Shown here: positions 1-64,000 of the stretch, piece by piece
Layout: each line of letters begins with the position of its first letter
How positions within the stretch are numbered: position 1 is the stretch's first letter
Assembly: GCA_963760795.1 (NCBI GenBank)
Contig: CAVXEP010000006.1
Span: forward strand, 32,001 to 96,000
DNA from: an uncultured delta proteobacterium
GTDB lineage: Bacteria > Desulfobacterota > Binatia > UBA9968
DNA: 64,000 nt
Reading direction: 5' to 3'
The notes under the pieces: generated by a model
The model's database searches: none
Told to the model about the DNA's origin: nothing
The model's input: only the letters and a program-made list of their open reading frames with translations
Program-made: the position numbers and the translations under genes

Positions 1-222
1 TGGCGCATCGGCGGGGCAAGCCCGGCCGAGATCGCCGCGCTCCAGGCATTTCAAGCCAATCCGGGACTGCGCGCCGTGCGCGCAACGTCAGCCGAAATCT
101 ATGGCACGGCCGAGGTGCCGCCCCAAGCGGCGGTGCATTTCCAGGGCGTCGATGGACGTCTCGGTCGGATTACTAAATACGCCGTGGTTCAAGACTATGA
201 CAGTTCGCGACAAGCCGATTGA
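1..222 (+). CDS. C-terminal part of a DUF3182-like protein (5' truncated by window edge)
   Basis: Frame 1 reads WRIGGASPAEIAALQAFQANPGLRAVRATSAEIYG...RQAD*. It resembles the DUF3182 C-terminus and overlaps the start of an alpha/beta hydrolase, as I recall for that family. Confidence 0.6.
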   Translation, partial: WRIGGASPAEIAALQAFQANPGLRAVRATSAEIYGTAEVPPQAAVHFQGVDGRLGRITKYAVVQDYDSSRQAD

Positions 223-928
223 TATCACGGTCGATGGTCAGATAATTTGCGGCACACTGTTTATGCCGCCGCACGCGGTCGGCGCTGTGCTCTTCGCCCA
301 TGGTTGGGGCGGCAGCCAGCAGCAATACCTGCGGCGCGCGTGCGCGGTCGCTGAGCTCGGCTATTTATGCTTGACCTTCGATTTCCGCGGCCATGGTCGC
401 CGCAGCAATCAACGGGAGACCGTGTCGCGCGCCGACAACCTACGCGATCTTCTCGCGGCGTACGATCTGCTCGCAGCCCAGCCCGGCTTGAACCCGCCCG
501 CCATCGGTATCGTCGGCAGCAGCTATGGCGCCTACCTCGGCGCGATTACGGCGGCGCTCCGTGCGGTCGATTGGCTGGCGCTGAGAGCCGCTGCGCTTTA
601 TAAAGACGCCGATTGGGAAGTGCCGAAAGTTCAGCTTCACAAGGACCCGGACTTTGCCAATTACCGAAGACGCGTCCTGGCTCCAGAGAACAATCGCGCC
701 CTCCGAGCCTGCGCGGCGTTTCACGGCGATGTCTTGATCGTCGAGTCCGAGCATGACGACACCATGCCGCATCAGGTCATCGAGAATTACATCGCCGCCT
801 GTAAGTCCGCGCGCTCGGTAACGCGGCGGTTGATCAAGGAAGCGGACCACGGGCTGACCGAGCCGACATGGCAACGCGAATCGACCGCCTATCTTGTCGA
901 TTGGCTAAAGCAGCGTACGGCTGGTTAG
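197..928 (+). CDS. Alpha/beta fold hydrolase
   Basis: HGWGG oxyanion motif, FDFRGHG, GSSYG nucleophile elbow, ESEHDD acid, ADHGL His; ATG 197 preferred over 101. Confidence 0.85.
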   Translation: MTVRDKPIDITVDGQIICGTLFMPPHAVGAVLFAHGWGGSQQQYLRRACAVAELGYLCLTFDFRGHGRRSNQRETVSRADNLRDLLAAYDLLAAQPGLNPPAIGIVGSSYGAYLGAITAALRAVDWLALRAAALYKDADWEVPKVQLHKDPDFANYRRRVLAPENNRALRACAAFHGDVLIVESEHDDTMPHQVIENYIAACKSARSVTRRLIKEADHGLTEPTWQRESTAYLVDWLKQRTAG

Positions 929-1008
929 ACAGCCGTTCCAATGAAACTCGAGTGAAACTTCGGTTGGTTGATTTGGCAGTCACGCAACGCAGGTCGTTAC
1001 CGCTGCGG

Positions 1009-1220
1009 TCAATTGCGAGTGGCGACCCTCGATGCCGAAAAAATTTCCCACACCGCCATGAACATCGCTGCAATCAGCCGCCCGATGACAAAACCATTGA
1101 GGCCGAAGATTGCCATGCCGCCAAGGGTGGAAACCAGCACGACATAGTCCGGTAGTTTGGTGTCTTGACCGACACTAGGATCGGCGGCAGCGCCTGTTCA
1201 AACCGGGGTGATAAATTCAT
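1009..1220 (-). pseudogene. Truncated, frameshifted AI-2E family transporter C-terminal remnant
   Basis: Minus strand reads (ILV)GQDTKLPDYVVLVSTLGGMAIFGLNGFVIGRLIAAMFMAVWEIF, an AI-2E-like C-terminus. It follows only ~15 codons from an RBS+ATG (MNLSPRFEQAL) in another frame. Confidence 0.6.
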
Positions 1221-1284
1221 GTCTTGCTCCTTTTATCGGTGCACAAGGTTGTCCCCCGGAGCGTCCCCAAGCTACTTCGCGGCT

Positions 1285-1641
1285 CTAGCGCGGCCCGCGG
1301 ATCTCCATCTCTAAACCGTTGGGGTCTTTGACGAAGATCGTCGTGAGCTTCCCCGCCGCATCGCGATTTTCGCGCAGGATCGCCGCGCCCTTTTCCTTAA
1401 ACTCCTGGCACACCTGGTCGATGTCGTCGGTGACGAAGCCATAGTGATGGACGCCGACCCCGGTGGCCGATTCCATGAGTTGAATCGCCGGCGAGCCGGC
1501 GATGCGCATGAAACAAAACGCATAACCGGCATCGCCTTTTCTTACCGCCGTCGGCTGCCCGCCGAAAAACTTCTCATAGAACTTGATCGTCGCGTTCAGG
1601 TCCTGGCAATAAATCGCCACATGCTCCAACTGATAGTTCAT
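1285..1641 (-). CDS. VOC/glyoxalase family protein
   Basis: LEHVAIYCQDL, HHYGF, FVKDPNGLEMEI motifs; GGAGG RBS before ATG 1641. Confidence 0.85.
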   Translation of the reverse strand: MNYQLEHVAIYCQDLNATIKFYEKFFGGQPTAVRKGDAGYAFCFMRIAGSPAIQLMESATGVGVHHYGFVTDDIDQVCQEFKEKGAAILRENRDAAGKLTTIFVKDPNGLEMEIRGPR

Positions 1642-1883
1642 CGCGCCTCCTGTCGAGAAATTATCGCCCAACCTATTCGGGTCGCCGCTCGCCGTCAACC
1701 GGCGCCAGAGCTCTCTCAGTGTTTTCCGCTTGGCGTGTTTCCGGCCTTCCATATCAAGAACGTAAGCACTAGATAACTCTCGATTTGCGCAAATCCCGAG
1801 CGGAATTCCAGGAAGAGATTGTCGTGCGGAGTGTTTTGTGAAAATTTCGAACGTCCAAAATAACTATTTCGACAGAACTAACT

Positions 1884-2147
1884 TCAAAATCCGTCAGCAA
1901 AACCATTATAAAGCCAAGCGAAGATTGCCCCGGCAACGCCGCCGGCGATCAGCGAGTATAACGTCCCAACGAGCACGCTAAGCGGCCCCGTGGCGGCGTC
2001 ATAGCCCAAATACACGGAACTCAGCAGCGCGAGAAACGGGCCGCCGTAGGGAGGCTGGATTAAATTCATCAGAGCGACAAAGAGAAAACCGATCGCCTTG
2101 AGCAGGGCGACTGCGATAGCGCAGGACTTTACAGAAAGCCGCCTCAC
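1884..2147 (-). CDS. Small two-TM membrane protein
   Basis: 87 aa hydrophobic ORF ending GAIFAWLYN; AGGAGG RBS before GTG. Confidence 0.65.
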   Translation of the reverse strand: MRRLSVKSCAIAVALLKAIGFLFVALMNLIQPPYGGPFLALLSSVYLGYDAATGPLSVLVGTLYSLIAGGVAGAIFAWLYNGFADGF

Positions 2148-2331
2148 GTTTCCTCCTTGGTCGACACACTTACTGTCCGCGATTGGGGCTAGCTCACGTT
2201 GTCTCTATACCGACATGTCCGAGATGCAAGCTTCAAGACCTGAACTCCCGCCGGCTAATACGTCTTAATAGCGCAGCAATCATTGAGCACAAATTTGGGT
2301 CACTTTACTGGAATCGCCGGGGAGGTGGCAA

Positions 2332-2590
2332 GGTTCTAAAGTTCAAGGACGGATTCGGGCGAGATGAAGATGGGGACGGCGCCGTTCAAAGGTTCAACGT
2401 TTTCAAAACCTGAAACACGGCGTTGAAATAGTTCAAGCCGGACAACCGCTACGCTCCGTTGAAAAGGTTAACTGAAGCTCCGTTCAACGGTTCAATACCG
2501 TCCTGTCGCCGTTCCAATTGTGCCAATAGTTCACTCGCTGCGCTTCGTTCCAATCGTTACCCGATTGAGCCTCGTCAAAGGTTCAATAGC
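2332..2590. repeat. Degenerate GTTC(A/C)A short-repeat tract
   Basis: About a dozen GTTCAA/GTTCCA-like units, some as 8-nt tandem pairs (gttcaaag-gttcaacg, gttcaacg-gttcaata), downstream of glcB. Confidence 0.5.
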
Positions 2591-2632
2591 AACGATTGCT
2601 GGCACTGGGCGATTCTATGGGTTGGCTGGCGC

Positions 2633-4819
2633 TTAGCCGCGGCCGGCCGACTTGATCCGCCGGCGGCAAGCATGGAGCACGGGCTCGGTATAGCCGTTGG
2701 CCGTTTCCCGTCCCTTGAAGACGAGATCCAAGGCAGCGTTAAACGCAATGCTTAGGTCAAATGCCGGCGCCATGTTGCGATAATTCGCATCGCCGCTATT
2801 TTGCCGGTCGACGATGGCGGCCATGCGCTTGAAAGTCTCGATGACCTGTTCCCGGCTGAGGACGTTGTGATGCAGCCAGTTGGCGATGTGCTGGCTCGAG
2901 ATGCGCAGTGTGGCGCGGTCTTCCATCAGCGCGGTGTCGTGAATATCCGGCACCTTCGAACAACCGATACCTTGATCCACCCAGCGCACCACATAGCCAA
3001 GTATCCCTTGGGCATTGTTATCCAGCTCGTTTTGAATTTCTGCCGCGCTGAGCCTTCGATCGAGCAGGGGCGGCGTCAGGATGGCGTCCAGGCTGGCGCG
3101 GCTGCGCTGTGCCAGTGCCGTTTGTTGCTTGAGCACGTCGACTTTGTGGTAGTGCAGCGCGTGCAACGTTGCCGCTGTCGGCGAGGGCACCCATGCCGTA
3201 TTCGCGCCGGCCTCCGGGTGGGCTTGCTTGGTATCCATCATCTTGCGCATCTCGTCCGGCATGGTCCACATGCCTTTGCCGATCTGCGCCTTGCCTGGGA
3301 GACCCGTGGCAATGCCGACATCGACATTCCAATCTTCATAAGCGCCGAGCCACGGTTGATTCTTAATGGACATTTTCGGCAACATCGGACCGAGCTCCAT
3401 GCTCGTATGGATTTCGTCGCCGGTGCGGTCGAGAAATCCGGTGTTGATAAATACCACCCGCTCGCGCGCCGCGCGGATCGCTTGGTGTAGATTGACGGTG
3501 AGACGCCGCTCTTCGTCCATGATGCCAAGCTTGAGCGTGTTCTTGGTCAGCCCGAGCGCCTGCTCGACTCTTTCGAACAACCCCACCGTGGCCGCTACCT
3601 CGTCGGCGCTATGCTGCTTGGGCTTGACGATGTAAACGCTGCCGGTTCGACTATTGATAACCTTTCCGGTGCGCGGCAAATCGTGCAGGGCGGCCAGCGC
3701 GGTCACCATGGCGTCGAGAAATCCCTCGGGAATTTCCGCGCCGTCCGCCGTGGTGACCGCATCCGTGTACATGTGCATGCCGACGTTGCGCACCAGCAAC
3801 AGGCTGCGTCCGGGCAGCGTTTCATCCTTGCCATCGGCCGCGGTGAAGCAAACGTCGGGGTTCAGGCTGCGCAGCAACTCCTTCCCGCCTTTATCAACGC
3901 GCGCGGTTAAAGTCCCTTTCATGATACCGGTCCAGTTACGATAGATGCGGACTTTGTCGGCCGCGTCCACCGCCGCCACCGAATCTTCGCAGTCCTGGAT
4001 CGTCGTAACCGCGGACTCGAGGACGACATCTTTCACTCCCGCTGCATGGCTCTTGCCGATGGGATGATTGCGGTCGATGCGGAGCTCGATGTGCAAACCG
4101 TTATTTTTGAAAAACAGATGGGATAACCGTCCCGCCGCTTCCCTGTAGCCGGCAAACTTGGCGACATCCGCCAACCCCACTTCGCGCCCGTCTTGCAACT
4201 TTGCCGTCAATTGTTTGGCGCCGCCGGCGTCCTGCAGCGCGAACTCGGCAACCTGAGAAAACTTTCCGCCGGCAAGGCCCACGGCTTCATCCAAGAAGGC
4301 TTCAGCGTAGGCGATGACTTTGGCGCCGCGCCGCGGGTTGTAGACTTCGCCTTTTTCAGCGCCATCGTCTTCCGGGATCACATCGGTGCCGTAGAGCGCG
4401 TCGTAGAGACTGCCCCAGCGCGCGTTGGCAGCGTTGAGCGCATAGCGCGGGTTGTCCAGCGGAACCACCAGCTGCGGACCGGAGATCGTCGCGATTTCGC
4501 GGTCGACATTGGCGCTGGCCGCTTGGAAAGCATCTCCTTCGGCAACCAGATAGCCGATCTCGGTGAGAAAGGTCTTATATCCACCCAGGTCGAACGGTTT
4601 AGAGCGCTGCGCTAGACACCATTGATCGATCTCCCTTTGCAGTGCATCGCGTCGATCCAACAGCGCGCGATTTGTCGGTGCCAAATCAGCGACGATCTTG
4701 CCAAAGGAAGCCCAGAATGAGTCGGCGTCGATGCCCGTGCCCGGTACGATCTCATCGCGCACCAGAAGATAAAGCTGCTCGTCGACGCGTAACCCGGAGG
4801 TCTCAATATAGTCTGCCAT
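2633..4819 (-). CDS. glcB: Malate synthase G
   Basis: [67 protein letters not shown]; ~728 aa. Confidence 0.97.
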
Positions 4820-4857
4820 TGGCCTATGCTTTCCTTCGCCAATCGTTGCCACCGCTG

Positions 4858-7311
4858 TCAAGCGCCGCGGCCCGCTGTGCGCCGGTTGACGATCGGCCGC
4901 TCCACCGGTTTGAACTGGCGCGCGATAAATTTTCTGATCGAGTCTTCATTGGCGAAGATCTTCTGGCCGCGCGCGCTGTCCACTTCCATGGCGATAATAT
5001 GCGGATCGTCGGTGCGCGACGCGCGAAACACGCCGTTTTGAATCATCCGCTGCACCGACAAGCGATTGTCATTGGTCGGCGTGACGTAATGCACCAATTC
5101 GGTTTTGTAGCGATGCAAGAGGAAAAAATGCATCAAGGTCATCAGCCGCCGGGAACGAAATTTCTTAACGGTATTCTGGTCCTTGACCGCGAGAAACTTG
5201 CGTCCGGCGCGATCCTTGTCGGCGCGAAAAATGATCTCGGCGATTTTGTCGTGCGCCTCGTCGAACAGGTTAAGCATCATGTCTTCGGAGCCGGCCCAGC
5301 GTTCTTTCAATTCGACGCTCAAGGCGCCGCCTTGATAAAGGCCCTGCCGGTGCCAGTGCTCGGCCCACATGGCCAGCCATTTCACCAGCACGCTGGTGGG
5401 AACCTCGACGGCTTTGCGGTGCTGGGTTTCCGTCGATTTTCCGCCCATGGAGGAGCTCGTGAGCGATGCGCCGCGCGCGGCGCGCCGGAAACGGTCGGCC
5501 CAGTCGCCGCCGACAAAGCTCTGCGGAAATTGCGCCGGATCATGGGCCAGGCGCAGGGCACGCTGAATCAATCGGACAAAGCCGAGCACGCCTTCTTCTT
5601 TCAAGGCTCGCGCCAGGCGGCCGTTCATCAACGCCTCGGTCTGGTGGCCGCCATAGGTGATGAAGTTGAAGACATAACCCATTTTGCCCAGCTCGCTGGC
5701 AAAATTGCGAATCTGATCGTCGGTAAATCCCCAGACATCCCAATTCCATGACGGTGATAAATTATAAGCCAACAAACTTGCCGGATAGGCCGCATGAATG
5801 GCATCGGCCCAGGCTTTGTCATCCGCCAGGTCGGGCCTGGCCGTCTCGCGCCAGATCAGATCGGCAAATGGGGCGGTGGCCAAGCCTCGAGCGGTGGCCA
5901 TGTCGCGGCCGCCGGCGATGACATAAAAGCCTTCCGGGGTTCTTGGCAGGTCCCAATCCCAGAAGAGATCGATACCCATTGACGCGGCGCGAGCGCGCGC
6001 CTCGCCATAGGAGACGCCGCCGGCAAATTTCTTCCAGCGCTCAACGGACATCGCCTGCTTGCCTGCGCCGCTCGCCAGCGCTTCCGCCACCGCTTCGGCG
6101 AAGGTCTTGAGCCGGGCTTTGTCCGCCCACTCCTGGCGGATATCGGCAATGACCTCGTCGACGGTTTCTTCGATGACCTTTTTCACCGCGAGTTCCAGCG
6201 CCGCCAGCTGCTCGCGAAAGTCGCGCTGGCCTTTGCCCGGGCGGCGCACCCGCTGGCGCAATTTTTTCAGCGCAGCGACCTCTTTCTCGATGCCCTCGAT
6301 ACCCTTGGCAATGCGCTCGACGAGATGCTCTCGCCTGAGCCATTTGTCCGCGTCGGCGTAAGCTTGCTCGGAAATCCTGTAGAGCAGATGACCGTTAATG
6401 TCCTTGAAGCCTTCTTGGTAAAACTTGCGAATCACCGCCAGGCTGACATTCTTGAAGGGGACGATATCCGGATTGGTCGCGCCGTAGACAAAGGGATGGT
6501 CGCGGTCATCGTCGACGCTGTCGATGGCCGTGGCGTCGTTGGAGTCGGTGCGGGCGACGATCACGCCCGGCACATGCATGATGTCGTATTGGAGCCGCGC
6601 GGCGTTGAGACGCGAAATCATCTCGGAGGTCGACACCAAAACTTTCTGCCCCTGATGACCGCAAACCTTGCTGCCGGCGCGCTGGTCTTCAATATGGATC
6701 GCGCCAATGTTGTTTTCGACGAAGGTCTTAACCAGGTTGCGCGTGTGGTGCTCGCCGCCATGGCCGGTGTCGCCATCGGGGATAATCAGCGGCGGGCTGA
6801 ACTCGATGGGGCGAGTCTTTTTGCGCTGCAGCGACGACATGCGGATGCGCCGGGAACGTTGCACTTCGTCCTGGTGCATGAGCGCGCGCACCCAGGCGCC
6901 ACCCTCTTTGGGCACCCGATCTAAAGCATAGTTGGCCAAGTCGGCGCCCGGGTCTTCGGATTCGGAGCCCTTGGCGGACGTCGCCCAGCCGCCGAGATAG
7001 AGCACTTTGATTCCTTCCATGACCGCGCGCACCGCTCCGGTGGGCGAATACGGGCCATAGGTAGTCTCTTGTTTCTTGTCCCGGAACAAGCGCTGCAAAT
7101 AATCGAAGAGCTTTAGCGCCGATTGTTTGGCAATCGTATGATCGGCCTGCAAATTGCCGCGCAATGACACAACCTCGGCCGCAGTGTGCAAACGGGTAAT
7201 ATGGCGGAAGCGCGAGTTGTGAAACCAGCCATCGGTTTCGCGCAGTTCCTTCGCCCATGCGATCGCCTCGACGTCCCGGCGCGAATCCAACCTAATGACT
7301 TTTTCAGCCAT
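4858..7311 (-). CDS. aceA: Isocitrate lyase, long ICL2-type with C-terminal extension
   Basis: [31 protein letters not shown] catalytic loop, [15 protein letters not shown]; 817 aa; directly upstream of glcB. Confidence 0.92.
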
Positions 7312-7474
7312 GGCGCATTCCTTTTTATGGTCGGTTTAAATCCACTATTTTCCCCAATGCAACGTTCCTGACGGCCGCTTACGCTAATAAAAAGTAATCC
7401 TCTAATCAAGCGATCGCGGTTTCTGCGCCGGGACACCAGCGCAATTCGTTACAAGAGCACTTGGCGGGCCGGCG

Positions 7475-7757
7475 CTTTCACTGCGAAATTTATAACCCGA
7501 CGGTAACCGGGGAATGACTCACCACCAAGAACCCGAAGAGCACGAAGGAACAGACTTAACTTCCGAACCTTCGTGACCTTCGTGGTGAGCTGTCCTTTCC
7601 GAAATTTGCGTTCTTTGCGCCCTTTGCAGTGAATATCTGATTCCGAATCTTTCTTTCGTTTGCGGCTGCGCCGCGCTATGTCCTTCATGGTGAAAAACTA
7701 ATTCCCATTCGGTTGCGTGGCCGCCGCGCTAGGATATCTGTGCCTCTGCGGTGAATC
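7475..7757. repeat. Composite palindromic repeat cluster (CACGAAG/CTTCGTG element, TTTGCGTTCTTTGCG module, two CCTAGCGCGGC modules)
   Basis: Inverted repeat 7518-7589 (ctcaccaccaag...cacgaag / cttcgtgaccttcgtggtgag); the same modules recur elsewhere in the window. Confidence 0.75.
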
Positions 7758-7774
7758 TTGCCGATTGAATCCCA

Positions 7775-8197
7775 TCACGGCTTGGGCCGATGACCGGTTT
7801 TCTTGAAGTGAAAGTAATCGCGCAGGATCGCCGCGTGATCGAATGCCATCGGTGTTGGCAAATTATTTTCCGAAAATATTCTCGCTACCCGCGCATCGTC
7901 GGCGCCCCTCGGTGTCCCCTGCGCCGTGGCGATAAACACCACCGCCAACGTGTGGTGGCGCGGATCGCGCCGGGGATCGGAGTAGGTGTGGAATTGCTCC
8001 GTCAAATTCACGTCTAAACAGGTTTCTTCCTTGGCTTCACGCACGGCGGCGCACTCCACACTCTCGCCGTAGTCGACGAATCCGCCCGGCATCGCCCAAC
8101 CCGGCGGCGGGTTTTTTCTCTCGATCAGCACGATGCCGCCGTCGATTTCAATAATAATGTCGACCGTCGGAAAGGGATTACGAAAAGTTTCACTCAT
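7775..8197 (-). CDS. NUDIX hydrolase
   Basis: Nudix box [24 protein letters not shown]; SDPRRDPR; AFDH. Confidence 0.92.
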
Positions 8198-8211
8198 GCC
8201 GCTTCCCTACC

Positions 8212-8240
8212 TTGACTCTATGAAATGCGCAAGGTAGAAA
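8212..8240 (+). promoter_or_regulatory. Putative sigma70 promoter of tRNA-Met
   Basis: TTGACT-N17-TAGAAA, ending 17 nt before the tRNA. Confidence 0.45.
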
Positions 8241-8257
8241 GACCACTCAACAATTAT

Positions 8258-8334
8258 CGCGGGGTGGAGCAGTCTGGCAGCTCGCAAGGCTCATAACCTT
8301 GAGGTCCCGGGTTCAAATCCCGGCCCCGCAACCA
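8258..8334 (+). tRNA. tRNA-Met(CAT), initiator type
   Basis: 77 nt CGCGGGGTGGAGCAG...CTCATAA...GGTTCAAATCC...CCCCGCAACCA; C1:A72 mismatch; encoded CCA. Confidence 0.97.
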
Positions 8335-8529
8335 TACTCCCTAGAGGGAGAAGGGCGTTTTCTGAGGCTTGCGGTACTATTTTAGTTCGATCGTCGGTGG
8401 AATTCCGTTCCAAGCTGAAAGCCCCAAGATTCCGCAAGAGTCCGCTTGTATCATCGCCAGTGACGTTCCAACGTACTGAGCGACTGCAGGCGGACTTTCC
8501 TTTTTCCCTTAATCATATCGGTAATTTTT

Positions 8530-8733
8530 TTACTCGCCGATTTTCACCACCGACGTGTCGGCCTTGTGGTACGCGCCGGGGAGCTTGGTCCGCTCTAAGC
8601 GGTCGAGTGCCAAGCGCAAAGCGCGCCGACAAATCTCCGACCTAGTTAATTCGAGGCGCGCCTGAACAGTCTCTAGCCGTTCATGGTCTTGCGGTTCGGC
8701 ATTGAAATTTATGTTGACGTTTCGTGATTTCAT
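8530..8733 (-). CDS. Ribbon-helix-helix (CopG-like) DNA-binding protein
   Basis: Alternating beta strand NVNINF, helix, then LTRSEICRRAL; GGGG RBS before ATG 8733. Confidence 0.6.
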   Translation of the reverse strand: MKSRNVNINFNAEPQDHERLETVQARLELTRSEICRRALRLALDRLERTKLPGAYHKADTSVVKIGE

Positions 8734-8791
8734 TTTTGTGGCCCCCTGAAAATTTGCAGAGTTCTGCACCCTCTGCTAAGGTTAACAAACG

Positions 8792-9274
8792 GTGGATCTA
8801 GCGACGGAAAATCGATCTTTTCAGGTACTTACGACAGCGACGGCATGTCGTTACTGCGGACAGCTATTCGAGGAACACCGCACGGGGCCGGGCGTCGTGT
8901 TCCTACTCTGCGGGTGTAAGAACGTCGAACTTGGCGAGTTTTACAAATTGAAACTGGGCGAAGTTGATCGGCCGGAAGTATGGCACCCAGATGCTAACTT
9001 CCGATGTTCACCAACCTCGCCAGGAATCTTGACAGCGTTATTGGGTGGGGATATCTCGCCGCGAAATTTCTTCGATCTCACCAACACCGGAAGTGAATTT
9101 CATTTCTACAAATACCGCGATGGCCGGGCGACTGTCTATGAGGGGCACTGCGATAGCGTGACGTTTGGTTGGGCGCAGCATCAAGCAAGGACCCATGACC
9201 ACCATTTAACCAAGTCATCCAACGCAAACCTCATTCAAGCAACTTATTCCGCGAGCGGTTCCGCCGTCCTTTAA
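8792..9274 (+). CDS. Hypothetical protein with CxxC...CxC possible zinc site
   Basis: 160 aa ORF with CRYC and CGC; divergent from the RHH gene. Confidence 0.4.
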   Translation: MDLATENRSFQVLTTATACRYCGQLFEEHRTGPGVVFLLCGCKNVELGEFYKLKLGEVDRPEVWHPDANFRCSPTSPGILTALLGGDISPRNFFDLTNTGSEFHFYKYRDGRATVYEGHCDSVTFGWAQHQARTHDHHLTKSSNANLIQATYSASGSAVL

Positions 9275-9359
9275 TGGCCGACGCGTTTCACGCCAGATTC
9301 GACATCGATCTTTCTCTCGATGAAGCCCGGCGACGCTTCGTAAATCGCGTAGAAACCCG

Positions 9360-10418
9360 GTGCTTTCCCACAACGGAGCTGGTTCGTTGAACGTAACCGC
9401 TGACGAGCTGCGCGAATACATCGAGACCTTTCATCGCACTCTGGCGGACTCAGTGCAAAAATATCTTCCTCCAGGGCATTCGTCCGATCTTTTTCATACT
9501 TCACTTTTACCAGCACGAATCACGGGATACGTGTCAACGCAATTCGGCGTGGCAATCGAGTACGAGGGAGCTACTAAAACCTCGGTTGATATCGTTCGCG
9601 GTAGTGCACGCGTCGAAGATTTGTTCATCAAGATGCCTGCGACTGTGCGTCGACATACCCGGCGCAACCACGTCATTATTGCCGCGCATGGTTGTGGCCT
9701 CTCCAACTTTACCTTAGAGGGAGGCTATCCCTTTCAACTGGCAAACGAGACCACGTCCGTCACAATTGTAAACATGACTTTTGTGGTTCGTTCATGGAAA
9801 CGCGTCGTTAAATTTGCCGAGGTGTTTGGGTCCCGCAAAGCGTCGGACTGGACTATAGGGAAGGCAGAGTCGAAGGCGAAAGATGAAGTGCTCGCCGCAA
9901 TGCTGCAACTGACGAAGGCTCGTGAGAGAAAGATCGACATCTCGCGGTACATTAGAGAATTTAAGGACAAGTCCGTTCTCGTGCTCGGCGATTACCATGA
10001 AGCAGGACTTGAGCGGCTCAAAAAAATCGCCGACGCTTTGGTCGCGCATGGCTACGAGCCAGTCCTAGTAAAGGATATTCCGGACAATCCCCATCAAGAC
10101 ATTTCCCAGAAGGTCGTGGCCATTGGAGCCGTTTGCCGATTCGTTGTGATCGAGGACTCGTCACCCTCTGGCCATTTGCTAGAAGCTCAGCTTTGCAAGC
10201 AGAACGACTGGATTACTGTCCTATTAAGAGCCGGTGGTATCGGCGCGTCGTGGATGACCGCAGGAGCGTCACATGCAAGTAATGTCGTCAAGGAACTGTC
10301 ATATGAGCCGGCTTCTCTAACGCTAGCAATCGCAGAGGCTGTGCAATGGGCCGAAAATAAACTGGAAGAGCTTCAGGTCAAATTTGATAGTACTTATCCA
10401 TGGCGATCAAACTCTTGA
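9360..10418 (+). CDS. Two-domain hypothetical protein with C-terminal TIR / nucleoside 2-deoxyribosyltransferase-like domain
   Basis: 352 aa open frame (start may be TTG 9387 after GGAG). The C-terminus follows a flavodoxin-like beta/alpha pattern: SVLVLG, helix, YEPVLV, helix, RFVVIED, SSPSGHLLE, ITVLL. Confidence 0.7.
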   Translation: MLSHNGAGSLNVTADELREYIETFHRTLADSVQKYLPPGHSSDLFHTSLLPARITGYVSTQFGVAIEYEGATKTSVDIVRGSARVEDLFIKMPATVRRHTRRNHVIIAAHGCGLSNFTLEGGYPFQLANETTSVTIVNMTFVVRSWKRVVKFAEVFGSRKASDWTIGKAESKAKDEVLAAMLQLTKARERKIDISRYIREFKDKSVLVLGDYHEAGLERLKKIADALVAHGYEPVLVKDIPDNPHQDISQKVVAIGAVCRFVVIEDSSPSGHLLEAQLCKQNDWITVLLRAGGIGASWMTAGASHASNVVKELSYEPASLTLAIAEAVQWAENKLEELQVKFDSTYPWRSNS

Positions 10419-10802
10419 GCCCACCATGCACAAAAAATAGCCCCGAGCTTGCTTTTCGGCGCTTATCGTTATGCCTTTCGCCCGTGGTGAAGGTTGATAA
10501 CAAAATCTTTGTCTTTCGCGTGCTGTATTTCGAACCGTTTCGGTTTTGAAGACGTTCATTATCCAGCGCTGTAGCTTTCTCGTGGCGATCCTTCATGGTG
10601 GGCGTAAGATTCTCGTCAGGGCGATTCGTCACGGCATTCGACGCGACAGCGCCTGTCCACAGTTTAAAAAGTTCCGATTTCTCTTGGGTGATTGTCTGAA
10701 ACTGCGGGTATTTCCATCAGCGATCTACGCTTCATGCTGTTCCCTTCATCTTCGGGCACTGGGCTAACGCTAGGTTGGATGACCGGGACAGGCTACGTTT
10801 AT

Positions 10803-11111
10803 TCACGAGATTCTCGGTGCGTCGATTGAGTCGAGTAGCAGTTTCGACTTGACCGCCAGCTCGATGACAGCGGCCTGTTGAGCCGAGATAGCATCCTTCC
10901 CGCCAAGGTTGCTAACCAGTTCCTTACGCCACTCCGCTAGCGCTCGCCCGGTTGCGGTACGCTTGTCTATCAGTCTGTTACCCAAGCCGTTGACGGCCCG
11001 CTTGAGCACAGTTAGTCCATGCGTTTGGGCGTTTTTGTTGCCGGGGCGCGCCCGTCGACTATGCTTTCGGACCGGCACCGGTTTGATTATGGTTTGATCG
11101 TCGTTAGCCAT
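10803..11111 (-). CDS. Phage/satellite-type small protein (terminase small subunit-like N-terminus), probably truncated
   Basis: ARPGNKNAQTHG motif followed by helical segments; ends abruptly. Confidence 0.5.
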   Translation of the reverse strand: MANDDQTIIKPVPVRKHSRRARPGNKNAQTHGLTVLKRAVNGLGNRLIDKRTATGRALAEWRKELVSNLGGKDAISAQQAAVIELAVKSKLLLDSIDAPRIS

Positions 11112-11234
11112 TGGGTACTTTTAAGCGACTTTACGGTTCCTGAGTCCTCTTATTTTCTGCTTAGATAGAACTTGCAAGTCGTTGCTAGCACTGGTCTCAC
11201 CGGGTTCAAACCCCGGGCCCGCAACCAAATAATT

Positions 11235-11259
11235 AAGGGGTCTTCACGGCCCCTTTTTT
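11235..11259 (+). terminator. Intrinsic terminator, copy 1
   Basis: AAGGGGTC-TTCAC-GGCCCCTTTTTT. Confidence 0.7.
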
Positions 11260-11355
11260 ATTTTCCCAGTCGCACCGCGCGTAATCGTCCGCGCCCAATC
11301 TTAGGCTTGTAGGCTTGCGTCGCCGCTCAAATCCCGGCCCCGCAACCAAATACTT

Positions 11356-11380
11356 AAGGGGTCTTCATGACCCCTTTTTT
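11356..11380 (+). terminator. Intrinsic terminator, copy 2
   Basis: AAGGGGTC-TTCAT-GACCCCTTTTTT. Confidence 0.75.
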
Positions 11381-11516
11381 ATTTTCTCCAGTTGCACCGC
11401 GCGCAATCTTCCGCGGCCATCCTGTAGGCTTGCGTCGCGGCCCAGAGCTGGTAAATTTCATGCAGCAAAGCTTTTCCAATTAGCATCGTCAATGTTACAG
11501 ACGAAACGATCGATCG

Positions 11517-12188
11517 ATGAACCACGCAACAAAGACAAATCGCGTCATAATTGCCGCATGGCTATGCGCTGTACTACTGCTCTGCTTCGGCCATCCGGCG
11601 TGGCCTTCGCGCCACTACACCGCCAAACAGATGGAAGCCTTGGCCAGCCGGGTGGGGCAGACTTTTTGGAGCCAACCGCTGGAAGGCAAGGGGCCAAGCT
11701 TCGCCACCGCGCCGGCAGCGACTGCCAAACTGGTTCGCGTCGATACGGTTGAGTCGTTTCAGATCTCGGCCCTGGTCGGACAAGCGGCCAAGAACCCCTA
11801 CTACAAAATCAAGCGCGAGAACGGCCAAGAAGGATTTATAAGCCCAGAGCAGTTTCTCGAAGCGTTAAATTTGACGATCGTCACCACCGATCCGGCCGCC
11901 GAAGAAAAGCGAAAAAGCGCCGAACTCACCGAGGCCGACAAGAAACGGGTCGAATGGATCCGCGCTCAGCCATGGTCGCCGGCGGTCAAAGAGGCGGCGA
12001 TCAAACGACAACCGGTTCCGGGATTGACCAGTTCCGAAATCAAACATGTCTTGGGGGCGCCAAGCCGGGTAACAAAAGTGCAAGGTCCGATCAAGGTCGC
12101 CGAAGAGCAGTGGCTTTACCCTGACGGCTCGGTGCTGATATTTCACAACGGGCTATTGAGTAAGGTCGAGCGGAAGGAAACCAAGTGA
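11517..12188 (+). CDS. Exported hypothetical protein with BamE/SmpA-like C-terminal motif
   Basis: Signal-peptide-like N-terminus; GLTSSEIKHVLGAP...EQWLY motif. Confidence 0.7.
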   Translation: MNHATKTNRVIIAAWLCAVLLLCFGHPAWPSRHYTAKQMEALASRVGQTFWSQPLEGKGPSFATAPAATAKLVRVDTVESFQISALVGQAAKNPYYKIKRENGQEGFISPEQFLEALNLTIVTTDPAAEEKRKSAELTEADKKRVEWIRAQPWSPAVKEAAIKRQPVPGLTSSEIKHVLGAPSRVTKVQGPIKVAEEQWLYPDGSVLIFHNGLLSKVERKETK

Positions 12189-12211
12189 TCCATCTAATGG
12201 GAAATAGTTTT

Positions 12212-12285
12212 TCACAACGTAGGACATGAAGAGCACGAAGTTCGGAGATTTGGTCATCTGAACACTTCGTGACCTTCGTGGTGAG
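12212..12285. repeat. CACGAAG/CTTCGTG palindromic element between convergent genes
   Basis: tcacaacg..catgaagagcacgaag / cttcgtgaccttcgtggtgag. Confidence 0.75.
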
Positions 12286-12325
12286 TTACTCCCCCGATAA
12301 ACTACCAACAGCGTGAGACACTCCA

Positions 12326-12829
12326 CTAGAGACGGAGCTTCTTAAGTTTATCCTGGCGCTTGCGCTCCGCTTTTGACAGCCGGTTTGTCCCGCCGCGAGC
12401 GGCTTGGCGATCCTGCCAATCGTCAAACTCATCCGCGCCACCGGGAAAGTCCAGCTCTTGCAAGATCTCGCTAAACTCCTGGGCGTGAATCGCTACCGCG
12501 CCGAAGCGTTCCACGGCGTTGCGAATTTCGCGATCCGACGACACCACCACCGCGCCGCTGTTTTTTTCCCGGGCCAGACGAATGACCACGGCATCGGCCT
12601 TTTCACCCAAGCGCGAATAGACAATCGCAATACCATCTTGGGCGAGACGAGTTTCGCTGGCGGAACCTGAGCGCCAACCATCGAACACCACTGTCAGATT
12701 CATCGGCTTCGCTTGGCGGTAACGAATTAAATAATTGATAAGAGAATTGCGGCTCTGTTCCAGCCCGCGATCCAAACGCTTTTCAAGCGCGAGTAAGTTG
12801 TAGCCATCGATAATCAGGTCCATAGTCAA
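12326..12829 (-). CDS. NYN domain ribonuclease (YacP/Rae1-like)
   Basis: LIIDGYNLL, VVFDG, EKADAVV, VVSSDREI. Confidence 0.88.
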   Translation of the reverse strand: MTMDLIIDGYNLLALEKRLDRGLEQSRNSLINYLIRYRQAKPMNLTVVFDGWRSGSASETRLAQDGIAIVYSRLGEKADAVVIRLAREKNSGAVVVSSDREIRNAVERFGAVAIHAQEFSEILQELDFPGGADEFDDWQDRQAARGGTNRLSKAERKRQDKLKKLRL

Positions 12830-12943
12830 CCCATCCTAACGACTTCTCGCAACTATGGCAAAAACGGGAATAATCGAGACAGTTGTCAAAACGACAAAAA
12901 ACAGGTAAAACCAGTTCGATTTTCTAACGGAGGATCGTGAGCA

Positions 12944-14116
12944 TTGTCCCTAACCATTAAAAAAGCCAAACGAATCAACGATTTACCACCTTACCTCTTT
13001 GCTGAAATCGACCGCCGCAAACGTGAAGCTCTGAGCCGTGGGGTCGACCTCATCGATCTTGGCATCGGAGATCCCGATATCCCGACCCCGGCAACCGTCG
13101 TCGAGAAACTGCTTGAAGGCGCCAGCCGGCCGGTCAACCATCGCTATCCCAACAGCTCGGGAATGGCGGAATTCCGCCAGGCGGTATCGACTTGGTATAA
13201 ATCCCGCTTCGGCGTTACTCTGGACCCGGGCAAAGAGGTCTGCTCGTTAATCGGCTCGAAAGAAGGGATCGGCAACATGGCGGTGGCCTTCGTCGATCCC
13301 GGCGACATCGTCCTGGTTTCGAGTCCCTGTTATCCGGTCTATCATATCGGCACCGCGTTCAATGGCGGCAAGAATTATTTCCTGCCATTGAAGAAAGAGA
13401 ATCACTTCCTGCCGGACCTGGACGCGATCCCAGCCGACGTGGCCAAGCAAGCCAAATTGCTCTGGATCAATTATCCGAACAATCCAACTGCCGCAGTCGC
13501 CGACAAAGATTTTTACCAGCGGGTGGTCGCCTTCGCCAACAAGTATAACGTCATCGTCTGTCACGATGCCGCCTATACCGAGATGGGTTACGACGGTTAT
13601 CGTCCGATGAGCTTTCTCGAAGTCGACGGCGCCCGCGAAGTCGGTATCGAATTTCACTCGCTGTCGAAGACCTTCAACATGACCGGCTGGCGCATCGGCA
13701 TGGCGGTGGGCAATCCGGAAATTGTCGGCGGCTTGGCTCAAGCTAAATCTAATCTCGATTCGGGTATCTTCCAGGCGGTGCAAGAGGCCGGCATCGAGGC
13801 GCTCCGCCTGGGCGACCAAATCGTCGAGCCGTCGCGCAAGATTTACCAGGAACGCCGCGATATCTTAGTCGATGGTTTGCGGGCCGTCGGTCTCGAGTGC
13901 GAAAAGCCCAAGGCGACGTTTTACGTCTGGGTGAGCTGTCCCAAAGGACTTTCGTCCGCCGACTTCACCAGTAAACTGCTCGACGAGGCCGGCGTGGTCA
14001 CGACCCCCGGCAATGGTTTCGGTGAAGCCGGTGAGGGCTATGTCCGTTTTACCGTGTGCGTCGATAAAGAACGGCTCCGGGAGGTAGCGGAAAGGATTCG
14101 CCGCGTCAAGCTCTAG
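12944..14116 (+). CDS. dapL: LL-diaminopimelate aminotransferase
   Basis: LPPYLFAEID, DLGIGDPD, GSKEGI, NYPNNPT, HDAAY, FHSLSKTFNMTGWRIG. Confidence 0.9.
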   Translation: MSLTIKKAKRINDLPPYLFAEIDRRKREALSRGVDLIDLGIGDPDIPTPATVVEKLLEGASRPVNHRYPNSSGMAEFRQAVSTWYKSRFGVTLDPGKEVCSLIGSKEGIGNMAVAFVDPGDIVLVSSPCYPVYHIGTAFNGGKNYFLPLKKENHFLPDLDAIPADVAKQAKLLWINYPNNPTAAVADKDFYQRVVAFANKYNVIVCHDAAYTEMGYDGYRPMSFLEVDGAREVGIEFHSLSKTFNMTGWRIGMAVGNPEIVGGLAQAKSNLDSGIFQAVQEAGIEALRLGDQIVEPSRKIYQERRDILVDGLRAVGLECEKPKATFYVWVSCPKGLSSADFTSKLLDEAGVVTTPGNGFGEAGEGYVRFTVCVDKERLREVAERIRRVKL

Positions 14117-14139
14117 CACGGCGTTTCCCAGACGGCACC

Positions 14140-14643
14140 ATGGCCAGCGTCATCACCCATCAAGTCTACATCGGCGTCGGCTCCAATGTCGGCAACAAGC
14201 GGGAGAACTTTTTTGAAGCCGTGGAGCGCGTCGGCAAACTGCCCGACACTCGAGTAATCAAAGAATCCTCGCTCTACGAAAGCGAACCGCTGGGCGACGC
14301 CAAAGAATGGTACGTCAACGGCGCTATCGAAATCGAAACCAAATTCAAACCGGAAGCGCTGCTCGAAAAGTTCAAAAACATCGAGCGGGTCATGGGGCGC
14401 AAGAAGGTGAAGAAGCGCTGGGGCGCAAGAATTATCGATCTCGATATATTGCTATTCGATCTCGCGGTGGTGAAGAAAAAGAACCTGCGTGTGCCTCACC
14501 CGGAGATGGCCAGCCGCAAGTTTGTGCTGATCCCGTTGAGCGAGATCGCACCGCAGGTGATCCATCCCGAACTCGGCGTCACCATTTCCGAACTGCTGAT
14601 CAACGTCAAAGACGACAAGAAGATTCATCTCTATCATGTCTGA
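14140..14643 (+). CDS. folK: 2-amino-4-hydroxy-6-hydroxymethyldihydropteridine diphosphokinase
   Basis: YIGVGSNVG, SSLYESEP, WGARIIDLDIL, LRVPHP. Confidence 0.93.
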   Translation: MASVITHQVYIGVGSNVGNKRENFFEAVERVGKLPDTRVIKESSLYESEPLGDAKEWYVNGAIEIETKFKPEALLEKFKNIERVMGRKKVKKRWGARIIDLDILLFDLAVVKKKNLRVPHPEMASRKFVLIPLSEIAPQVIHPELGVTISELLINVKDDKKIHLYHV

Positions 14644-14675
14644 GGCAGCACCTCCGCCCTCGAGCTAGGAGCAAC

Positions 14676-14903
14676 ATGACCCTGCTCCGCCTGCTGTTTC
14701 TTTGCATCGTCATCTATATCATCTATTCGGCGCTTAAGCCGCTGCTCCGCGGCGGCAAGAAACCGGCTGACCCGGCGCGACTCGGCGAGGATATGGTGCT
14801 CGATCCGCAATGCCAAGCCTATGTGGCCAAATCGGCAGCCGTGGCGCGCCAAGGAAAGTATTTTTGCAGCGAAGAATGCGCGCGGCGCTATCTAACCGGC
14901 TAG
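14676..14903 (+). CDS. Small membrane-anchored TRASH/YHS-like metal-binding protein
   Basis: AGGAG RBS; TM helix then MVLDPQC...YFCSEEC. Confidence 0.75.
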   Translation: MTLLRLLFLCIVIYIIYSALKPLLRGGKKPADPARLGEDMVLDPQCQAYVAKSAAVARQGKYFCSEECARRYLTG

Positions 14904-16307
14904 GGCTTGGAGAATCTTGTCGTGGACACCGTCGAAGCCGCCGTTGGACATCACGAGCAGCACGTCCCCTGCCCGGCACTGGCGCGCGACATGCTCAGCG
15001 ATGGCCGACGAGTCGGCAATCGTCAGCGCCCGCTCAGCACCGCCAATGCGGTTAATTTCGCCAATCAGATCTGCAACCGACAAGCGTTGCTCTTCGGGAA
15101 CGCGCTCAGGCTGGAAGACGCCGGCAACAATGGTTTTGTCGGCCAGGGCCAGCGCCGCAGCGAACTCTTTTTTAAAAACATTGCGCTTGCTGGTATTGCT
15201 GCGCGGCTCGAAGATCGCCCAGAGCCTGCGGCCGGCATAGGCGCCGCGCACCGCGTCGATGGTTTCGCGCACCGCGGTCGGATGATGGGCGAAGTCGTCG
15301 ATCACCGTCACACCGCGCATGGCGCCGCGCACTTCTTGGCGCCGCTTGACCCCTTTGAAAGTACTAAAGCCTTCCCGTAGTTTTTCGCCGGCGATGTCCA
15401 TGGTTCGGCCCATGGCGTAGACCGCCAAAGCATTTTTGACGTTATGAAGGCCGATGACCGCCGCCTCGATCAAACCTTCAGATCGACCCTTGAAACAGGG
15501 TTCGAAAAAGCTTCGTCCCTGGTCGAACTTAACATTTTGGGCGGTCCAATCACCGGACTCGCCATAGGTTGCCGACGGCGCTTTCACCGCACGGCTTAGC
15601 GCAAGCGCGTCAGGATAGTCGCTGCAAACCAGTAATGATCCATCCGCCGGAATAATGTCGACAAGTTTGGCGAAAGCACTCTTCACATGGTCGAGGTCGC
15701 GGTAAATATCGGCGTGGTCGAACTCGACGCTGGTCAGGATGACATGCCGGGGCCGGTAGTGAAGAAACTTCGGCCCCTTGTCAAAAAATGCCGTGTCATA
15801 CTCGTCGCCTTCGATCACCACATGCTCACCCGTGCCGGCGTTCCAGCCACTGCCAAAGTTTAGCGGCACGCCGCCGACGAAGAAACCGGGATCGAGTCCG
15901 GCGCTGGTCAGCACCCAAGCGGCCAAAGCGCTAGTGGTGGTCTTTCCATGGGTGCCGGCGACCACCAGCGAACTGCGCGTGCCAATCAGAAAGCGGCCCA
16001 GCGCCTGGGGGAACGAAATATGATCGATGCCTTGGTTCAGCACCACTTCGGCTTCGGGATTATTGCGCGACACCGCGTTGCCGATAACCACGAGATCGGG
16101 ACGCGGCACGAGATGCTCGGCACGATAGCCGGCGAGCACGTCAATGCCGATGTCGGCCAAGTACGTGCTCATCGGCGGGTAAATATTTTGATCCGAACCG
16201 GTGACGCGATAGCCACGCGCCTTCAGTAGCCCAGCCAGTGAGGCCATGCCGACGCCGCAGATCGCGGTCAAATGAATATGGCTACCAGCGGGCGGCAGAT
16301 CGCTCAT
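14892..16307 (-). CDS. mpl: Murein tripeptide ligase
   Basis: ICGVGM, GSDQNIYPPMS, AGTHGKTTT, EGDEYDTAFFDK, DDFAHHPTA, FEPRSN, MSNGGF. Confidence 0.93.
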   Translation of the reverse strand: MSDLPPAGSHIHLTAICGVGMASLAGLLKARGYRVTGSDQNIYPPMSTYLADIGIDVLAGYRAEHLVPRPDLVVIGNAVSRNNPEAEVVLNQGIDHISFPQALGRFLIGTRSSLVVAGTHGKTTTSALAAWVLTSAGLDPGFFVGGVPLNFGSGWNAGTGEHVVIEGDEYDTAFFDKGPKFLHYRPRHVILTSVEFDHADIYRDLDHVKSAFAKLVDIIPADGSLLVCSDYPDALALSRAVKAPSATYGESGDWTAQNVKFDQGRSFFEPCFKGRSEGLIEAAVIGLHNVKNALAVYAMGRTMDIAGEKLREGFSTFKGVKRRQEVRGAMRGVTVIDDFAHHPTAVRETIDAVRGAYAGRRLWAIFEPRSNTSKRNVFKKEFAAALALADKTIVAGVFQPERVPEEQRLSVADLIGEINRIGGAERALTIADSSAIAEHVARQCRAGDVLLVMSNGGFDGVHDKILQALAG

Positions 16308-17476
16308 GGGAAAAGCGCCTTCATAATCAGGTCGTGTACTTGGGGACGGAAGTCGCGAATCTTTTCATTCTTACGGCTTGGGTGCACCCGGTTGGTCAAT
16401 AGGATGACATGACAGTTCTTGTCGAGATCCCACCACATCGAGCAGCCGGTGAAACCGAGATGGCCCACCGACCGGGACGAAAACAGCGTGCCGCTCGACG
16501 AATTGGCCGGCGACGGCGTGTCCCAGCCCAAAGCATAGGTCGAGTTCGGCACCGAAGTATCCTTGGTCAAAAATTCTTGCATCACCGACTGCGGCAAGAA
16601 ATCGTCCTTGCCGTGCAGACAGCGGTTCATGCGCAGGAGAAAAGTATGCACGTCGCGGGCTGAAGAAAACAGCCCGGCATGGCCGCACACTCCGCCCATG
16701 GCGTAGGCGTTGTCGTCATGGACTTCGCCGCAAAGAATTTTTTTGCGCCACGGACAGTTCTCGGTGGGCGCGATCATCGCTTCCACCGGTTGGAGCCGGC
16801 GTTTGCGCAGCTCGGTAAGATCGACAAAGCCAGTGGAACGAAGTCCGAGGGGTTTAAAGATGCGCTCCTGGCAGAAACGGTCGAGGCCATTGCTGGTGAT
16901 GGTTTCGACGGCCTCGGCCAACACCATAAATCCAAGATCGCTATAGAGCGCCTGGGCGCCGGGCGCGCTCAGCGGCTTGTCACGGTGAATTTGCTCCAAC
17001 ACATAACTTTTCGCCGCGCGGCTTGCGAAAAAGTTGATCCGCCCGGCCTTTTCCATTTTGACGATTTCCTCATGGTAGGGCTTCCACGCCGCCAGACCGG
17101 ACGAGTGGTTGAGTAGTTGGCGAAACGTCGTGAGGTTTTTGCCGAACACGCCGAACGTGGGAATGATGCGGGTGAGTTTATCGTCGATGCGCAGCTTGGC
17201 TTCGCGCACCAGCAACATGATCGCCACCGTAGTCGCCATCGGTTTGGTGAGCGAGGCGAGATCGAACGTGGTATCGGTCTGCATCGGGCTCTTCTGCGGT
17301 AGCAACGAGCGATAGCCGAACGTCTTCTCAAAGACCACCTGCTCGTCCTTGCATACCAACACCACCGCGCCGGGAAAGACTCCTTGAGTCACCGCTTCGT
17401 TGAAGGCGTTCTCGACCGGTTGAAAATCCATGACCATAAAATTTTGCGTATCGAAGTATGCCGTGGACGTTGACAC
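16304..17476 (-). CDS. Serine hydrolase (beta-lactamase class C / PBP-like fold)
   Basis: FDLASLTK (SxxK), LLNHSSG, YSD, VHDDNA, GHAGLF, HLGFTG, LTNRVHP. Confidence 0.88.
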   Translation of the reverse strand: MSTSTAYFDTQNFMVMDFQPVENAFNEAVTQGVFPGAVVLVCKDEQVVFEKTFGYRSLLPQKSPMQTDTTFDLASLTKPMATTVAIMLLVREAKLRIDDKLTRIIPTFGVFGKNLTTFRQLLNHSSGLAAWKPYHEEIVKMEKAGRINFFASRAAKSYVLEQIHRDKPLSAPGAQALYSDLGFMVLAEAVETITSNGLDRFCQERIFKPLGLRSTGFVDLTELRKRRLQPVEAMIAPTENCPWRKKILCGEVHDDNAYAMGGVCGHAGLFSSARDVHTFLLRMNRCLHGKDDFLPQSVMQEFLTKDTSVPNSTYALGWDTPSPANSSSGTLFSSRSVGHLGFTGCSMWWDLDKNCHVILLTNRVHPSRKNEKIRDFRPQVHDLIMKALFP

Positions 17477-17500
17477 GCGCCGCGGCTGAGCGCAGCGCTG

Positions 17501-18409
17501 CTACAAAACCGGCGACTCAAGCATTTCCAAGGTTGCGCCGTCGCCATCCAGGCGCATCTTGACGCCAAAGGGGATGGCAAAATTCTCCTCGCCGTGACCG
17601 GCTGGCAGCCCCATCACCACCGGATAGGGCGCATGACCGAATATGTCGCCGACCACCGCGCGGACATCGCGCGGTCCCTGATCCGCACAAAGTGTGAAAT
17701 CACCAAACACTACGCCAGCCAGATGGTCAAGCTTGCCGGCCATCTTGAGGTGCATGAGCATGCGTTCGACGCGGTAGGGCGCTTCGCCAACATCTTCAAG
17801 AAACAGGATTTTGCCACGGCTGTCGATCTCGTAGGCGGTTCCCAGCGTGGTCACAAGCATCGATAAACAACCGCCGGTCATCTCCGCCTCGACCTGGCCG
17901 GGCCGCAGGGTTTCACCCAAAGCGATTTTCCAGGCGCGCTTGCGGCCGCTCAACATACCCCAAAAATGCTCCTGACTCCGGTCGCTCAAGCCGCGGGCCA
18001 GGTCGGTCGCCACCATCGGACCGTGGATCGTCACCATGCCGCAGCGGCGGCGCAGCCAGTTGAGCAGGATCGTAATATCGCTATAACCGACGAAGAGCTT
18101 GGGATGCTTTCCGAGGTCTAGACCCAAGTATTCGAGTGTTTGGATCGAACCGAAGCCGCCACGGGCACAGAAGATCGCGGCAATATCGCTGCGGCGAAAA
18201 AAATTGGCTAGGTCTCGTCCACGATCGGCAGCGGCGCCGGCCAGATAGCCGTTGTTTTGGTAAATGCCAGGCGCCAGTTCCACGTTGTAGCCCTGAGCTT
18301 CGATGGCGGCAACCCCGGCCAGCAGCGACCCCGGCTCCACACAGCCTGCTGGCGCGACCACGCCAATGCGGGCTCCCGGCGTCAATGGCGGCGGCTTATG
18401 CACAGTCAA
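17501..18409 (-). CDS. ldcA: LD-carboxypeptidase (peptidase S66)
   Basis: IGVVAPA, ARGGFGS, GYSDIT, HGPM, FLEDVGE, GHG. Confidence 0.9.
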   Translation of the reverse strand: MTVHKPPPLTPGARIGVVAPAGCVEPGSLLAGVAAIEAQGYNVELAPGIYQNNGYLAGAAADRGRDLANFFRRSDIAAIFCARGGFGSIQTLEYLGLDLGKHPKLFVGYSDITILLNWLRRRCGMVTIHGPMVATDLARGLSDRSQEHFWGMLSGRKRAWKIALGETLRPGQVEAEMTGGCLSMLVTTLGTAYEIDSRGKILFLEDVGEAPYRVERMLMHLKMAGKLDHLAGVVFGDFTLCADQGPRDVRAVVGDIFGHAPYPVVMGLPAGHGEENFAIPFGVKMRLDGDGATLEMLESPVL

Positions 18410-18686
18410 GAGAGTTCTCCACAGCCTGAATGGATGGTTCGTCTGACAAGCCGGCCGCTCCCTGTGGATAACTTCCGAATGAAAACCGGATGGTAGCCAT
18501 TGCGATTGCTCATCTTCGCAAAAAACCTGCCTATGTACAAGAATTTAACCGCGCCGGCGCGCGCTTAGCGGCAATTGCCGCAAGGTAATTGACATCAAAT
18601 CGCAGGCTCGGTAAAACTTCCAAAGGTCGTGCACGAATACCGGGAGAGCCACCGGTTCACGACAGGTTCCTCACAGATTATGCACA
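18396..18686. promoter_or_regulatory. Cluster of DnaA boxes
   Basis: TTATGCACA 18396, TTCTCCACA 18415, TGTGGATAA 18463, TTCCTCACA 18667, TTATGCACA 18678; three match TTATNCACA exactly. Confidence 0.6.
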
Positions 18687-18690
18687 GCCC

Positions 18691-18966
18691 ATGAAGATCA
18701 AACCCGAACAGCTCGATCGCCTGGCGGGGCAGCTCGTCGCCAGCTATCGAAAAAAAGACTTGATCGTCAGTAAAGCTAGCGATGCCGAACTCAAGGCCAG
18801 AGTCGTCGAAGCGATCAACCGCAACTTCGCCGAAGAGGAAGCGATCGAGGAAGAAGCCCGTAAGATGTTGGCCAGTTTCGCCCAAGCCAGCAGAGACATG
18901 GACCCTTTCAAGATGTTCTTGCTCGCCAAACAGAAGCTCGCGGCCAAGAAAGGCTTCATCCTATGA
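18691..18966 (+). CDS. DUF507 family protein
   Basis: MKIKPEQLDRLA...EEEARKML...KQKLAAKKGFIL. Confidence 0.8.
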   Translation: MKIKPEQLDRLAGQLVASYRKKDLIVSKASDAELKARVVEAINRNFAEEEAIEEEARKMLASFAQASRDMDPFKMFLLAKQKLAAKKGFIL

Positions 18967-19237
18967 GCCGGCTGTCGGAGAGCCGCATTTCTCACTTAGC
19001 CCATCTCGTGCTCGAGAGCTTGAGCAAGGGCAAATTGGCCGAATTCCCTAGCGACGGCCGTTCCCTCACCGAGACCAAGCTTATTCTCCAGGAGTTTTTC
19101 CACTTTGAGGACCAAGTCGACGATGCGGTGCGCCAGAAGATCGCATCCCTGTCCCGGCTGTGCCACCCGGCAGCCGGGAATGGGATGTGCTGTACCGCAA
19201 GTACCATGAGGACGAGTCCCGTAAGCATCGCCGGTAG
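18963..19237 (+). CDS. DUF507 family protein (paralogue; frameshift near 19158)
   Basis: MSRLSESRISHLAH..., continues in another frame as VPPGSREWDVLYRKYHEDE...*; ATGA overlap with previous gene. Confidence 0.8.
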
Positions 19238-19291
19238 CGTGCAACCCGCCGAACGCGCTTGATATCTATGAGAATTTTCCCAAACAAAACC

Positions 19292-19319
19292 TTGACATCG
19301 AAAGATTGATGCTTAGATT
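19292..19319 (+). promoter_or_regulatory. Putative sigma70 promoter of groESL
   Basis: TTGACA-N16-TAGATT. Confidence 0.45.
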
Positions 19320-19424
19320 CACCCCGCTCTAGTTTGTCCTCGGCCCTGCGTCGGCGGCGCCAATTAGCAGCAAACTACTTTTAAATCAGTCAGTTAAATT
19401 CAACCGCTTGAAAGGAGGCGCGCA

Positions 19425-19715
19425 GTGAAAATAAGGCCTTTACAGGACCGGGTTATTGTCAAACGCATCGCCGAGGAGGAGAAAAGCAAGGGTGGTATCA
19501 TTATCCCCGACACGGCTAAAGAAAAGCCGCAGGAAGGGAAAGTGGTCGCCGTCGGCAAAGGTAAAGTGAACGACGACGGCAAGATTACCCCTCTCGATGT
19601 CAAAGTGAATGACCGTATCCTATTTGGAAAATACTCCGGCACGGAAATCAATGTTGACGGCGACGAGCATCTGATCATGCGCGAGGACGACATCCTCGGC
19701 GTTATCGAAAAATAA
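19425..19715 (+). CDS. groES: Co-chaperonin GroES
   Basis: [25 protein letters not shown]; AGGAGG RBS. Confidence 0.98.
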
Positions 19716-19719
19716 TTAA

Positions 19720-21411
<1,692 letters not shown>

Positions 21412-21430
21412 CTCTGGTTTGAATTAGCCC

Positions 21431-21482
21431 AAGCCCGTTGCGCGTGTCGGCTCCGATGCGCGTAACGGGCTTTTGTTTTTTC
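21431..21482 (+). terminator. Intrinsic terminator after groEL
   Basis: AAGCCCGTTGCGCGT...ATGCGCGTAACGGGCTTTTGTTTTTT. Confidence 0.85.
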
Positions 21483-21565
21483 TGCGAACTTGACTCCAGA
21501 AACGATTTTTATTACTTTGTTTTTGGTAATTCTCTTGAAAATATCGCATCTTAGCATCCCAATAC

Positions 21566-22906
21566 ATGTTCGAATCTTTAACCGATAAGCTTGAACTGAC
21601 CTTTAAGCGGCTGCGCGGTCAGGGCAAGATCACCGAAGATAATATCGATGACGCGCTGCGTGAAGTGCGTCTCGGCCTCTTGGAAGCGGACGTCCACCTC
21701 AAAGTGGTGCGCAGCTTTCTCGATGCCGTCAAAACCAAGGCGATGGGCCAGGAGGTGCTCCAGAGCCTCACGCCGGAGCAACAGTTCATCGGGGTGGTGC
21801 GCGATGAACTGGTTACGCTTCTGGGCGGCGATTACAGCGAGCTCGATCTCAAAGCGGCGCCGCCGGTGGTCATCATGTTGGTCGGTCTGCAAGGTTCCGG
21901 CAAAACTACAACGCTGGCCAAGCTGGCGCGCTATCTTAAGAACGAAAAAAAACGCACTCCCTATCTGGTGCCCGCGGATATCTACCGGCCGGCCGCCATC
22001 GAGCAATTAAAGATTCTCGGTAAAGAACTTGATTTGCCGGTGTACGATTCGAACCCCGAGACTTCGCCGGTGGCCATTTGCCGCCAAGCTCTCGATGAGG
22101 CAAAGAAAAAGTTCTGCGATGTGCTCTTGATCGACACCGCCGGCCGTTTGCATATCGACGAAGAGCTGATGCAGGAACTCAGCGCCATCAAGGACGCGGT
22201 AAAGCCGCATCAGATCCTGTTCGTCGCCGACTCCATGACCGGCCAAGACGCGGTCAATCAAGCCCTGGGTTTCGACGGCAAGCTAGGTGTAAGCGGCGTG
22301 ATTCTGACCAAGCTTGACGGCGACTCCCGCGGCGGCGCCGCGCTGTCGATCCGGCAAATGGTCGGCAAGCCGATACTGTTTTCCGGCGTCGGCGAAAAGC
22401 TCGATGCCCTTGAACCGTTCTATCCGGACCGCTTAGCCTCGCGTATTTTAGGCATGGGCGATGTGCTCTCGCTGATCGACAAGGTGCAGCAAAACGTCGA
22501 GCAGAAGGAAGCCGAAAAGCTCCAGCAAGCATTTCAGAAACAGCAGTTCACCCTCGAAGAGTTTCTCGTGCAGCTGCAGCAGATAAAAAGAATGGGCTCC
22601 ATGAACAGCCTGCTGGAAATGATTCCCGGCGGCAAAAAACTGGCATCGCAGGTAGACGGGGAGAAGGCCGAGAAAGAGCTCAAACGCGTCGAAGCGATCA
22701 TTCACTCGATGACGATTCAAGAGCGGCGCAACCCGGCGCTGCTCAACGGCAGCCGCAGGAAGCGCATCGCCAACGGCAGCGGCACCACGGTCACCGATAT
22801 CAATCGTTTGATGAAACAGTTTTTAGAGATGAAAAAAATGATGCAAAGGGTTAGCAAGCAGGGCGTCCGTTCGCTCCTGAGCCAAATGCCGAACCCTTTC
22901 CACTAA
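21566..22906 (+). CDS. ffh: Signal recognition particle protein
   Basis: [20 protein letters not shown], Met-rich M domain. Confidence 0.98.
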
Positions 22907-22926
22907 CAGGAGAAGGAAGAAATCGC

Positions 22927-23172
22927 ATGAGTGTAAGCATTCGCATGAGCCGCCATGGCGCCAAGAAAAAGCCTTTTTACCGCATCGTCGTCAGCGACCA
23001 ACGTTTCGCCCGCGACGGCCGCTACATCGAGCAGGTCGGCACCTACGATCCCCGCGCCAAGACCGGCGGCGTGAAAATCGACCGCGAGAAGATCGCGGCG
23101 TGGATTAAAAAAGGCGCCAAGCCGAGCCAAACGGTTTCCGAACTGATCAAGAAAGAGCGCAAAGCGAGTTAA
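22927..23172 (+). CDS. rpsP: 30S ribosomal protein S16
   Basis: KKPFYRIVV...[14 protein letters not shown]. Confidence 0.97.
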
Positions 23173-23198
23173 GCTTTGCCGCGGAAAGAACCGCCTGC

Positions 23199-23435
23199 AT
23201 GAAGGAATTGGTTGAATACCTGGCGAAGTCATTGGTCAACGATCCCGCCGCCGTCGACGTCAAGGAGAGCGAGCGCGAGGACACCGCCGTCTTCGAGCTT
23301 AAAGTCGCCAAGGAAGACCTCGGCCGCGTGATCGGCCGGCAAGGGCGCACGGCCAAATCGATCCGCACCCTGCTCAACGCGGCCGCGTCTAAAACCAACC
23401 GCAAAGTCATTCTCGAAATCGTCGAAGAGAGTTAA
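23199..23435 (+). CDS. khpA: KH domain RNA-binding protein
   Basis: DLGRVIGRQGRTAKSIRTLL; canonical position after rpsP. Confidence 0.92.
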   Translation: MKELVEYLAKSLVNDPAAVDVKESEREDTAVFELKVAKEDLGRVIGRQGRTAKSIRTLLNAAASKTNRKVILEIVEES

Positions 23436-23455
23436 TCCGCTCCCAGGCCGCGCCG

Positions 23456-23971
23456 ATGGCAGAACAACGAGTTCCCCTCGGTGACATCGCTACTACCCAT
23501 GGCCTCGACGGCTGGTTGAAGCTGAACGCCTTCAACACCGACACCGCCATCTTGGTTGCCGGACGCTCGGTCTATCTCGATCTCGGCGATAGCCAAGTAA
23601 ATTTAGAGTTAGCGGCGGATGCCAAACCGTTCAAGAAACAGTTCTTGATCAAGTTACGCGGCGTCGATGGCATCGACGCGGCACAGCGCTGGGTTGGCGC
23701 GACCCTGTCGGTGGCTGAGAATGCACTTGAACCACTCGAACCGGGACAATACTATCACTACCAAGTGATCGGCTTCGAAGTGTTTCACAAAGACGGCACG
23801 CGCATCGGTACCATCGCTTCACTGCTGTCGACCGCCGGGGGCGACATCCTGGTCGTCAAGGAAGCCGAAAAAGAATATTTAATTCCAGCGGTGAAAGAAA
23901 TTGTCGACAAGGTCGACTTCGACAGCCGCACAGTGATCGTCGATCCGCCGGAAGGCCTGCTCGATTTGTAG
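23456..23971 (+). CDS. rimM: 16S rRNA processing protein
   Basis: HGLDGWLK, YYHYQVIG, LIPAV, DPPEGLL. Confidence 0.93.
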   Translation: MAEQRVPLGDIATTHGLDGWLKLNAFNTDTAILVAGRSVYLDLGDSQVNLELAADAKPFKKQFLIKLRGVDGIDAAQRWVGATLSVAENALEPLEPGQYYHYQVIGFEVFHKDGTRIGTIASLLSTAGGDILVVKEAEKEYLIPAVKEIVDKVDFDSRTVIVDPPEGLLDL

Positions 23972-24003
23972 AGCCGAACTCGCCGCTTAAGTCTTGCAAG
24001 CCA

Positions 24004-25282
24004 ATGCTGACCTTTACCGTCATTACGATTTTCCCGCAGATGTTCGCTTCGACCCTGGGCCATAGCATCTTGAAGCGAGCCCAGGAAAAAAACCTGCTCA
24101 AGATCAATCTGGTCGACCTGCGCGATTACACTACCGACAAGCACAAAACCACCGACGACTCGCCCTACGGCGGCGGCCAAGGGATGGTGATGAAGCCCGA
24201 ACCGCTGGTGGCCGCCATTGAGGATGCGCGAGCGCGCAATCCCAAGGCCCGCGTCATTCTGCTGGCGCCCCAGGGGCGCGTCTTCAAACAGAGCGTAGCC
24301 CAGCGCATGGCCAGTGAAGATGAAATTGTCTTACTGTGCGGCCGCTACGAAGGCATCGACGAGCGGGTCAAGGCGTTTATCGACGAAGAGATTTCCGTCG
24401 GCGACTACACGCTCAGCGGCGGCGAACCGGCGGCCAACATCGTCATCGACGCCGTCGCGCGCCTGATACCGGGCGTCCTCGGCAACGAAAACTCGGCGGC
24501 AGATGAATCTTTCAGCGACGGCCTGCTCGAATACCCGCAATACACCCGTCCCGAAGAGTTTCGCGGCATGAAAGTCCCTGAGGTGCTGTTGTCGGGAGAC
24601 CATCAACGGGTCAAACAGTGGCGCCAGGAAAAAAGCCTTGAGATCACCCGGCAGCGGCGGCCCGACATGATGGCCGGGGCTGAACTAGCTCGCCCGGCAA
24701 GGACCGCCAAAGGGCACCGCCAAGCATCGATCTATCTCGCCCTGCTGCACTATCCGGTCTACGATAAGAACCACCAGGTCGTCACCACGGCGGTGACCAA
24801 CATGGATATCCACGATATCTGCCGCGCTGGAAAAACCTATGGCGTCCAAGCGTTTTATCTCGTCACGCCGGTCAAGCCGCTGCAAAAACTGGCGCTCAAA
24901 ATCATCGATCACTGGGAGCTAGGCTATGGCAGCCAGTACAACGTCACACGCAAGGATGCCCTGGCGCTGGCGCGGATAAGCGACAATCTTGACGATACGA
25001 TTATCGACATCGACAAAGAGACCGGTCAAAAGCCCTTGATTGTCGTAACTTCCGCTCGCGACACGAGGAACGCTGCGGACCTCTTTCGTCGCGCTGCAAG
25101 AAATGTTACAAACTAGGCCTCAGCCCTTTCTGGTCATTTTCGGCACAGGATGGGGCCTTACAGAGACAATAATCTCACAAGCGGATTACGTTTTAGAGGC
25201 GGTCGAGGGCGGCACCGACTACAACCACCTGTCGGTGCGTTCCGCCGCGGCGGTCATTTTGGACCGCCTTCTAGGTGAATAA
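24004..25282 (+). CDS. trmD: tRNA (guanine-37-N1) methyltransferase fused to a second SPOUT methyltransferase (DUF2168-like); frameshift near 25065
   Basis: DDSPYGGG, CGRYEGIDER, SGGE, LEYPQYTRP, then YLALLHYPVY..TTAVTNMDIHDI; continues in another frame FGTGWGL...YNHLSVRSAAAVILDRLLGE*. Confidence 0.9.
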
Positions 25283-25300
25283 TCTCGGATAGGAGCAGTC

Positions 25301-25645
25301 ATGAATATTATTGCGCAATTGGAAGCCCAACAGCTAAAAGCCGACGCCCCGGTCTTACGTCCCGGCGAAACCGTGCGTGTGCATGTCAAAGTCGTCGAAG
25401 GCGAAAAAGAGCGAACTCAGGTATTTGAAGGCGTCGTCATCGGCATGGCCGGCACCGGCAGCCGGGCCAACTTCACCGTACGAAAAATCTCCTACGGCGT
25501 CGGCGTCGAGCGTATTTTCCCGATCCATTCTCCGCGCATCGAAAAAGTCGAAGTGATGTCCCACGGCAAAGTCCGCCGCGCCAAACTTTATTATTTGCGG
25601 GAACTGTCCGGTAAGGCCGCTCGCCTCACCGAGCAAGATCGCTAA
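25301..25645 (+). CDS. rplS: 50S ribosomal protein L19
   Basis: [35 protein letters not shown]. Confidence 0.98.
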
Positions 25646-25662
25646 CACCGACGGTAGCCCAA

Positions 25663-26031
25663 CTAGCTGCTGCCGAGAATATTTCCCGTCCCTTCGAACA
25701 CCGCATCGGGGTGAACCTTGAGTTCAGCGACCCGAGCTTCACCCTTGAAGTAACCGCCCTTTAAGATTTCGAAACAGCCCATCGCCTGCACCGAGCCGAT
25801 CAGTTTGCCCTCGAGGTGCACCTGGCGCGCCGACACATGGGCCTCGACCAGTGCGTTGGGGCCGATCACCAAAAGTTCCGAGGATTTTATTTCGCCGGTG
25901 AAGTGACCGTCGATCTTGACCGGCAGATTGTAACTCAGTTTCCCCGAGATCGACGAGTTGGCGAACAGCACCGTGCGCGGCGCCGTGCCTTGAATGAACG
26001 ATGGATTATCCTTGTTCGAAGCTTCCGCCAT
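25663..26031 (-). CDS. Bactofilin (polymer-forming cytoskeletal protein)
   Basis: Beta-helix pattern ISGKL..VKIDGHFTGEI..LVIG..LEGKLIG..AVFEG. Confidence 0.78.
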   Translation of the reverse strand: MAEASNKDNPSFIQGTAPRTVLFANSSISGKLSYNLPVKIDGHFTGEIKSSELLVIGPNALVEAHVSARQVHLEGKLIGSVQAMGCFEILKGGYFKGEARVAELKVHPDAVFEGTGNILGSS

Positions 26032-26141
26032 GGCTGTTTTTCCCCGCTGTAGCGTGCAACATAGCACCGACTGACAGCGAGCGAAAGTCAATTCTCGGCA
26101 ACTACAATCCAACCGCGCAATTGTGCTAGCATGAACTGGCC

Positions 26142-27470
26142 ATGGACCTTTTTGACACGGTGCCAGCCAAAGGAAATCTCGCTTCACAACCGCTCGCCGA
26201 AGCGATGCGGCCGAACTCAATTGGCGAATTTGTCGGCCAGGAACATTTACTCGGTGCCGGCAAATTGTTACGCGGCTTGAGCGGCGCCGGCAGATTGCGT
26301 TCGTTGATCCTATGGGGTCCGCCGGGCAGCGGCAAAACCACCTTGGCGCAAATTCTCGCCAGCTCCGCCGGCGCCCACTGCGTGCATTTCTCCGCCGTGA
26401 CTTCGGGCGTCAAAGAGTTAAAAAAAATCATTCAGGATGCCGAACAGCTCCAGCGCCTGGGCAAACCGACGGTCTTGTTCGTCGACGAGATCCATCACTT
26501 CAACAAGTCGCAGCAGGATAATTTTCTCCCCCATGTCGAACGGGGCACGCTGATCCTGATCGGCGCGACGACAGAGAACCCATCCTTCGAAGTCATCGCT
26601 CCCCTGCTCTCGCGCTGCCAGGTGCTGGTGCTCAAAACTCTATCGCCGGAAAACATGGCGACGATCGTCGACCGCGCGCTCAGCGATAGCCAGCGCGGTC
26701 TCGGCAAAATGAAACTGACGCTCTCCGCCGAAGGACGCGATTTTATCATTCAGCAATCCCAGGGCGACTGCCGGGTGGCGCTCAACGGCTTGGAAAGCGC
26801 CGCGGCGTTGGCCCAAGCCAGCCGGCAAAGTGAAATCAGCCTGGTCCATCTTGCAAGAAGCGTTGCAAAAAAAACCGTTGCATTACGACAAAGCCGGCGA
26901 CGAGCACTACAATGTCATCTCGGCGTTTATCAAAAGCATGCGCGGCAGCGACCCCGACGCGGCGCTCTATTGGATGATGCGCATGTTGGAGGCCGGCGAA
27001 GAGCCGCTGTTCATCGCCCGGCGCATGGTGATCTTCGCCTCCGAAGACATCGGCAACGCCGATCCCCACGCCTTGCAAGTCGCCATCGCCGCCAAGGACG
27101 CCGTCCACTTCGTCGGTCTGCCGGAAGGCAAGATCCCCTTGGCTCAAGCGGTGACCTACCTCGCCAGCGCGCCCAAATCCAACGCGTCCTACAAAGCGAT
27201 GCTGGCGGCGGCCAAAGACGTCGAGACCCATGGCGCGTTGGCGGTACCCCTGCACCTGCGCAACGCCCCCACCGGTCTCATGAAAAACTTAGGTTACGGC
27301 AAAGACTATCAATACGCCCACAACTACCAGGAGCAGATCGTCGACCAGCAGCATCTGCCCGACGAGCTCGCCGGCAAGAGCTATTACACTCCCGGCGAAT
27401 CCGGCTACGAGAAACAAATCAAAGAAAGACTGAAATACTGGGCACGAGAAAAAAAGCGCAGAAGCGCTGA
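26142..27470 (+). CDS. rarA: Replication-associated recombination protein A (MgsA); frameshift near 26850
   Basis: PLAEAMRP, WGPPGSGKTT, FVDEIH, GATTENPSF; second frame YDKAGDEHYNVISAFIKSMRGSDPDAA, VPLHLRNAPT. The 3' end is uncertain because of a probable further indel. Confidence 0.92.
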   Translation: MDLFDTVPAKGNLASQPLAEAMRPNSIGEFVGQEHLLGAGKLLRGLSGAGRLRSLILWGPPGSGKTTLAQILASSAGAHCVHFSAVTSGVKELKKIIQDAEQLQRLGKPTVLFVDEIHHFNKSQQDNFLPHVERGTLILIGATTENPSFEVIAPLLSRCQVLVLKTLSPENMATIVDRALSDSQRGLGKMKLTLSAEGRDFIIQQSQGDCRVALNGLESAAALAQASRQSEISLVHLARSVAKKTVALRQSRRRALQCHLGVYQKHARQRPRRGALLDDAHVGGRRRAAVHRPAHGDLRLRRHRQRRSPRLASRHRRQGRRPLRRSAGRQDPLGSSGDLPRQRAQIQRVLQSDAGGGQRRRDPWRVGGTPAPAQRPHRSHEKLRLRQRLSIRPQLPGADRRPAASARRARRQELLHSRRIRLRETNQRKTEILGTRKKAQKR

Positions 27471-27482
27471 ACCGCGCTGCAA

Positions 27483-27594
27483 CCTAGCGTGGCAAAACCG
27501 CAACCGTAGTGAAAAATGTTTTCACACGAAGCACACGAAGGTCCGATATTTAGTTTGCCGAAAACTTCGTGACCTTCGTGTCCTTCGTGGTGAG
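27483..27594. repeat. CCTAGCG module + CACGAAG/CTTCGTG palindrome between convergent genes
   Basis: cctagcgtggcaaaaccgcaacc...cacacgaagcacacgaag / cttcgtgaccttcgtgtccttcgtggtgag. Confidence 0.8.
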
Positions 27595-27643
27595 AATGAA
27601 CTTTCCGCTCAAGCTGGCAATTCGCAAATAACTCCAGAACACC

Positions 27644-28483
27644 TCACAGCGCGATCGTTTCGATGCGTTGAACTTCGTCGGCGGAAAGCGTGATCCGTGC
27701 CGCGGCGAGGTCCTCTGACATATGTTGCGGGTTGGTCGTGCCGGTCAGTGGCAACATGCCGACCTCCAGCGCGAAGCGAAAAATCACCTGCGCCGGCCCG
27801 ACGCCCTCGCGCGCGGCAATGGCGTGTATTTCCGGTTCAGCGAGCACGTCGCGATTGGCGGTGAGCAACGAAAATCCTTGGTAAATTATTCCATGCTGCC
27901 GACAGATATCGCGAACCTCTTGGTCCCAGGCCGTCACCGCGAAGCAGCGATTTTGCACCATCATCGGTTTCACCTGAGCTTGCTGGCAGAGCAGGGTCAA
28001 TTGCGCCGCGGTGATGTTGCTGACACCGATGGTTTTGGTTTTGCCAGCTTCATAAAACGCTTCCATCGCCGCCCACACTTGCCAATCCGCCGCACCCAAC
28101 CCCCGGCGCGAAAACGGCGCGTGGAGCACGTAGGAATCCAGATAGTCGGTGTGCAAATGTTGCAGCGAGCTAGCGAATGACTGCTGCACCTGAGTGGTGA
28201 GATCGGCCGAGGCATCGTAAGGGGTTCGATGGTCTTGGCCGTCGACTGAAGTAAATTTGGTTTGCAAAAATAGCGCTTCACGCTTGACGCCTTTCGCCGC
28301 CAACGACTGCAACGCCTCCCCGACCAGCGCTTCCTGATAATGAATCAATTGATTCGCCGTATCGATCGCCGTGAATCCTGACTCCACCGCCAGTTGGACC
28401 AGTCGCGCCGTGGCCTCTTTCTTCCAAGCCGTGCCATACATGAACGACGGCACCGAAACCTGATTGTAAGTTGTCATCGTCAT
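27644..28483 (-). CDS. Aldo/keto reductase
   Basis: YGTAWKK, IDTAN, FLQTKF, DYLDSYVLH, IGVSN. Confidence 0.9.
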   Translation of the reverse strand: MTMTTYNQVSVPSFMYGTAWKKEATARLVQLAVESGFTAIDTANQLIHYQEALVGEALQSLAAKGVKREALFLQTKFTSVDGQDHRTPYDASADLTTQVQQSFASSLQHLHTDYLDSYVLHAPFSRRGLGAADWQVWAAMEAFYEAGKTKTIGVSNITAAQLTLLCQQAQVKPMMVQNRCFAVTAWDQEVRDICRQHGIIYQGFSLLTANRDVLAEPEIHAIAAREGVGPAQVIFRFALEVGMLPLTGTTNPQHMSEDLAAARITLSADEVQRIETIAL

Positions 28484-28624
28484 TACTCATTCTCCTCGCC
28501 AGACCTTGGCAATTTCACTGTGACATCGCAAGGGCGCAGACCACCGCGGATGCGGTAAACCCGACCAATGTCTTTCGTTTTGCGTTCTTTGCGGCCAAAC
28601 TTCCGATTCCTACAGAAGCGCCAC

Positions 28625-31162
28625 TCAGCGCCATTCATGCTTTGGATACCGGCGCTGCAGTTGCTGTTTGAGTTTCGGATAAGTCTCGCGCCAGAAGACC
28701 GTCAGATTTTCGGTCACCTGCACCGGCCGGTTACTCGGCGCCAGCACTTGAATGCGCACCGGGACGCGCCGGTTGGCGATCCAAATGCCATCTTTGATGT
28801 CGTACAGATCCTGAATGCGCGCCGACAGCGTCGGCGGCGCCATCGGCTGAATACACCACCTTGGCATGGCGGCCGCGCGGCAGCGGGATGCGCTCCGGCG
28901 CGTACTCGTCGATCCATCTTTGTTGCTGCTGCGACAGCCATGATTTTACCACTGGCAACACGGCGCGATCCTTGATCTGCGCATAGCTGAATGCCCCATG
29001 GCAAATATGCTCGACGATGGCGCCGCGATCCTCGGCACCGATTGCCGGCAATGCCAATTCCGCCATCCATTCACGCAGGCGGTTAACCCGCAAAATCCAC
29101 TGCTCGACCGCATCGTTCCAGTTCTCCAGCACGCATCGACCCGGCGGCGACTTCGCGCGCCAGGATCGATGCCGCTTCATCCAAAGGCGGATTGTCGGTG
29201 AGACTCTCTTCGAGAATCAGATCGCGAAAGCGTCGCTCGACCCGAGCGACCACGCGGCGCAATGCCGGATCGTAGGTAACCGTCCGTTCTTCTTGGAAGT
29301 CCCGCGGAAACAGCTCGCGCAACCACTCCTCTTTCACTGCCGTGGCGAGATTGAGCATGACGTTTAAGTTACGATCGCGGCCGCCGCTGCTCTCCACCTC
29401 GCGCACTTCGGACACGACAAACAACGACGCATCGCGCACCACGCTTTCACGCGCCAACAGGCCGCGCCGGCCATGGACCAAATCGCAGCGCAGCGATTTG
29501 TCATCTAGGCGTCGCGCCAGCTGATCGGAAAAACCCAAGAGAATGCAGCGCTGCACCGCCGCGTTGTCGACGGGTTTTTCACCAATATCCAACCCTTCAT
29601 CGCCGGCGATGCGCAGGAACTGTTCGAACAACGGCCCGACCTGGCGCGCCGCCTGCGCGTGAATGCCCATGCGCCGGCAGCGCTCGGTGTTGATAGCCGT
29701 TGCCCTCGGCGTAGCGCCAGGCGCGCAGCAGAACGAAAAAATCCGACCCTTTCTCATCGTCGAATAGCTCGCCGCGCCCGTCATCGTTTGACTTGCCGGG
29801 TTGCCGTATCAGCAAGTCGCGTCCCTGGGTCAGCGCCGCGATCGCCGCCACCGGCCGCACGCAGCCATATTGCTGTGCCGCCAAGAGCATGCGCGCGTAA
29901 CGTGGATGGGCCGGGAATGCCAGCATGCGCTGGCCAAGCTCGGTGATCGCGCCGGCGCTATTATCGATTGCTCCCAGATCCGCCAATAAAGACTCGGCTC
30001 GCGCCAAGGCGCGCGCTTCAGGCGCTTCCAACCAGCGAAAGTTTTTCACGTCGACAACGCCGCTCGCCTTGAGCGTGAGAATGACCTCCGAGAGATCCAA
30101 ACGTTTGACCTCGGCGAGTTCCTGGAACGGTCGCGCCTCTTGCTCATGGGACGTCCACAAGCGCAGACAATGACCGGGCGCGGTACGACCGGCACGACCG
30201 GTTCTTTGATCGGCCGCGGCACGGCTAATTTTGTCGATGAGCAAAGTATTGATACCGCGATAGGGATCGAAGCGCGGAATCCGTGCCAAGCCGCTGTCGA
30301 CCACCAGACGCACACCGTCGATGGTGAGAGAAGTTTCAGCGACGTTGGTGGCGACGACGATCTTGCGCCGCTCATAACGCGCCACCGCCGCATCCTGATC
30401 GTTAGGCGCCAGCTCGCCATGCAGCGGAAAGACGACAAACTGTTCGCCGAGCTTGTCGCGCGCCGCTTGTACCGTGCGGGCAATTTCGTAACCTCCTGGC
30501 ATAAATATCAACATGTCGCCTTCGGCATGCTCGCGCACCAACCGTTGCGCCTCGCGGATCGCGATGTCCCACACCGGCCCGTCGCCGAACGGCTGTTTCA
30601 GATATTCGATAGCCACCGGAAAGGTCCGCCCTTCGGAGGCTAGAATCGTGCAGGGTTGCAGGTACTTTTCCACCACGCCGACATCCAAGGTCGCCGACAT
30701 GACGATGATCATTAGATCGGGCCGCGCGGTTTCCTGGATTTGCAGCGCCCGCGCCAGGGAAATGTCACCATAGAGATGGCGCTCGTGGAATTCGTCGAAG
30801 ATCAGCGCACTGACGCCTTTCAGTTGGGGATCGGCCAGCATCTGGCGCAAGAGAATCCCCTCAGTAACGTAGCAGATCCGCGTGGCCACCGAGGCGACAT
30901 TGTCCAGGCGCATTCGATAACCCACTTCACCGCCGAGCTTAACGCCGCGCGCCTGCGCCACCCAGGAGGCCAACAGGCGGGTCGCCAAGCGGCGCGGCTG
31001 CAACACCGTCACCTGGCCGGCGCCGAGCAAACCGCCGTCGAGGAGCATCTGCGGCACCTGCGTCGACTTGCCCGAACCGGTGGGCGCGGTCAGCACCAGC
31101 CGTTTCTGCGTCGCCAGAGTATCGCGCAGCCGTTGTTCGATCTCGAAGATCGGTAAATCCAC
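28625..31162 (-). CDS. hrpB: ATP-dependent DEAH helicase HrpB (frameshifts near 29690, 29140, 28845)
   Basis: APTGSGKST, DEFHER, MSAT, ATNVAETSLTI, QRTGRAGR; C-terminus LAPSNRPVQVT..FW..YP..RRYPKHEW. Confidence 0.9.
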
Positions 31163-31369
31163 ACTTGCGCATAAATCAGCAAAACTTTAACATAATTGAA
31201 GAACGATTGCGGTCCAAGCCACCCACCAGAAGCGAATTTCTCTGGCGCCGTTTGTATAAGACGGAATATTACGGCAAGGAATAGTGTCGAGTGCGTAAAA
31301 GCTGGCGTAACGTCATATCGCGGCCAATGCCCGCGAGCCAAACCTATGAAGAGAATCTCATCCTAACCC

Positions 31370-32242
31370 ATGCGTAAACGAATCATCGCCGGCCTTCTAG
31401 TTTCAACCGGCCTAGATCATACTCGCCGCCTTGAATGTCAACTTTCTCGTCGAGCGCAACCGAGATTATTTGCTCGGCCGGCTGGCCCAAACTCTCGGCC
31501 ATACTGTTAAAGCCGACAAGATCGAGATCAGTTACCTACCCTTCGCCGTCCACTGGTGAACTTGGCCATCGCCGGTGATCCCGACGATGTCGCGACCCCG
31601 CTCGTCCTCGCTAAAAATAGCCATATAGAGCTGCGCGTTCTGCCCCTGCTCCTGGGTCAGTTGCAGCCCGGTCAAATCAGCCTCGACTCACCCGTCGTCA
31701 CGATTGTTCGCGACGCTGACGGCCGCTACAACTATGAGCCTCAAGGAAGAAATCCGCAGCGCGCCCAGGACGGTACGAGCCGAGGCAAAAAAGTAGCCAA
31801 CGTGCAGCCGTTGTTCGCCATCCCAGCCCTGCAAGTTACCAATGGCACGCTGCGCTACCGCGATCTGAAGAACGACGGCGAACTCACCGTGGCGCAAATC
31901 GAATTGACAGTGAGCGACGTCGCCACGGACGAAGCCATTGAAATCGACCTCGCCGCCGCCGTCATAGCCGCCAAACCTAATTTGAAGTTTACCAGCCGCA
32001 TCGGCCCCATCGCGGGAATTCGTGACTACCAAGATTATCCGATCGATGGCGCTCTCGACGCCCAACAGCTCGACCTAGGCAAAGTGAACCGCGCCCTGCC
32101 GCAGTTTAGGAGAGCGCTACCCAAACATCTACGCTTCGACGGCATCTACGACATCAAGGATCTCAAGTTCAAAGGGACATTGAACAAGCCGTCGCTCAAG
32201 GGCGCGGTGAGCGGCACGGATGCCTCGTTTCGGTTCGAGTAG
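31370..32242 (+). CDS. AsmA family protein (frameshift near 31415)
   Basis: MRKRII N-terminal anchor; LRVLPLLLG, DSPVVTIVRDADGRYNY, LQVTNGTLRYRD. Confidence 0.7.
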
Positions 32243-32566
32243 CAAAGGACCGCCGCGCGTCCCTAGCCCAGAGACAGCAAGCCCCACAGGCAACATAATA
32301 GGAGTCCGATGGTGAACGCAGCAAGCTGGAGGAAATTCGACCGCTCAAGCTTCTTGACATACCCGACCGCAGGGTCTGGAAGCAATCTTGTATTCGAGTC
32401 CCGTAGATCGGGTTTGCAGAGTGTAATCCGACGCCCGCCTACTCATACTGACATCGTTGAAGGCCAACCACACCCCGGTTACCCCGACAAATTCTAACTT
32501 TTTTGCGTTCCTTGCGGCTAAACTTCCGAATCCTGGTCTTACCTTAAGGAGACTGCACCAGGCGCG

Positions 32567-33775
32567 TTACACCTGCTCCAACGCCGCCGCTAGATCGGCG
32601 ATCAAATCCGCCGTGTCCTCGATACCGACGGAATAGCGGATCAGATTATCTTTGATACCGACCATCAAGCGCTCTTCGGTGCTGAGCTCGTAGAAACTCA
32701 TCAGCGCCGGCTGTTCGATCAAGCTCTCGACGCCGCCCAGGGACGGTGCGATCTGCGGGATACGACAGCCGTCGACCACGCGCGAAGTTGCATCGAGATC
32801 ACCTTTGAATTCGAAGGACACCACGCCGCCGAAGCCGCGCATTTGCCGGCGCGCGATGGCATGCTCGGGATGACTCGGCAAGCCGGCGTAATGCACCGCG
32901 GCGATTTTGGCATGGCCGGCGAGAAATTCCGCTAGTCCTTGGGCATTGGCATTTTGCCGCTCGATGCGCAGGCCGAAGGTTTTCAAACCGCGGACGAGTA
33001 AATAGGCCGCCAACGGATCGATGATCGCGCCGGTGACATGCTGCAAAGAGCGAATGCCGTCGACTAATTCTTCGGAGCCGAGCACGGCACCGGCGAGCAG
33101 ATCGTTGTGCCCGCCCAAGTATTTGGTCGCCGAGTGCAGCACCAGATCGATGCCGAACTCCAGCGGCCGCTGGTTGAACGGCGTCGCGAAGGTCGCATCG
33201 ATCAAAGTTTTAACCCGGTGGCGCTTGCCGATGTCGGCGAAGCGCTCCATGTCGACGATGCGATTGTATGGATTGGTCGGCGACTCGCTGACCAAAAGCC
33301 GGGTCGTCGGCCGGATCGCTTCTTCGATCGCTTGATAGTCGCCCGCCGGCACCACCGAGACTTCGATACCGTAGCGATGCAAAGTCTGGGTGAGAAACTG
33401 CCGGGTGCGCCGGTAGGAATCATCGGTGACGACGACGTGGGAATTATGCGATAGCACCGCATACAGCGCGGTGGTCACCGCCGCCATGCCGCTGGAAAAC
33501 AGCAAACAGTCTGCGGCGCCTTCCAATGACGCCAGTTTTTGCTCGGCGATGCGTTGGGTTGGATTGCCGTAGCGACCATACTCTTCGCGCTCGATCTTGC
33601 GCTGAAAGTGGTCGTGCAGTTCCTGGGTATCGGCGAACGTGTAGGTCGCGGTTTGCACGATCGGCGTGGCTAACGAATTGCCGAGTTTGGGCCGCGGCTC
33701 GCCGCCATGCACCGCCAAGGTGCTAAATCCCAGCGGTTCGCCCGCCGTACTCTTACTGGGGAAATTTTTGGTCAT
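32567..33775 (-). CDS. metB: Cystathionine gamma-synthase (Cys/Met PLP enzyme, plant-CGS-like)
   Basis: YGRYGNPT, SSGMAA, ESPTNP, DATFATP, HSATKYLGGHND, APSLGGVESLIEQPA. Confidence 0.8.
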   Translation of the reverse strand: MTKNFPSKSTAGEPLGFSTLAVHGGEPRPKLGNSLATPIVQTATYTFADTQELHDHFQRKIEREEYGRYGNPTQRIAEQKLASLEGAADCLLFSSGMAAVTTALYAVLSHNSHVVVTDDSYRRTRQFLTQTLHRYGIEVSVVPAGDYQAIEEAIRPTTRLLVSESPTNPYNRIVDMERFADIGKRHRVKTLIDATFATPFNQRPLEFGIDLVLHSATKYLGGHNDLLAGAVLGSEELVDGIRSLQHVTGAIIDPLAAYLLVRGLKTFGLRIERQNANAQGLAEFLAGHAKIAAVHYAGLPSHPEHAIARRQMRGFGGVVSFEFKGDLDATSRVVDGCRIPQIAPSLGGVESLIEQPALMSFYELSTEERLMVGIKDNLIRYSVGIEDTADLIADLAAALEQV

Positions 33776-33939
33776 GTTGACTCGCCTGTGAATATGTTTC
33801 CGCCGGATATCCTGTGAAGAAGACTGCACCGCAGAGACGCAGAGATGGCCGAGTTCAGAAAATTCTTAAACAAGAACTCCTTGCCCCGCGTCCTCCGCGC
33901 GGCAATTTCCTTCATCTTTATCATAAAGATTCGTAAGCA

Positions 33940-35347
<1,408 letters not shown>

Positions 35348-35496
35348 CTACTGCGATCTCGGCTTATATTGCCTGCTTTGCCGGAGTTTTTCCAATGCGC
35401 CGCAACCCATGAACCGGCCGTGCGCGTTCAGGCAACATTGCATGGGAAGATGTGATATTGTAAAAGCCCAGCCAGCTGACAGGCAATGGAGGCTCC

Positions 35497-35928
35497 ATGG
35501 CGAAGATCAAGCATATCGCGATCGCGACCCAAGATCCTGAAAAGACCGCGCAGTTTTACAAAGAAGTATTCGGTCTCAAAGAAATCGCCAAGATCAACAG
35601 TCCAGGCGCTACTGGTTTTCACCTAACCGACGGTGACATCAATTTCGCGGTGCTGAAGTTCAAAAACGACCAGACCGCCGGTGTGCCGCAAGGAAAAGAA
35701 TTCTCCGGCCTGCATCATATCGGCTTCGAGGTCGACAGCATCGAAGCGGTCGATAAAAAACTCACCGGCGCCGGCGCGCCGATCCGCGACGACATCAATC
35801 AAGCGCTAGGCCTTGGCCGCAACCTGGCCTCCCACGTCAACGCCGAGGTCAAATACAGCGCTCCCGACGGAGTCATCATCGACATCTCCGAGACCGGCTG
35901 GGCCGGCACGGCGAAACATCCCCGATAA
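35497..35928 (+). CDS. VOC/glyoxalase family protein
   Basis: KIKHIAIAT, GLHHIGFEV, APDGVIIDISE. Confidence 0.88.
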   Translation: MAKIKHIAIATQDPEKTAQFYKEVFGLKEIAKINSPGATGFHLTDGDINFAVLKFKNDQTAGVPQGKEFSGLHHIGFEVDSIEAVDKKLTGAGAPIRDDINQALGLGRNLASHVNAEVKYSAPDGVIIDISETGWAGTAKHPR

Positions 35929-35938
35929 GCCGCTGTTT

Positions 35939-36157
35939 TCAGGAGTTGGAGTCGATCCATGCTTTGGCCAGGTTGATGACAAAACGCTCGGCGTCATCGC
36001 TGGACTTGAAACGGTCGGCCAAACCGCCGACGGAATGGCTAAAGCGCTGGCCGTCGCGCTTCCAGGTGATCTCGGCGCCGGCGCTCCAATCCTTGGTGCT
36101 CTGATTCATCGACGCGTAGGCGACGATCAGTCGGTCGTTGTGATAGAGGTTGGCCAT
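35939..36157 (-). CDS. Hypothetical protein
   Basis: 72 aa ORF with host-like codon use, convergent with the VOC gene. Confidence 0.55.
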   Translation of the reverse strand: MANLYHNDRLIVAYASMNQSTKDWSAGAEITWKRDGQRFSHSVGGLADRFKSSDDAERFVINLAKAWIDSNS

Positions 36158-36416
36158 GGTCGGCTATATCTCACTTCAGCGAACGATTCTCAAGCGATCC
36201 CTTAGCTAAAATCGTCGGCAAGGTAGCATGCACCGCCGCGGCTATATCCGCCGCCCCGGTACGCCCAGCCAGCGTAACGACTGCGTCTCCGCGACTCGTA
36301 TGGCACAGCCCGGTCCGGCGATCGAGCCGCTGCCGCCGGGCATCTCCACCCACTCTACCCGTCCTAACTCTTCCCCGACGCTTACTTCGACTACCGCTCT
36401 TTCCCCAAAGCGCCAC

Positions 36417-36432
36417 TGGCTTGGCGATTGCG
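36417..36432 (+). promoter_or_regulatory. Putative sigma54 (-24/-12) promoter
   Basis: TGGCTTGGCGATTGCG = GG-N10-GC with TTGC, ~70 bp before ATG 36501. Confidence 0.5.
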
Positions 36433-36500
36433 TTGTTACCTTCCCAGACTGGCAAGAGAAGCGCGGCGAAATCGTTCATAAACCTGAAGGGATAACGCTA

Positions 36501-36842
36501 ATGAAAGCATCGTTTACCAGCTTCCTCGACCCCACCGATGACGGCATCATCGAGCAGCTCTCGCGCAAGAGCTTCCGCGAGGGTGAAGAGCGGCTGCTCT
36601 ACGCCATGGTGGAAAACGCCATCGAAGATTATCAGAAATACGTCTCGGCAATGGATAAGAAAGGCAAAGAATTATTTCAACAAGCCGAAGAATGGTTTTT
36701 CGAAACCGATTCCAGCTCGGAGTTCTCCTTTGAAAACATTTGCGACTATCTAAAGCTAAATGCCTGCTATGTGCGCAAGGGGCTATTACACTGGAAAAAC
36801 GAAAGACGTTATCGCCAGCCAACGCAAAGACTAGCGAGCTAA
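36501..36842 (+). CDS. Hypothetical helical protein (AEEWF...FSFENIC..L family)
   Basis: EERLLYAMVENAIEDYQKY..AEEWFF..FSFENICDYLKLNACYVRKGL. Confidence 0.7.
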   Translation: MKASFTSFLDPTDDGIIEQLSRKSFREGEERLLYAMVENAIEDYQKYVSAMDKKGKELFQQAEEWFFETDSSSEFSFENICDYLKLNACYVRKGLLHWKNERRYRQPTQRLAS

Positions 36843-36914
36843 TCACACTGCGCTAAACAAATAAGCCTGCGGCCGTCCCAGCACATAGCGCACCGCATTA
36901 TCACATGCCGGCTT

Positions 36915-37055
36915 AGGTCGGCATCCAAGCGAAATACATCATCCGCGCTGCATCTTCCATTGCGGCACGCCAGCGCCATGTCGATGGCTATGAGATCGAG
37001 TCCCTCTGGCTTTACTTTGCAGGCTCTCGACCAGCTTTTCTTCCGCCGATGGATC
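36915..37055 (-). pseudogene. Mosaic relic copied from the neighbouring nucleotidyltransferase and amidohydrolase genes
   Basis: ~36915-37000 aligns with ~37949-38032; 37016-37055 matches 38754-38793 with 3 mismatches in 40 nt. Confidence 0.7.
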
Positions 37056-37898
37056 ATAAACCGCACTTTAATGGCGTCCTCAAGCGCCGCAATCTCGACA
37101 TAACGGCACTGGGAACTATCAACGAAAGCGCCAAAGAGAGATAAGTAAAAACTCTTATTGCGACAATGTTTGGGGATTTTGGAAAGTAGCTGCGAGGTGT
37201 TAGATGGATTACAGGCCAACAACCGTCACGCGCTCAATCCGTCAAATACTCGCGCCAATTGATAGGCCGGCGCGGATTATTCTGATAGTAACTCTCGCTG
37301 TTGGTGACTACTGAGCCACACCCCGATACCATGGTAATCAGCAAGATCGCTGACAGAACCATTCTCGTTACCGTGAATTTCGGAACCCGAACCAGCCGAC
37401 GAATTAAATCTGCCACTTTCATAATTTCGCCTATTCCTATTGACTGACGACGACTCAAGCGCAACACCCATGCTTAATGACCCGATAGCCATGATAGCAC
37501 CCGCAATAGTCGTATTGTAGATGTAAGCCAAAACATTGGACCTCAGCGGCAGCGTTGATTGTGGTACAATTGTCAGCGAAAACATTTTGGCGGCATATTG
37601 GGCAGAGACTTTTTCAGCGGAATCACAATCTAAACAATCCTAGGATCTAGTTCGCATAAGGTCCATTTGCCAAACGGCGAAATAATCAACACGTCCGCGA
37701 AAATCGGAGACTTTGCGCCGTCTCCGAATGTCACCGAGTTGATGCGTCGATCCTCGGGAACGAATAAATCTCGACGCGACGTTTCCTGGGGCGGATATCC
37801 GATTGAAGAGCGCCAAGTGAACTGCGCTATCCATTGGCGGGATTCTGCTGAGTTTTTGGATTGCGACGAGAGCAATTTCAGATGATATCTACGCCCGC

Positions 37899-38606
37899 CT
37901 AAGGCCGTGCCGAAATATAACTAACCGCGCGTTCGCACTGCCCTACGAGGTCAGCATGGAGAGCAAACACATCGTCCGCGCTACATCCTCCGTTGCGGCA
38001 CGCCAGCGCCATGTCGATGGGTTTGAGATCGAGGCTGGGGACTTGAACTTCGTGAAGATATTCGACGGCATGGTCGTTGGATTCCATCGCTAAATTATCC
38101 CAGCTGTAAATCAGCCGCGCGGCGTAGAGAATTGCTCGGATGTACGGTTTGCGGTTGGCCGGCGCCAACTCAGTCAAAGCATTTAGCTCGGGCAATCGCG
38201 GTTTCCAGCTTTTTTCGATGCTGCGCAGCAACTCGTCGCGAATCGCTTGTTTTGTCGGCCGGCGAAACTGTGGCCTGTGTCCGTTGAGCAGCGGCACGCC
38301 ATGGTCGAGCATATCGAGCCGATCTAGGTTCGGTAAGCGTCCCCAGTTAAATTCGGGATTGCCCCAGAAGACGGAAAGTTTTTTGCCGTACTCGGCGTCC
38401 AGTGATTTCGCTTCGGCGATTAAATCTACCATCCGCGGAGGAGCCTCTGGACAGTTCAGCAGCAGGCCAACGTCGATGTCACTGTAGACATTGCTGAAGC
38501 CGCCGTGGGCGAGACTGCCGAGCTTGTAAGCGTCGACGAGCGACGGCCCTAACCGGTTTTCGAAATGTCGTGCTACGGTAGCGACAAAACTTTCGATGTC
38601 AGACAT
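37899..38606 (-). CDS. Pol-beta superfamily nucleotidyltransferase domain protein
   Basis: LGSLAHGGFSNVYSDIDV (GS..DxD) plus helical C-terminal domain. Confidence 0.8.
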   Translation of the reverse strand: MSDIESFVATVARHFENRLGPSLVDAYKLGSLAHGGFSNVYSDIDVGLLLNCPEAPPRMVDLIAEAKSLDAEYGKKLSVFWGNPEFNWGRLPNLDRLDMLDHGVPLLNGHRPQFRRPTKQAIRDELLRSIEKSWKPRLPELNALTELAPANRKPYIRAILYAARLIYSWDNLAMESNDHAVEYLHEVQVPSLDLKPIDMALACRNGGCSADDVFALHADLVGQCERAVSYISARP

Positions 38607-38625
38607 TAACCGCCCACAGCCAAAG

Positions 38626-38650
38626 AGGGCGACCCGCCGGTCGCCCCTAC
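38626..38650 (-). repeat. GTAG-type REP
   Basis: Reverse complement GTAGGGGCGACCGGCGGGTCGCCCT. Confidence 0.7.
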
Positions 38651-38673
38651 AGAACGCTTAGAAACATACCGCC

Positions 38674-39771
38674 TTAACTATCGAGTCCGTACAGCCGGCG
38701 CGGATTATCGCAGAGAATTTTTTTCGCAAACGGCTCCGGGATATCCTCGCGCTTTTGCAGGCTCTCGACCAGTTTTTCCTCCGCCGAAGGATCGTTGTGG
38801 CCATAGTCCGAGCCGATCACGATGTTATCCTCGCCGATGCATTTGGCGAGATAGGGAATATCTTCATCGGCCTCGGCGGCAATGAAAATGTTGGAGGCGC
38901 GCAACAACTCGGCGCTGTTTTTGTACTCGAGCCGGTCTTTAAACAGTCGCCGCAGGATGTGCATCATGAACGGCGCCCAGCCCGCCGACGCTTCGATGAA
39001 GCCGAACCGTAGGTCGGGAAATTTTTCAGGGATACGATTCGCCAGTAAGTCGCGGAAAGCGAAGATCGGCAGCGCGCGCCCATGGGCAAAGGTGTGGTTA
39101 CGCGCATGCTCGAAGTACGGCAGCATCCACGGCGCGCCGGAGCCGGTGTGGATGCAGATCGGCATGCCGAGTTTGGCCGCTCGCTCGTATACCGGATGAA
39201 AATAGGGATGATCGATGGTCTTGTCGCCCTCGATGCCGCGAAAGAATATCCCCACCGCGCCGAGTTCCTTGGCCCGCTGCATTTCTTTGAGCGATTCCGG
39301 GATCGAGCGCAACGGCAGCACCGCGACGAACTTCAACCGGCCGTTGGACTTGCCGCAAGCCGCGCCAAGCCAGGAATTGTAGGCTTTGGCTAACGCCGTA
39401 TCCAATTCAGGATCGTCGGTGATATAGACCAAAAATAGCGTCGGATAGATCACCTGTACGTCGACACCGAGCCGGTCCATGTCTTTGACGCGGGCCTCGA
39501 CGTTGGCGACTTCGCGGCTGGCAATGGCGATATCGCCGCGCCCTTTTTCCGCCTTCTGCGCCGACGGCGTGACCAGCCGATAACTACCCTTGCCCGCCGG
39601 CTTGGGAAAGATTTGGCCGTCGATCAGCCACAGGGCGTTGCGGTCGCCAAACCAGGTATCCTCCGGCAGCTCTACCAACACCGGCCGGCGCGGCGCCATC
39701 TGCTCGTCAATCAGCTGCCACATCGCCTCGGGCTCGGCGATATGGGTATCGGCATCGACTACTCCGTGCAT
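38674..39771 (-). CDS. Amidohydrolase_2 family protein
   Basis: VDADTHIAE, DMDRLGVDVQVIYPT, ICIHTG, FIEASAGW, GSDYGH. Confidence 0.9.
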   Translation of the reverse strand: MHGVVDADTHIAEPEAMWQLIDEQMAPRRPVLVELPEDTWFGDRNALWLIDGQIFPKPAGKGSYRLVTPSAQKAEKGRGDIAIASREVANVEARVKDMDRLGVDVQVIYPTLFLVYITDDPELDTALAKAYNSWLGAACGKSNGRLKFVAVLPLRSIPESLKEMQRAKELGAVGIFFRGIEGDKTIDHPYFHPVYERAAKLGMPICIHTGSGAPWMLPYFEHARNHTFAHGRALPIFAFRDLLANRIPEKFPDLRFGFIEASAGWAPFMMHILRRLFKDRLEYKNSAELLRASNIFIAAEADEDIPYLAKCIGEDNIVIGSDYGHNDPSAEEKLVESLQKREDIPEPFAKKILCDNPRRLYGLDS

Positions 39772-39943
39772 ACAGTTATTCCTCCGTCGGTCGCGATAAT
39801 TTAGCTTCCTGCGATATATACCGGCGCAATCAAGTTTTGCAATCGACGAGAAGACCAACGGACTAAATCGACCGCGAAATCCGCTAGACATTTCACAGCC
39901 ATTGCAATAAGTGGGAGCTAAACCAACCGATAAAGGAGTTCAT

Positions 39944-40882
39944 ATGGCCTCAACACTGATCACCGGCTTAGGACTGGTCGGCACTTCCTACGCGCAGCAC
40001 GCGGTCAAGCGCGGCGATAGCGTGGTATTTTATGACTTCGCGCCGCGCAAAGATTTTTTGGCGCACAAACTCGGCGCCGCCAACGTCACCGTGGTGCAGC
40101 GCGACGTCCGCGATCTACCGTCGCTCATCGAAACCATTCAGAAACATAAATGCGACACGGTCATCCATACGGCCGGACTGATCGGCGGCAAGGTCGGCAA
40201 CCCGATCTACGCCGGCATGCAGATCAACGTCATGGGCACGATCAACGTCGCCGAGGCCGTACGCCTTACCGGCGTCAAGCGCTTGGTGCAGATCAGCACC
40301 TTCGGCGTCTACGACCGTCGCCAGGGCGAGCCCAATCCCATCGACGAAAGTTTTCGCCGCGGTCCGGGAGAAGCCTACGGCAACTCCAAAGTCGCCAAGG
40401 AACTCATGGTCGAGGCCTACCAGCGTATGTACGGCTTCGAGCTGATCGTCCTGCGATTGGCCAACGTTTACGGCGTCGGCCACTTCGCCGGCGGCTCCGG
40501 CGGCGGTGAGATGGTCCAGAACATGTTGCAAACCGGCATCAAAGGCGGCGTGGTCAAGATCGCCCAGGAAGTCGCCCGGGATTTCGAATATGTCTATTAC
40601 AAAGATCTCGGCCGCGCCCTGGATAAAGCGGTAACTACTCCACTGAAAGAACCGGTGACCCTCAACATCGGCACCGGAGTGGTCATTCCTTTCGATGATT
40701 TGGTCGCCACCGCAGAAAAGCTACTACCGAATTTACAAGTGGAAATCATTCCCGGAGTCAAGCCGCGCTCGGCCAAACAACCGATGGTGATCGAGAAAGC
40801 CAAGCAAATTCTCGGCTGGACTCCCGAGTACGATATCGTCAACGGCTTCAAGGACTACATCGGCGAACTGAAAGCCCTCTAG
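39944..40882 (+). CDS. NAD-dependent epimerase/dehydratase
   Basis: ITGLGLVG, HTAG, YGNSK (YxxxK), RLANVYG; AAGGAG RBS. Confidence 0.9.
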   Translation: MASTLITGLGLVGTSYAQHAVKRGDSVVFYDFAPRKDFLAHKLGAANVTVVQRDVRDLPSLIETIQKHKCDTVIHTAGLIGGKVGNPIYAGMQINVMGTINVAEAVRLTGVKRLVQISTFGVYDRRQGEPNPIDESFRRGPGEAYGNSKVAKELMVEAYQRMYGFELIVLRLANVYGVGHFAGGSGGGEMVQNMLQTGIKGGVVKIAQEVARDFEYVYYKDLGRALDKAVTTPLKEPVTLNIGTGVVIPFDDLVATAEKLLPNLQVEIIPGVKPRSAKQPMVIEKAKQILGWTPEYDIVNGFKDYIGELKAL

Positions 40883-40902
40883 AGATTCTGGCACCACCAA
40901 GG

Positions 40903-41014
40903 CCTAGCGCGGCAAAACCGCAAACAAATGGGAACGACCTTCTGATCACGAGGGACACGAAGCTTTCGGAGAAAAGTAATGCCGAACTTCGAGCCCTTCG
41001 TGCCTTCGTGGTGA
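40903..41014. repeat. CCTAGCG module + CACGAAG/CTTCGTG palindrome between convergent genes
   Basis: cctagcgcggcaaaaccgcaa...cacgagggacacgaag / cttcgagcccttcgtgccttcgtggtga. Confidence 0.8.
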
Positions 41015-41034
41015 CTATGTTTCGCTTGCAAGGC

Positions 41035-43512
41035 CTACAATCCCAACTTACCCGTCTTGCCGCTCTTGAAACCGTTATAGCGAATCGTTTGCCCATCGGT
41101 CTCCAAGATGATCGCGCCGTCCTCGTAGGTTTTCAGCACCTCGGCACCGGCAGCAAGATATCGCTCGACGATTTCGTCACGCTTCGCTTCGGCGCGGCTT
41201 CTGGCGCCCGCCGATAATATCGCCAACTTCGGTTTGACCGCGGCGATGAATTCCTGTGAACTCGCCGTCGCGCTGCCATGGCGGGGAATCTTGACGACGG
41301 TGCTGCTAATTGCGCTTGAACTCTGAGTGAGCTGGATTTCTTCCCGTTTCTCGACGTCGCTGGTGAATAGAAACGACGCCTTGCCATATTCCAGTCGCAC
41401 CACCACCGGGCTCTCAGCGCCACCGCTATCCGCGCTGAAAAGGACGCACAGCGGCACCGCATTGAAGTCGCGGCATGGCGTTGCGCCGGTCAATTCTTTG
41501 CGGGCAATTTTAAGCCGGTCCAAGGTTTCATCGAGCTCCTCGAAACGCCGGGTGCCGCCCTTGGCGGCGCCGGACCAGAACTCGCTGGGTGAAAACTCTT
41601 GAACCAATGCGCGCATGCCGCCGTAGTGATCGATACGCGTATGGCTGACCAGCAGGTAATCGACTTTAAGAATCTTCCGCGATCTGAGATAGGGCGCGAC
41701 GATGCTTTCGCCGGTATCGAAATCGCCCACGGCGGCGCCGCCGGCATCGATTACCAGAACTTTTCCGCCGGGAAATTCAACCACGGCGGCATCGCCCTGA
41801 CCGACGTTCAAGTGGGTAATGCGCAGCTGATTGCTGTTAAACCGCTGGACGCGCCAATAGTAAACATCGCCGATCAGTAGAAGCAGGAAACTTCCAGCGG
41901 CAAAAAATAGCTGCATGCGCTTGCGCAGAACGAACAAAGCGATCACGCCGGCGTAAAGCGCGCCGACCTCAAGCAGGTTCGGCGCGGCGACGCGAATACT
42001 CGCCAGCGGCAAGCGGCCGAAGAACTCAACGATAACAATCGTCCAACCGGCGAGCCGATCGCCGAGCCAGGCCAGCGGCCAGGCAAACTCGCTGGCGATC
42101 AGAGTCACAAGACCGACGGTCAAACCGAGGGGTACGATGACGAAACCGACTAGCGGGACGATCAACGGATTGGTGACGAAACCGGCGAGGGAGAGATTGC
42201 CAAAATAATGCGCGATCAACGGCCCGGTGCCCAAGGTCGCCAGCAGCGGCACCGCCAAATGAAATGTCGCCTGTCGCGCCCGCTCCTTGATCCAACTTTT
42301 CTCCTGCGGCAACTCCTCAGTCCTTTCCCGCGCCAGCCCCTGATAGAGCCGGCTCATGCCCCAGGCGATAAACAGCACGGCGAGAAAAGAAAGTTGAAAC
42401 GAGATGTCAGCAATCACACCGGGCCAGACCAGGGCGATCGCCAGCGCCGCCAAAGTTAGACTGGCGAACACCTCTTCTTCCCGATCCAACAGCACCGCCA
42501 ACTGGTAAACCCCGATCATGATCGCCGAGCGCACCGTCGGCACCATGCCGCCCGCGAGCGCCGTATAAAACACCACCGCCAAAAAAGAAAAAAAGGTCGC
42601 CGCTTTGAGCAGATTGAAGCGCAGCAGTAAATAACTGCTGAACGACAAGCCGTAACGGATCGCCGCGAAGATCACCACGCCCAACATGGCGACATGCAGG
42701 CCGGAAATCGACAACACATGATTGACGCCCGCCGCCGTAAAGGCGGCACGAATGTCCTTGCTAATCCCGCCCATCTCGCCCACCGTCAACGCTTTCATCA
42801 GAGCGCCGCTGTCCGGCGCGTAGTTGGCGTCGATGTAGCGGCGGATCTGCCGGCGAATGTCCTCGACGGTGCCGCGGATCAGGCCCGGTTCGCGGGCGAC
42901 CAGTTCGATCTCGCTATCGTTTTCCACAAACCCTGTGACGTAGATCTGCCGTTGGGCGAGATAAGTCGCATATTCGAAACCGCCAGGATTGCCGCTGTTC
43001 TGCGGCAGGTTGGGACGCAGCCAAAAACGAATGCGGTCGCCATATCGCCAGTCGCGCCGCAGCGCGCGCAAGCTCAGTTGGAAATCGCCGCTGACTTCCT
43101 CGGCCCCGGTGGCATGCCAGATGCGCTCCGCGCGAATCGACCAACGATGACGATTGATCAGTTTCTCCGGCTCGGCTTTGAGCCGGCCTTCGATCAAGAC
43201 CCGCTCATGGCGCAGCATGACCGAACGCAAATGATCATCGGGAAATCGCGGGAAAAGGATTTCCCGATGGCGCACATAGCCGACTGAAAATGCCAGGGTA
43301 ATTAACAACCCCAGCATCACCCAGCGCCGCCAGCGCCGGTAAAACGGCAACAGCACGAACGGCACCACGGCCAACCCACTGCTATCGGGCATATGCCAGG
43401 GAGCCGCGGCGATCGCTTGGCCAAGCAGCAGAAACAGCGTCGGCACGATCAGCCAAGCCGACGGATGAAAGTCTCCCGAACGTGAACCAGCTACGTCTTG
43501 CTGATCCGCCAT
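41035..43512 (-). CDS. comEC: DNA uptake protein ComEC/Rec2
   Basis: NPGGFEY, HVLSISGLH, RSAIM, FQLSF, NVGQGDA MBL domain, KIPRHGS. Confidence 0.92.
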   Translation of the reverse strand: MADQQDVAGSRSGDFHPSAWLIVPTLFLLLGQAIAAAPWHMPDSSGLAVVPFVLLPFYRRWRRWVMLGLLITLAFSVGYVRHREILFPRFPDDHLRSVMLRHERVLIEGRLKAEPEKLINRHRWSIRAERIWHATGAEEVSGDFQLSLRALRRDWRYGDRIRFWLRPNLPQNSGNPGGFEYATYLAQRQIYVTGFVENDSEIELVAREPGLIRGTVEDIRRQIRRYIDANYAPDSGALMKALTVGEMGGISKDIRAAFTAAGVNHVLSISGLHVAMLGVVIFAAIRYGLSFSSYLLLRFNLLKAATFFSFLAVVFYTALAGGMVPTVRSAIMIGVYQLAVLLDREEEVFASLTLAALAIALVWPGVIADISFQLSFLAVLFIAWGMSRLYQGLARERTEELPQEKSWIKERARQATFHLAVPLLATLGTGPLIAHYFGNLSLAGFVTNPLIVPLVGFVIVPLGLTVGLVTLIASEFAWPLAWLGDRLAGWTIVIVEFFGRLPLASIRVAAPNLLEVGALYAGVIALFVLRKRMQLFFAAGSFLLLLIGDVYYWRVQRFNSNQLRITHLNVGQGDAAVVEFPGGKVLVIDAGGAAVGDFDTGESIVAPYLRSRKILKVDYLLVSHTRIDHYGGMRALVQEFSPSEFWSGAAKGGTRRFEELDETLDRLKIARKELTGATPCRDFNAVPLCVLFSADSGGAESPVVVRLEYGKASFLFTSDVEKREEIQLTQSSSAISSTVVKIPRHGSATASSQEFIAAVKPKLAILSAGARSRAEAKRDEIVERYLAAGAEVLKTYEDGAIILETDGQTIRYNGFKSGKTGKLGL

Positions 43513-43668
43513 GTTGGCTTTCGCTTCATGAGGAACTTCACCGATTGAGCCCGGCACTCAATAACGATTACTTGCGAAGGGCAACCACTGAAGTTGCCCT
43601 CATAATACGAATTTGTGAACGTTGCTCGGCTCCAGTTCCTTCGCTTTCGCTCTCGACAAGCATTGCGG

Positions 43669-45525
43669 CTAATTCTCCGAATCCGCATGGCCGCCCAGAG
43701 CGTCGAGCACTTGCTGGGCGAGCTTTTCGTTCATCGACGGCACCTTCAGGAGATCCTCCAGCGATGCTTCTTCGATGCGTTTGATGCTGCCGAAGGCGCG
43801 CAGCAAGGCGCGCTTGCGCACGCCGCCGACGCCGGGGATGCGGTCGAGTGCGGAGTAAAGAGTCTGCTGCGAGCGCAATTTCCGATGATGGGTGATGGCG
43901 AAGCGATGGGCTTCGTCGCGCACGCGCTGCAGCAGAAACAAAGCGTTGGAGTTGCGCTTCAATACCACCGGATTGGTTTGACCCGGCAGGAACACGCGCT
44001 CTTCCGAGCGTTCGATCTCGGCGCTGCGCGGCGCTGCTTGAACGCGCATCTTGGCCAAGCCCACTGCCTCGACGCCGTCGATGCCGACTTCGGCCATGGC
44101 CACCAAAGCCATGGCCAATTGTCCCTTGCCGCCATCGACAACGATCAGATCCGGTAGATCGGCTTCTGCCTTGCCGCGGCTGAAGCGGCGCTTGAGCATC
44201 TCCAGCATCATGCCGAAGTCATCGCCGCCGGACTCCGCACCGATGGTCTTGATGCGAAAATGGCGGTAAAGATTTTTGTCCGGTTCGCCGTCGACGAACG
44301 TCACCATGGAGCCCACCGCATGGGCGCCATGGATCATCGAGATATCGAAGCACTCGATGCGATGGGGGTAATTTTTCAGACGCAGCGAGGTTTGCAACTC
44401 GCGCAGCATCTGATCGCGCGCCTTCTCTTGATCGTGGCGGTCGGCGAAACTTTGCTTGGCATTGTCGCCCGCCATTTCGACCAAGTGGCGTTTATCGCCG
44501 CGCTGGGGACAGAGAATTTTTACGCTCTTACCCTTATGCTCGGCGAGATACTCCTCGCGAACAGCGGCATCCTCCAGATCCACTGGCAAAAGAATCTCGT
44601 CGGGGACGAATCGCTGGCCTTGATAGAATTGGGTCAAGAGCGAACCCATGATCTCTTCGTCGGGAAATTCCAAATCCGCCAACGAATAAGACTGGTTGCC
44701 GGTGAGCTTGCCCTGGCGCACCAACAGCACCTGAACTTCGATGAAGCCGCCCTCGCGGTACAAGCCGAAAATATCCTGGTCGCTGCCCCAGTGCGCGACC
44801 ATGCGCTGCTTCTCCAAAGTCTTTTCGACCGCTTGAATCTGATCGCGCAACCGCGCCGCTGCCTCGAACTCCTGGGCGTCGGACTTTTCCTGCATGCGCT
44901 GCTTCAATTCGTCGATCAGCTCCTGCTGCCGCCCCTCGATAAACAGCATGGTCTGGCGCACTTGTTCCAGGTAAACTTCCCGCGCCACCGGCAGCACGCA
45001 GGGCCCCAGGCAGCGCTTGATCTGATACTGCAAACAGGGACGGCTGCGGTTGCGAAAGTTATGATCGGTGCAGTTGCGCAGCTGAAAGTGTTTTTCAATC
45101 AAGTCGATGGTCTCGCGCGCCGCCAGCGCCGACGAAAACGGCCCGAAGTAGCGGTTGCCGTCCTTGACGATCTTGCGCGTCGCCAGGATACGCGGCCAGG
45201 CGTGCTGGGTCGTCACTTTGATGCTCAAATAACTCTTGTCGTCCTTGAGGCGGATGTTGTAGCGCGGCTTGTACTGCTTGATCAGGTTATTTTCGAGGAT
45301 CAGCGCTTCCTTGTCGTTGCTCGTCACCAGAGTTTCGATATCGGCGACACGACGCACTAAAAACTGAACCTGCGACCGCTCATCGGGATGATTGAAGTAG
45401 GCCCGCACCCGCGCCCGCAGATCCTTGGCCTTGCCGACATAAATGACCTTGCCGCCATTTTCGCGCATGAGATAGACGCCCGGTCTGGACGGCAAACCGG
45501 CGAGCTTTTCTGTCAGCGTGTTCAC
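43669..45525 (-). CDS. uvrC: Excinuclease ABC subunit C
   Basis: PGVYLM..IYVGKAKDLR (GIY-YIG), RIECFDIS, VDGGKGQ, RDEAHRFA, HhH; GTG start inferred. Confidence 0.97.
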   Translation of the reverse strand: MNTLTEKLAGLPSRPGVYLMRENGGKVIYVGKAKDLRARVRAYFNHPDERSQVQFLVRRVADIETLVTSNDKEALILENNLIKQYKPRYNIRLKDDKSYLSIKVTTQHAWPRILATRKIVKDGNRYFGPFSSALAARETIDLIEKHFQLRNCTDHNFRNRSRPCLQYQIKRCLGPCVLPVAREVYLEQVRQTMLFIEGRQQELIDELKQRMQEKSDAQEFEAAARLRDQIQAVEKTLEKQRMVAHWGSDQDIFGLYREGGFIEVQVLLVRQGKLTGNQSYSLADLEFPDEEIMGSLLTQFYQGQRFVPDEILLPVDLEDAAVREEYLAEHKGKSVKILCPQRGDKRHLVEMAGDNAKQSFADRHDQEKARDQMLRELQTSLRLKNYPHRIECFDISMIHGAHAVGSMVTFVDGEPDKNLYRHFRIKTIGAESGGDDFGMMLEMLKRRFSRGKAEADLPDLIVVDGGKGQLAMALVAMAEVGIDGVEAVGLAKMRVQAAPRSAEIERSEERVFLPGQTNPVVLKRNSNALFLLQRVRDEAHRFAITHHRKLRSQQTLYSALDRIPGVGGVRKRALLRAFGSIKRIEEASLEDLLKVPSMNEKLAQQVLDALGGHADSEN

Positions 45526-45771
45526 GGCGCGATTCCCGCTCTGGATCGGGAGTTTCGGTACAACTGCCGGCTCCGAAAGAACAAGCGAGGCACACATCGC
45601 GACAGCCAGGGACGATCTGACAACGCGCCGGCGGGGATCAAAGTCACTGGCCCTGACAAATCGCTACCTAGCAATACAGCATTTGCGGCAATGCATCGTT
45701 GGCATAACTCTTGAGTAACTATCCGGCTAATCACGCAGAATTCACGACAGGCCAAGGACCAAGGAGCCGTC

Positions 45772-46191
45772 ATGTTCGATATCGAAACACTGATGCAATT
45801 GGGTGTGTTCAACCAGCTCATTCCCATCTGGCAGGTGTTCTTTTTCATTGCTGCACTGCTGCCGTTTCTGCTCATGGACCGGGTTAAGATGTGTCTGCTG
45901 GTTACCTATCTGTTTACTTTCTATCTCGGCTTCATGGTTCAATGGGGCGAATATCTATCCTCCACCGGCTCCATGCAACCCTTTGTTCTCTATTCGCTCA
46001 GCGGGCTCGCCATCGCGGTGTTCTTTGTCGCCACCATCTTCACCGATCCGGCGCCCAATCCCAAAGTGCGCTGGGCCCGCTACGGCCAAGCGTACGGCTA
46101 CTCTGCCGAAGGACCAATTCCTAAAGCGCCCCAAGATCCCATGGAAATAGCGGTCGATGTCACCCACATCTCCGAGTATGAACGGCACTAA
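45772..46191 (+). CDS. Hypothetical membrane protein (about 3 TM)
   Basis: AAGGAG RBS; hydrophobic helices then a polar tail. Confidence 0.65.
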   Translation: MFDIETLMQLGVFNQLIPIWQVFFFIAALLPFLLMDRVKMCLLVTYLFTFYLGFMVQWGEYLSSTGSMQPFVLYSLSGLAIAVFFVATIFTDPAPNPKVRWARYGQAYGYSAEGPIPKAPQDPMEIAVDVTHISEYERH

Positions 46192-46203
46192 TTCTAAGCT
46201 TGT

Positions 46204-48246
<2,043 letters not shown>

Positions 48247-48258
48247 GAAGTTGCCAAC

Positions 48259-49263
48259 TTATCGCGCCTGGCCGCCGTAAAGTTTATCGATGTAACCGCT
48301 CTTGTCGATATCGGCGAGCGTGCGCGCGTCGATGAACTCACCGGGTTTGTACTGCGCGTACTTGGGCTGGCTTTCCGCCAGATGATCCAACACCGCCTGC
48401 ACCGCGCTCTCGACCGCGTACGGCTTGGCCGGCATTTTTGCCGTCCATTCCCAAGCCTCGGTCAATCCTTCCGGATCCTTGGTGCCGAGGAACTTGCTGA
48501 GAATCTTCGTGGTGTCGTCTTTGCGCGTCCGGAACAGATGGACACCGCGGACGATTGCACGCATCGCGCGCGCCGCCAGCTGGGGATTTTTCTGAACTAG
48601 CGAGCGCCGCGTGGTGATCGTTGAACCCTGGTACTCCAGTTTCAAGTCGGTCAGATCGACCATGAAATTCATGCCGGCCTTGCGCGCAAACAGCGTGCCC
48701 GGCGGCGACAGCACTGTCGCCGCCACACGATTGGTATGGAGCGCGCCCCACATCACGTCATTGCTGCCGAGGGCGAGCAGTTTGACGTCCTTGTCGGCAT
48801 CGAGGCCGATATGCTTCAAGGCGAAGCGCGCGCTCTTTTCATAGGCGTCGCCGGGACGCTGAATGCCAACGATCTTGCCCTTGAGATCTTGGGCGCTTTT
48901 AATATCCGGGCGGGCGACGAAGACCATGGTAGCGTAGCGCGAAAATCCGCCGAGCATGACGATATCGCGATTCTGCACCGACACGGGAATCATCAGATAA
49001 GCCGACATGATCGTCATATCGACTTCATTGGCCACCAGTGCCATCGGCGCGATGGACCCAGCCGTATGGATAATCTCCGCGTTGATCCCTTCCTCGGCGA
49101 AGAAGCCCGCCTCCTTGGCGACAAACGGCACCGAGTGGGCCACGGCACGGGCGGCGTAACCGATGCGCAGCTTGTCAGTTTTAGCCTGTGCCGGCACCTC
49201 TCCGACCGAACCCGCCACTATTAGGCAAAAGGAAACAATTATCGAACCGGCAAACAACTTCAA
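48259..49263 (-). CDS. NitT/TauT-type ABC substrate-binding protein
   Basis: Signal peptide, AKEAGFFAEEG, DLKGKIVG, SGYIDKLY end. Confidence 0.85.
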   Translation of the reverse strand: MKLFAGSIIVSFCLIVAGSVGEVPAQAKTDKLRIGYAARAVAHSVPFVAKEAGFFAEEGINAEIIHTAGSIAPMALVANEVDMTIMSAYLMIPVSVQNRDIVMLGGFSRYATMVFVARPDIKSAQDLKGKIVGIQRPGDAYEKSARFALKHIGLDADKDVKLLALGSNDVMWGALHTNRVAATVLSPPGTLFARKAGMNFMVDLTDLKLEYQGSTITTRRSLVQKNPQLAARAMRAIVRGVHLFRTRKDDTTKILSKFLGTKDPEGLTEAWEWTAKMPAKPYAVESAVQAVLDHLAESQPKYAQYKPGEFIDARTLADIDKSGYIDKLYGGQAR

Positions 49264-49379
49264 GGTAGAGCCTCCGGTATGTTATGGCAGAACTTTAGAT
49301 CATGAGAACAAGCTGATGGTGAGAAGAATAACAAGACCGTTGGCACGGAGCAACGACGACCTGGAATCACCGCGTTAAG

Positions 49380-49775
49380 ATGAGCAGGTTTATCGAGTAT
49401 ATTAAGGCACAAGCGCGCGCGCTCAAACGCGAGACCCACGCCCTCTATCTCGCCGGCCGCGATCCGCGCACGCCCTGGCCCGCTAAAGTGGTCATCGCCA
49501 TCGTGGTCGCCTACGCTTTGAGTCCGATTGATTTGATCCCGGACTTCATCCCGGTGTTGGGTTATCTCGACGACGTCTTGTTGCTACCGCTCGGCATCTA
49601 TCTGGCGCTCAAGCTTATCCCCGCCGCGGTCCTGGCTGACGCCCGGCATGCCGCTCATCAAGCTAGCTTCAATTTGTCCGCGAGCCGCGCCGCCGCCGTC
49701 GTGGTTATCCTGCTTTGGATGATCAGCATGACGTTGTCGGAGTATTTGTGCTCCGTTACTTTGCACGCGGTTTGA
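49380..49775 (+). CDS. YkvA/DUF1232 membrane protein
   Basis: [27 protein letters not shown]. Confidence 0.9.
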
Positions 49776-49784
49776 GATAACCGA

Positions 49785-51230
49785 TCAACTATCGAGATTC
49801 GGCCGTTTGCCATACCACCCAGTCGCCCGTTCATAAGCATGGCCCACTTGAAACAGCCGCGTCTCATCGAAAGGCGCGCCGACGATTTGCATGCCAATCG
49901 GCAAACCGCTGGCAGAAAAACCACAGCATAAACTCATCGCCGGCAGGCCGGTGACGTTGAACGGAATGGTACAGAGGGTCCCGGTGGTACCGCGCTCGTC
50001 TTGCAGCTCGACGCGCCGGCCATCGACGATGGCGAAACCTTGGCGGCACTCGTCAATCGTTTGCGCCGGCGAGCCGACGGTCGGCGCCACTATGACATCG
50101 ACCTTATCGAAGGCCGATTCGAAGGAGTCGCAGATCAACCGCCGCACCCGCTGCGCGGTCACGTAGACATCGGCGGGAATCAGCAACGATTTGATATGCC
50201 GATAGAACAGCGGCGAGCTGTAGTCGCGCGGCGAGTTTTTCAAATATTCATGAGCCGTCGCGACGTTCTCGACGCGGCTGGTGGCCAACTGGACTGCGGC
50301 GATCAAGTCGGTGTAGCGAATATCGAGCTTGACGATTTTCATGCCGAGGGATTTTAATTGCCCAACCGCAGCGTCGAACACGCCGCGCACCGCCGCGCTC
50401 ATGAATTCATCGAAGTAGCCATTGATCAATCCCACGCGCAAGCCTTTGACCGATTTGCCGATGGCGCTGATATAGTTCGCCACCGGCTCTCGCGAACTCA
50501 GCGGATCTTTCGGATCATGGCCGGCGATGGCCTTGAGCATCAAGGCGCAATCCTTCACCGTCTTGGCAAACGGCCCAAAGTGATCCGTCGAAAATCCACC
50601 CGTGCCGAGCACGCCGCCGTATCGGCTGACTCTACCAAAGGTCGCCTTCAAACCGACCACGCCGCACAGCGATGCTGGATGGCGCACCGAACCGGCATTA
50701 TCCGTACCGATGGAACCCAAGCAGAGACTAGCCGCCACCGACGCCGCCGAACCGCCGCTGGACCCGCCGGAAATGCGCTGACGATCCCAAGGATTGGTCG
50801 TCGTGCCATAGTATGGGTTGATCGTCGTGCTGCCCGACGCCCATTCGTGCATATTGGTTTTGCCAAGAATCACCGCACCAGAGGATTTCAATTTTTCAAC
50901 GACGGTTGCATCGTAGTCGGGAATCCAGTTGGCAAGTTGCTTCGACCCGGCGGTGGTTTTCACCCCGCGCGTCGCCAAATTGTCTTTGATGGAAAAAGGA
51001 ATGCCATGCAGTGGCCCGCGCCACTTGCCCGCACGCAGTTCGCGATCGAGAGCGCGCGCTTGCTTCAGCGCATCGTCCGCCGTCACTGTTTGAAAAGCAT
51101 TGAGCGCAGGGTTGTAACGGTCGATGCGATCAAGAAACCGCTTGGTCAAGTCGACAACGGAGAGTTTCTTCGCCTTGATGACCGGCGCAAGTTCGGCAAT
51201 GGTCGCGCGCTCGAGGTCCGGCACCGTCAT
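49785..51230 (-). CDS. Amidase-signature family enzyme
   Basis: GPLHGIPFSIKD, GKTNMHE, GGSSGGS, GTDNAGSVRHPA. Confidence 0.92.
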   Translation of the reverse strand: MTVPDLERATIAELAPVIKAKKLSVVDLTKRFLDRIDRYNPALNAFQTVTADDALKQARALDRELRAGKWRGPLHGIPFSIKDNLATRGVKTTAGSKQLANWIPDYDATVVEKLKSSGAVILGKTNMHEWASGSTTINPYYGTTTNPWDRQRISGGSSGGSAASVAASLCLGSIGTDNAGSVRHPASLCGVVGLKATFGRVSRYGGVLGTGGFSTDHFGPFAKTVKDCALMLKAIAGHDPKDPLSSREPVANYISAIGKSVKGLRVGLINGYFDEFMSAAVRGVFDAAVGQLKSLGMKIVKLDIRYTDLIAAVQLATSRVENVATAHEYLKNSPRDYSSPLFYRHIKSLLIPADVYVTAQRVRRLICDSFESAFDKVDVIVAPTVGSPAQTIDECRQGFAIVDGRRVELQDERGTTGTLCTIPFNVTGLPAMSLCCGFSASGLPIGMQIVGAPFDETRLFQVGHAYERATGWYGKRPNLDS

Positions 51231-51427
51231 TTTCGCCTCCGATTGCCCGGGCTCCATCGAGGCGCTTTAAAGACACCCATGACTGGCCGAGTCTGCGCTA
51301 AATCTATCTGCTTTAGCCGTTCGAGGACCTTTTCTTGGACCGCCGCCTCCGCGGCGATGCGGTGAATCTCATCCTCACTCAGATTCCAACCATACTGAGC
51401 GCTCAGTCGACGCACCTGCTCTTCCAT
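51227..51427 (-). CDS. Small amidase partner protein (GatC/AtzG-like position)
   Basis: GGAGG RBS; stop overlaps the amidase start (ATGA); MEEQVRRLSAQYGWNLSEDEI. Confidence 0.6.
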   Translation of the reverse strand: MEEQVRRLSAQYGWNLSEDEIHRIAAEAAVQEKVLERLKQIDLAQTRPVMGVFKAPRWSPGNRRRK

Positions 51428-51537
51428 AATCATCCTCCCGCCGGCAATGGCCCAGCTATACTGCCGGCAAAATGTGAAGTCTAGAAAGAAATTCAGGTAG
51501 GCGAATTTGACATTAACTTACTGAGGGGAGGAAAGCC

Positions 51538-51807
51538 CTAGCGGCCGTTGCCCTTCGAGATCCGCGCCATGCCTTCCGGACTGACCGTGACGAGTCTACC
51601 CGGTTGGCCAAACATCACCTTCGCCGCGGTCGGCGAAATCTCCCGGCCGAACAAGCACAGGCGATTGGCCTTCAGGCTGTCGCCATTGGCCCACTTGGCG
51701 AACTCGTCGGGCGACGGCATGTGGCCGATGTCCGCCGCGCAGCGGCGCACGATGAAACCGAGCATCATCTTCGATTCATCGCTTTTGCTTTGGGGAATTC
51801 CGGCCAT
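51538..51807 (-). CDS. Hypothetical protein
   Basis: 89 aa ORF with host-like codon use. Confidence 0.55.
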   Translation of the reverse strand: MAGIPQSKSDESKMMLGFIVRRCAADIGHMPSPDEFAKWANGDSLKANRLCLFGREISPTAAKVMFGQPGRLVTVSPEGMARISKGNGR

Positions 51808-51936
51808 GGTTGAAATTTATAGAAAAACTTCATGCAGCTTGCAAGATTCTGACCGATTAATTTTCCAATCGCCCGACCGTCGATGGCTTGCGCCAACACG
51901 ACTTAGTGGCATAAAGCCAATAGGCAAGGAGGAACC

Positions 51937-52485
51937 ATGGCAAGAATACCACTGGTTGAAAGTAAAGAAAGCTTAGCACCGGAGCATCAAAAGATTTATG
52001 ACGCCATCGTCAAAAGCCGCGGCGAGGTGCGCGGTTGTTTTCCGGCGCTACTGCATGTGCCGACCATCGCCGACCACACCGCCAGCCTGGGCGGCTACCT
52101 GCGCTTCGACGGCAAACTCGAACCGAAGGTGCGCACCCTCGCCGCGCTGACCGTCTCGCGAGAATTGGACTGCATTCACGAATGGGCTGCCGGTGTGAAA
52201 AACGCCGAGAAGAACCGCATTAGCCGTGAAACCCTAGTTGCGGTCCACCAGCGCCAGCCCACCACCGGGCTTCCCCCGGACGAAGCTGAAATCGTCGACT
52301 ACGTTCGCGCGCTACTGCATTCCCATCGCGTCACCGAGCCGGCTTTTCAATCGATGCTCGCCCGCTTAGGCGTCGCCGGCATCGTCGAACTCACGGCAAC
52401 CATCGGCTATTATTCGATGATTTCCTGTACGCTCAATGCTTTCGAACTTTCATCCTCGCCCAATCCGGTAGATTTCCCGATATGA
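51937..52485 (+). CDS. Carboxymuconolactone decarboxylase (CMD/AhpD-like) family protein
   Basis: MARIPLV, LGGYLRF, REL..HEW, VELTATIGYY; AGGAGG RBS. Confidence 0.85.
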   Translation: MARIPLVESKESLAPEHQKIYDAIVKSRGEVRGCFPALLHVPTIADHTASLGGYLRFDGKLEPKVRTLAALTVSRELDCIHEWAAGVKNAEKNRISRETLVAVHQRQPTTGLPPDEAEIVDYVRALLHSHRVTEPAFQSMLARLGVAGIVELTATIGYYSMISCTLNAFELSSSPNPVDFPI

Positions 52486-52552
52486 CCGATCATTGAAGTA
52501 AAAAGGTTCGGCAGACTTCGGTGTGGATATGGGTCAAGGTCGATTTGTTTTG

Positions 52553-52618
52553 TGCACCATGAAGAGCACGAATAGTTCGAATGGTTAAGATTCCGAACTT
52601 CGTGTCCTTCGTGGTGCA
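52553..52618. repeat. CACGAA/CTTCGTG palindromic element
   Basis: tgcaccatgaagagcacgaa / cttcgtgtccttcgtggtgca. Confidence 0.75.
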
Positions 52619-52698
52619 AACATCTTCACCGTAAACCCGGCATAATCCCAAAAAAGAGGCGAGCCGACGAGTCGCCGAATCGTCATGCAATTGGCTCA

Positions 52699-53625
52699 TT
52701 GACTGCAACTCTTGATATTTTTGTCGGTTGGATTAGCATCATTGTTTGTGCTTTTAGCTGGGGGATTCTACTAAATGCGAGCAAGCGATGGACATCATCA
52801 TCTATCTGCGGGAAACGTTATTCGTTCGAAAAGCTGTCATTGCTTTTTGGCGGTACCGACGACACCGGAGTGGTCCGCGGCAGCGAAATGGTCGGTGACC
52901 GTTACCAAGACCTCCTGCAGGAAATTGCCGCCATCACCGAATATCAATGGCGCTCCGGAACGACCCGAGGCCTGGTAAAAGGGTTCATGCTCAGCGGTCC
53001 TCCCGGCACGGGCAAGACAACCCTGGCCAAACGGCTGGCCTATGAACTCGGTCGCAGGTTTGAGGCCGAGGATGAGCCGCCAGTCGCTTTAGCCTTTATC
53101 GATGGCGGTGAGATTTCGCGCTCCCGGTATGGTGAGAGCGAAGAAAGAATTCGCGATATCTTTCTCCATGCAAGATCGGGATTCACTGCGCAGGGACAGC
53201 GCTCTGTGCTGCTGTTCGATGACGTCGAATCCATTTTCATGGCGCGCGGCAGTCAACATGCCAAAGAGTGGCACTTTTCTCAGGACAGCGTTTTCTTTCA
53301 TTCCATAGACGATCTCGATACGTCCCGCGCCACGATCGTTTTGACAAGCAACCGCCCCGATCTGATCGATGAAGCCATTCGTGATCGCTTCCTGAGTTAC
53401 GTCGTTGACTATCCGGATCTCGACACGCTCCTTCAGATGGTCCAGCAAATACCGGCCATTGAACAACTGTCCGGCACGCAGCAGACCACATTAAAAAACG
53501 ATCTGATTGCCGCGGTGAAGAATGGCACCGTCCGCAGCATGCGCGATGGCCAACGTTTCGCGATGCGCCACTTCGTGGCAAAGTTGCTGAAAAAGGAATC
53601 GCTGGCGCAACAGATCGCTGACTAA
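52699..53625 (+). CDS. Stand-alone AAA ATPase (start uncertain)
   Basis: GPPGTGKT, RYGESE pore loop, LLFDDVE, TSNRPDLIDEAIRDRF. Confidence 0.85.
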   Translation: MTATLDIFVGWISIIVCAFSWGILLNASKRWTSSSICGKRYSFEKLSLLFGGTDDTGVVRGSEMVGDRYQDLLQEIAAITEYQWRSGTTRGLVKGFMLSGPPGTGKTTLAKRLAYELGRRFEAEDEPPVALAFIDGGEISRSRYGESEERIRDIFLHARSGFTAQGQRSVLLFDDVESIFMARGSQHAKEWHFSQDSVFFHSIDDLDTSRATIVLTSNRPDLIDEAIRDRFLSYVVDYPDLDTLLQMVQQIPAIEQLSGTQQTTLKNDLIAAVKNGTVRSMRDGQRFAMRHFVAKLLKKESLAQQIAD

Positions 53626-53655
53626 TTATTTAACACACTGACAAAGGGAATCGTT

Positions 53656-54674
53656 ATGGCAAAGAATTTCTATGAACAATGGCTCGAAACGCCAAACAAA
53701 CTTCAAGATGAACTTGAAATCGGCCGCCTGGTAGCCGCGGACAAAGACATTCCATGGGTTTCAACGCCCCATGATGTCAAAGTAAAACTGATGGTTGCGA
53801 ACCATCTCGGTTTTGCCACCATGGGCAGCAATGTGCTCAAGTCGGAAATTCCGGTTGGCTGGCATACCGGCAAGCATCGGCACGGTGAAGAGTCGATGCA
53901 CATCCTCGAGGGTGAAGGGTTTAGCATTATCAATGGCCAGCGTTTCAACTGGCACAAAAGCAGCACGCTGCAGATTCCATTTTGGGCTGAGCATCAACAT
54001 TTTAATACCGGCAAGGTTCCGGTCTTAATCATTCACGGTATGTGTTTCGATCTCGAAGTCCTACCTCCGGGTTGCGCGCATTGAGCAGATCGAGACCTGC
54101 GGCCCCAATGATCCATCGATGATCGCCGCCGTGCCTGAGGAGACGTCACAGTATTACCCCGATGGCACCCGTGCGATTATCCATCTTGAGCAGGCGCCGA
54201 CGAACAAAGAAAAACTACCTGACGGAGAGAGTTATAATCCGCAGGGCGCCATCGCCGCGACCAAAAACCAGCACGACTTTTCCAACTATCTCGTCGTGCC
54301 CAAAAATGGCTTCCGTGCCGTCAGCGTGGCGATTACCAATCGCTGGATTGAGCCGGGCTTTCCATGAGAGTGGCAGGCACAAGCATCTTGAGGCTGTCGT
54401 CTATGCCATTGAAGGTCAGGGGTACACCGATATGCAGGGCAAGCGGATTCCTTGGGAAGCTGGCGACGTTCTCTATGTGCCGCCGGCCATGTGGGAACAC
54501 CAGCACATTAACGAAAATCCAAATTCGATTACCCAGCTTCGTATTGGCTTCAATATTCGCCAGTGGATCACGTCAATCTGGCCCCAAGGTTTTACCAGCA
54601 CGCGCATCTATGACGATGAAGGCGACCCAATTGAAGCAGGCCGTATCGTGCGTAAACGCGAGCGCTCCTACTAA
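53656..54674 (+). CDS. Bicupin protein (frameshifts near 54060 and 54360)
   Basis: Two cupin motif sets: GKHRHGEE..LEGEG..WAEHQHFN and GRHKHLEA..EGQG..WEHQHIN. Confidence 0.8.
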
Positions 54675-55035
54675 TCAAAATTGTTCCGCTGTTCTCATCG
54701 ACCTTGGTTTAGGACCATCTTTATGTTCAGGCTTTGTAAGCTTGGTAATGAGCCGTCCCTGGCAAAGTCGCGTGCACGGCTGCACCATCTACGTGCGCCG
54801 ACCGCCGTCCGTTGCTAGCCCATCCTTCAATGCCTTCAGCGCGGACAATATCGTGCTCAGATCTCGCCTCAGATATTTCGCGGCCACCGTCAGGCTGATC
54901 CCGCCTATCTTACGACCCACATAGGCCGGCTCCGCTCTTAGTCGATTCTCTACTCGTCCTCGGGCTCTGCCAAGTAATTCTCTGGCTGATCAAGCGACTT
55001 GCCGTCATCTACCAAAGTTGCTACCCCGGAGCTGC

Positions 55036-56501
55036 ATGAATAAGCTTTTGGGCGTGCTCGCCCTGGTCGCCGCTGTCCTTGGCGGCGCGCTCGTGATCGG
55101 CGTTCAGCGCTTTGTGCCGCGTCAGATCGACGTCGCCCCCGCAACGCCGATTCAAATCGATGTCGATGCCGCTGCACAACGACTTAGCCGCGCGATTCGC
55201 CATCGGACGGTCTCGCCGGTCGACTGCGGCATCACAGGCTGAGTTCGAACGCTTTCATGCTTTTCTTACCGAGTCATTTCCCGCGTTGCATAAGCGCTTG
55301 GCGAGAGAAACCGTCAATCAGCACAGCCTGCTTTACACTTGGCAAGGCACTCGCACCGAGTTGAAACCGATCCTGTTGCTTGCCCACATGGACGTGGTGC
55401 CCGCCGACGCCGAAGATTCCCCTAGGTGGCACCACCCGCCTTTCGCTGGTGCAGTCGCTGAGGGTTACCTGTGGGGGCGCGGCGCCATGGATGACAAAAG
55501 CAGCCTGATGGCAAGTCTTGAAGCGATAGAATGGCTCGTCAAACAAGGTTACCAACCCGAGCGCACTATCTACTTAGCCTTTGGCCACGACGAGGAAACC
55601 GGCGGCCACAACGGTGCGGCAAAGATCGCGGCGCAGCTCCAAGCGCGCCAATTGCAATTCGAGTACATACTCGACGAGGGCGGCAATATCCTCTCCGGCC
55701 TTTTGAAAAATGTCAGCGCGCCGGTGGCTCTGATCGGCATCGCTGAAAAAGGCTATTTGAGTTTAGCCTTGACGGCGGAAACCGCCGGTGGCCATTCTGC
55801 CATTCCACCGATCCACAGCGCCATCGGCAAACTGAGCTTGGCCTTGGCCGCCCTGGCGAGCAACCCTTTTCCTTCGCGCCTGTCCGAGCCAACCCGACAG
55901 ATGTTGGAATATCTTGGACCGCACATGGCGTGGCCCGAACGCTTTCTCCTCGCCAACCTCTGGCTGTTCGAGCCCGTCATTCGCCACCAATTGGAGCGCT
56001 CTCCTCTGACCAACGCGGCTATCCGCACGACCCTCGCGCCGACACTCATCACAGGTGGCATCCAGGAGAACGTTTTGCCGAGCAAAGCGCGCGCGGTGGT
56101 GAATCTACGGTTATTGCCGGGCGACATCACCGCCGCGGTGATTGAACGAGTCCGCAAGATTATTGCTGACAACGCCATCACCATGACGCCGTTGGCCACG
56201 CGCGTCGAGCCCTCACCCGTAACGCCCACCAGCTCGGCTTCGTTTCAGACCCTGCAACGCACGGTGCGTGAAATCATTCCTGAAGCGATTGTAGCGCCGG
56301 GCTTGCTCGTGGCGACCACCGATTCGCGCCACTATGCGACGCTATCTAAAAACGTTTTTCGTTTTTTCCCGATGACACTTCGACCGGGAGATACCGAGCG
56401 CTACCACGGTATCGACGAACGGATCAGTGTGGAGGATTACGCGCGCTGCCGTACGGTTTTATGTGCAACTGATCCGGAACAGCCAAAGTTCTGGAAAATA
56501 A
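55036..56501 (+). CDS. M20/M25/M40 family peptidase (carboxypeptidase S/PM20D1-like); frameshifts near 55225 and 56450
   Basis: N-terminal anchor, AHMDVVP, GRGAMDDK, GHDEE, DEGG, GGHS, TDSRHY, HGIDERI. Confidence 0.88.
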
Positions 56502-56540
56502 CCGGGGGGATTTTCCAACCCGCTCTCCTCGGTCCCACGC

Positions 56541-57533
56541 TCAACGGTACAGCGCTTTAATAAACCCGCTGTCGTCCAGCTCCTTAATAAACCGGTTATC
56601 CATGAAGTCCGACGCTTTGACGTTGGGCGTCTGCGGATTGCGCTGGCGGATGAAATCGATCACGCCCTGCAAGCCCTTCTCGCTCACGTAAGGAACCCGT
56701 GGAATGATCCGGCCGACGTAATAATCGTAACTGGCGTTGAGCACATCTTTATCATCCGTGCGCATGTATTTGCTCAGGACTTTCAAGGTAAATTCCCGGT
56801 GGGTTTGGGCATATTGGATCGCCGCCACGAAACCCTTGGTGAAGCTGCGCACCATATCGGGATTCTCCTTGATCAAAGCGCGCGTCGTGATCATCGACGC
56901 GGCTTCGTAGGGAACGTTGGCTTGGGAAAGGTCCAATATGGCATGGAAGCCCATCTTCTGCGCCGCCACATAGCCGCCGATGGTGACCACCGTGGCATCA
57001 ACCACGCCCTGAGTCATCGCCGCCAGTCTTTCGCTGTCGGTGCCCATGGCGAGAATGGTTACGTCTTTTTCACCGAGTCCCAATTTCTGCACCGCGACCC
57101 TGGCCGCGAGATCAGAATCGGTGCCGGGCCGGCTCGCGCCGATCCGTTTGCCCTTCATGTCGGCGGCGTTGCGGATTTCCTTTTTTGTCACCAGATAGAA
57201 TAACAACCCGGGTGTTGCGGTCGCGATCAGCACGGTGTCCATGCCGCCCAACTTGGCGAGCACGGAAGAGCTGGCGCCGAAGGCGCCGAAATGCGCATCC
57301 TTGGTCGCCAGGGCATTGATCGCGATCGTGCTGCCGCGGAAAAACACCACGTCGACATCCAATCCATATTGTTTATACAACCCGGCTTCGCGAGCGAGCC
57401 AAAACGTCGTCAGGTTTGGCCCGGTGGAACCGAAGGCGAGCACAGCACGATCGAGTTTTTGCGCTGGCGCCGGCGCAGCAATGGAGCTGATCACCATCCC
57501 CGCAACGACTAGCAAACAATGTCTAAACCCCAT
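56541..57533 (-). CDS. NitT/TauT-type ABC substrate-binding protein
   Basis: Signal peptide, AREAGLYKQYGLDV, DMKGKRIG, SGFIKALY end. Confidence 0.85.
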   Translation of the reverse strand: MGFRHCLLVVAGMVISSIAAPAPAQKLDRAVLAFGSTGPNLTTFWLAREAGLYKQYGLDVDVVFFRGSTIAINALATKDAHFGAFGASSSVLAKLGGMDTVLIATATPGLLFYLVTKKEIRNAADMKGKRIGASRPGTDSDLAARVAVQKLGLGEKDVTILAMGTDSERLAAMTQGVVDATVVTIGGYVAAQKMGFHAILDLSQANVPYEAASMITTRALIKENPDMVRSFTKGFVAAIQYAQTHREFTLKVLSKYMRTDDKDVLNASYDYYVGRIIPRVPYVSEKGLQGVIDFIRQRNPQTPNVKASDFMDNRFIKELDDSGFIKALYR

Positions 57534-57558
57534 GCTTCACCTCGGCATCGGAAAAGTG

Positions 57559-58782
57559 CTAAGCGGCCATGCGCTTGAGGCGCGCGCCCAAAAACGCATA
57601 ACCGACTATCGCTAGAACAACGGCTCCGGCGGCGATCGCCAACGGCGCGCTGGTCCATTCGGCGACGAAACCGGCTTGCATGCCACCAAACTCACGCAAG
57701 CCGCCACCGGTTAAACCGTAGAACCCGGAGACCCGGCCACGGAACGCCTCGTCGACGCGCAGCTGAATCGACGTGTTGAGCAGGGTTTCAAATACCGTGC
57801 TCAAGGCGCCGATGGCAACCAAGAGCGCGACGGCGATGGAAAAGTTGCGGCTCAAGGCAAAACCGAACAATGCCGCCGCGAAAGCTAGCAGCATGGAGAC
57901 CATGAGCCAGCGCTTGGCCTCCACTCGTCCCAAACTTGCCAAAGTAAACGAACCGAAGATCGTTCCAAGTCCCGGGCCCGCGGCGAGAAAGCCAAAGCCT
58001 GAGGCACCCACACGCAGGACATCTTTGGCGAACACCGGCAGAAGCGTCGCATAGGAACGGCCGAAGATATTAAAAATCGCCGAAACCGCCAAAAAGTTGA
58101 AAATGATCGGCTCGGCGCGCACGTAACGAAATCCGCCGAGCAAGCTCTGCAGCACCGTGCCGCGCCCAGGCTCCTGGACGTTGGCTGGGACGCGTAGCCG
58201 GAGCAAGGCCGCCACTACAGCCAGGTAACTGACAACGTTGACGTAGAAACATCCGTCGATGCCGATCGTGCCGACGGAAATCCCGACCAAGCTCGGCCCG
58301 AGCAATCCGGCGCCGTTCCAGGTCACGGCGTTTAGCGCCAAAGCATTGACCAGGACATCGCGCGGAATCAATTGCGGCAGCAAAGCCTGGCGCACCGGCT
58401 GTTCGAACGCCCATGTAGTCGACGTGACCGCGCCGAGCACGAAGATATGCCAGACCTGGATCGTATGACTCGATACCAGCAGCGCCAAAGCAAGTGAGGT
58501 GCCCGCGGCGATGAACTGAATCCACAACATCACTTTGCGCCGGTCGATGCGGTCCGACATGATCCCGCCGATAATAAAAAAGCTCAGCAGCATGACCATG
58601 CGCAGCGAGCTGAACAGCCCAAGATAAAGGGGCGACGCGGTCAGATCGAAAAGCAGCCAGCCCATGGCGATGCTCTGCATCCAGGAACCGACGTTGGAAA
58701 CGAAGTAGCTCGACCAAAACCAAAAATAGTCGGGATAGCGAAGCGCGTGAAACGCGCCGTAGGTTTTTGAATCAGTCATCAA
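57559..58782 (-). CDS. MFS transporter (MFS_3-like)
   Basis: SNVGSWMQ, GGIMSDRIDRRK, FRGRVSG; ~12 TM. Confidence 0.9.
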   Translation of the reverse strand: MMTDSKTYGAFHALRYPDYFWFWSSYFVSNVGSWMQSIAMGWLLFDLTASPLYLGLFSSLRMVMLLSFFIIGGIMSDRIDRRKVMLWIQFIAAGTSLALALLVSSHTIQVWHIFVLGAVTSTTWAFEQPVRQALLPQLIPRDVLVNALALNAVTWNGAGLLGPSLVGISVGTIGIDGCFYVNVVSYLAVVAALLRLRVPANVQEPGRGTVLQSLLGGFRYVRAEPIIFNFLAVSAIFNIFGRSYATLLPVFAKDVLRVGASGFGFLAAGPGLGTIFGSFTLASLGRVEAKRWLMVSMLLAFAAALFGFALSRNFSIAVALLVAIGALSTVFETLLNTSIQLRVDEAFRGRVSGFYGLTGGGLREFGGMQAGFVAEWTSAPLAIAAGAVVLAIVGYAFLGARLKRMAA

Positions 58783-58791
58783 GGCTACGCA

Positions 58792-58818
58792 GTAGGGGCG
58801 AAAAATCCTTCGCCCCTA
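58792..58818 (+). repeat. GTAG-type REP
   Basis: GTAGGGGCGAAAAATCCTTCGCCCCTA. Confidence 0.7.
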
Positions 58819-58863
58819 ACCAGATATCATCATGCTAGTTCTTTCGTAAGGAAAAAGAGAAGC

Positions 58864-59916
58864 TTACTGCAAAGCCAACGGATACATCCGTTTGGGATTC
58901 TCGAAACAAATCTTGCGCTTGATGTCCGCGCCGACATCTTCCCGCGCCATAAATCTTTCGATATTCTCGCGAAATTCGGCGCGCGGCTCGTGCGGAAAAT
59001 CGGTGGCGCAGAAAAGGATATCATCGCGTAGCTGCCCGGCCACCTGCGGGATGGCGCGATCTTCGAGCTCACAATGAATGAAGATATGACCGCTTTTCAA
59101 TTGCTCCGAGGGCAACCTTTTGCAATCCGGCACTTCCGTGTTGCGGTGATCGTACTCCATGTCCATGCGTTCAAGTAAATACGGCACCCAGCCGCAGCCC
59201 GCCTCCGCATAAGCGATGTTCAAGTTCGGGAATCTGTCGACCACCCCGTTATAAATCATACTGGTCATCTGAATCATCTGACCAAAACCGTGGCTGAGCG
59301 TGCGCACTTCGATCAACCGATCAAAGTTGTCCACCCCGATCCCTTGTGTCGGTGCGGCGTGAACCGCGAGCAGGGCACCGAGTTTCTCTGCGGCTTCGTA
59401 AACCGGGAAATATTTTGGATCGCCAAGCGGCTGGCGCAATCCGACTGCCGGCAAAACCGCGCCGACAAAGCCGAGTTCTTTAACGGCGCGCTGCAATTCC
59501 TTTACCGCGTCGGGAATCGATTGGAGCGGGATAAGCGCCATGCCCTTCAAGCGTTTTTCCGGTTTAGTAAAGGTCTCGTAAAGGTAATTGTTGTATCCAG
59601 CGGCGACCGCACAAGCCCAGTCCTTATCACGGATTAAACCGAAGGTAAGCCCGGCGGTGGGATAAAGCACCGACCAGGCGATTTGATCTTCATCGAGAAA
59701 ATCTTGCCACTCTTTCAAACTGCCTTTGGCGATGTAACGGCCTTTGCCATCGGCGACCCGCCGCGCTTGGCGGTGAAACCCGTCGAGAGTGGGAAAGAAC
59801 GGGAATGCGAGCAGATCAGCGCGTCCATGGTACGGTCCCGGTAGAAAATCCAGCAGCTCGGCATCGCTTTCGACCACATGTCCGTCGGCATCGATAAAAC
59901 CTTTCATTTTCGTCAT
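58864..59916 (-). CDS. Amidohydrolase_2 family protein
   Basis: IDADGHVVE, LYPT, LAVHA, EAGCGW, TDFPH. Confidence 0.9.
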   Translation of the reverse strand: MTKMKGFIDADGHVVESDAELLDFLPGPYHGRADLLAFPFFPTLDGFHRQARRVADGKGRYIAKGSLKEWQDFLDEDQIAWSVLYPTAGLTFGLIRDKDWACAVAAGYNNYLYETFTKPEKRLKGMALIPLQSIPDAVKELQRAVKELGFVGAVLPAVGLRQPLGDPKYFPVYEAAEKLGALLAVHAAPTQGIGVDNFDRLIEVRTLSHGFGQMIQMTSMIYNGVVDRFPNLNIAYAEAGCGWVPYLLERMDMEYDHRNTEVPDCKRLPSEQLKSGHIFIHCELEDRAIPQVAGQLRDDILFCATDFPHEPRAEFRENIERFMAREDVGADIKRKICFENPKRMYPLALQ

Positions 59917-60046
59917 CGTCGCACCGACTTTCTGCGGCAAGCCGCAGCAAATTTCCGACTTCGTTTCTATGCAATGCCGAGCAGATCTCTGTTGTGTAGC
60001 AAATCCGCGCTGTAGCCACTAAAGAAAAACTAAATGCGCTCCGGAG

Positions 60047-61606
60047 TCAATGGAGCAGCTGTTTTTGCCGCAAAAACTCGCGCGCCACATCCTTCGCCTG
60101 TCGCTTCTCGCCATCCACCGCGTTGTTCAGCTTACGCATCTCATCGACAGTGAGAATGCCGCCGAGCTGTTTCAGCACCTCGCGCAGCGCTGGATATTTC
60201 TCCAAAGCCGACTGGCGCACTACCGGCACCGCGTCGTAGGGCGGAAAATAATGCCGATCGTCTTCGAGTTGAAACAAGCCGTAGCGACTGATCAAACCGT
60301 CGGTGGAGTTGCCAGCGATGAGATCCACCTGATTCTCCGCCAGCGCCCGGTAGGTCAGCGATAAATCCATCTCGCGGGTGGCCTCGAAGTGGAGTCCGTA
60401 GGCCTTGGAAAAACCCGGATAGCCATCGGCGCGCGACATAAAGTCTTGGCCGAAACCGGCACGCCACTGCGACGAAATCTTCGCCGCGTCGCTGACCGTT
60501 TTCAGACCAAGCTTCTTGGCGTCGTCGCCGCGAACGAGAATGGCAAAAGTATTGTTAAAGCCAAGCGGTTCGCTCCATTCGAGGTTAAAGCGCGTGGCGT
60601 ACGCCGATTTCACGCGGCGCAAAACTTCCTGCGGATCGGCCATGGGCTTTTCTTTTAAGATCGCCAAGAGCCCTGTGCCGGTATATTCGACGTAAATGTC
60701 GATCTCGCCGCCGATGAGCGCCTCATGGGCGAGATTGCCGCCCAGGTCGAAACGACGAACCACTTGTAGGCCAGTTTTAGCCTCGATCGCTTGGGCGACG
60801 ATCTCGCCGAGAATGACTTGCTCGGTGAAATCTTTGGAACCGACGGCGATGCGGCCGCCGGTATTACTGTTGAAAAAGTACACCCCGCCGAGCACCGCCA
60901 AAACGACCAGAGCACTAGCCCACAGCAGGCTCTTCGACTTGCCGCGCACCGCCGCACCGAGTTGAATGGTTTTTTCGAAATAGCCAAGCAGTAAATCGGC
61001 GGCGATGGCGATCAGCGCCGCCGGCACCGCGCCGGCCAGGATGAGCACGTTGTCGTTGGCGCGCAAACCGCGAAAGATATAGCGGCCCAAGCCTCCGGCA
61101 TCGATGGCCGCGGCGATGGTCGCGGTGCCGACGCAAATCACCGTGGCGACGCGCACGCCGGCGATGATCACGCCCAACGCCAACGGCAACTCGACTTGCA
61201 ACAGCAACTGGCGGTCGGTCATACCCATGCCGCGGCCGGCGTCGCGAATCGCCGGGTCGACATTACTGATACCGGTAAAAGTATTGCGGATGATCGGCAG
61301 GAGTGAGTAGAGCACCAAGGCGACGATCGCTGTGCGCGCGCCGATGCCACCGACGATTTTAACCTGGAATAAATAAATATTCAGCGGGATGAGAAAACCA
61401 AACAGCGCCAGACTGGGCACAGTCTGCATGATGTTGGCGAAGCCTAAGATCGGCTTGCTCAGTGCCGGCCGGCGCGTCAGCAAGATGCCTAGCGGCACGC
61501 CGATCAGGACGGCGATGCCGGTGGAAACAACGACGAGAAAGAGGTGCTCCAAGACCAGTTCGCCGAGCTCGCCGCGATTGTGGGTGAAGAATTCTAATAG
61601 TGTCAC
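60047..61606 (-). CDS. Fused permease + substrate-binding subunit, betaine/ergothioneine-type ABC importer (EgtU/OpuBC-like)
   Basis: QTVPSLALFG, GRGMGMT, GGLG permease; GSKDFTEQ, YVEYTGT, GFNNTFA, FPPYDA binding domain. Confidence 0.9.
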   Translation of the reverse strand: MTLLEFFTHNRGELGELVLEHLFLVVVSTGIAVLIGVPLGILLTRRPALSKPILGFANIMQTVPSLALFGFLIPLNIYLFQVKIVGGIGARTAIVALVLYSLLPIIRNTFTGISNVDPAIRDAGRGMGMTDRQLLLQVELPLALGVIIAGVRVATVICVGTATIAAAIDAGGLGRYIFRGLRANDNVLILAGAVPAALIAIAADLLLGYFEKTIQLGAAVRGKSKSLLWASALVVLAVLGGVYFFNSNTGGRIAVGSKDFTEQVILGEIVAQAIEAKTGLQVVRRFDLGGNLAHEALIGGEIDIYVEYTGTGLLAILKEKPMADPQEVLRRVKSAYATRFNLEWSEPLGFNNTFAILVRGDDAKKLGLKTVSDAAKISSQWRAGFGQDFMSRADGYPGFSKAYGLHFEATREMDLSLTYRALAENQVDLIAGNSTDGLISRYGLFQLEDDRHYFPPYDAVPVVRQSALEKYPALREVLKQLGGILTVDEMRKLNNAVDGEKRQAKDVAREFLRQKQLLH

Positions 61607-62370
61607 GCCGGTCTCCTGATTGCCTGGCCGTCGTGAAAGCAGGCGGCGAAGGCGCGCGCCTCCGGATGAGACGATTCGAGCAATTCGGCGGGCGCGCCGA
61701 GCAAGACCATCTCGCCGTCCTTGAGCAGCCCGATGCGGCTGCCGAGGACAAACGCCTCGGCGATATCGTGGGTGACGAACACCATGGTCTTGCCCAGGTT
61801 TTGCTGCAAGGCTTTGAACTCCTCTTGAATACCGCGCCGGGTGATCGGATCGAGGGCGCCGAAGGGCTCGTCCAAGAGAATCACCGGCGGATCGGCGGCC
61901 AGCGCGCGTGCGACACCGACCCGCTGGCGCTGGCCGCCGGAAAGCTCACGCGGCATGCTCCCGGCAAAGCGCTCGGCGTCGAGGCCGACCAGATTCAACA
62001 GCTCATAGGCTCGTTGGTGAATGCGTTCCGGCTGCCAACCCTCCAGCCGCGGCACCACGCCAATGTTTTGTTCGATAGTCAGGTGCGGGAACAAGCCGAT
62101 CTCCTGGATCACATAGCCAATGCGCCGGCGCAGTTGGATCGGATCCCAGTCCACCGTCGGCTTGCCATCGATGATTACTTGTCCGGCGGTCGGGTCGATT
62201 AAGCGGTTGATCAGTTTCATCGTCGTGGTCTTGCCTGAGCCGCTGCGGCCAAGCAGCACCAAGGTCTCGCCCCGGCCGACCTGCAAATTAAGATGGGCCA
62301 ACAGGGTCTTGCCGCCCGGCAAAACGAAGCTGACATCGCGAAATTCAATGGCGGATTCTGTATTACTCAT
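61603..62370 (-). CDS. ABC ATPase of the betaine-type importer (EgtV/OpuA-like, no CBS domain)
   Basis: GRSGSGKTT, LRRRIGYVIQ, LSGGQRQR, DEPFGALDP. Confidence 0.92.
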   Translation of the reverse strand: MSNTESAIEFRDVSFVLPGGKTLLAHLNLQVGRGETLVLLGRSGSGKTTTMKLINRLIDPTAGQVIIDGKPTVDWDPIQLRRRIGYVIQEIGLFPHLTIEQNIGVVPRLEGWQPERIHQRAYELLNLVGLDAERFAGSMPRELSGGQRQRVGVARALAADPPVILLDEPFGALDPITRRGIQEEFKALQQNLGKTMVFVTHDIAEAFVLGSRIGLLKDGEMVLLGAPAELLESSHPEARAFAACFHDGQAIRRPA

Positions 62371-62425
62371 GATCTCCTGGCGGCGGTCGCATCCGCGTTA
62401 GATTTCTTTTATAGTCACCCGGGCC

Positions 62426-63460
62426 ATGGAACAGCAAACCTTACCGATTATTTTCAGCGCCGATGAAACATCACGCTGGTCCTCCGAACACGCGGGAATC
62501 TGGTCGCTGCGCGGCGCCGATTTCGACTCGGTGCCGACAATGTCGATTTTGACCACGCTGTGGGACCACCCGCGTTGGCTCGAGGCATATCACCTCTACG
62601 ACGCCCAAGGCTCGGAACTCTTCGAAGATATCTGCGAACTGCCGGAATACTATCTCACCCGCACCGAGAATAGCATTCTCGAAGTTCAGGCAAAAAACAT
62701 CATCGCCGCCGCACCGGTCAAGTGCATCGTCGAGCTCGGCGCCGGTTACAGCAAAAAAACCGTCCACCTGCTCACCGAACAGTTGCGCCAGCGCGGCAGC
62801 TGTCAGTTCGCGCCCATCGATGTCAGCATCGCCGGACTGCTCGCCTCCCAAGCGGCGGTGCGCCGCGATTTCCCGCAAATCCAGTTCCACGGCATCCACT
62901 CGCGCTACGAAGAAGGCTTCTCCGCCGTCGACAAGAATCTGCCGACGCTTTTCGTGTTTCTCGGCAGCACTATCGGCAACTTCAATCAGACCGAGTTCCC
63001 GCGTTTCTTCCGCGCCCTCGCGGACAACATGGGAGCCAACGATTATTTGCTCCTGGGCGCCGACCGGGTCAAAGACAAAAATATTCTAGAACCCGCCTAC
63101 AACGACAGCCGCGGCATCACAGCGGCATTTATTTTGAACGTGTTCGGCAACATCAACCGACTGCTCGGCGCTAACTTCGATCGCGCCAAAATGCGCTATC
63201 ACTCATGGTTCAATCCCGAGTGGCAGCAGATCGAGATGTACGCGGTGGCCAATGAATCCCATTCCATCAGCATCCCCAGCGCCAACGCAGCGTTTACCTG
63301 GAATAAGAATGAACGCATCCTGGTCGAAATCAGCCGCAAGTTCGAACCCAACCGCTTGCAGGAACAATTGGGCTTCCTCGGCTTACAGCCGGTCGCCCAC
63401 TACACCGATCCGAAGGAATGGTTTTCAGTTTTCTTGTTGCGCAAACAAGCTCACAGATAG
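62426..63460 (+). CDS. egtD: L-histidine N-alpha-methyltransferase (Methyltransf_33)
   Basis: LFEDICELPEYYLTRTE, VELGAG..KT, FLGSTIGN, AYND..GITAAF, IEM, EISRKF. Confidence 0.85.
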   Translation: MEQQTLPIIFSADETSRWSSEHAGIWSLRGADFDSVPTMSILTTLWDHPRWLEAYHLYDAQGSELFEDICELPEYYLTRTENSILEVQAKNIIAAAPVKCIVELGAGYSKKTVHLLTEQLRQRGSCQFAPIDVSIAGLLASQAAVRRDFPQIQFHGIHSRYEEGFSAVDKNLPTLFVFLGSTIGNFNQTEFPRFFRALADNMGANDYLLLGADRVKDKNILEPAYNDSRGITAAFILNVFGNINRLLGANFDRAKMRYHSWFNPEWQQIEMYAVANESHSISIPSANAAFTWNKNERILVEISRKFEPNRLQEQLGFLGLQPVAHYTDPKEWFSVFLLRKQAHR

Positions 63461-64000
63461 GGCCGCACCCGCAGCACCGGCGCGCCCTGCGGTAGATCCT
63501 GGAGCGCGATGGGACCGCGCAGTTGATGCAGGGCCGTGGTGAAATAGCTGCCATGGTATTTGCCTGCCTGAGCGTCGAACCCCTTGGGCAAATCGATCCA
63601 GGAGATCGCCGGATTGATGTGATGAATACCGTGCAGATTGAAATTCAACAATAAGCCCGCCAGCGGTTTGGGCAGACTGAGATTCTTGGCAAAAAACACA
63701 TCGCTCACCGCCGTCTCGTAGTGATAAATATTGTCGAGAAACGAAATCAGCAATGCGCGCGCCGCCAACGCACCGAGCAACAACGGCCAGTGCGGACCGA
63801 ATGAGTAAAATGCCAAGACCAACCATCCCATCGTCAACGCCCCGTCGCGGCGAATCTCGCGCAGCGATTCGGCGCCGAGCCAGTTCTGCATCAAAATATT
63901 GCTGACGCTCTGCGCCGGCAGATAGCGCCGCGAAAGCGCTCCAGCCAGCGCCGCGGCAAGAAAAAATAGAGCGGACTGATGACTTCGACAAGGTACAGGC
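63451..64000 (-). CDS. Fatty acid desaturase-like membrane protein, C-terminal part (5' end beyond window; probable frameshift near 63900)
   Basis: LDNIYHY...LLNFNLHGIHHINPAISWIDLP (HxxHH-P His box) after hydrophobic helices. Confidence 0.7.
   Translation of the reverse strand, partial: PVPCRSHQSALFFLAAALAGALSRRYLPAQSVSNILMQNWLGAESLREIRRDGALTMGWLVLAFYSFGPHWPLLLGALAARALLISFLDNIYHYETAVSDVFFAKNLSLPKPLAGLLLNFNLHGIHHINPAISWIDLPKGFDAQAGKYHGSYFTTALHQLRGPIALQDLPQGAPVLRVRPYL

Follow-up and report, generated by a model that had tools for sequence, protein, structure and literature searches.

The question raised by this locus is whether the longest open reading frame (ORF) of a small island at a tRNA-Met gene is a real gene and, if so, what its protein may do. 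A sequence-only reading had taken it for a candidate single-gene defence effector in which an N-terminal domain is fused to a TIR/NDT-like domain. The window, i.e., the whole stretch of 64,000 nucleotides that was analysed, contains the features collected in Table 1. The ORF was confirmed to be a real gene, and it is the longest one between tRNA-Met and the repeats of the tRNA 3' end, as had been stated. The gene is best placed at 9387–10418, because the copy on record (P0002) has 343 aa, matching TTG 9387 as the start, a GGAG stands ahead of this codon at 9373–9376, and a MNVT start is common to 36 aligned homologues. Judging from these sequence features, TTG 9387 is probably the true start, and the residues below are numbered accordingly.

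Table 1. Features of the tRNA-Met island and of the 343-aa gene (positions are those of the window).
Feature	Position	Strand	Basis
tRNA-Met (CAT)	8258..8334	+	ARAGORN
Left attachment repeat, equal to the tRNA-Met 3' end	8307-8334	+	Repeat family D2
Insertion (island) of ~3.0 kb, without integrase	8335..11326	.	Empty-site alignment of G019 and G022 against both junctions
Small ORF, weakly matching ribbon-helix-helix (CopG-like) proteins	8530..8769	-	PF01402, E 0.0082
160-aa ORF upstream of the gene, orphan	8792..9274	+	Sole match is itself
ORF, 352 aa from GTG	9360..10418	+	ORF listing
Gene, 343-aa two-domain protein	9387..10418	+	ORF open from GTG 9360; homologue starts
N-domain, residues 1-150, helix plus beta-sheet	9387..9836	+	Model of residues 1-185
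Linker helices, residues 151-190, conserved motif RAKDEVLAA	9837..9956	+	Alignment, model
C-domain, residues 191-343, flavodoxin-like, DNPH1/MilB/NDT/TIR-like	9957..10415	+	Predicted structure against PDB
Motif SSPSGHLLE, residues 258-266	10158..10184	+	Alignment
Candidate catalytic Glu266 (Glu275 in 352-aa numbering)	codon 10182-10184	+	Alignment
YPWR tail at the C-terminus, residues 337-340, common to all architectures	10395..10406	+	Alignments
102-aa ORF by the island's right end, without family match	10803..11111	-	Pfam, PADLOC, PHROGs, NCBIfam
First copy (direct repeat) of the tRNA-Met 3' end, 93%	11200..11227	+	Repeat search; a copy of the terminator hairpin of tRNA-Met comes next
Second copy (direct repeat) of the tRNA-Met 3' end, 86%	11321..11348	+	Repeat search

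The proposal that the gene is cargo of a tRNA island is borne out by the direct repeats and by empty sites in relatives. From about position 11327 on, the window sequence matches the empty site of the relatives, which in six of the nine same-genus loci has tRNA-Met about 170–190 bp upstream of a homologue of the 223-aa gene (11517–12188 in the window). At the same tRNA-Met site, the same-genus genome G003 carries a different insert of 6 kb with three solute-binding protein genes, not defence genes. The 343-aa gene was found in 0 of the 40 relatives; this count and that of the nine same-genus loci take in one genome flagged as unpublished (G004). A search of 8335–11326 for an integrase-like ORF or Pfam match gave none; without an integrase, the island has the look of a remnant or passenger element. 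Its description as AT-rich was correct insofar as the GC content across 8501–11000 (0.51–0.52) is lower than that of 2501–7000 (0.58–0.62), but the dip is modest, and comparable ones occur elsewhere in the window (0.52 at 1501–2500 and 0.51 at 12001–13000). A scan of the island for promoters and terminators yielded no excess over shuffles. Among sequencing runs, none of RNA was listed as containing the sequence, and the DNA runs shared just small fractions of its words.

The 343-aa gene is the sole ORF of the island with relatives. The match of the small ORF on the opposite strand to PF01402 reached 16.5 bits, below the Pfam cut-off of 20.5, and was accompanied by weak PHROG repressor matches. 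The 160-aa ORF had no relative besides itself among 5.8 billion proteins and no family in Pfam, PADLOC, PHROGs or NCBIfam; it may not be a gene. For the island ORFs other than the 343-aa gene, no family was obtained with the PADLOC-DB v2 models at E ≤ 1, and no copy of the small, the 160-aa or the 102-aa ORF was found near homologues of the 343-aa gene.

On sequence comparison, the 343-aa protein is a member of a widespread, unnamed and phylum-spanning family, with 300 near-length homologues and, at E ≤ 1e-3, 592 representatives. Conservation across phyla is high for both domains, with a mean identity of 51% for the N-domain. In agreement with the earlier statement that it matches no named system, Pfam, NCBIfam, PADLOC and PHROGs gave no usable match for the protein; at E ≤ 1, there were 0 Pfam families and 0 families among the PADLOC-DB v2 system models. 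When the PDB was searched by sequence, neither the protein itself nor the profiles of the full length and of the C-domain retrieved a relative or an NDT chain; the best match was ArnC at chance level (E 0.049). PF05014 was absent from the families matched by 97 relatives, and TIR-type families (PF10137, TIR_2) were matched below threshold in three of these 97, at 17.4–17.5 bits where the cut-offs are 24.7 and 28. The nearest named ESM Atlas clusters bear PF05014, PF10137 or TIR_2 and, at scores of 0.84–0.89, are taken as leads only. Neither 50,697 phage records nor the viral contigs of IMG/VR yielded a homologue, and therefore no direct link to phages can be drawn. Literature searches on deoxyribosyltransferase-like anti-phage effectors, TIR/SLOG conflict systems and ABC-3C turned up no description of the family.

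The whole-protein AlphaFold2 model (pLDDT 87.8, pTM 0.77) comprises an N-terminal part of residues 1–150, which has a helix and is beta-rich, two linker helices at residues 157–195 and a C-terminal part. The latter runs through β196–200 (VLVLG), a helix, β224–227 (PVLV), a helix, β252–256 (FVVIE), helix 264–272 (from GHLLE), β277–282 (ITVLLR), β301–307 and helix 311–336, and the order of elements read from the sequence, from VLVLG to ITVLL, was correct in this model. The C-domain is predicted to adopt a flavodoxin-like three-layer fold with a parallel sheet, as in the NDT/DNPH1/MilB superfamily. The closest structure was DNPH1 (8rps_C; Z 14.1, rmsd 2.7, 124 of 129 residues aligned), followed by MilB (4jem_A; Z 13.7), NDT chains (Z 12.4–12.5, with 12.5 for 6evs_B) and the TIR domains of TIR-STING, IL-1RAcPb, TIRAP and TIR-1 (Z 12.0–12.3). 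DNPH1 (RCL) and MilB/BcmB, the best structural matches, aligned over nearly the whole chain, are nucleoside-5'-monophosphate N-glycosidases of the nucleoside 2-deoxyribosyltransferase superfamily, whose members typically form homodimers in which each active site is completed by the other chain. The C-domain thus models as the TIR/NDT type of flavodoxin-like fold, as had been proposed, but its closest neighbours are the nucleotide N-glycosidases DNPH1 and MilB, with TIR domains lower.

Receiver domains also reached Z values of up to 12.5; Foldseek of the C-domain gave a TM of 0.74 to DNPH1, and its top row was the response regulator RssB. Together with the acidic residues that close β3 (E/D256 and D/N257), these matches could mean that the C-domain is a pseudo-receiver or another non-catalytic flavodoxin-like module, which shares with the glycosidases the fold only. 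We consider this very improbable, since most receiver rows lie 1.5–2 Z units below DNPH1 and MilB, Response_reg (Pfam) was not matched by the 343-aa protein at E ≤ 1, and the invariant G-[HQ]-x-x-E after β3 is typical of the NDT/TIR group. Receivers typically have no such motif after β3; they are marked by an Asp pocket with a conserved Thr/Ser and Lys.

Two residues of this motif, G262 and E266, do not vary among 36 sequences. The Glu that had been pointed out after β3 is indeed conserved, being present in 97% of 65 relatives of full length and in 100% of 17 relatives with other architectures; across architectures (82 relatives), G262, K242, F252, Y306, W321-A-E323 and the YPWR tail are likewise kept at 97–100%. 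In the model, Glu266 lies at the start of helix 264–272, and by this secondary-structure position it is a candidate equivalent of the catalytic Glu of DNPH1, where the Glu of the third helix (E104) is the nucleophile (PMC10603095, in its available part). The same part of that source gives Y24 (β1) and D80 (helix 2) of DNPH1 and F17 in MilB as active-site residues. By sequence register only, the Tyr24 position corresponds to Leu198 on β1, three residues before Gly201, and the Asp80 position to the invariant Lys242 in helix 2; on this register, neither Tyr24 nor Asp80 has an evident equivalent. The fold, as predicted, and the conserved Glu are supported.

Comparison with known systems places the protein near several of them. 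Like DNPH1, it has a flavodoxin-like fold with a Glu at the third-helix start. It differs from DNPH1 and MilB in the lack of a sequence match (PF05014; identity 12–16%), in the added YPWR tail and 190-residue N-terminal domain with linker, and in the mobile, conflict-type context of its gene. With the TIR NADases (ThsB of Thoeris, SARM1, TIR-STING and the Pycsar CAP12 TIR), it shares the fold and the modular use in conflict proteins, and a catalytic Glu is described, in the available part of the source, as common to TIR NADases and MilB/DNPH. Unlike a TIR domain, the C-domain is closer to DNPH1/MilB, and no family member reaches the TIR Pfam cut-off. The β1 motif of the C-domain is (V/L)LxLG, from which the TIR-type motif differs. 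Retron effectors (Ec86/Eco1, Sen2) also have the NDT fold and are used in phage defence; unlike in these retrons, no reverse transcriptase or msr-msd RNA lies near the 343-aa gene, and no retron NDT-like effector chain was among the best 50 structural matches of the C-domain.

The N-domain, which had been called unassignable, matched no family and no structure despite a confident model (pLDDT 93.1 and pTM 0.87 for residues 1–185 modelled alone). In the VIA structure search, the best match had a Z of 3.5, and 0 of 48,161 chains reached Z ≥ 5; Foldseek gave best E values of 0.37 in the PDB and 0.059 in BFVD (viral), and the ESM Atlas had no usable match. At least 20 residues of this domain are invariant, many of them polar (S50, T51, E58, Y59, S73, R75, E77, D78 and R150 in the alignments). 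Phage sensors are fast-evolving, unlike this well-conserved domain. The linker profile accompanies the N-domain and also occurs in some other architectures.

The N-domain, for which a swap of effectors was to be checked, does not swap them: of 62 loci, 58 have the C-domain after it, and none has another domain there. Longer proteins with the C-domain were sought and not found, which is weak evidence. A split or fused gene was rejected, since the N+C architecture does not vary. By contrast, the C-domain swaps its N-terminal partners, which include GAF, the Mrr_cat nuclease, an aspartyl protease, M24 peptidase, HsdM methylase and others. The fusion to the HsdM methylase lies on a Haloferax plasmid, next to a type I restriction system. 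A C-domain protein follows directly after LmuB (PADLOC E 6e-42) on two Priestia plasmids, near TIR and restriction genes; its gene overlaps the end of lmuB, and a weak LmuC-like match lies upstream on one plasmid. This overlap recalls Lamassu (ABC-3C), from which the window's gene differs in having no LmuB or LmuC neighbour.

This modular reuse also allows the roles to be reversed, with the constant C-domain sensing a nucleotide ligand, as the ThsA SLOG domain or other TIR/SLOG-like binders do, and the N-terminal modules as effectors. ThsA (SIR2-SLOG) and SLOG sensors belong to the same TIR-DRHyd-SLOG assemblage (PMC7159879, in its available part). In their layout, these proteins place an effector ahead of a C-terminal nucleotide-binding domain, much as the Mrr-, protease- and HsdM-fused relatives do, and the N-terminal partners are often possible effector enzymes (M24 peptidase likewise). 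The many invariant polar residues of the N-domain also suit an effector, SLOG sensors keep a similar Gly...Glu motif, and the TIR genes adjoining two homologues (L011 and L045) would fit a signal maker. However, GAF, typically a sensor, is an N-terminal partner too, and the best structural matches of the C-domain are enzymes, with no ThsA SLOG chain in the best 50 and the MoCo carrier protein (Z 10.5) as the one SLOG chain among the best matches. Furthermore, the 343-aa protein has no SIR2, TIR neighbours are restricted to those two loci, and most copies stand alone. We regard this reversal as unlikely.

The gene neighbourhoods were compared across 60 loci (21 genome and 39 metagenome loci, some of the latter duplicating genome loci); the genome loci were found with the alignment as the query, the single-protein query giving no locus. 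The full-length N+C family stands alone in all 60, and no neighbour gene, metabolic or other, is conserved across them. A conserved two-gene system was rejected, as no neighbour recurs, and so was a Thoeris-like pair with TIR, as a TIR-domain gene adjoins the gene in just 2 of the 60 loci. Integrase, toxin-antitoxin, nuclease, TIR or Abi neighbours were present in 11 of the 21 genome and 19 of the 39 metagenome loci, and integrase, toxin-antitoxin or defence-type neighbours in 30 of 60 (a raw count without a control set); the remaining loci, about half, have housekeeping or unknown surroundings. PADLOC matches at E ≤ 1e-10 were obtained for 16 of 280 neighbour ORFs (likewise a raw count without a control set), and among them TIR-TM, PD-T7-4, PDC-S31 and PDC-S47 lie directly beside the gene. 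Integrases adjoin five homologues, and a Macro-domain gene neighbours the one in L049. Copies in metagenome-assembled genomes (MAGs) labelled Dehalococcoidia and Thermodesulfovibrionales share 95.6% identity. Four Nitrospira loci lie in a syntenic position between folD-panB and pheA. Three Nitrospira copies have one in-frame TAG each, at different codons, and a fourth has a TAG and then a shifted frame. These lesions are counted as evidence that the gene may carry a cost.

An ordinary nucleotide-pool or salvage enzyme of patchy distribution (a sanitiser such as DNPH1, a biosynthetic enzyme such as MilB/BcmB, or LOG), with an N-domain that binds the substrate or sets the oligomer, would agree with the metabolic enzymes as closest structures, the high conservation of both domains, the housekeeping surroundings of about half of the loci and the Nitrospira synteny. 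We find it distinctly unlikely, given that no metabolic neighbour is conserved, that the gene is absent from all 40 relatives and sits in an insertion, that the Nitrospira copies are repeatedly inactivated, and that the C-domain occurs in LmuB operons and in fusions with restriction-type modules. It is conceivable, too, that the gene serves the mobile element rather than the host: its product could be an addiction toxin by which the island is stabilised, or an enzyme that destroys host immune signalling nucleotides. Its carriage in an integrative island, the integrases at five other loci, the frequent toxin-antitoxin neighbours and the Macro-domain gene in L049 speak for such a role, which is nevertheless improbable: there is no conserved antitoxin-like partner, the weak ribbon-helix-helix ORF of the island is not near homologues, and the search of phage records and viral contigs gave no homologue.

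Instead, we suggest, at a probability of roughly 0.45, that the gene encodes a stand-alone conflict protein with an N-glycosidase C-domain acting through Glu266, restrained by the N-domain and linker until a cue arrives. The C-domain would be an N-glycosidase of the DNPH1/MilB/NDT-TIR assemblage, in which Glu266, positioned where the third helix begins, would cut the base–ribose bond of a (d)NMP-like nucleotide or of NAD+. The N-domain and the linker helices would hold this activity in check until the cue is sensed, and the protein may serve abortive defence against phages or be a self-acting toxin. Horizontal mobility of the gene is part of this proposal, as suggested by the insertion at tRNA-Met, the 0 of 40 relatives, the 95.6% identity of the MAG copies and the adjoining integrases. 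Counting against the proposal are the lack of a matching sequence family, defence model or solved relative, the non-evident equivalents of Tyr24 and Asp80, the nearly equal scores of receiver domains, the housekeeping or otherwise uninformative surroundings of about half of the loci, the good conservation of the N-domain, the missing phage homologues and the solute-binding protein genes at the G003 site. A defence role can reasonably be inferred; likewise inferred are the catalytic activity and its substrate, the control by the N-domain and a possible anti-phage role. DNPH1 and MilB both act on 5-hydroxymethyl pyrimidine nucleotides (PMC10603095, in its available part). A single-gene immunity factor might be imagined in which the N-domain, as a sensor with a fold not seen before, unleashes a DNPH1/MilB-like hydrolase on hydroxymethyl-pyrimidine or other phage-specific nucleotides, starving phages with modified DNA without killing the cell; we give this version the slightest chance of all.

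If the protein is active, an unnamed phylum-spanning family would join the NDT/TIR group of nucleotide-cleaving conflict effectors, and a C-terminal module would be defined that recurs with partners of the GAF, Mrr, protease, HsdM and Lamassu types. The family is easy to test because it is compact (343 aa, no partner gene). With an active protein, a 150-residue domain, confidently modelled, that matches no solved or viral structure would gain a testable role as a sensor or regulator.

The open reading frame marked by the sequence-only reading is a real gene, which encodes 352 aa when read from GTG. The database copy of the protein has 343 aa and starts at a TTG preceded by GGAG, and since 36 aligned homologues begin at the identical MNVT, the gene was placed at this shorter form, whose residue numbers are used here. 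It comprises an N-domain (residues 1–150), linker helices (151–190) and a C-domain (191–343). We tentatively suggest, at a rough probability of 0.45, that the protein is a single-gene conflict module, in which the DNPH1/MilB/TIR-like C-domain would use Glu266 to cut a nucleotide or NAD+ and would be gated by the N-domain together with the linker.

In the predicted full-length model (pLDDT 87.8, pTM 0.77), residues 191–336 form a five-stranded flavodoxin-like domain. The C-domain was compared with one representative per PDB cluster and, separately, with Foldseek's best 1000 chains. Among the cluster representatives, the highest-scoring were MilB (Z 13.6), then an NDT (Z 12.5), then TIR-STING, TIRAP and the NtrX receiver (Z 12.2 each). 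Within Foldseek's best 1000, human and rat DNPH1 scored Z 12.5–14.1 (rmsd 2.4–3.5, alignment over ~95% of the chain), MilB chains 13.5–13.7, and NDTs, TIR domains and receiver domains 11.6–12.5. Based on the DNPH1 and MilB scores, nucleotide N-glycosidases are the nearest structures to the modelled C-domain, by a margin of 1.5–2 Z units that is not large. Thus, of the TIR/NDT-like assignment made earlier, the flavodoxin-like fold stands, but the closest structures are DNPH1 and MilB, above TIR. The receiver matches bear on another reading, a non-catalytic, receiver-like C-domain, which seems very improbable.

After beta3, the C-domain carries the motif [ED]-[DN]-S-x-x-[SA]-G-[HQ]-x-x-E. G262 and E266 were invariant in 36 aligned sequences and kept in 95–97% of 65 full-length representatives and in 17/17 representatives with other architecture, as had been expected of a Glu in this position. 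G201 (end of beta1), K242, F252, Y306, W321-A-E323 and the terminal YPWR are also common to all architectures. DNPH1 is described as a dimer in which E104, located on the third helix, is the nucleophile that attacks C1′ to give a covalent intermediate, with Y24 on beta1 and D80 as partners and with the partner chain contacting the active site; MilB is described there as a dimeric hmCMP glycosidase of the same layout (PMC10603095). According to a 2026 bioRxiv preprint, the catalytic Glu of DNPH1/MilB is common to TIR NADases too. Under the name 'TIR-DRHyd-SLOG', the three groups have been regarded as a single fold that releases bases from nucleotides (PMC7159879). By its place in the secondary structure, Glu266 falls where the DNPH1-type catalytic Glu would be and is a candidate catalytic residue; by sequence register, no clear equivalent of DNPH1 Tyr24 or Asp80 was seen.

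A separate model of the N-domain, built from 15 sequences (pLDDT 93.1, pTM 0.87), predicts nine strands and two long helices, one at each terminus. Against 48,161 PDB chains, its best Z was 3.5, with none reaching Z 5; Foldseek gave a best E of 0.37 in PDB and 0.059 in BFVD, and nothing was found in the Atlas. Since typical models without a structural match still score Z 7–8, this result is unusually blank, which is not proof of a new fold. No sequence family was found either, and the N-domain remains as unassignable as first noted. Many of its polar residues are invariant (S50, T51, E58, Y59, S73, R75, E77, D78, R150, K165 and E167); mean pairwise identity is 51% in the N-domain versus 63% in the C-domain.

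The check proposed earlier, whether the N-domain swaps effectors, came out negative. Domain profiles were run on the 150 family representatives listed, and among these the N-domain never occurred with another C-terminal domain. When metagenomes were scanned with the N-domain alone as seed, the C-domain followed in 58 of 62 loci (some cut by a contig end or frame-shifted), 2 ended at a contig edge, 2 were truncated or decayed, one of them adjoining a transposase gene, and another domain followed in 0/62. The C-domain stood behind an unrelated N-terminal stretch of 89–412 residues in 17 of the representatives listed. Some of these stretches could be named by Pfam, namely GAF (2 proteins in one scan, 3/97 in another), Mrr_cat, aspartyl protease, peptidase M24 and a squalene-cyclase-like repeat. 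Because relatives carry such enzyme-type N-terminal partners, a reversal of roles, with the C-domain as nucleotide sensor and the N-domain as effector, is a serious alternative and the main rival, albeit an unlikely one.

On the Haloferax gibbonsii plasmid pHGLR3, the C-domain is the C-terminus of an HsdM-type N6 DNA methylase (methylase part, residues 1–461), and the fusion gene has an SprT protease gene and a full type I R-S-M set beside it. Two Priestia megaterium plasmids carry a four-gene operon in the order 248-aa protein without assignment, 160–165-aa protein, LmuB/DUF2326 and C-domain protein. LmuB directly precedes the C-domain gene (PADLOC E 6e-42 and 3e-29), the 160–165-aa protein matches LmuC weakly (E 1.6e-4) on only one of the plasmids, and one of them also has a TIR gene and a type I restriction system in the vicinity. 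The operon is Lamassu-like, with an additional NDT/TIR-like gene; no LmuA was recognised.

As for the whole family, 300 near-length homologues were found at E ≤ 1e-3; those listed, 120 in number, are 47–67% identical to the query, almost all of them ~341 aa long and annotated 'hypothetical'. Among 1.84 billion representatives searched without a filter, 592 matched at E ≤ 1e-3, of which 113 did so at E ≤ 1e-30. The protein matched no Pfam, NCBIfam, PADLOC or PHROG model, in agreement with the earlier view that it belongs to no named system, and no PDB sequence. According to the labels of metagenome-assembled genomes (MAGs), the genome loci come from Gammaproteobacteria, Gallionella, Chromatiaceae, Deltaproteobacteria, Nitrospira, Dehalococcoidia, Thermodesulfovibrionales, Syntrophus, Thermotogae, Nitrospinota, Terriglobia, Actinomycetes and others. 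Two homologues, one from a MAG labelled Dehalococcoidia and the other from one labelled Thermodesulfovibrionales, share 95.6% identity, which across phyla means either recent transfer or mis-binning. The gene is single-copy in its own genome and absent from 40/40 relatives, of which 24 belong to the same genus and 16 to the same order (G004, a related genome flagged unpublished, is included). The protein could also be a patchily distributed metabolic enzyme, which we consider quite unlikely.

No recurring neighbour was found around the homologues in 21 genome loci (130 neighbour ORFs within ~3 kb) and 39 metagenome loci (41 with flanks, less 2 genome-locus duplicates; 166 ORFs, 150 scanned, the 16 shortest dropped). 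Integrase, recombinase, toxin-antitoxin, nuclease, TIR, NACHT or Abi-type neighbours occurred in 11/21 genome loci, and such neighbours also in 19/39 metagenome loci, some of which may duplicate genome loci. PADLOC matches at E ≤ 1e-10 numbered, in raw counts, 8/130 genome and 8/150 metagenome neighbour ORFs, several being generic domains. An enrichment of defence-type neighbours, from raw counts without a control set, is only suggestive.

The gene is carried by an island next to tRNA-Met, and the prediction of a tRNA-flanked insertion was confirmed by repeats of the tRNA 3′ end and by an empty site in 6/9 relatives' loci fetched, where tRNA-Met lies ~170–190 bp upstream of a homologue of the 223-aa gene found right of the island. 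This gene has homologues in 22/25 other same-genus genomes (G004 included). The island bounds follow from two relatives' empty sites aligned with both window junctions. The last 28 bases of the tRNA are repeated twice further right, each repeat enclosed by a 60-base unit in which the tRNA's terminator hairpin is copied too; the two units therefore represent two right-hand attachment copies, which could originate from one integration following another or from an element bringing its own copy. Island GC is 0.51–0.52 versus 0.58–0.62 in the glyoxylate-cycle genes on its left, but equal dips occur elsewhere within the window, so composition by itself argues only weakly for an island.

No integrase was found in the island by ORF scan and Pfam. 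Its other ORFs include a 160-aa orphan, for which 5.8 billion proteins yielded no relative, and a 102-aa ORF without a family match. Since none of them recurs next to the homologues, the gene was correctly called the main cargo. That the protein serves the mobile element is improbable. Besides the six relatives with the empty site, a seventh same-genus genome, G003, has a different ~6-kb insert at the same tRNA-Met gap, with three paralogous ABC-type solute-binding protein genes; a second tRNA-end copy was looked for there, and none was found at ≤3 mismatches. The content of the tRNA-Met site thus varies and is not restricted to defence genes. Housekeeping genes form the flanks, and an intergenic repeat with inverted arms, which looks REP-like, is dispersed in the window (core CTTCGTGACCTTCGTGGTGAG, 4 occurrences at ≤3 mismatches versus 0 expected).

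Coordinates of the features in the window and in the fetched loci
Feature	Location	Remark
Housekeeping flanks	2633–7311; 12326–14116	malate synthase G, isocitrate lyase-like, NUDIX, YacP-like NYN, LL-diaminopimelate aminotransferase
Dispersed repeat	7519–7589; 12212–12285; 27574–27594; 52598–52618	
tRNA-Met	8258–8334	
Island	~8335–11326	~3 kb
Small island ORF	8530–8769	weak RHH match, sub-threshold
ORF from GTG	9360–10418 (+)	
GGAG	9373–9376	
Gene from TTG	9387–10418 (+)	
tRNA-Met 3′-end repeats	11200–11227; 11321–11348	93%; 86%
60-base units	11206–11265; 11327–11386	92% identity, 121-base period
223-aa gene	11517–12188	
G003 insert locus (L098)	G003:C3:155000–167000	
pHGLR3 fusion gene (L033)	5519–7471	
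Priestia operons (L034; L035)	2633–6591; 2543–6471	

Four Nitrospira loci (L006, L007, L008 and L019) have the homologue in a common position, between folD-panB and a methyltransferase-pheA block. Three of these copies contain a single in-frame TAG each, at different codons (122, 153 and 270), and the fourth has a TAG and then a shifted frame. The copies are broken independently, as would be expected of recurrent loss of a costly gene.
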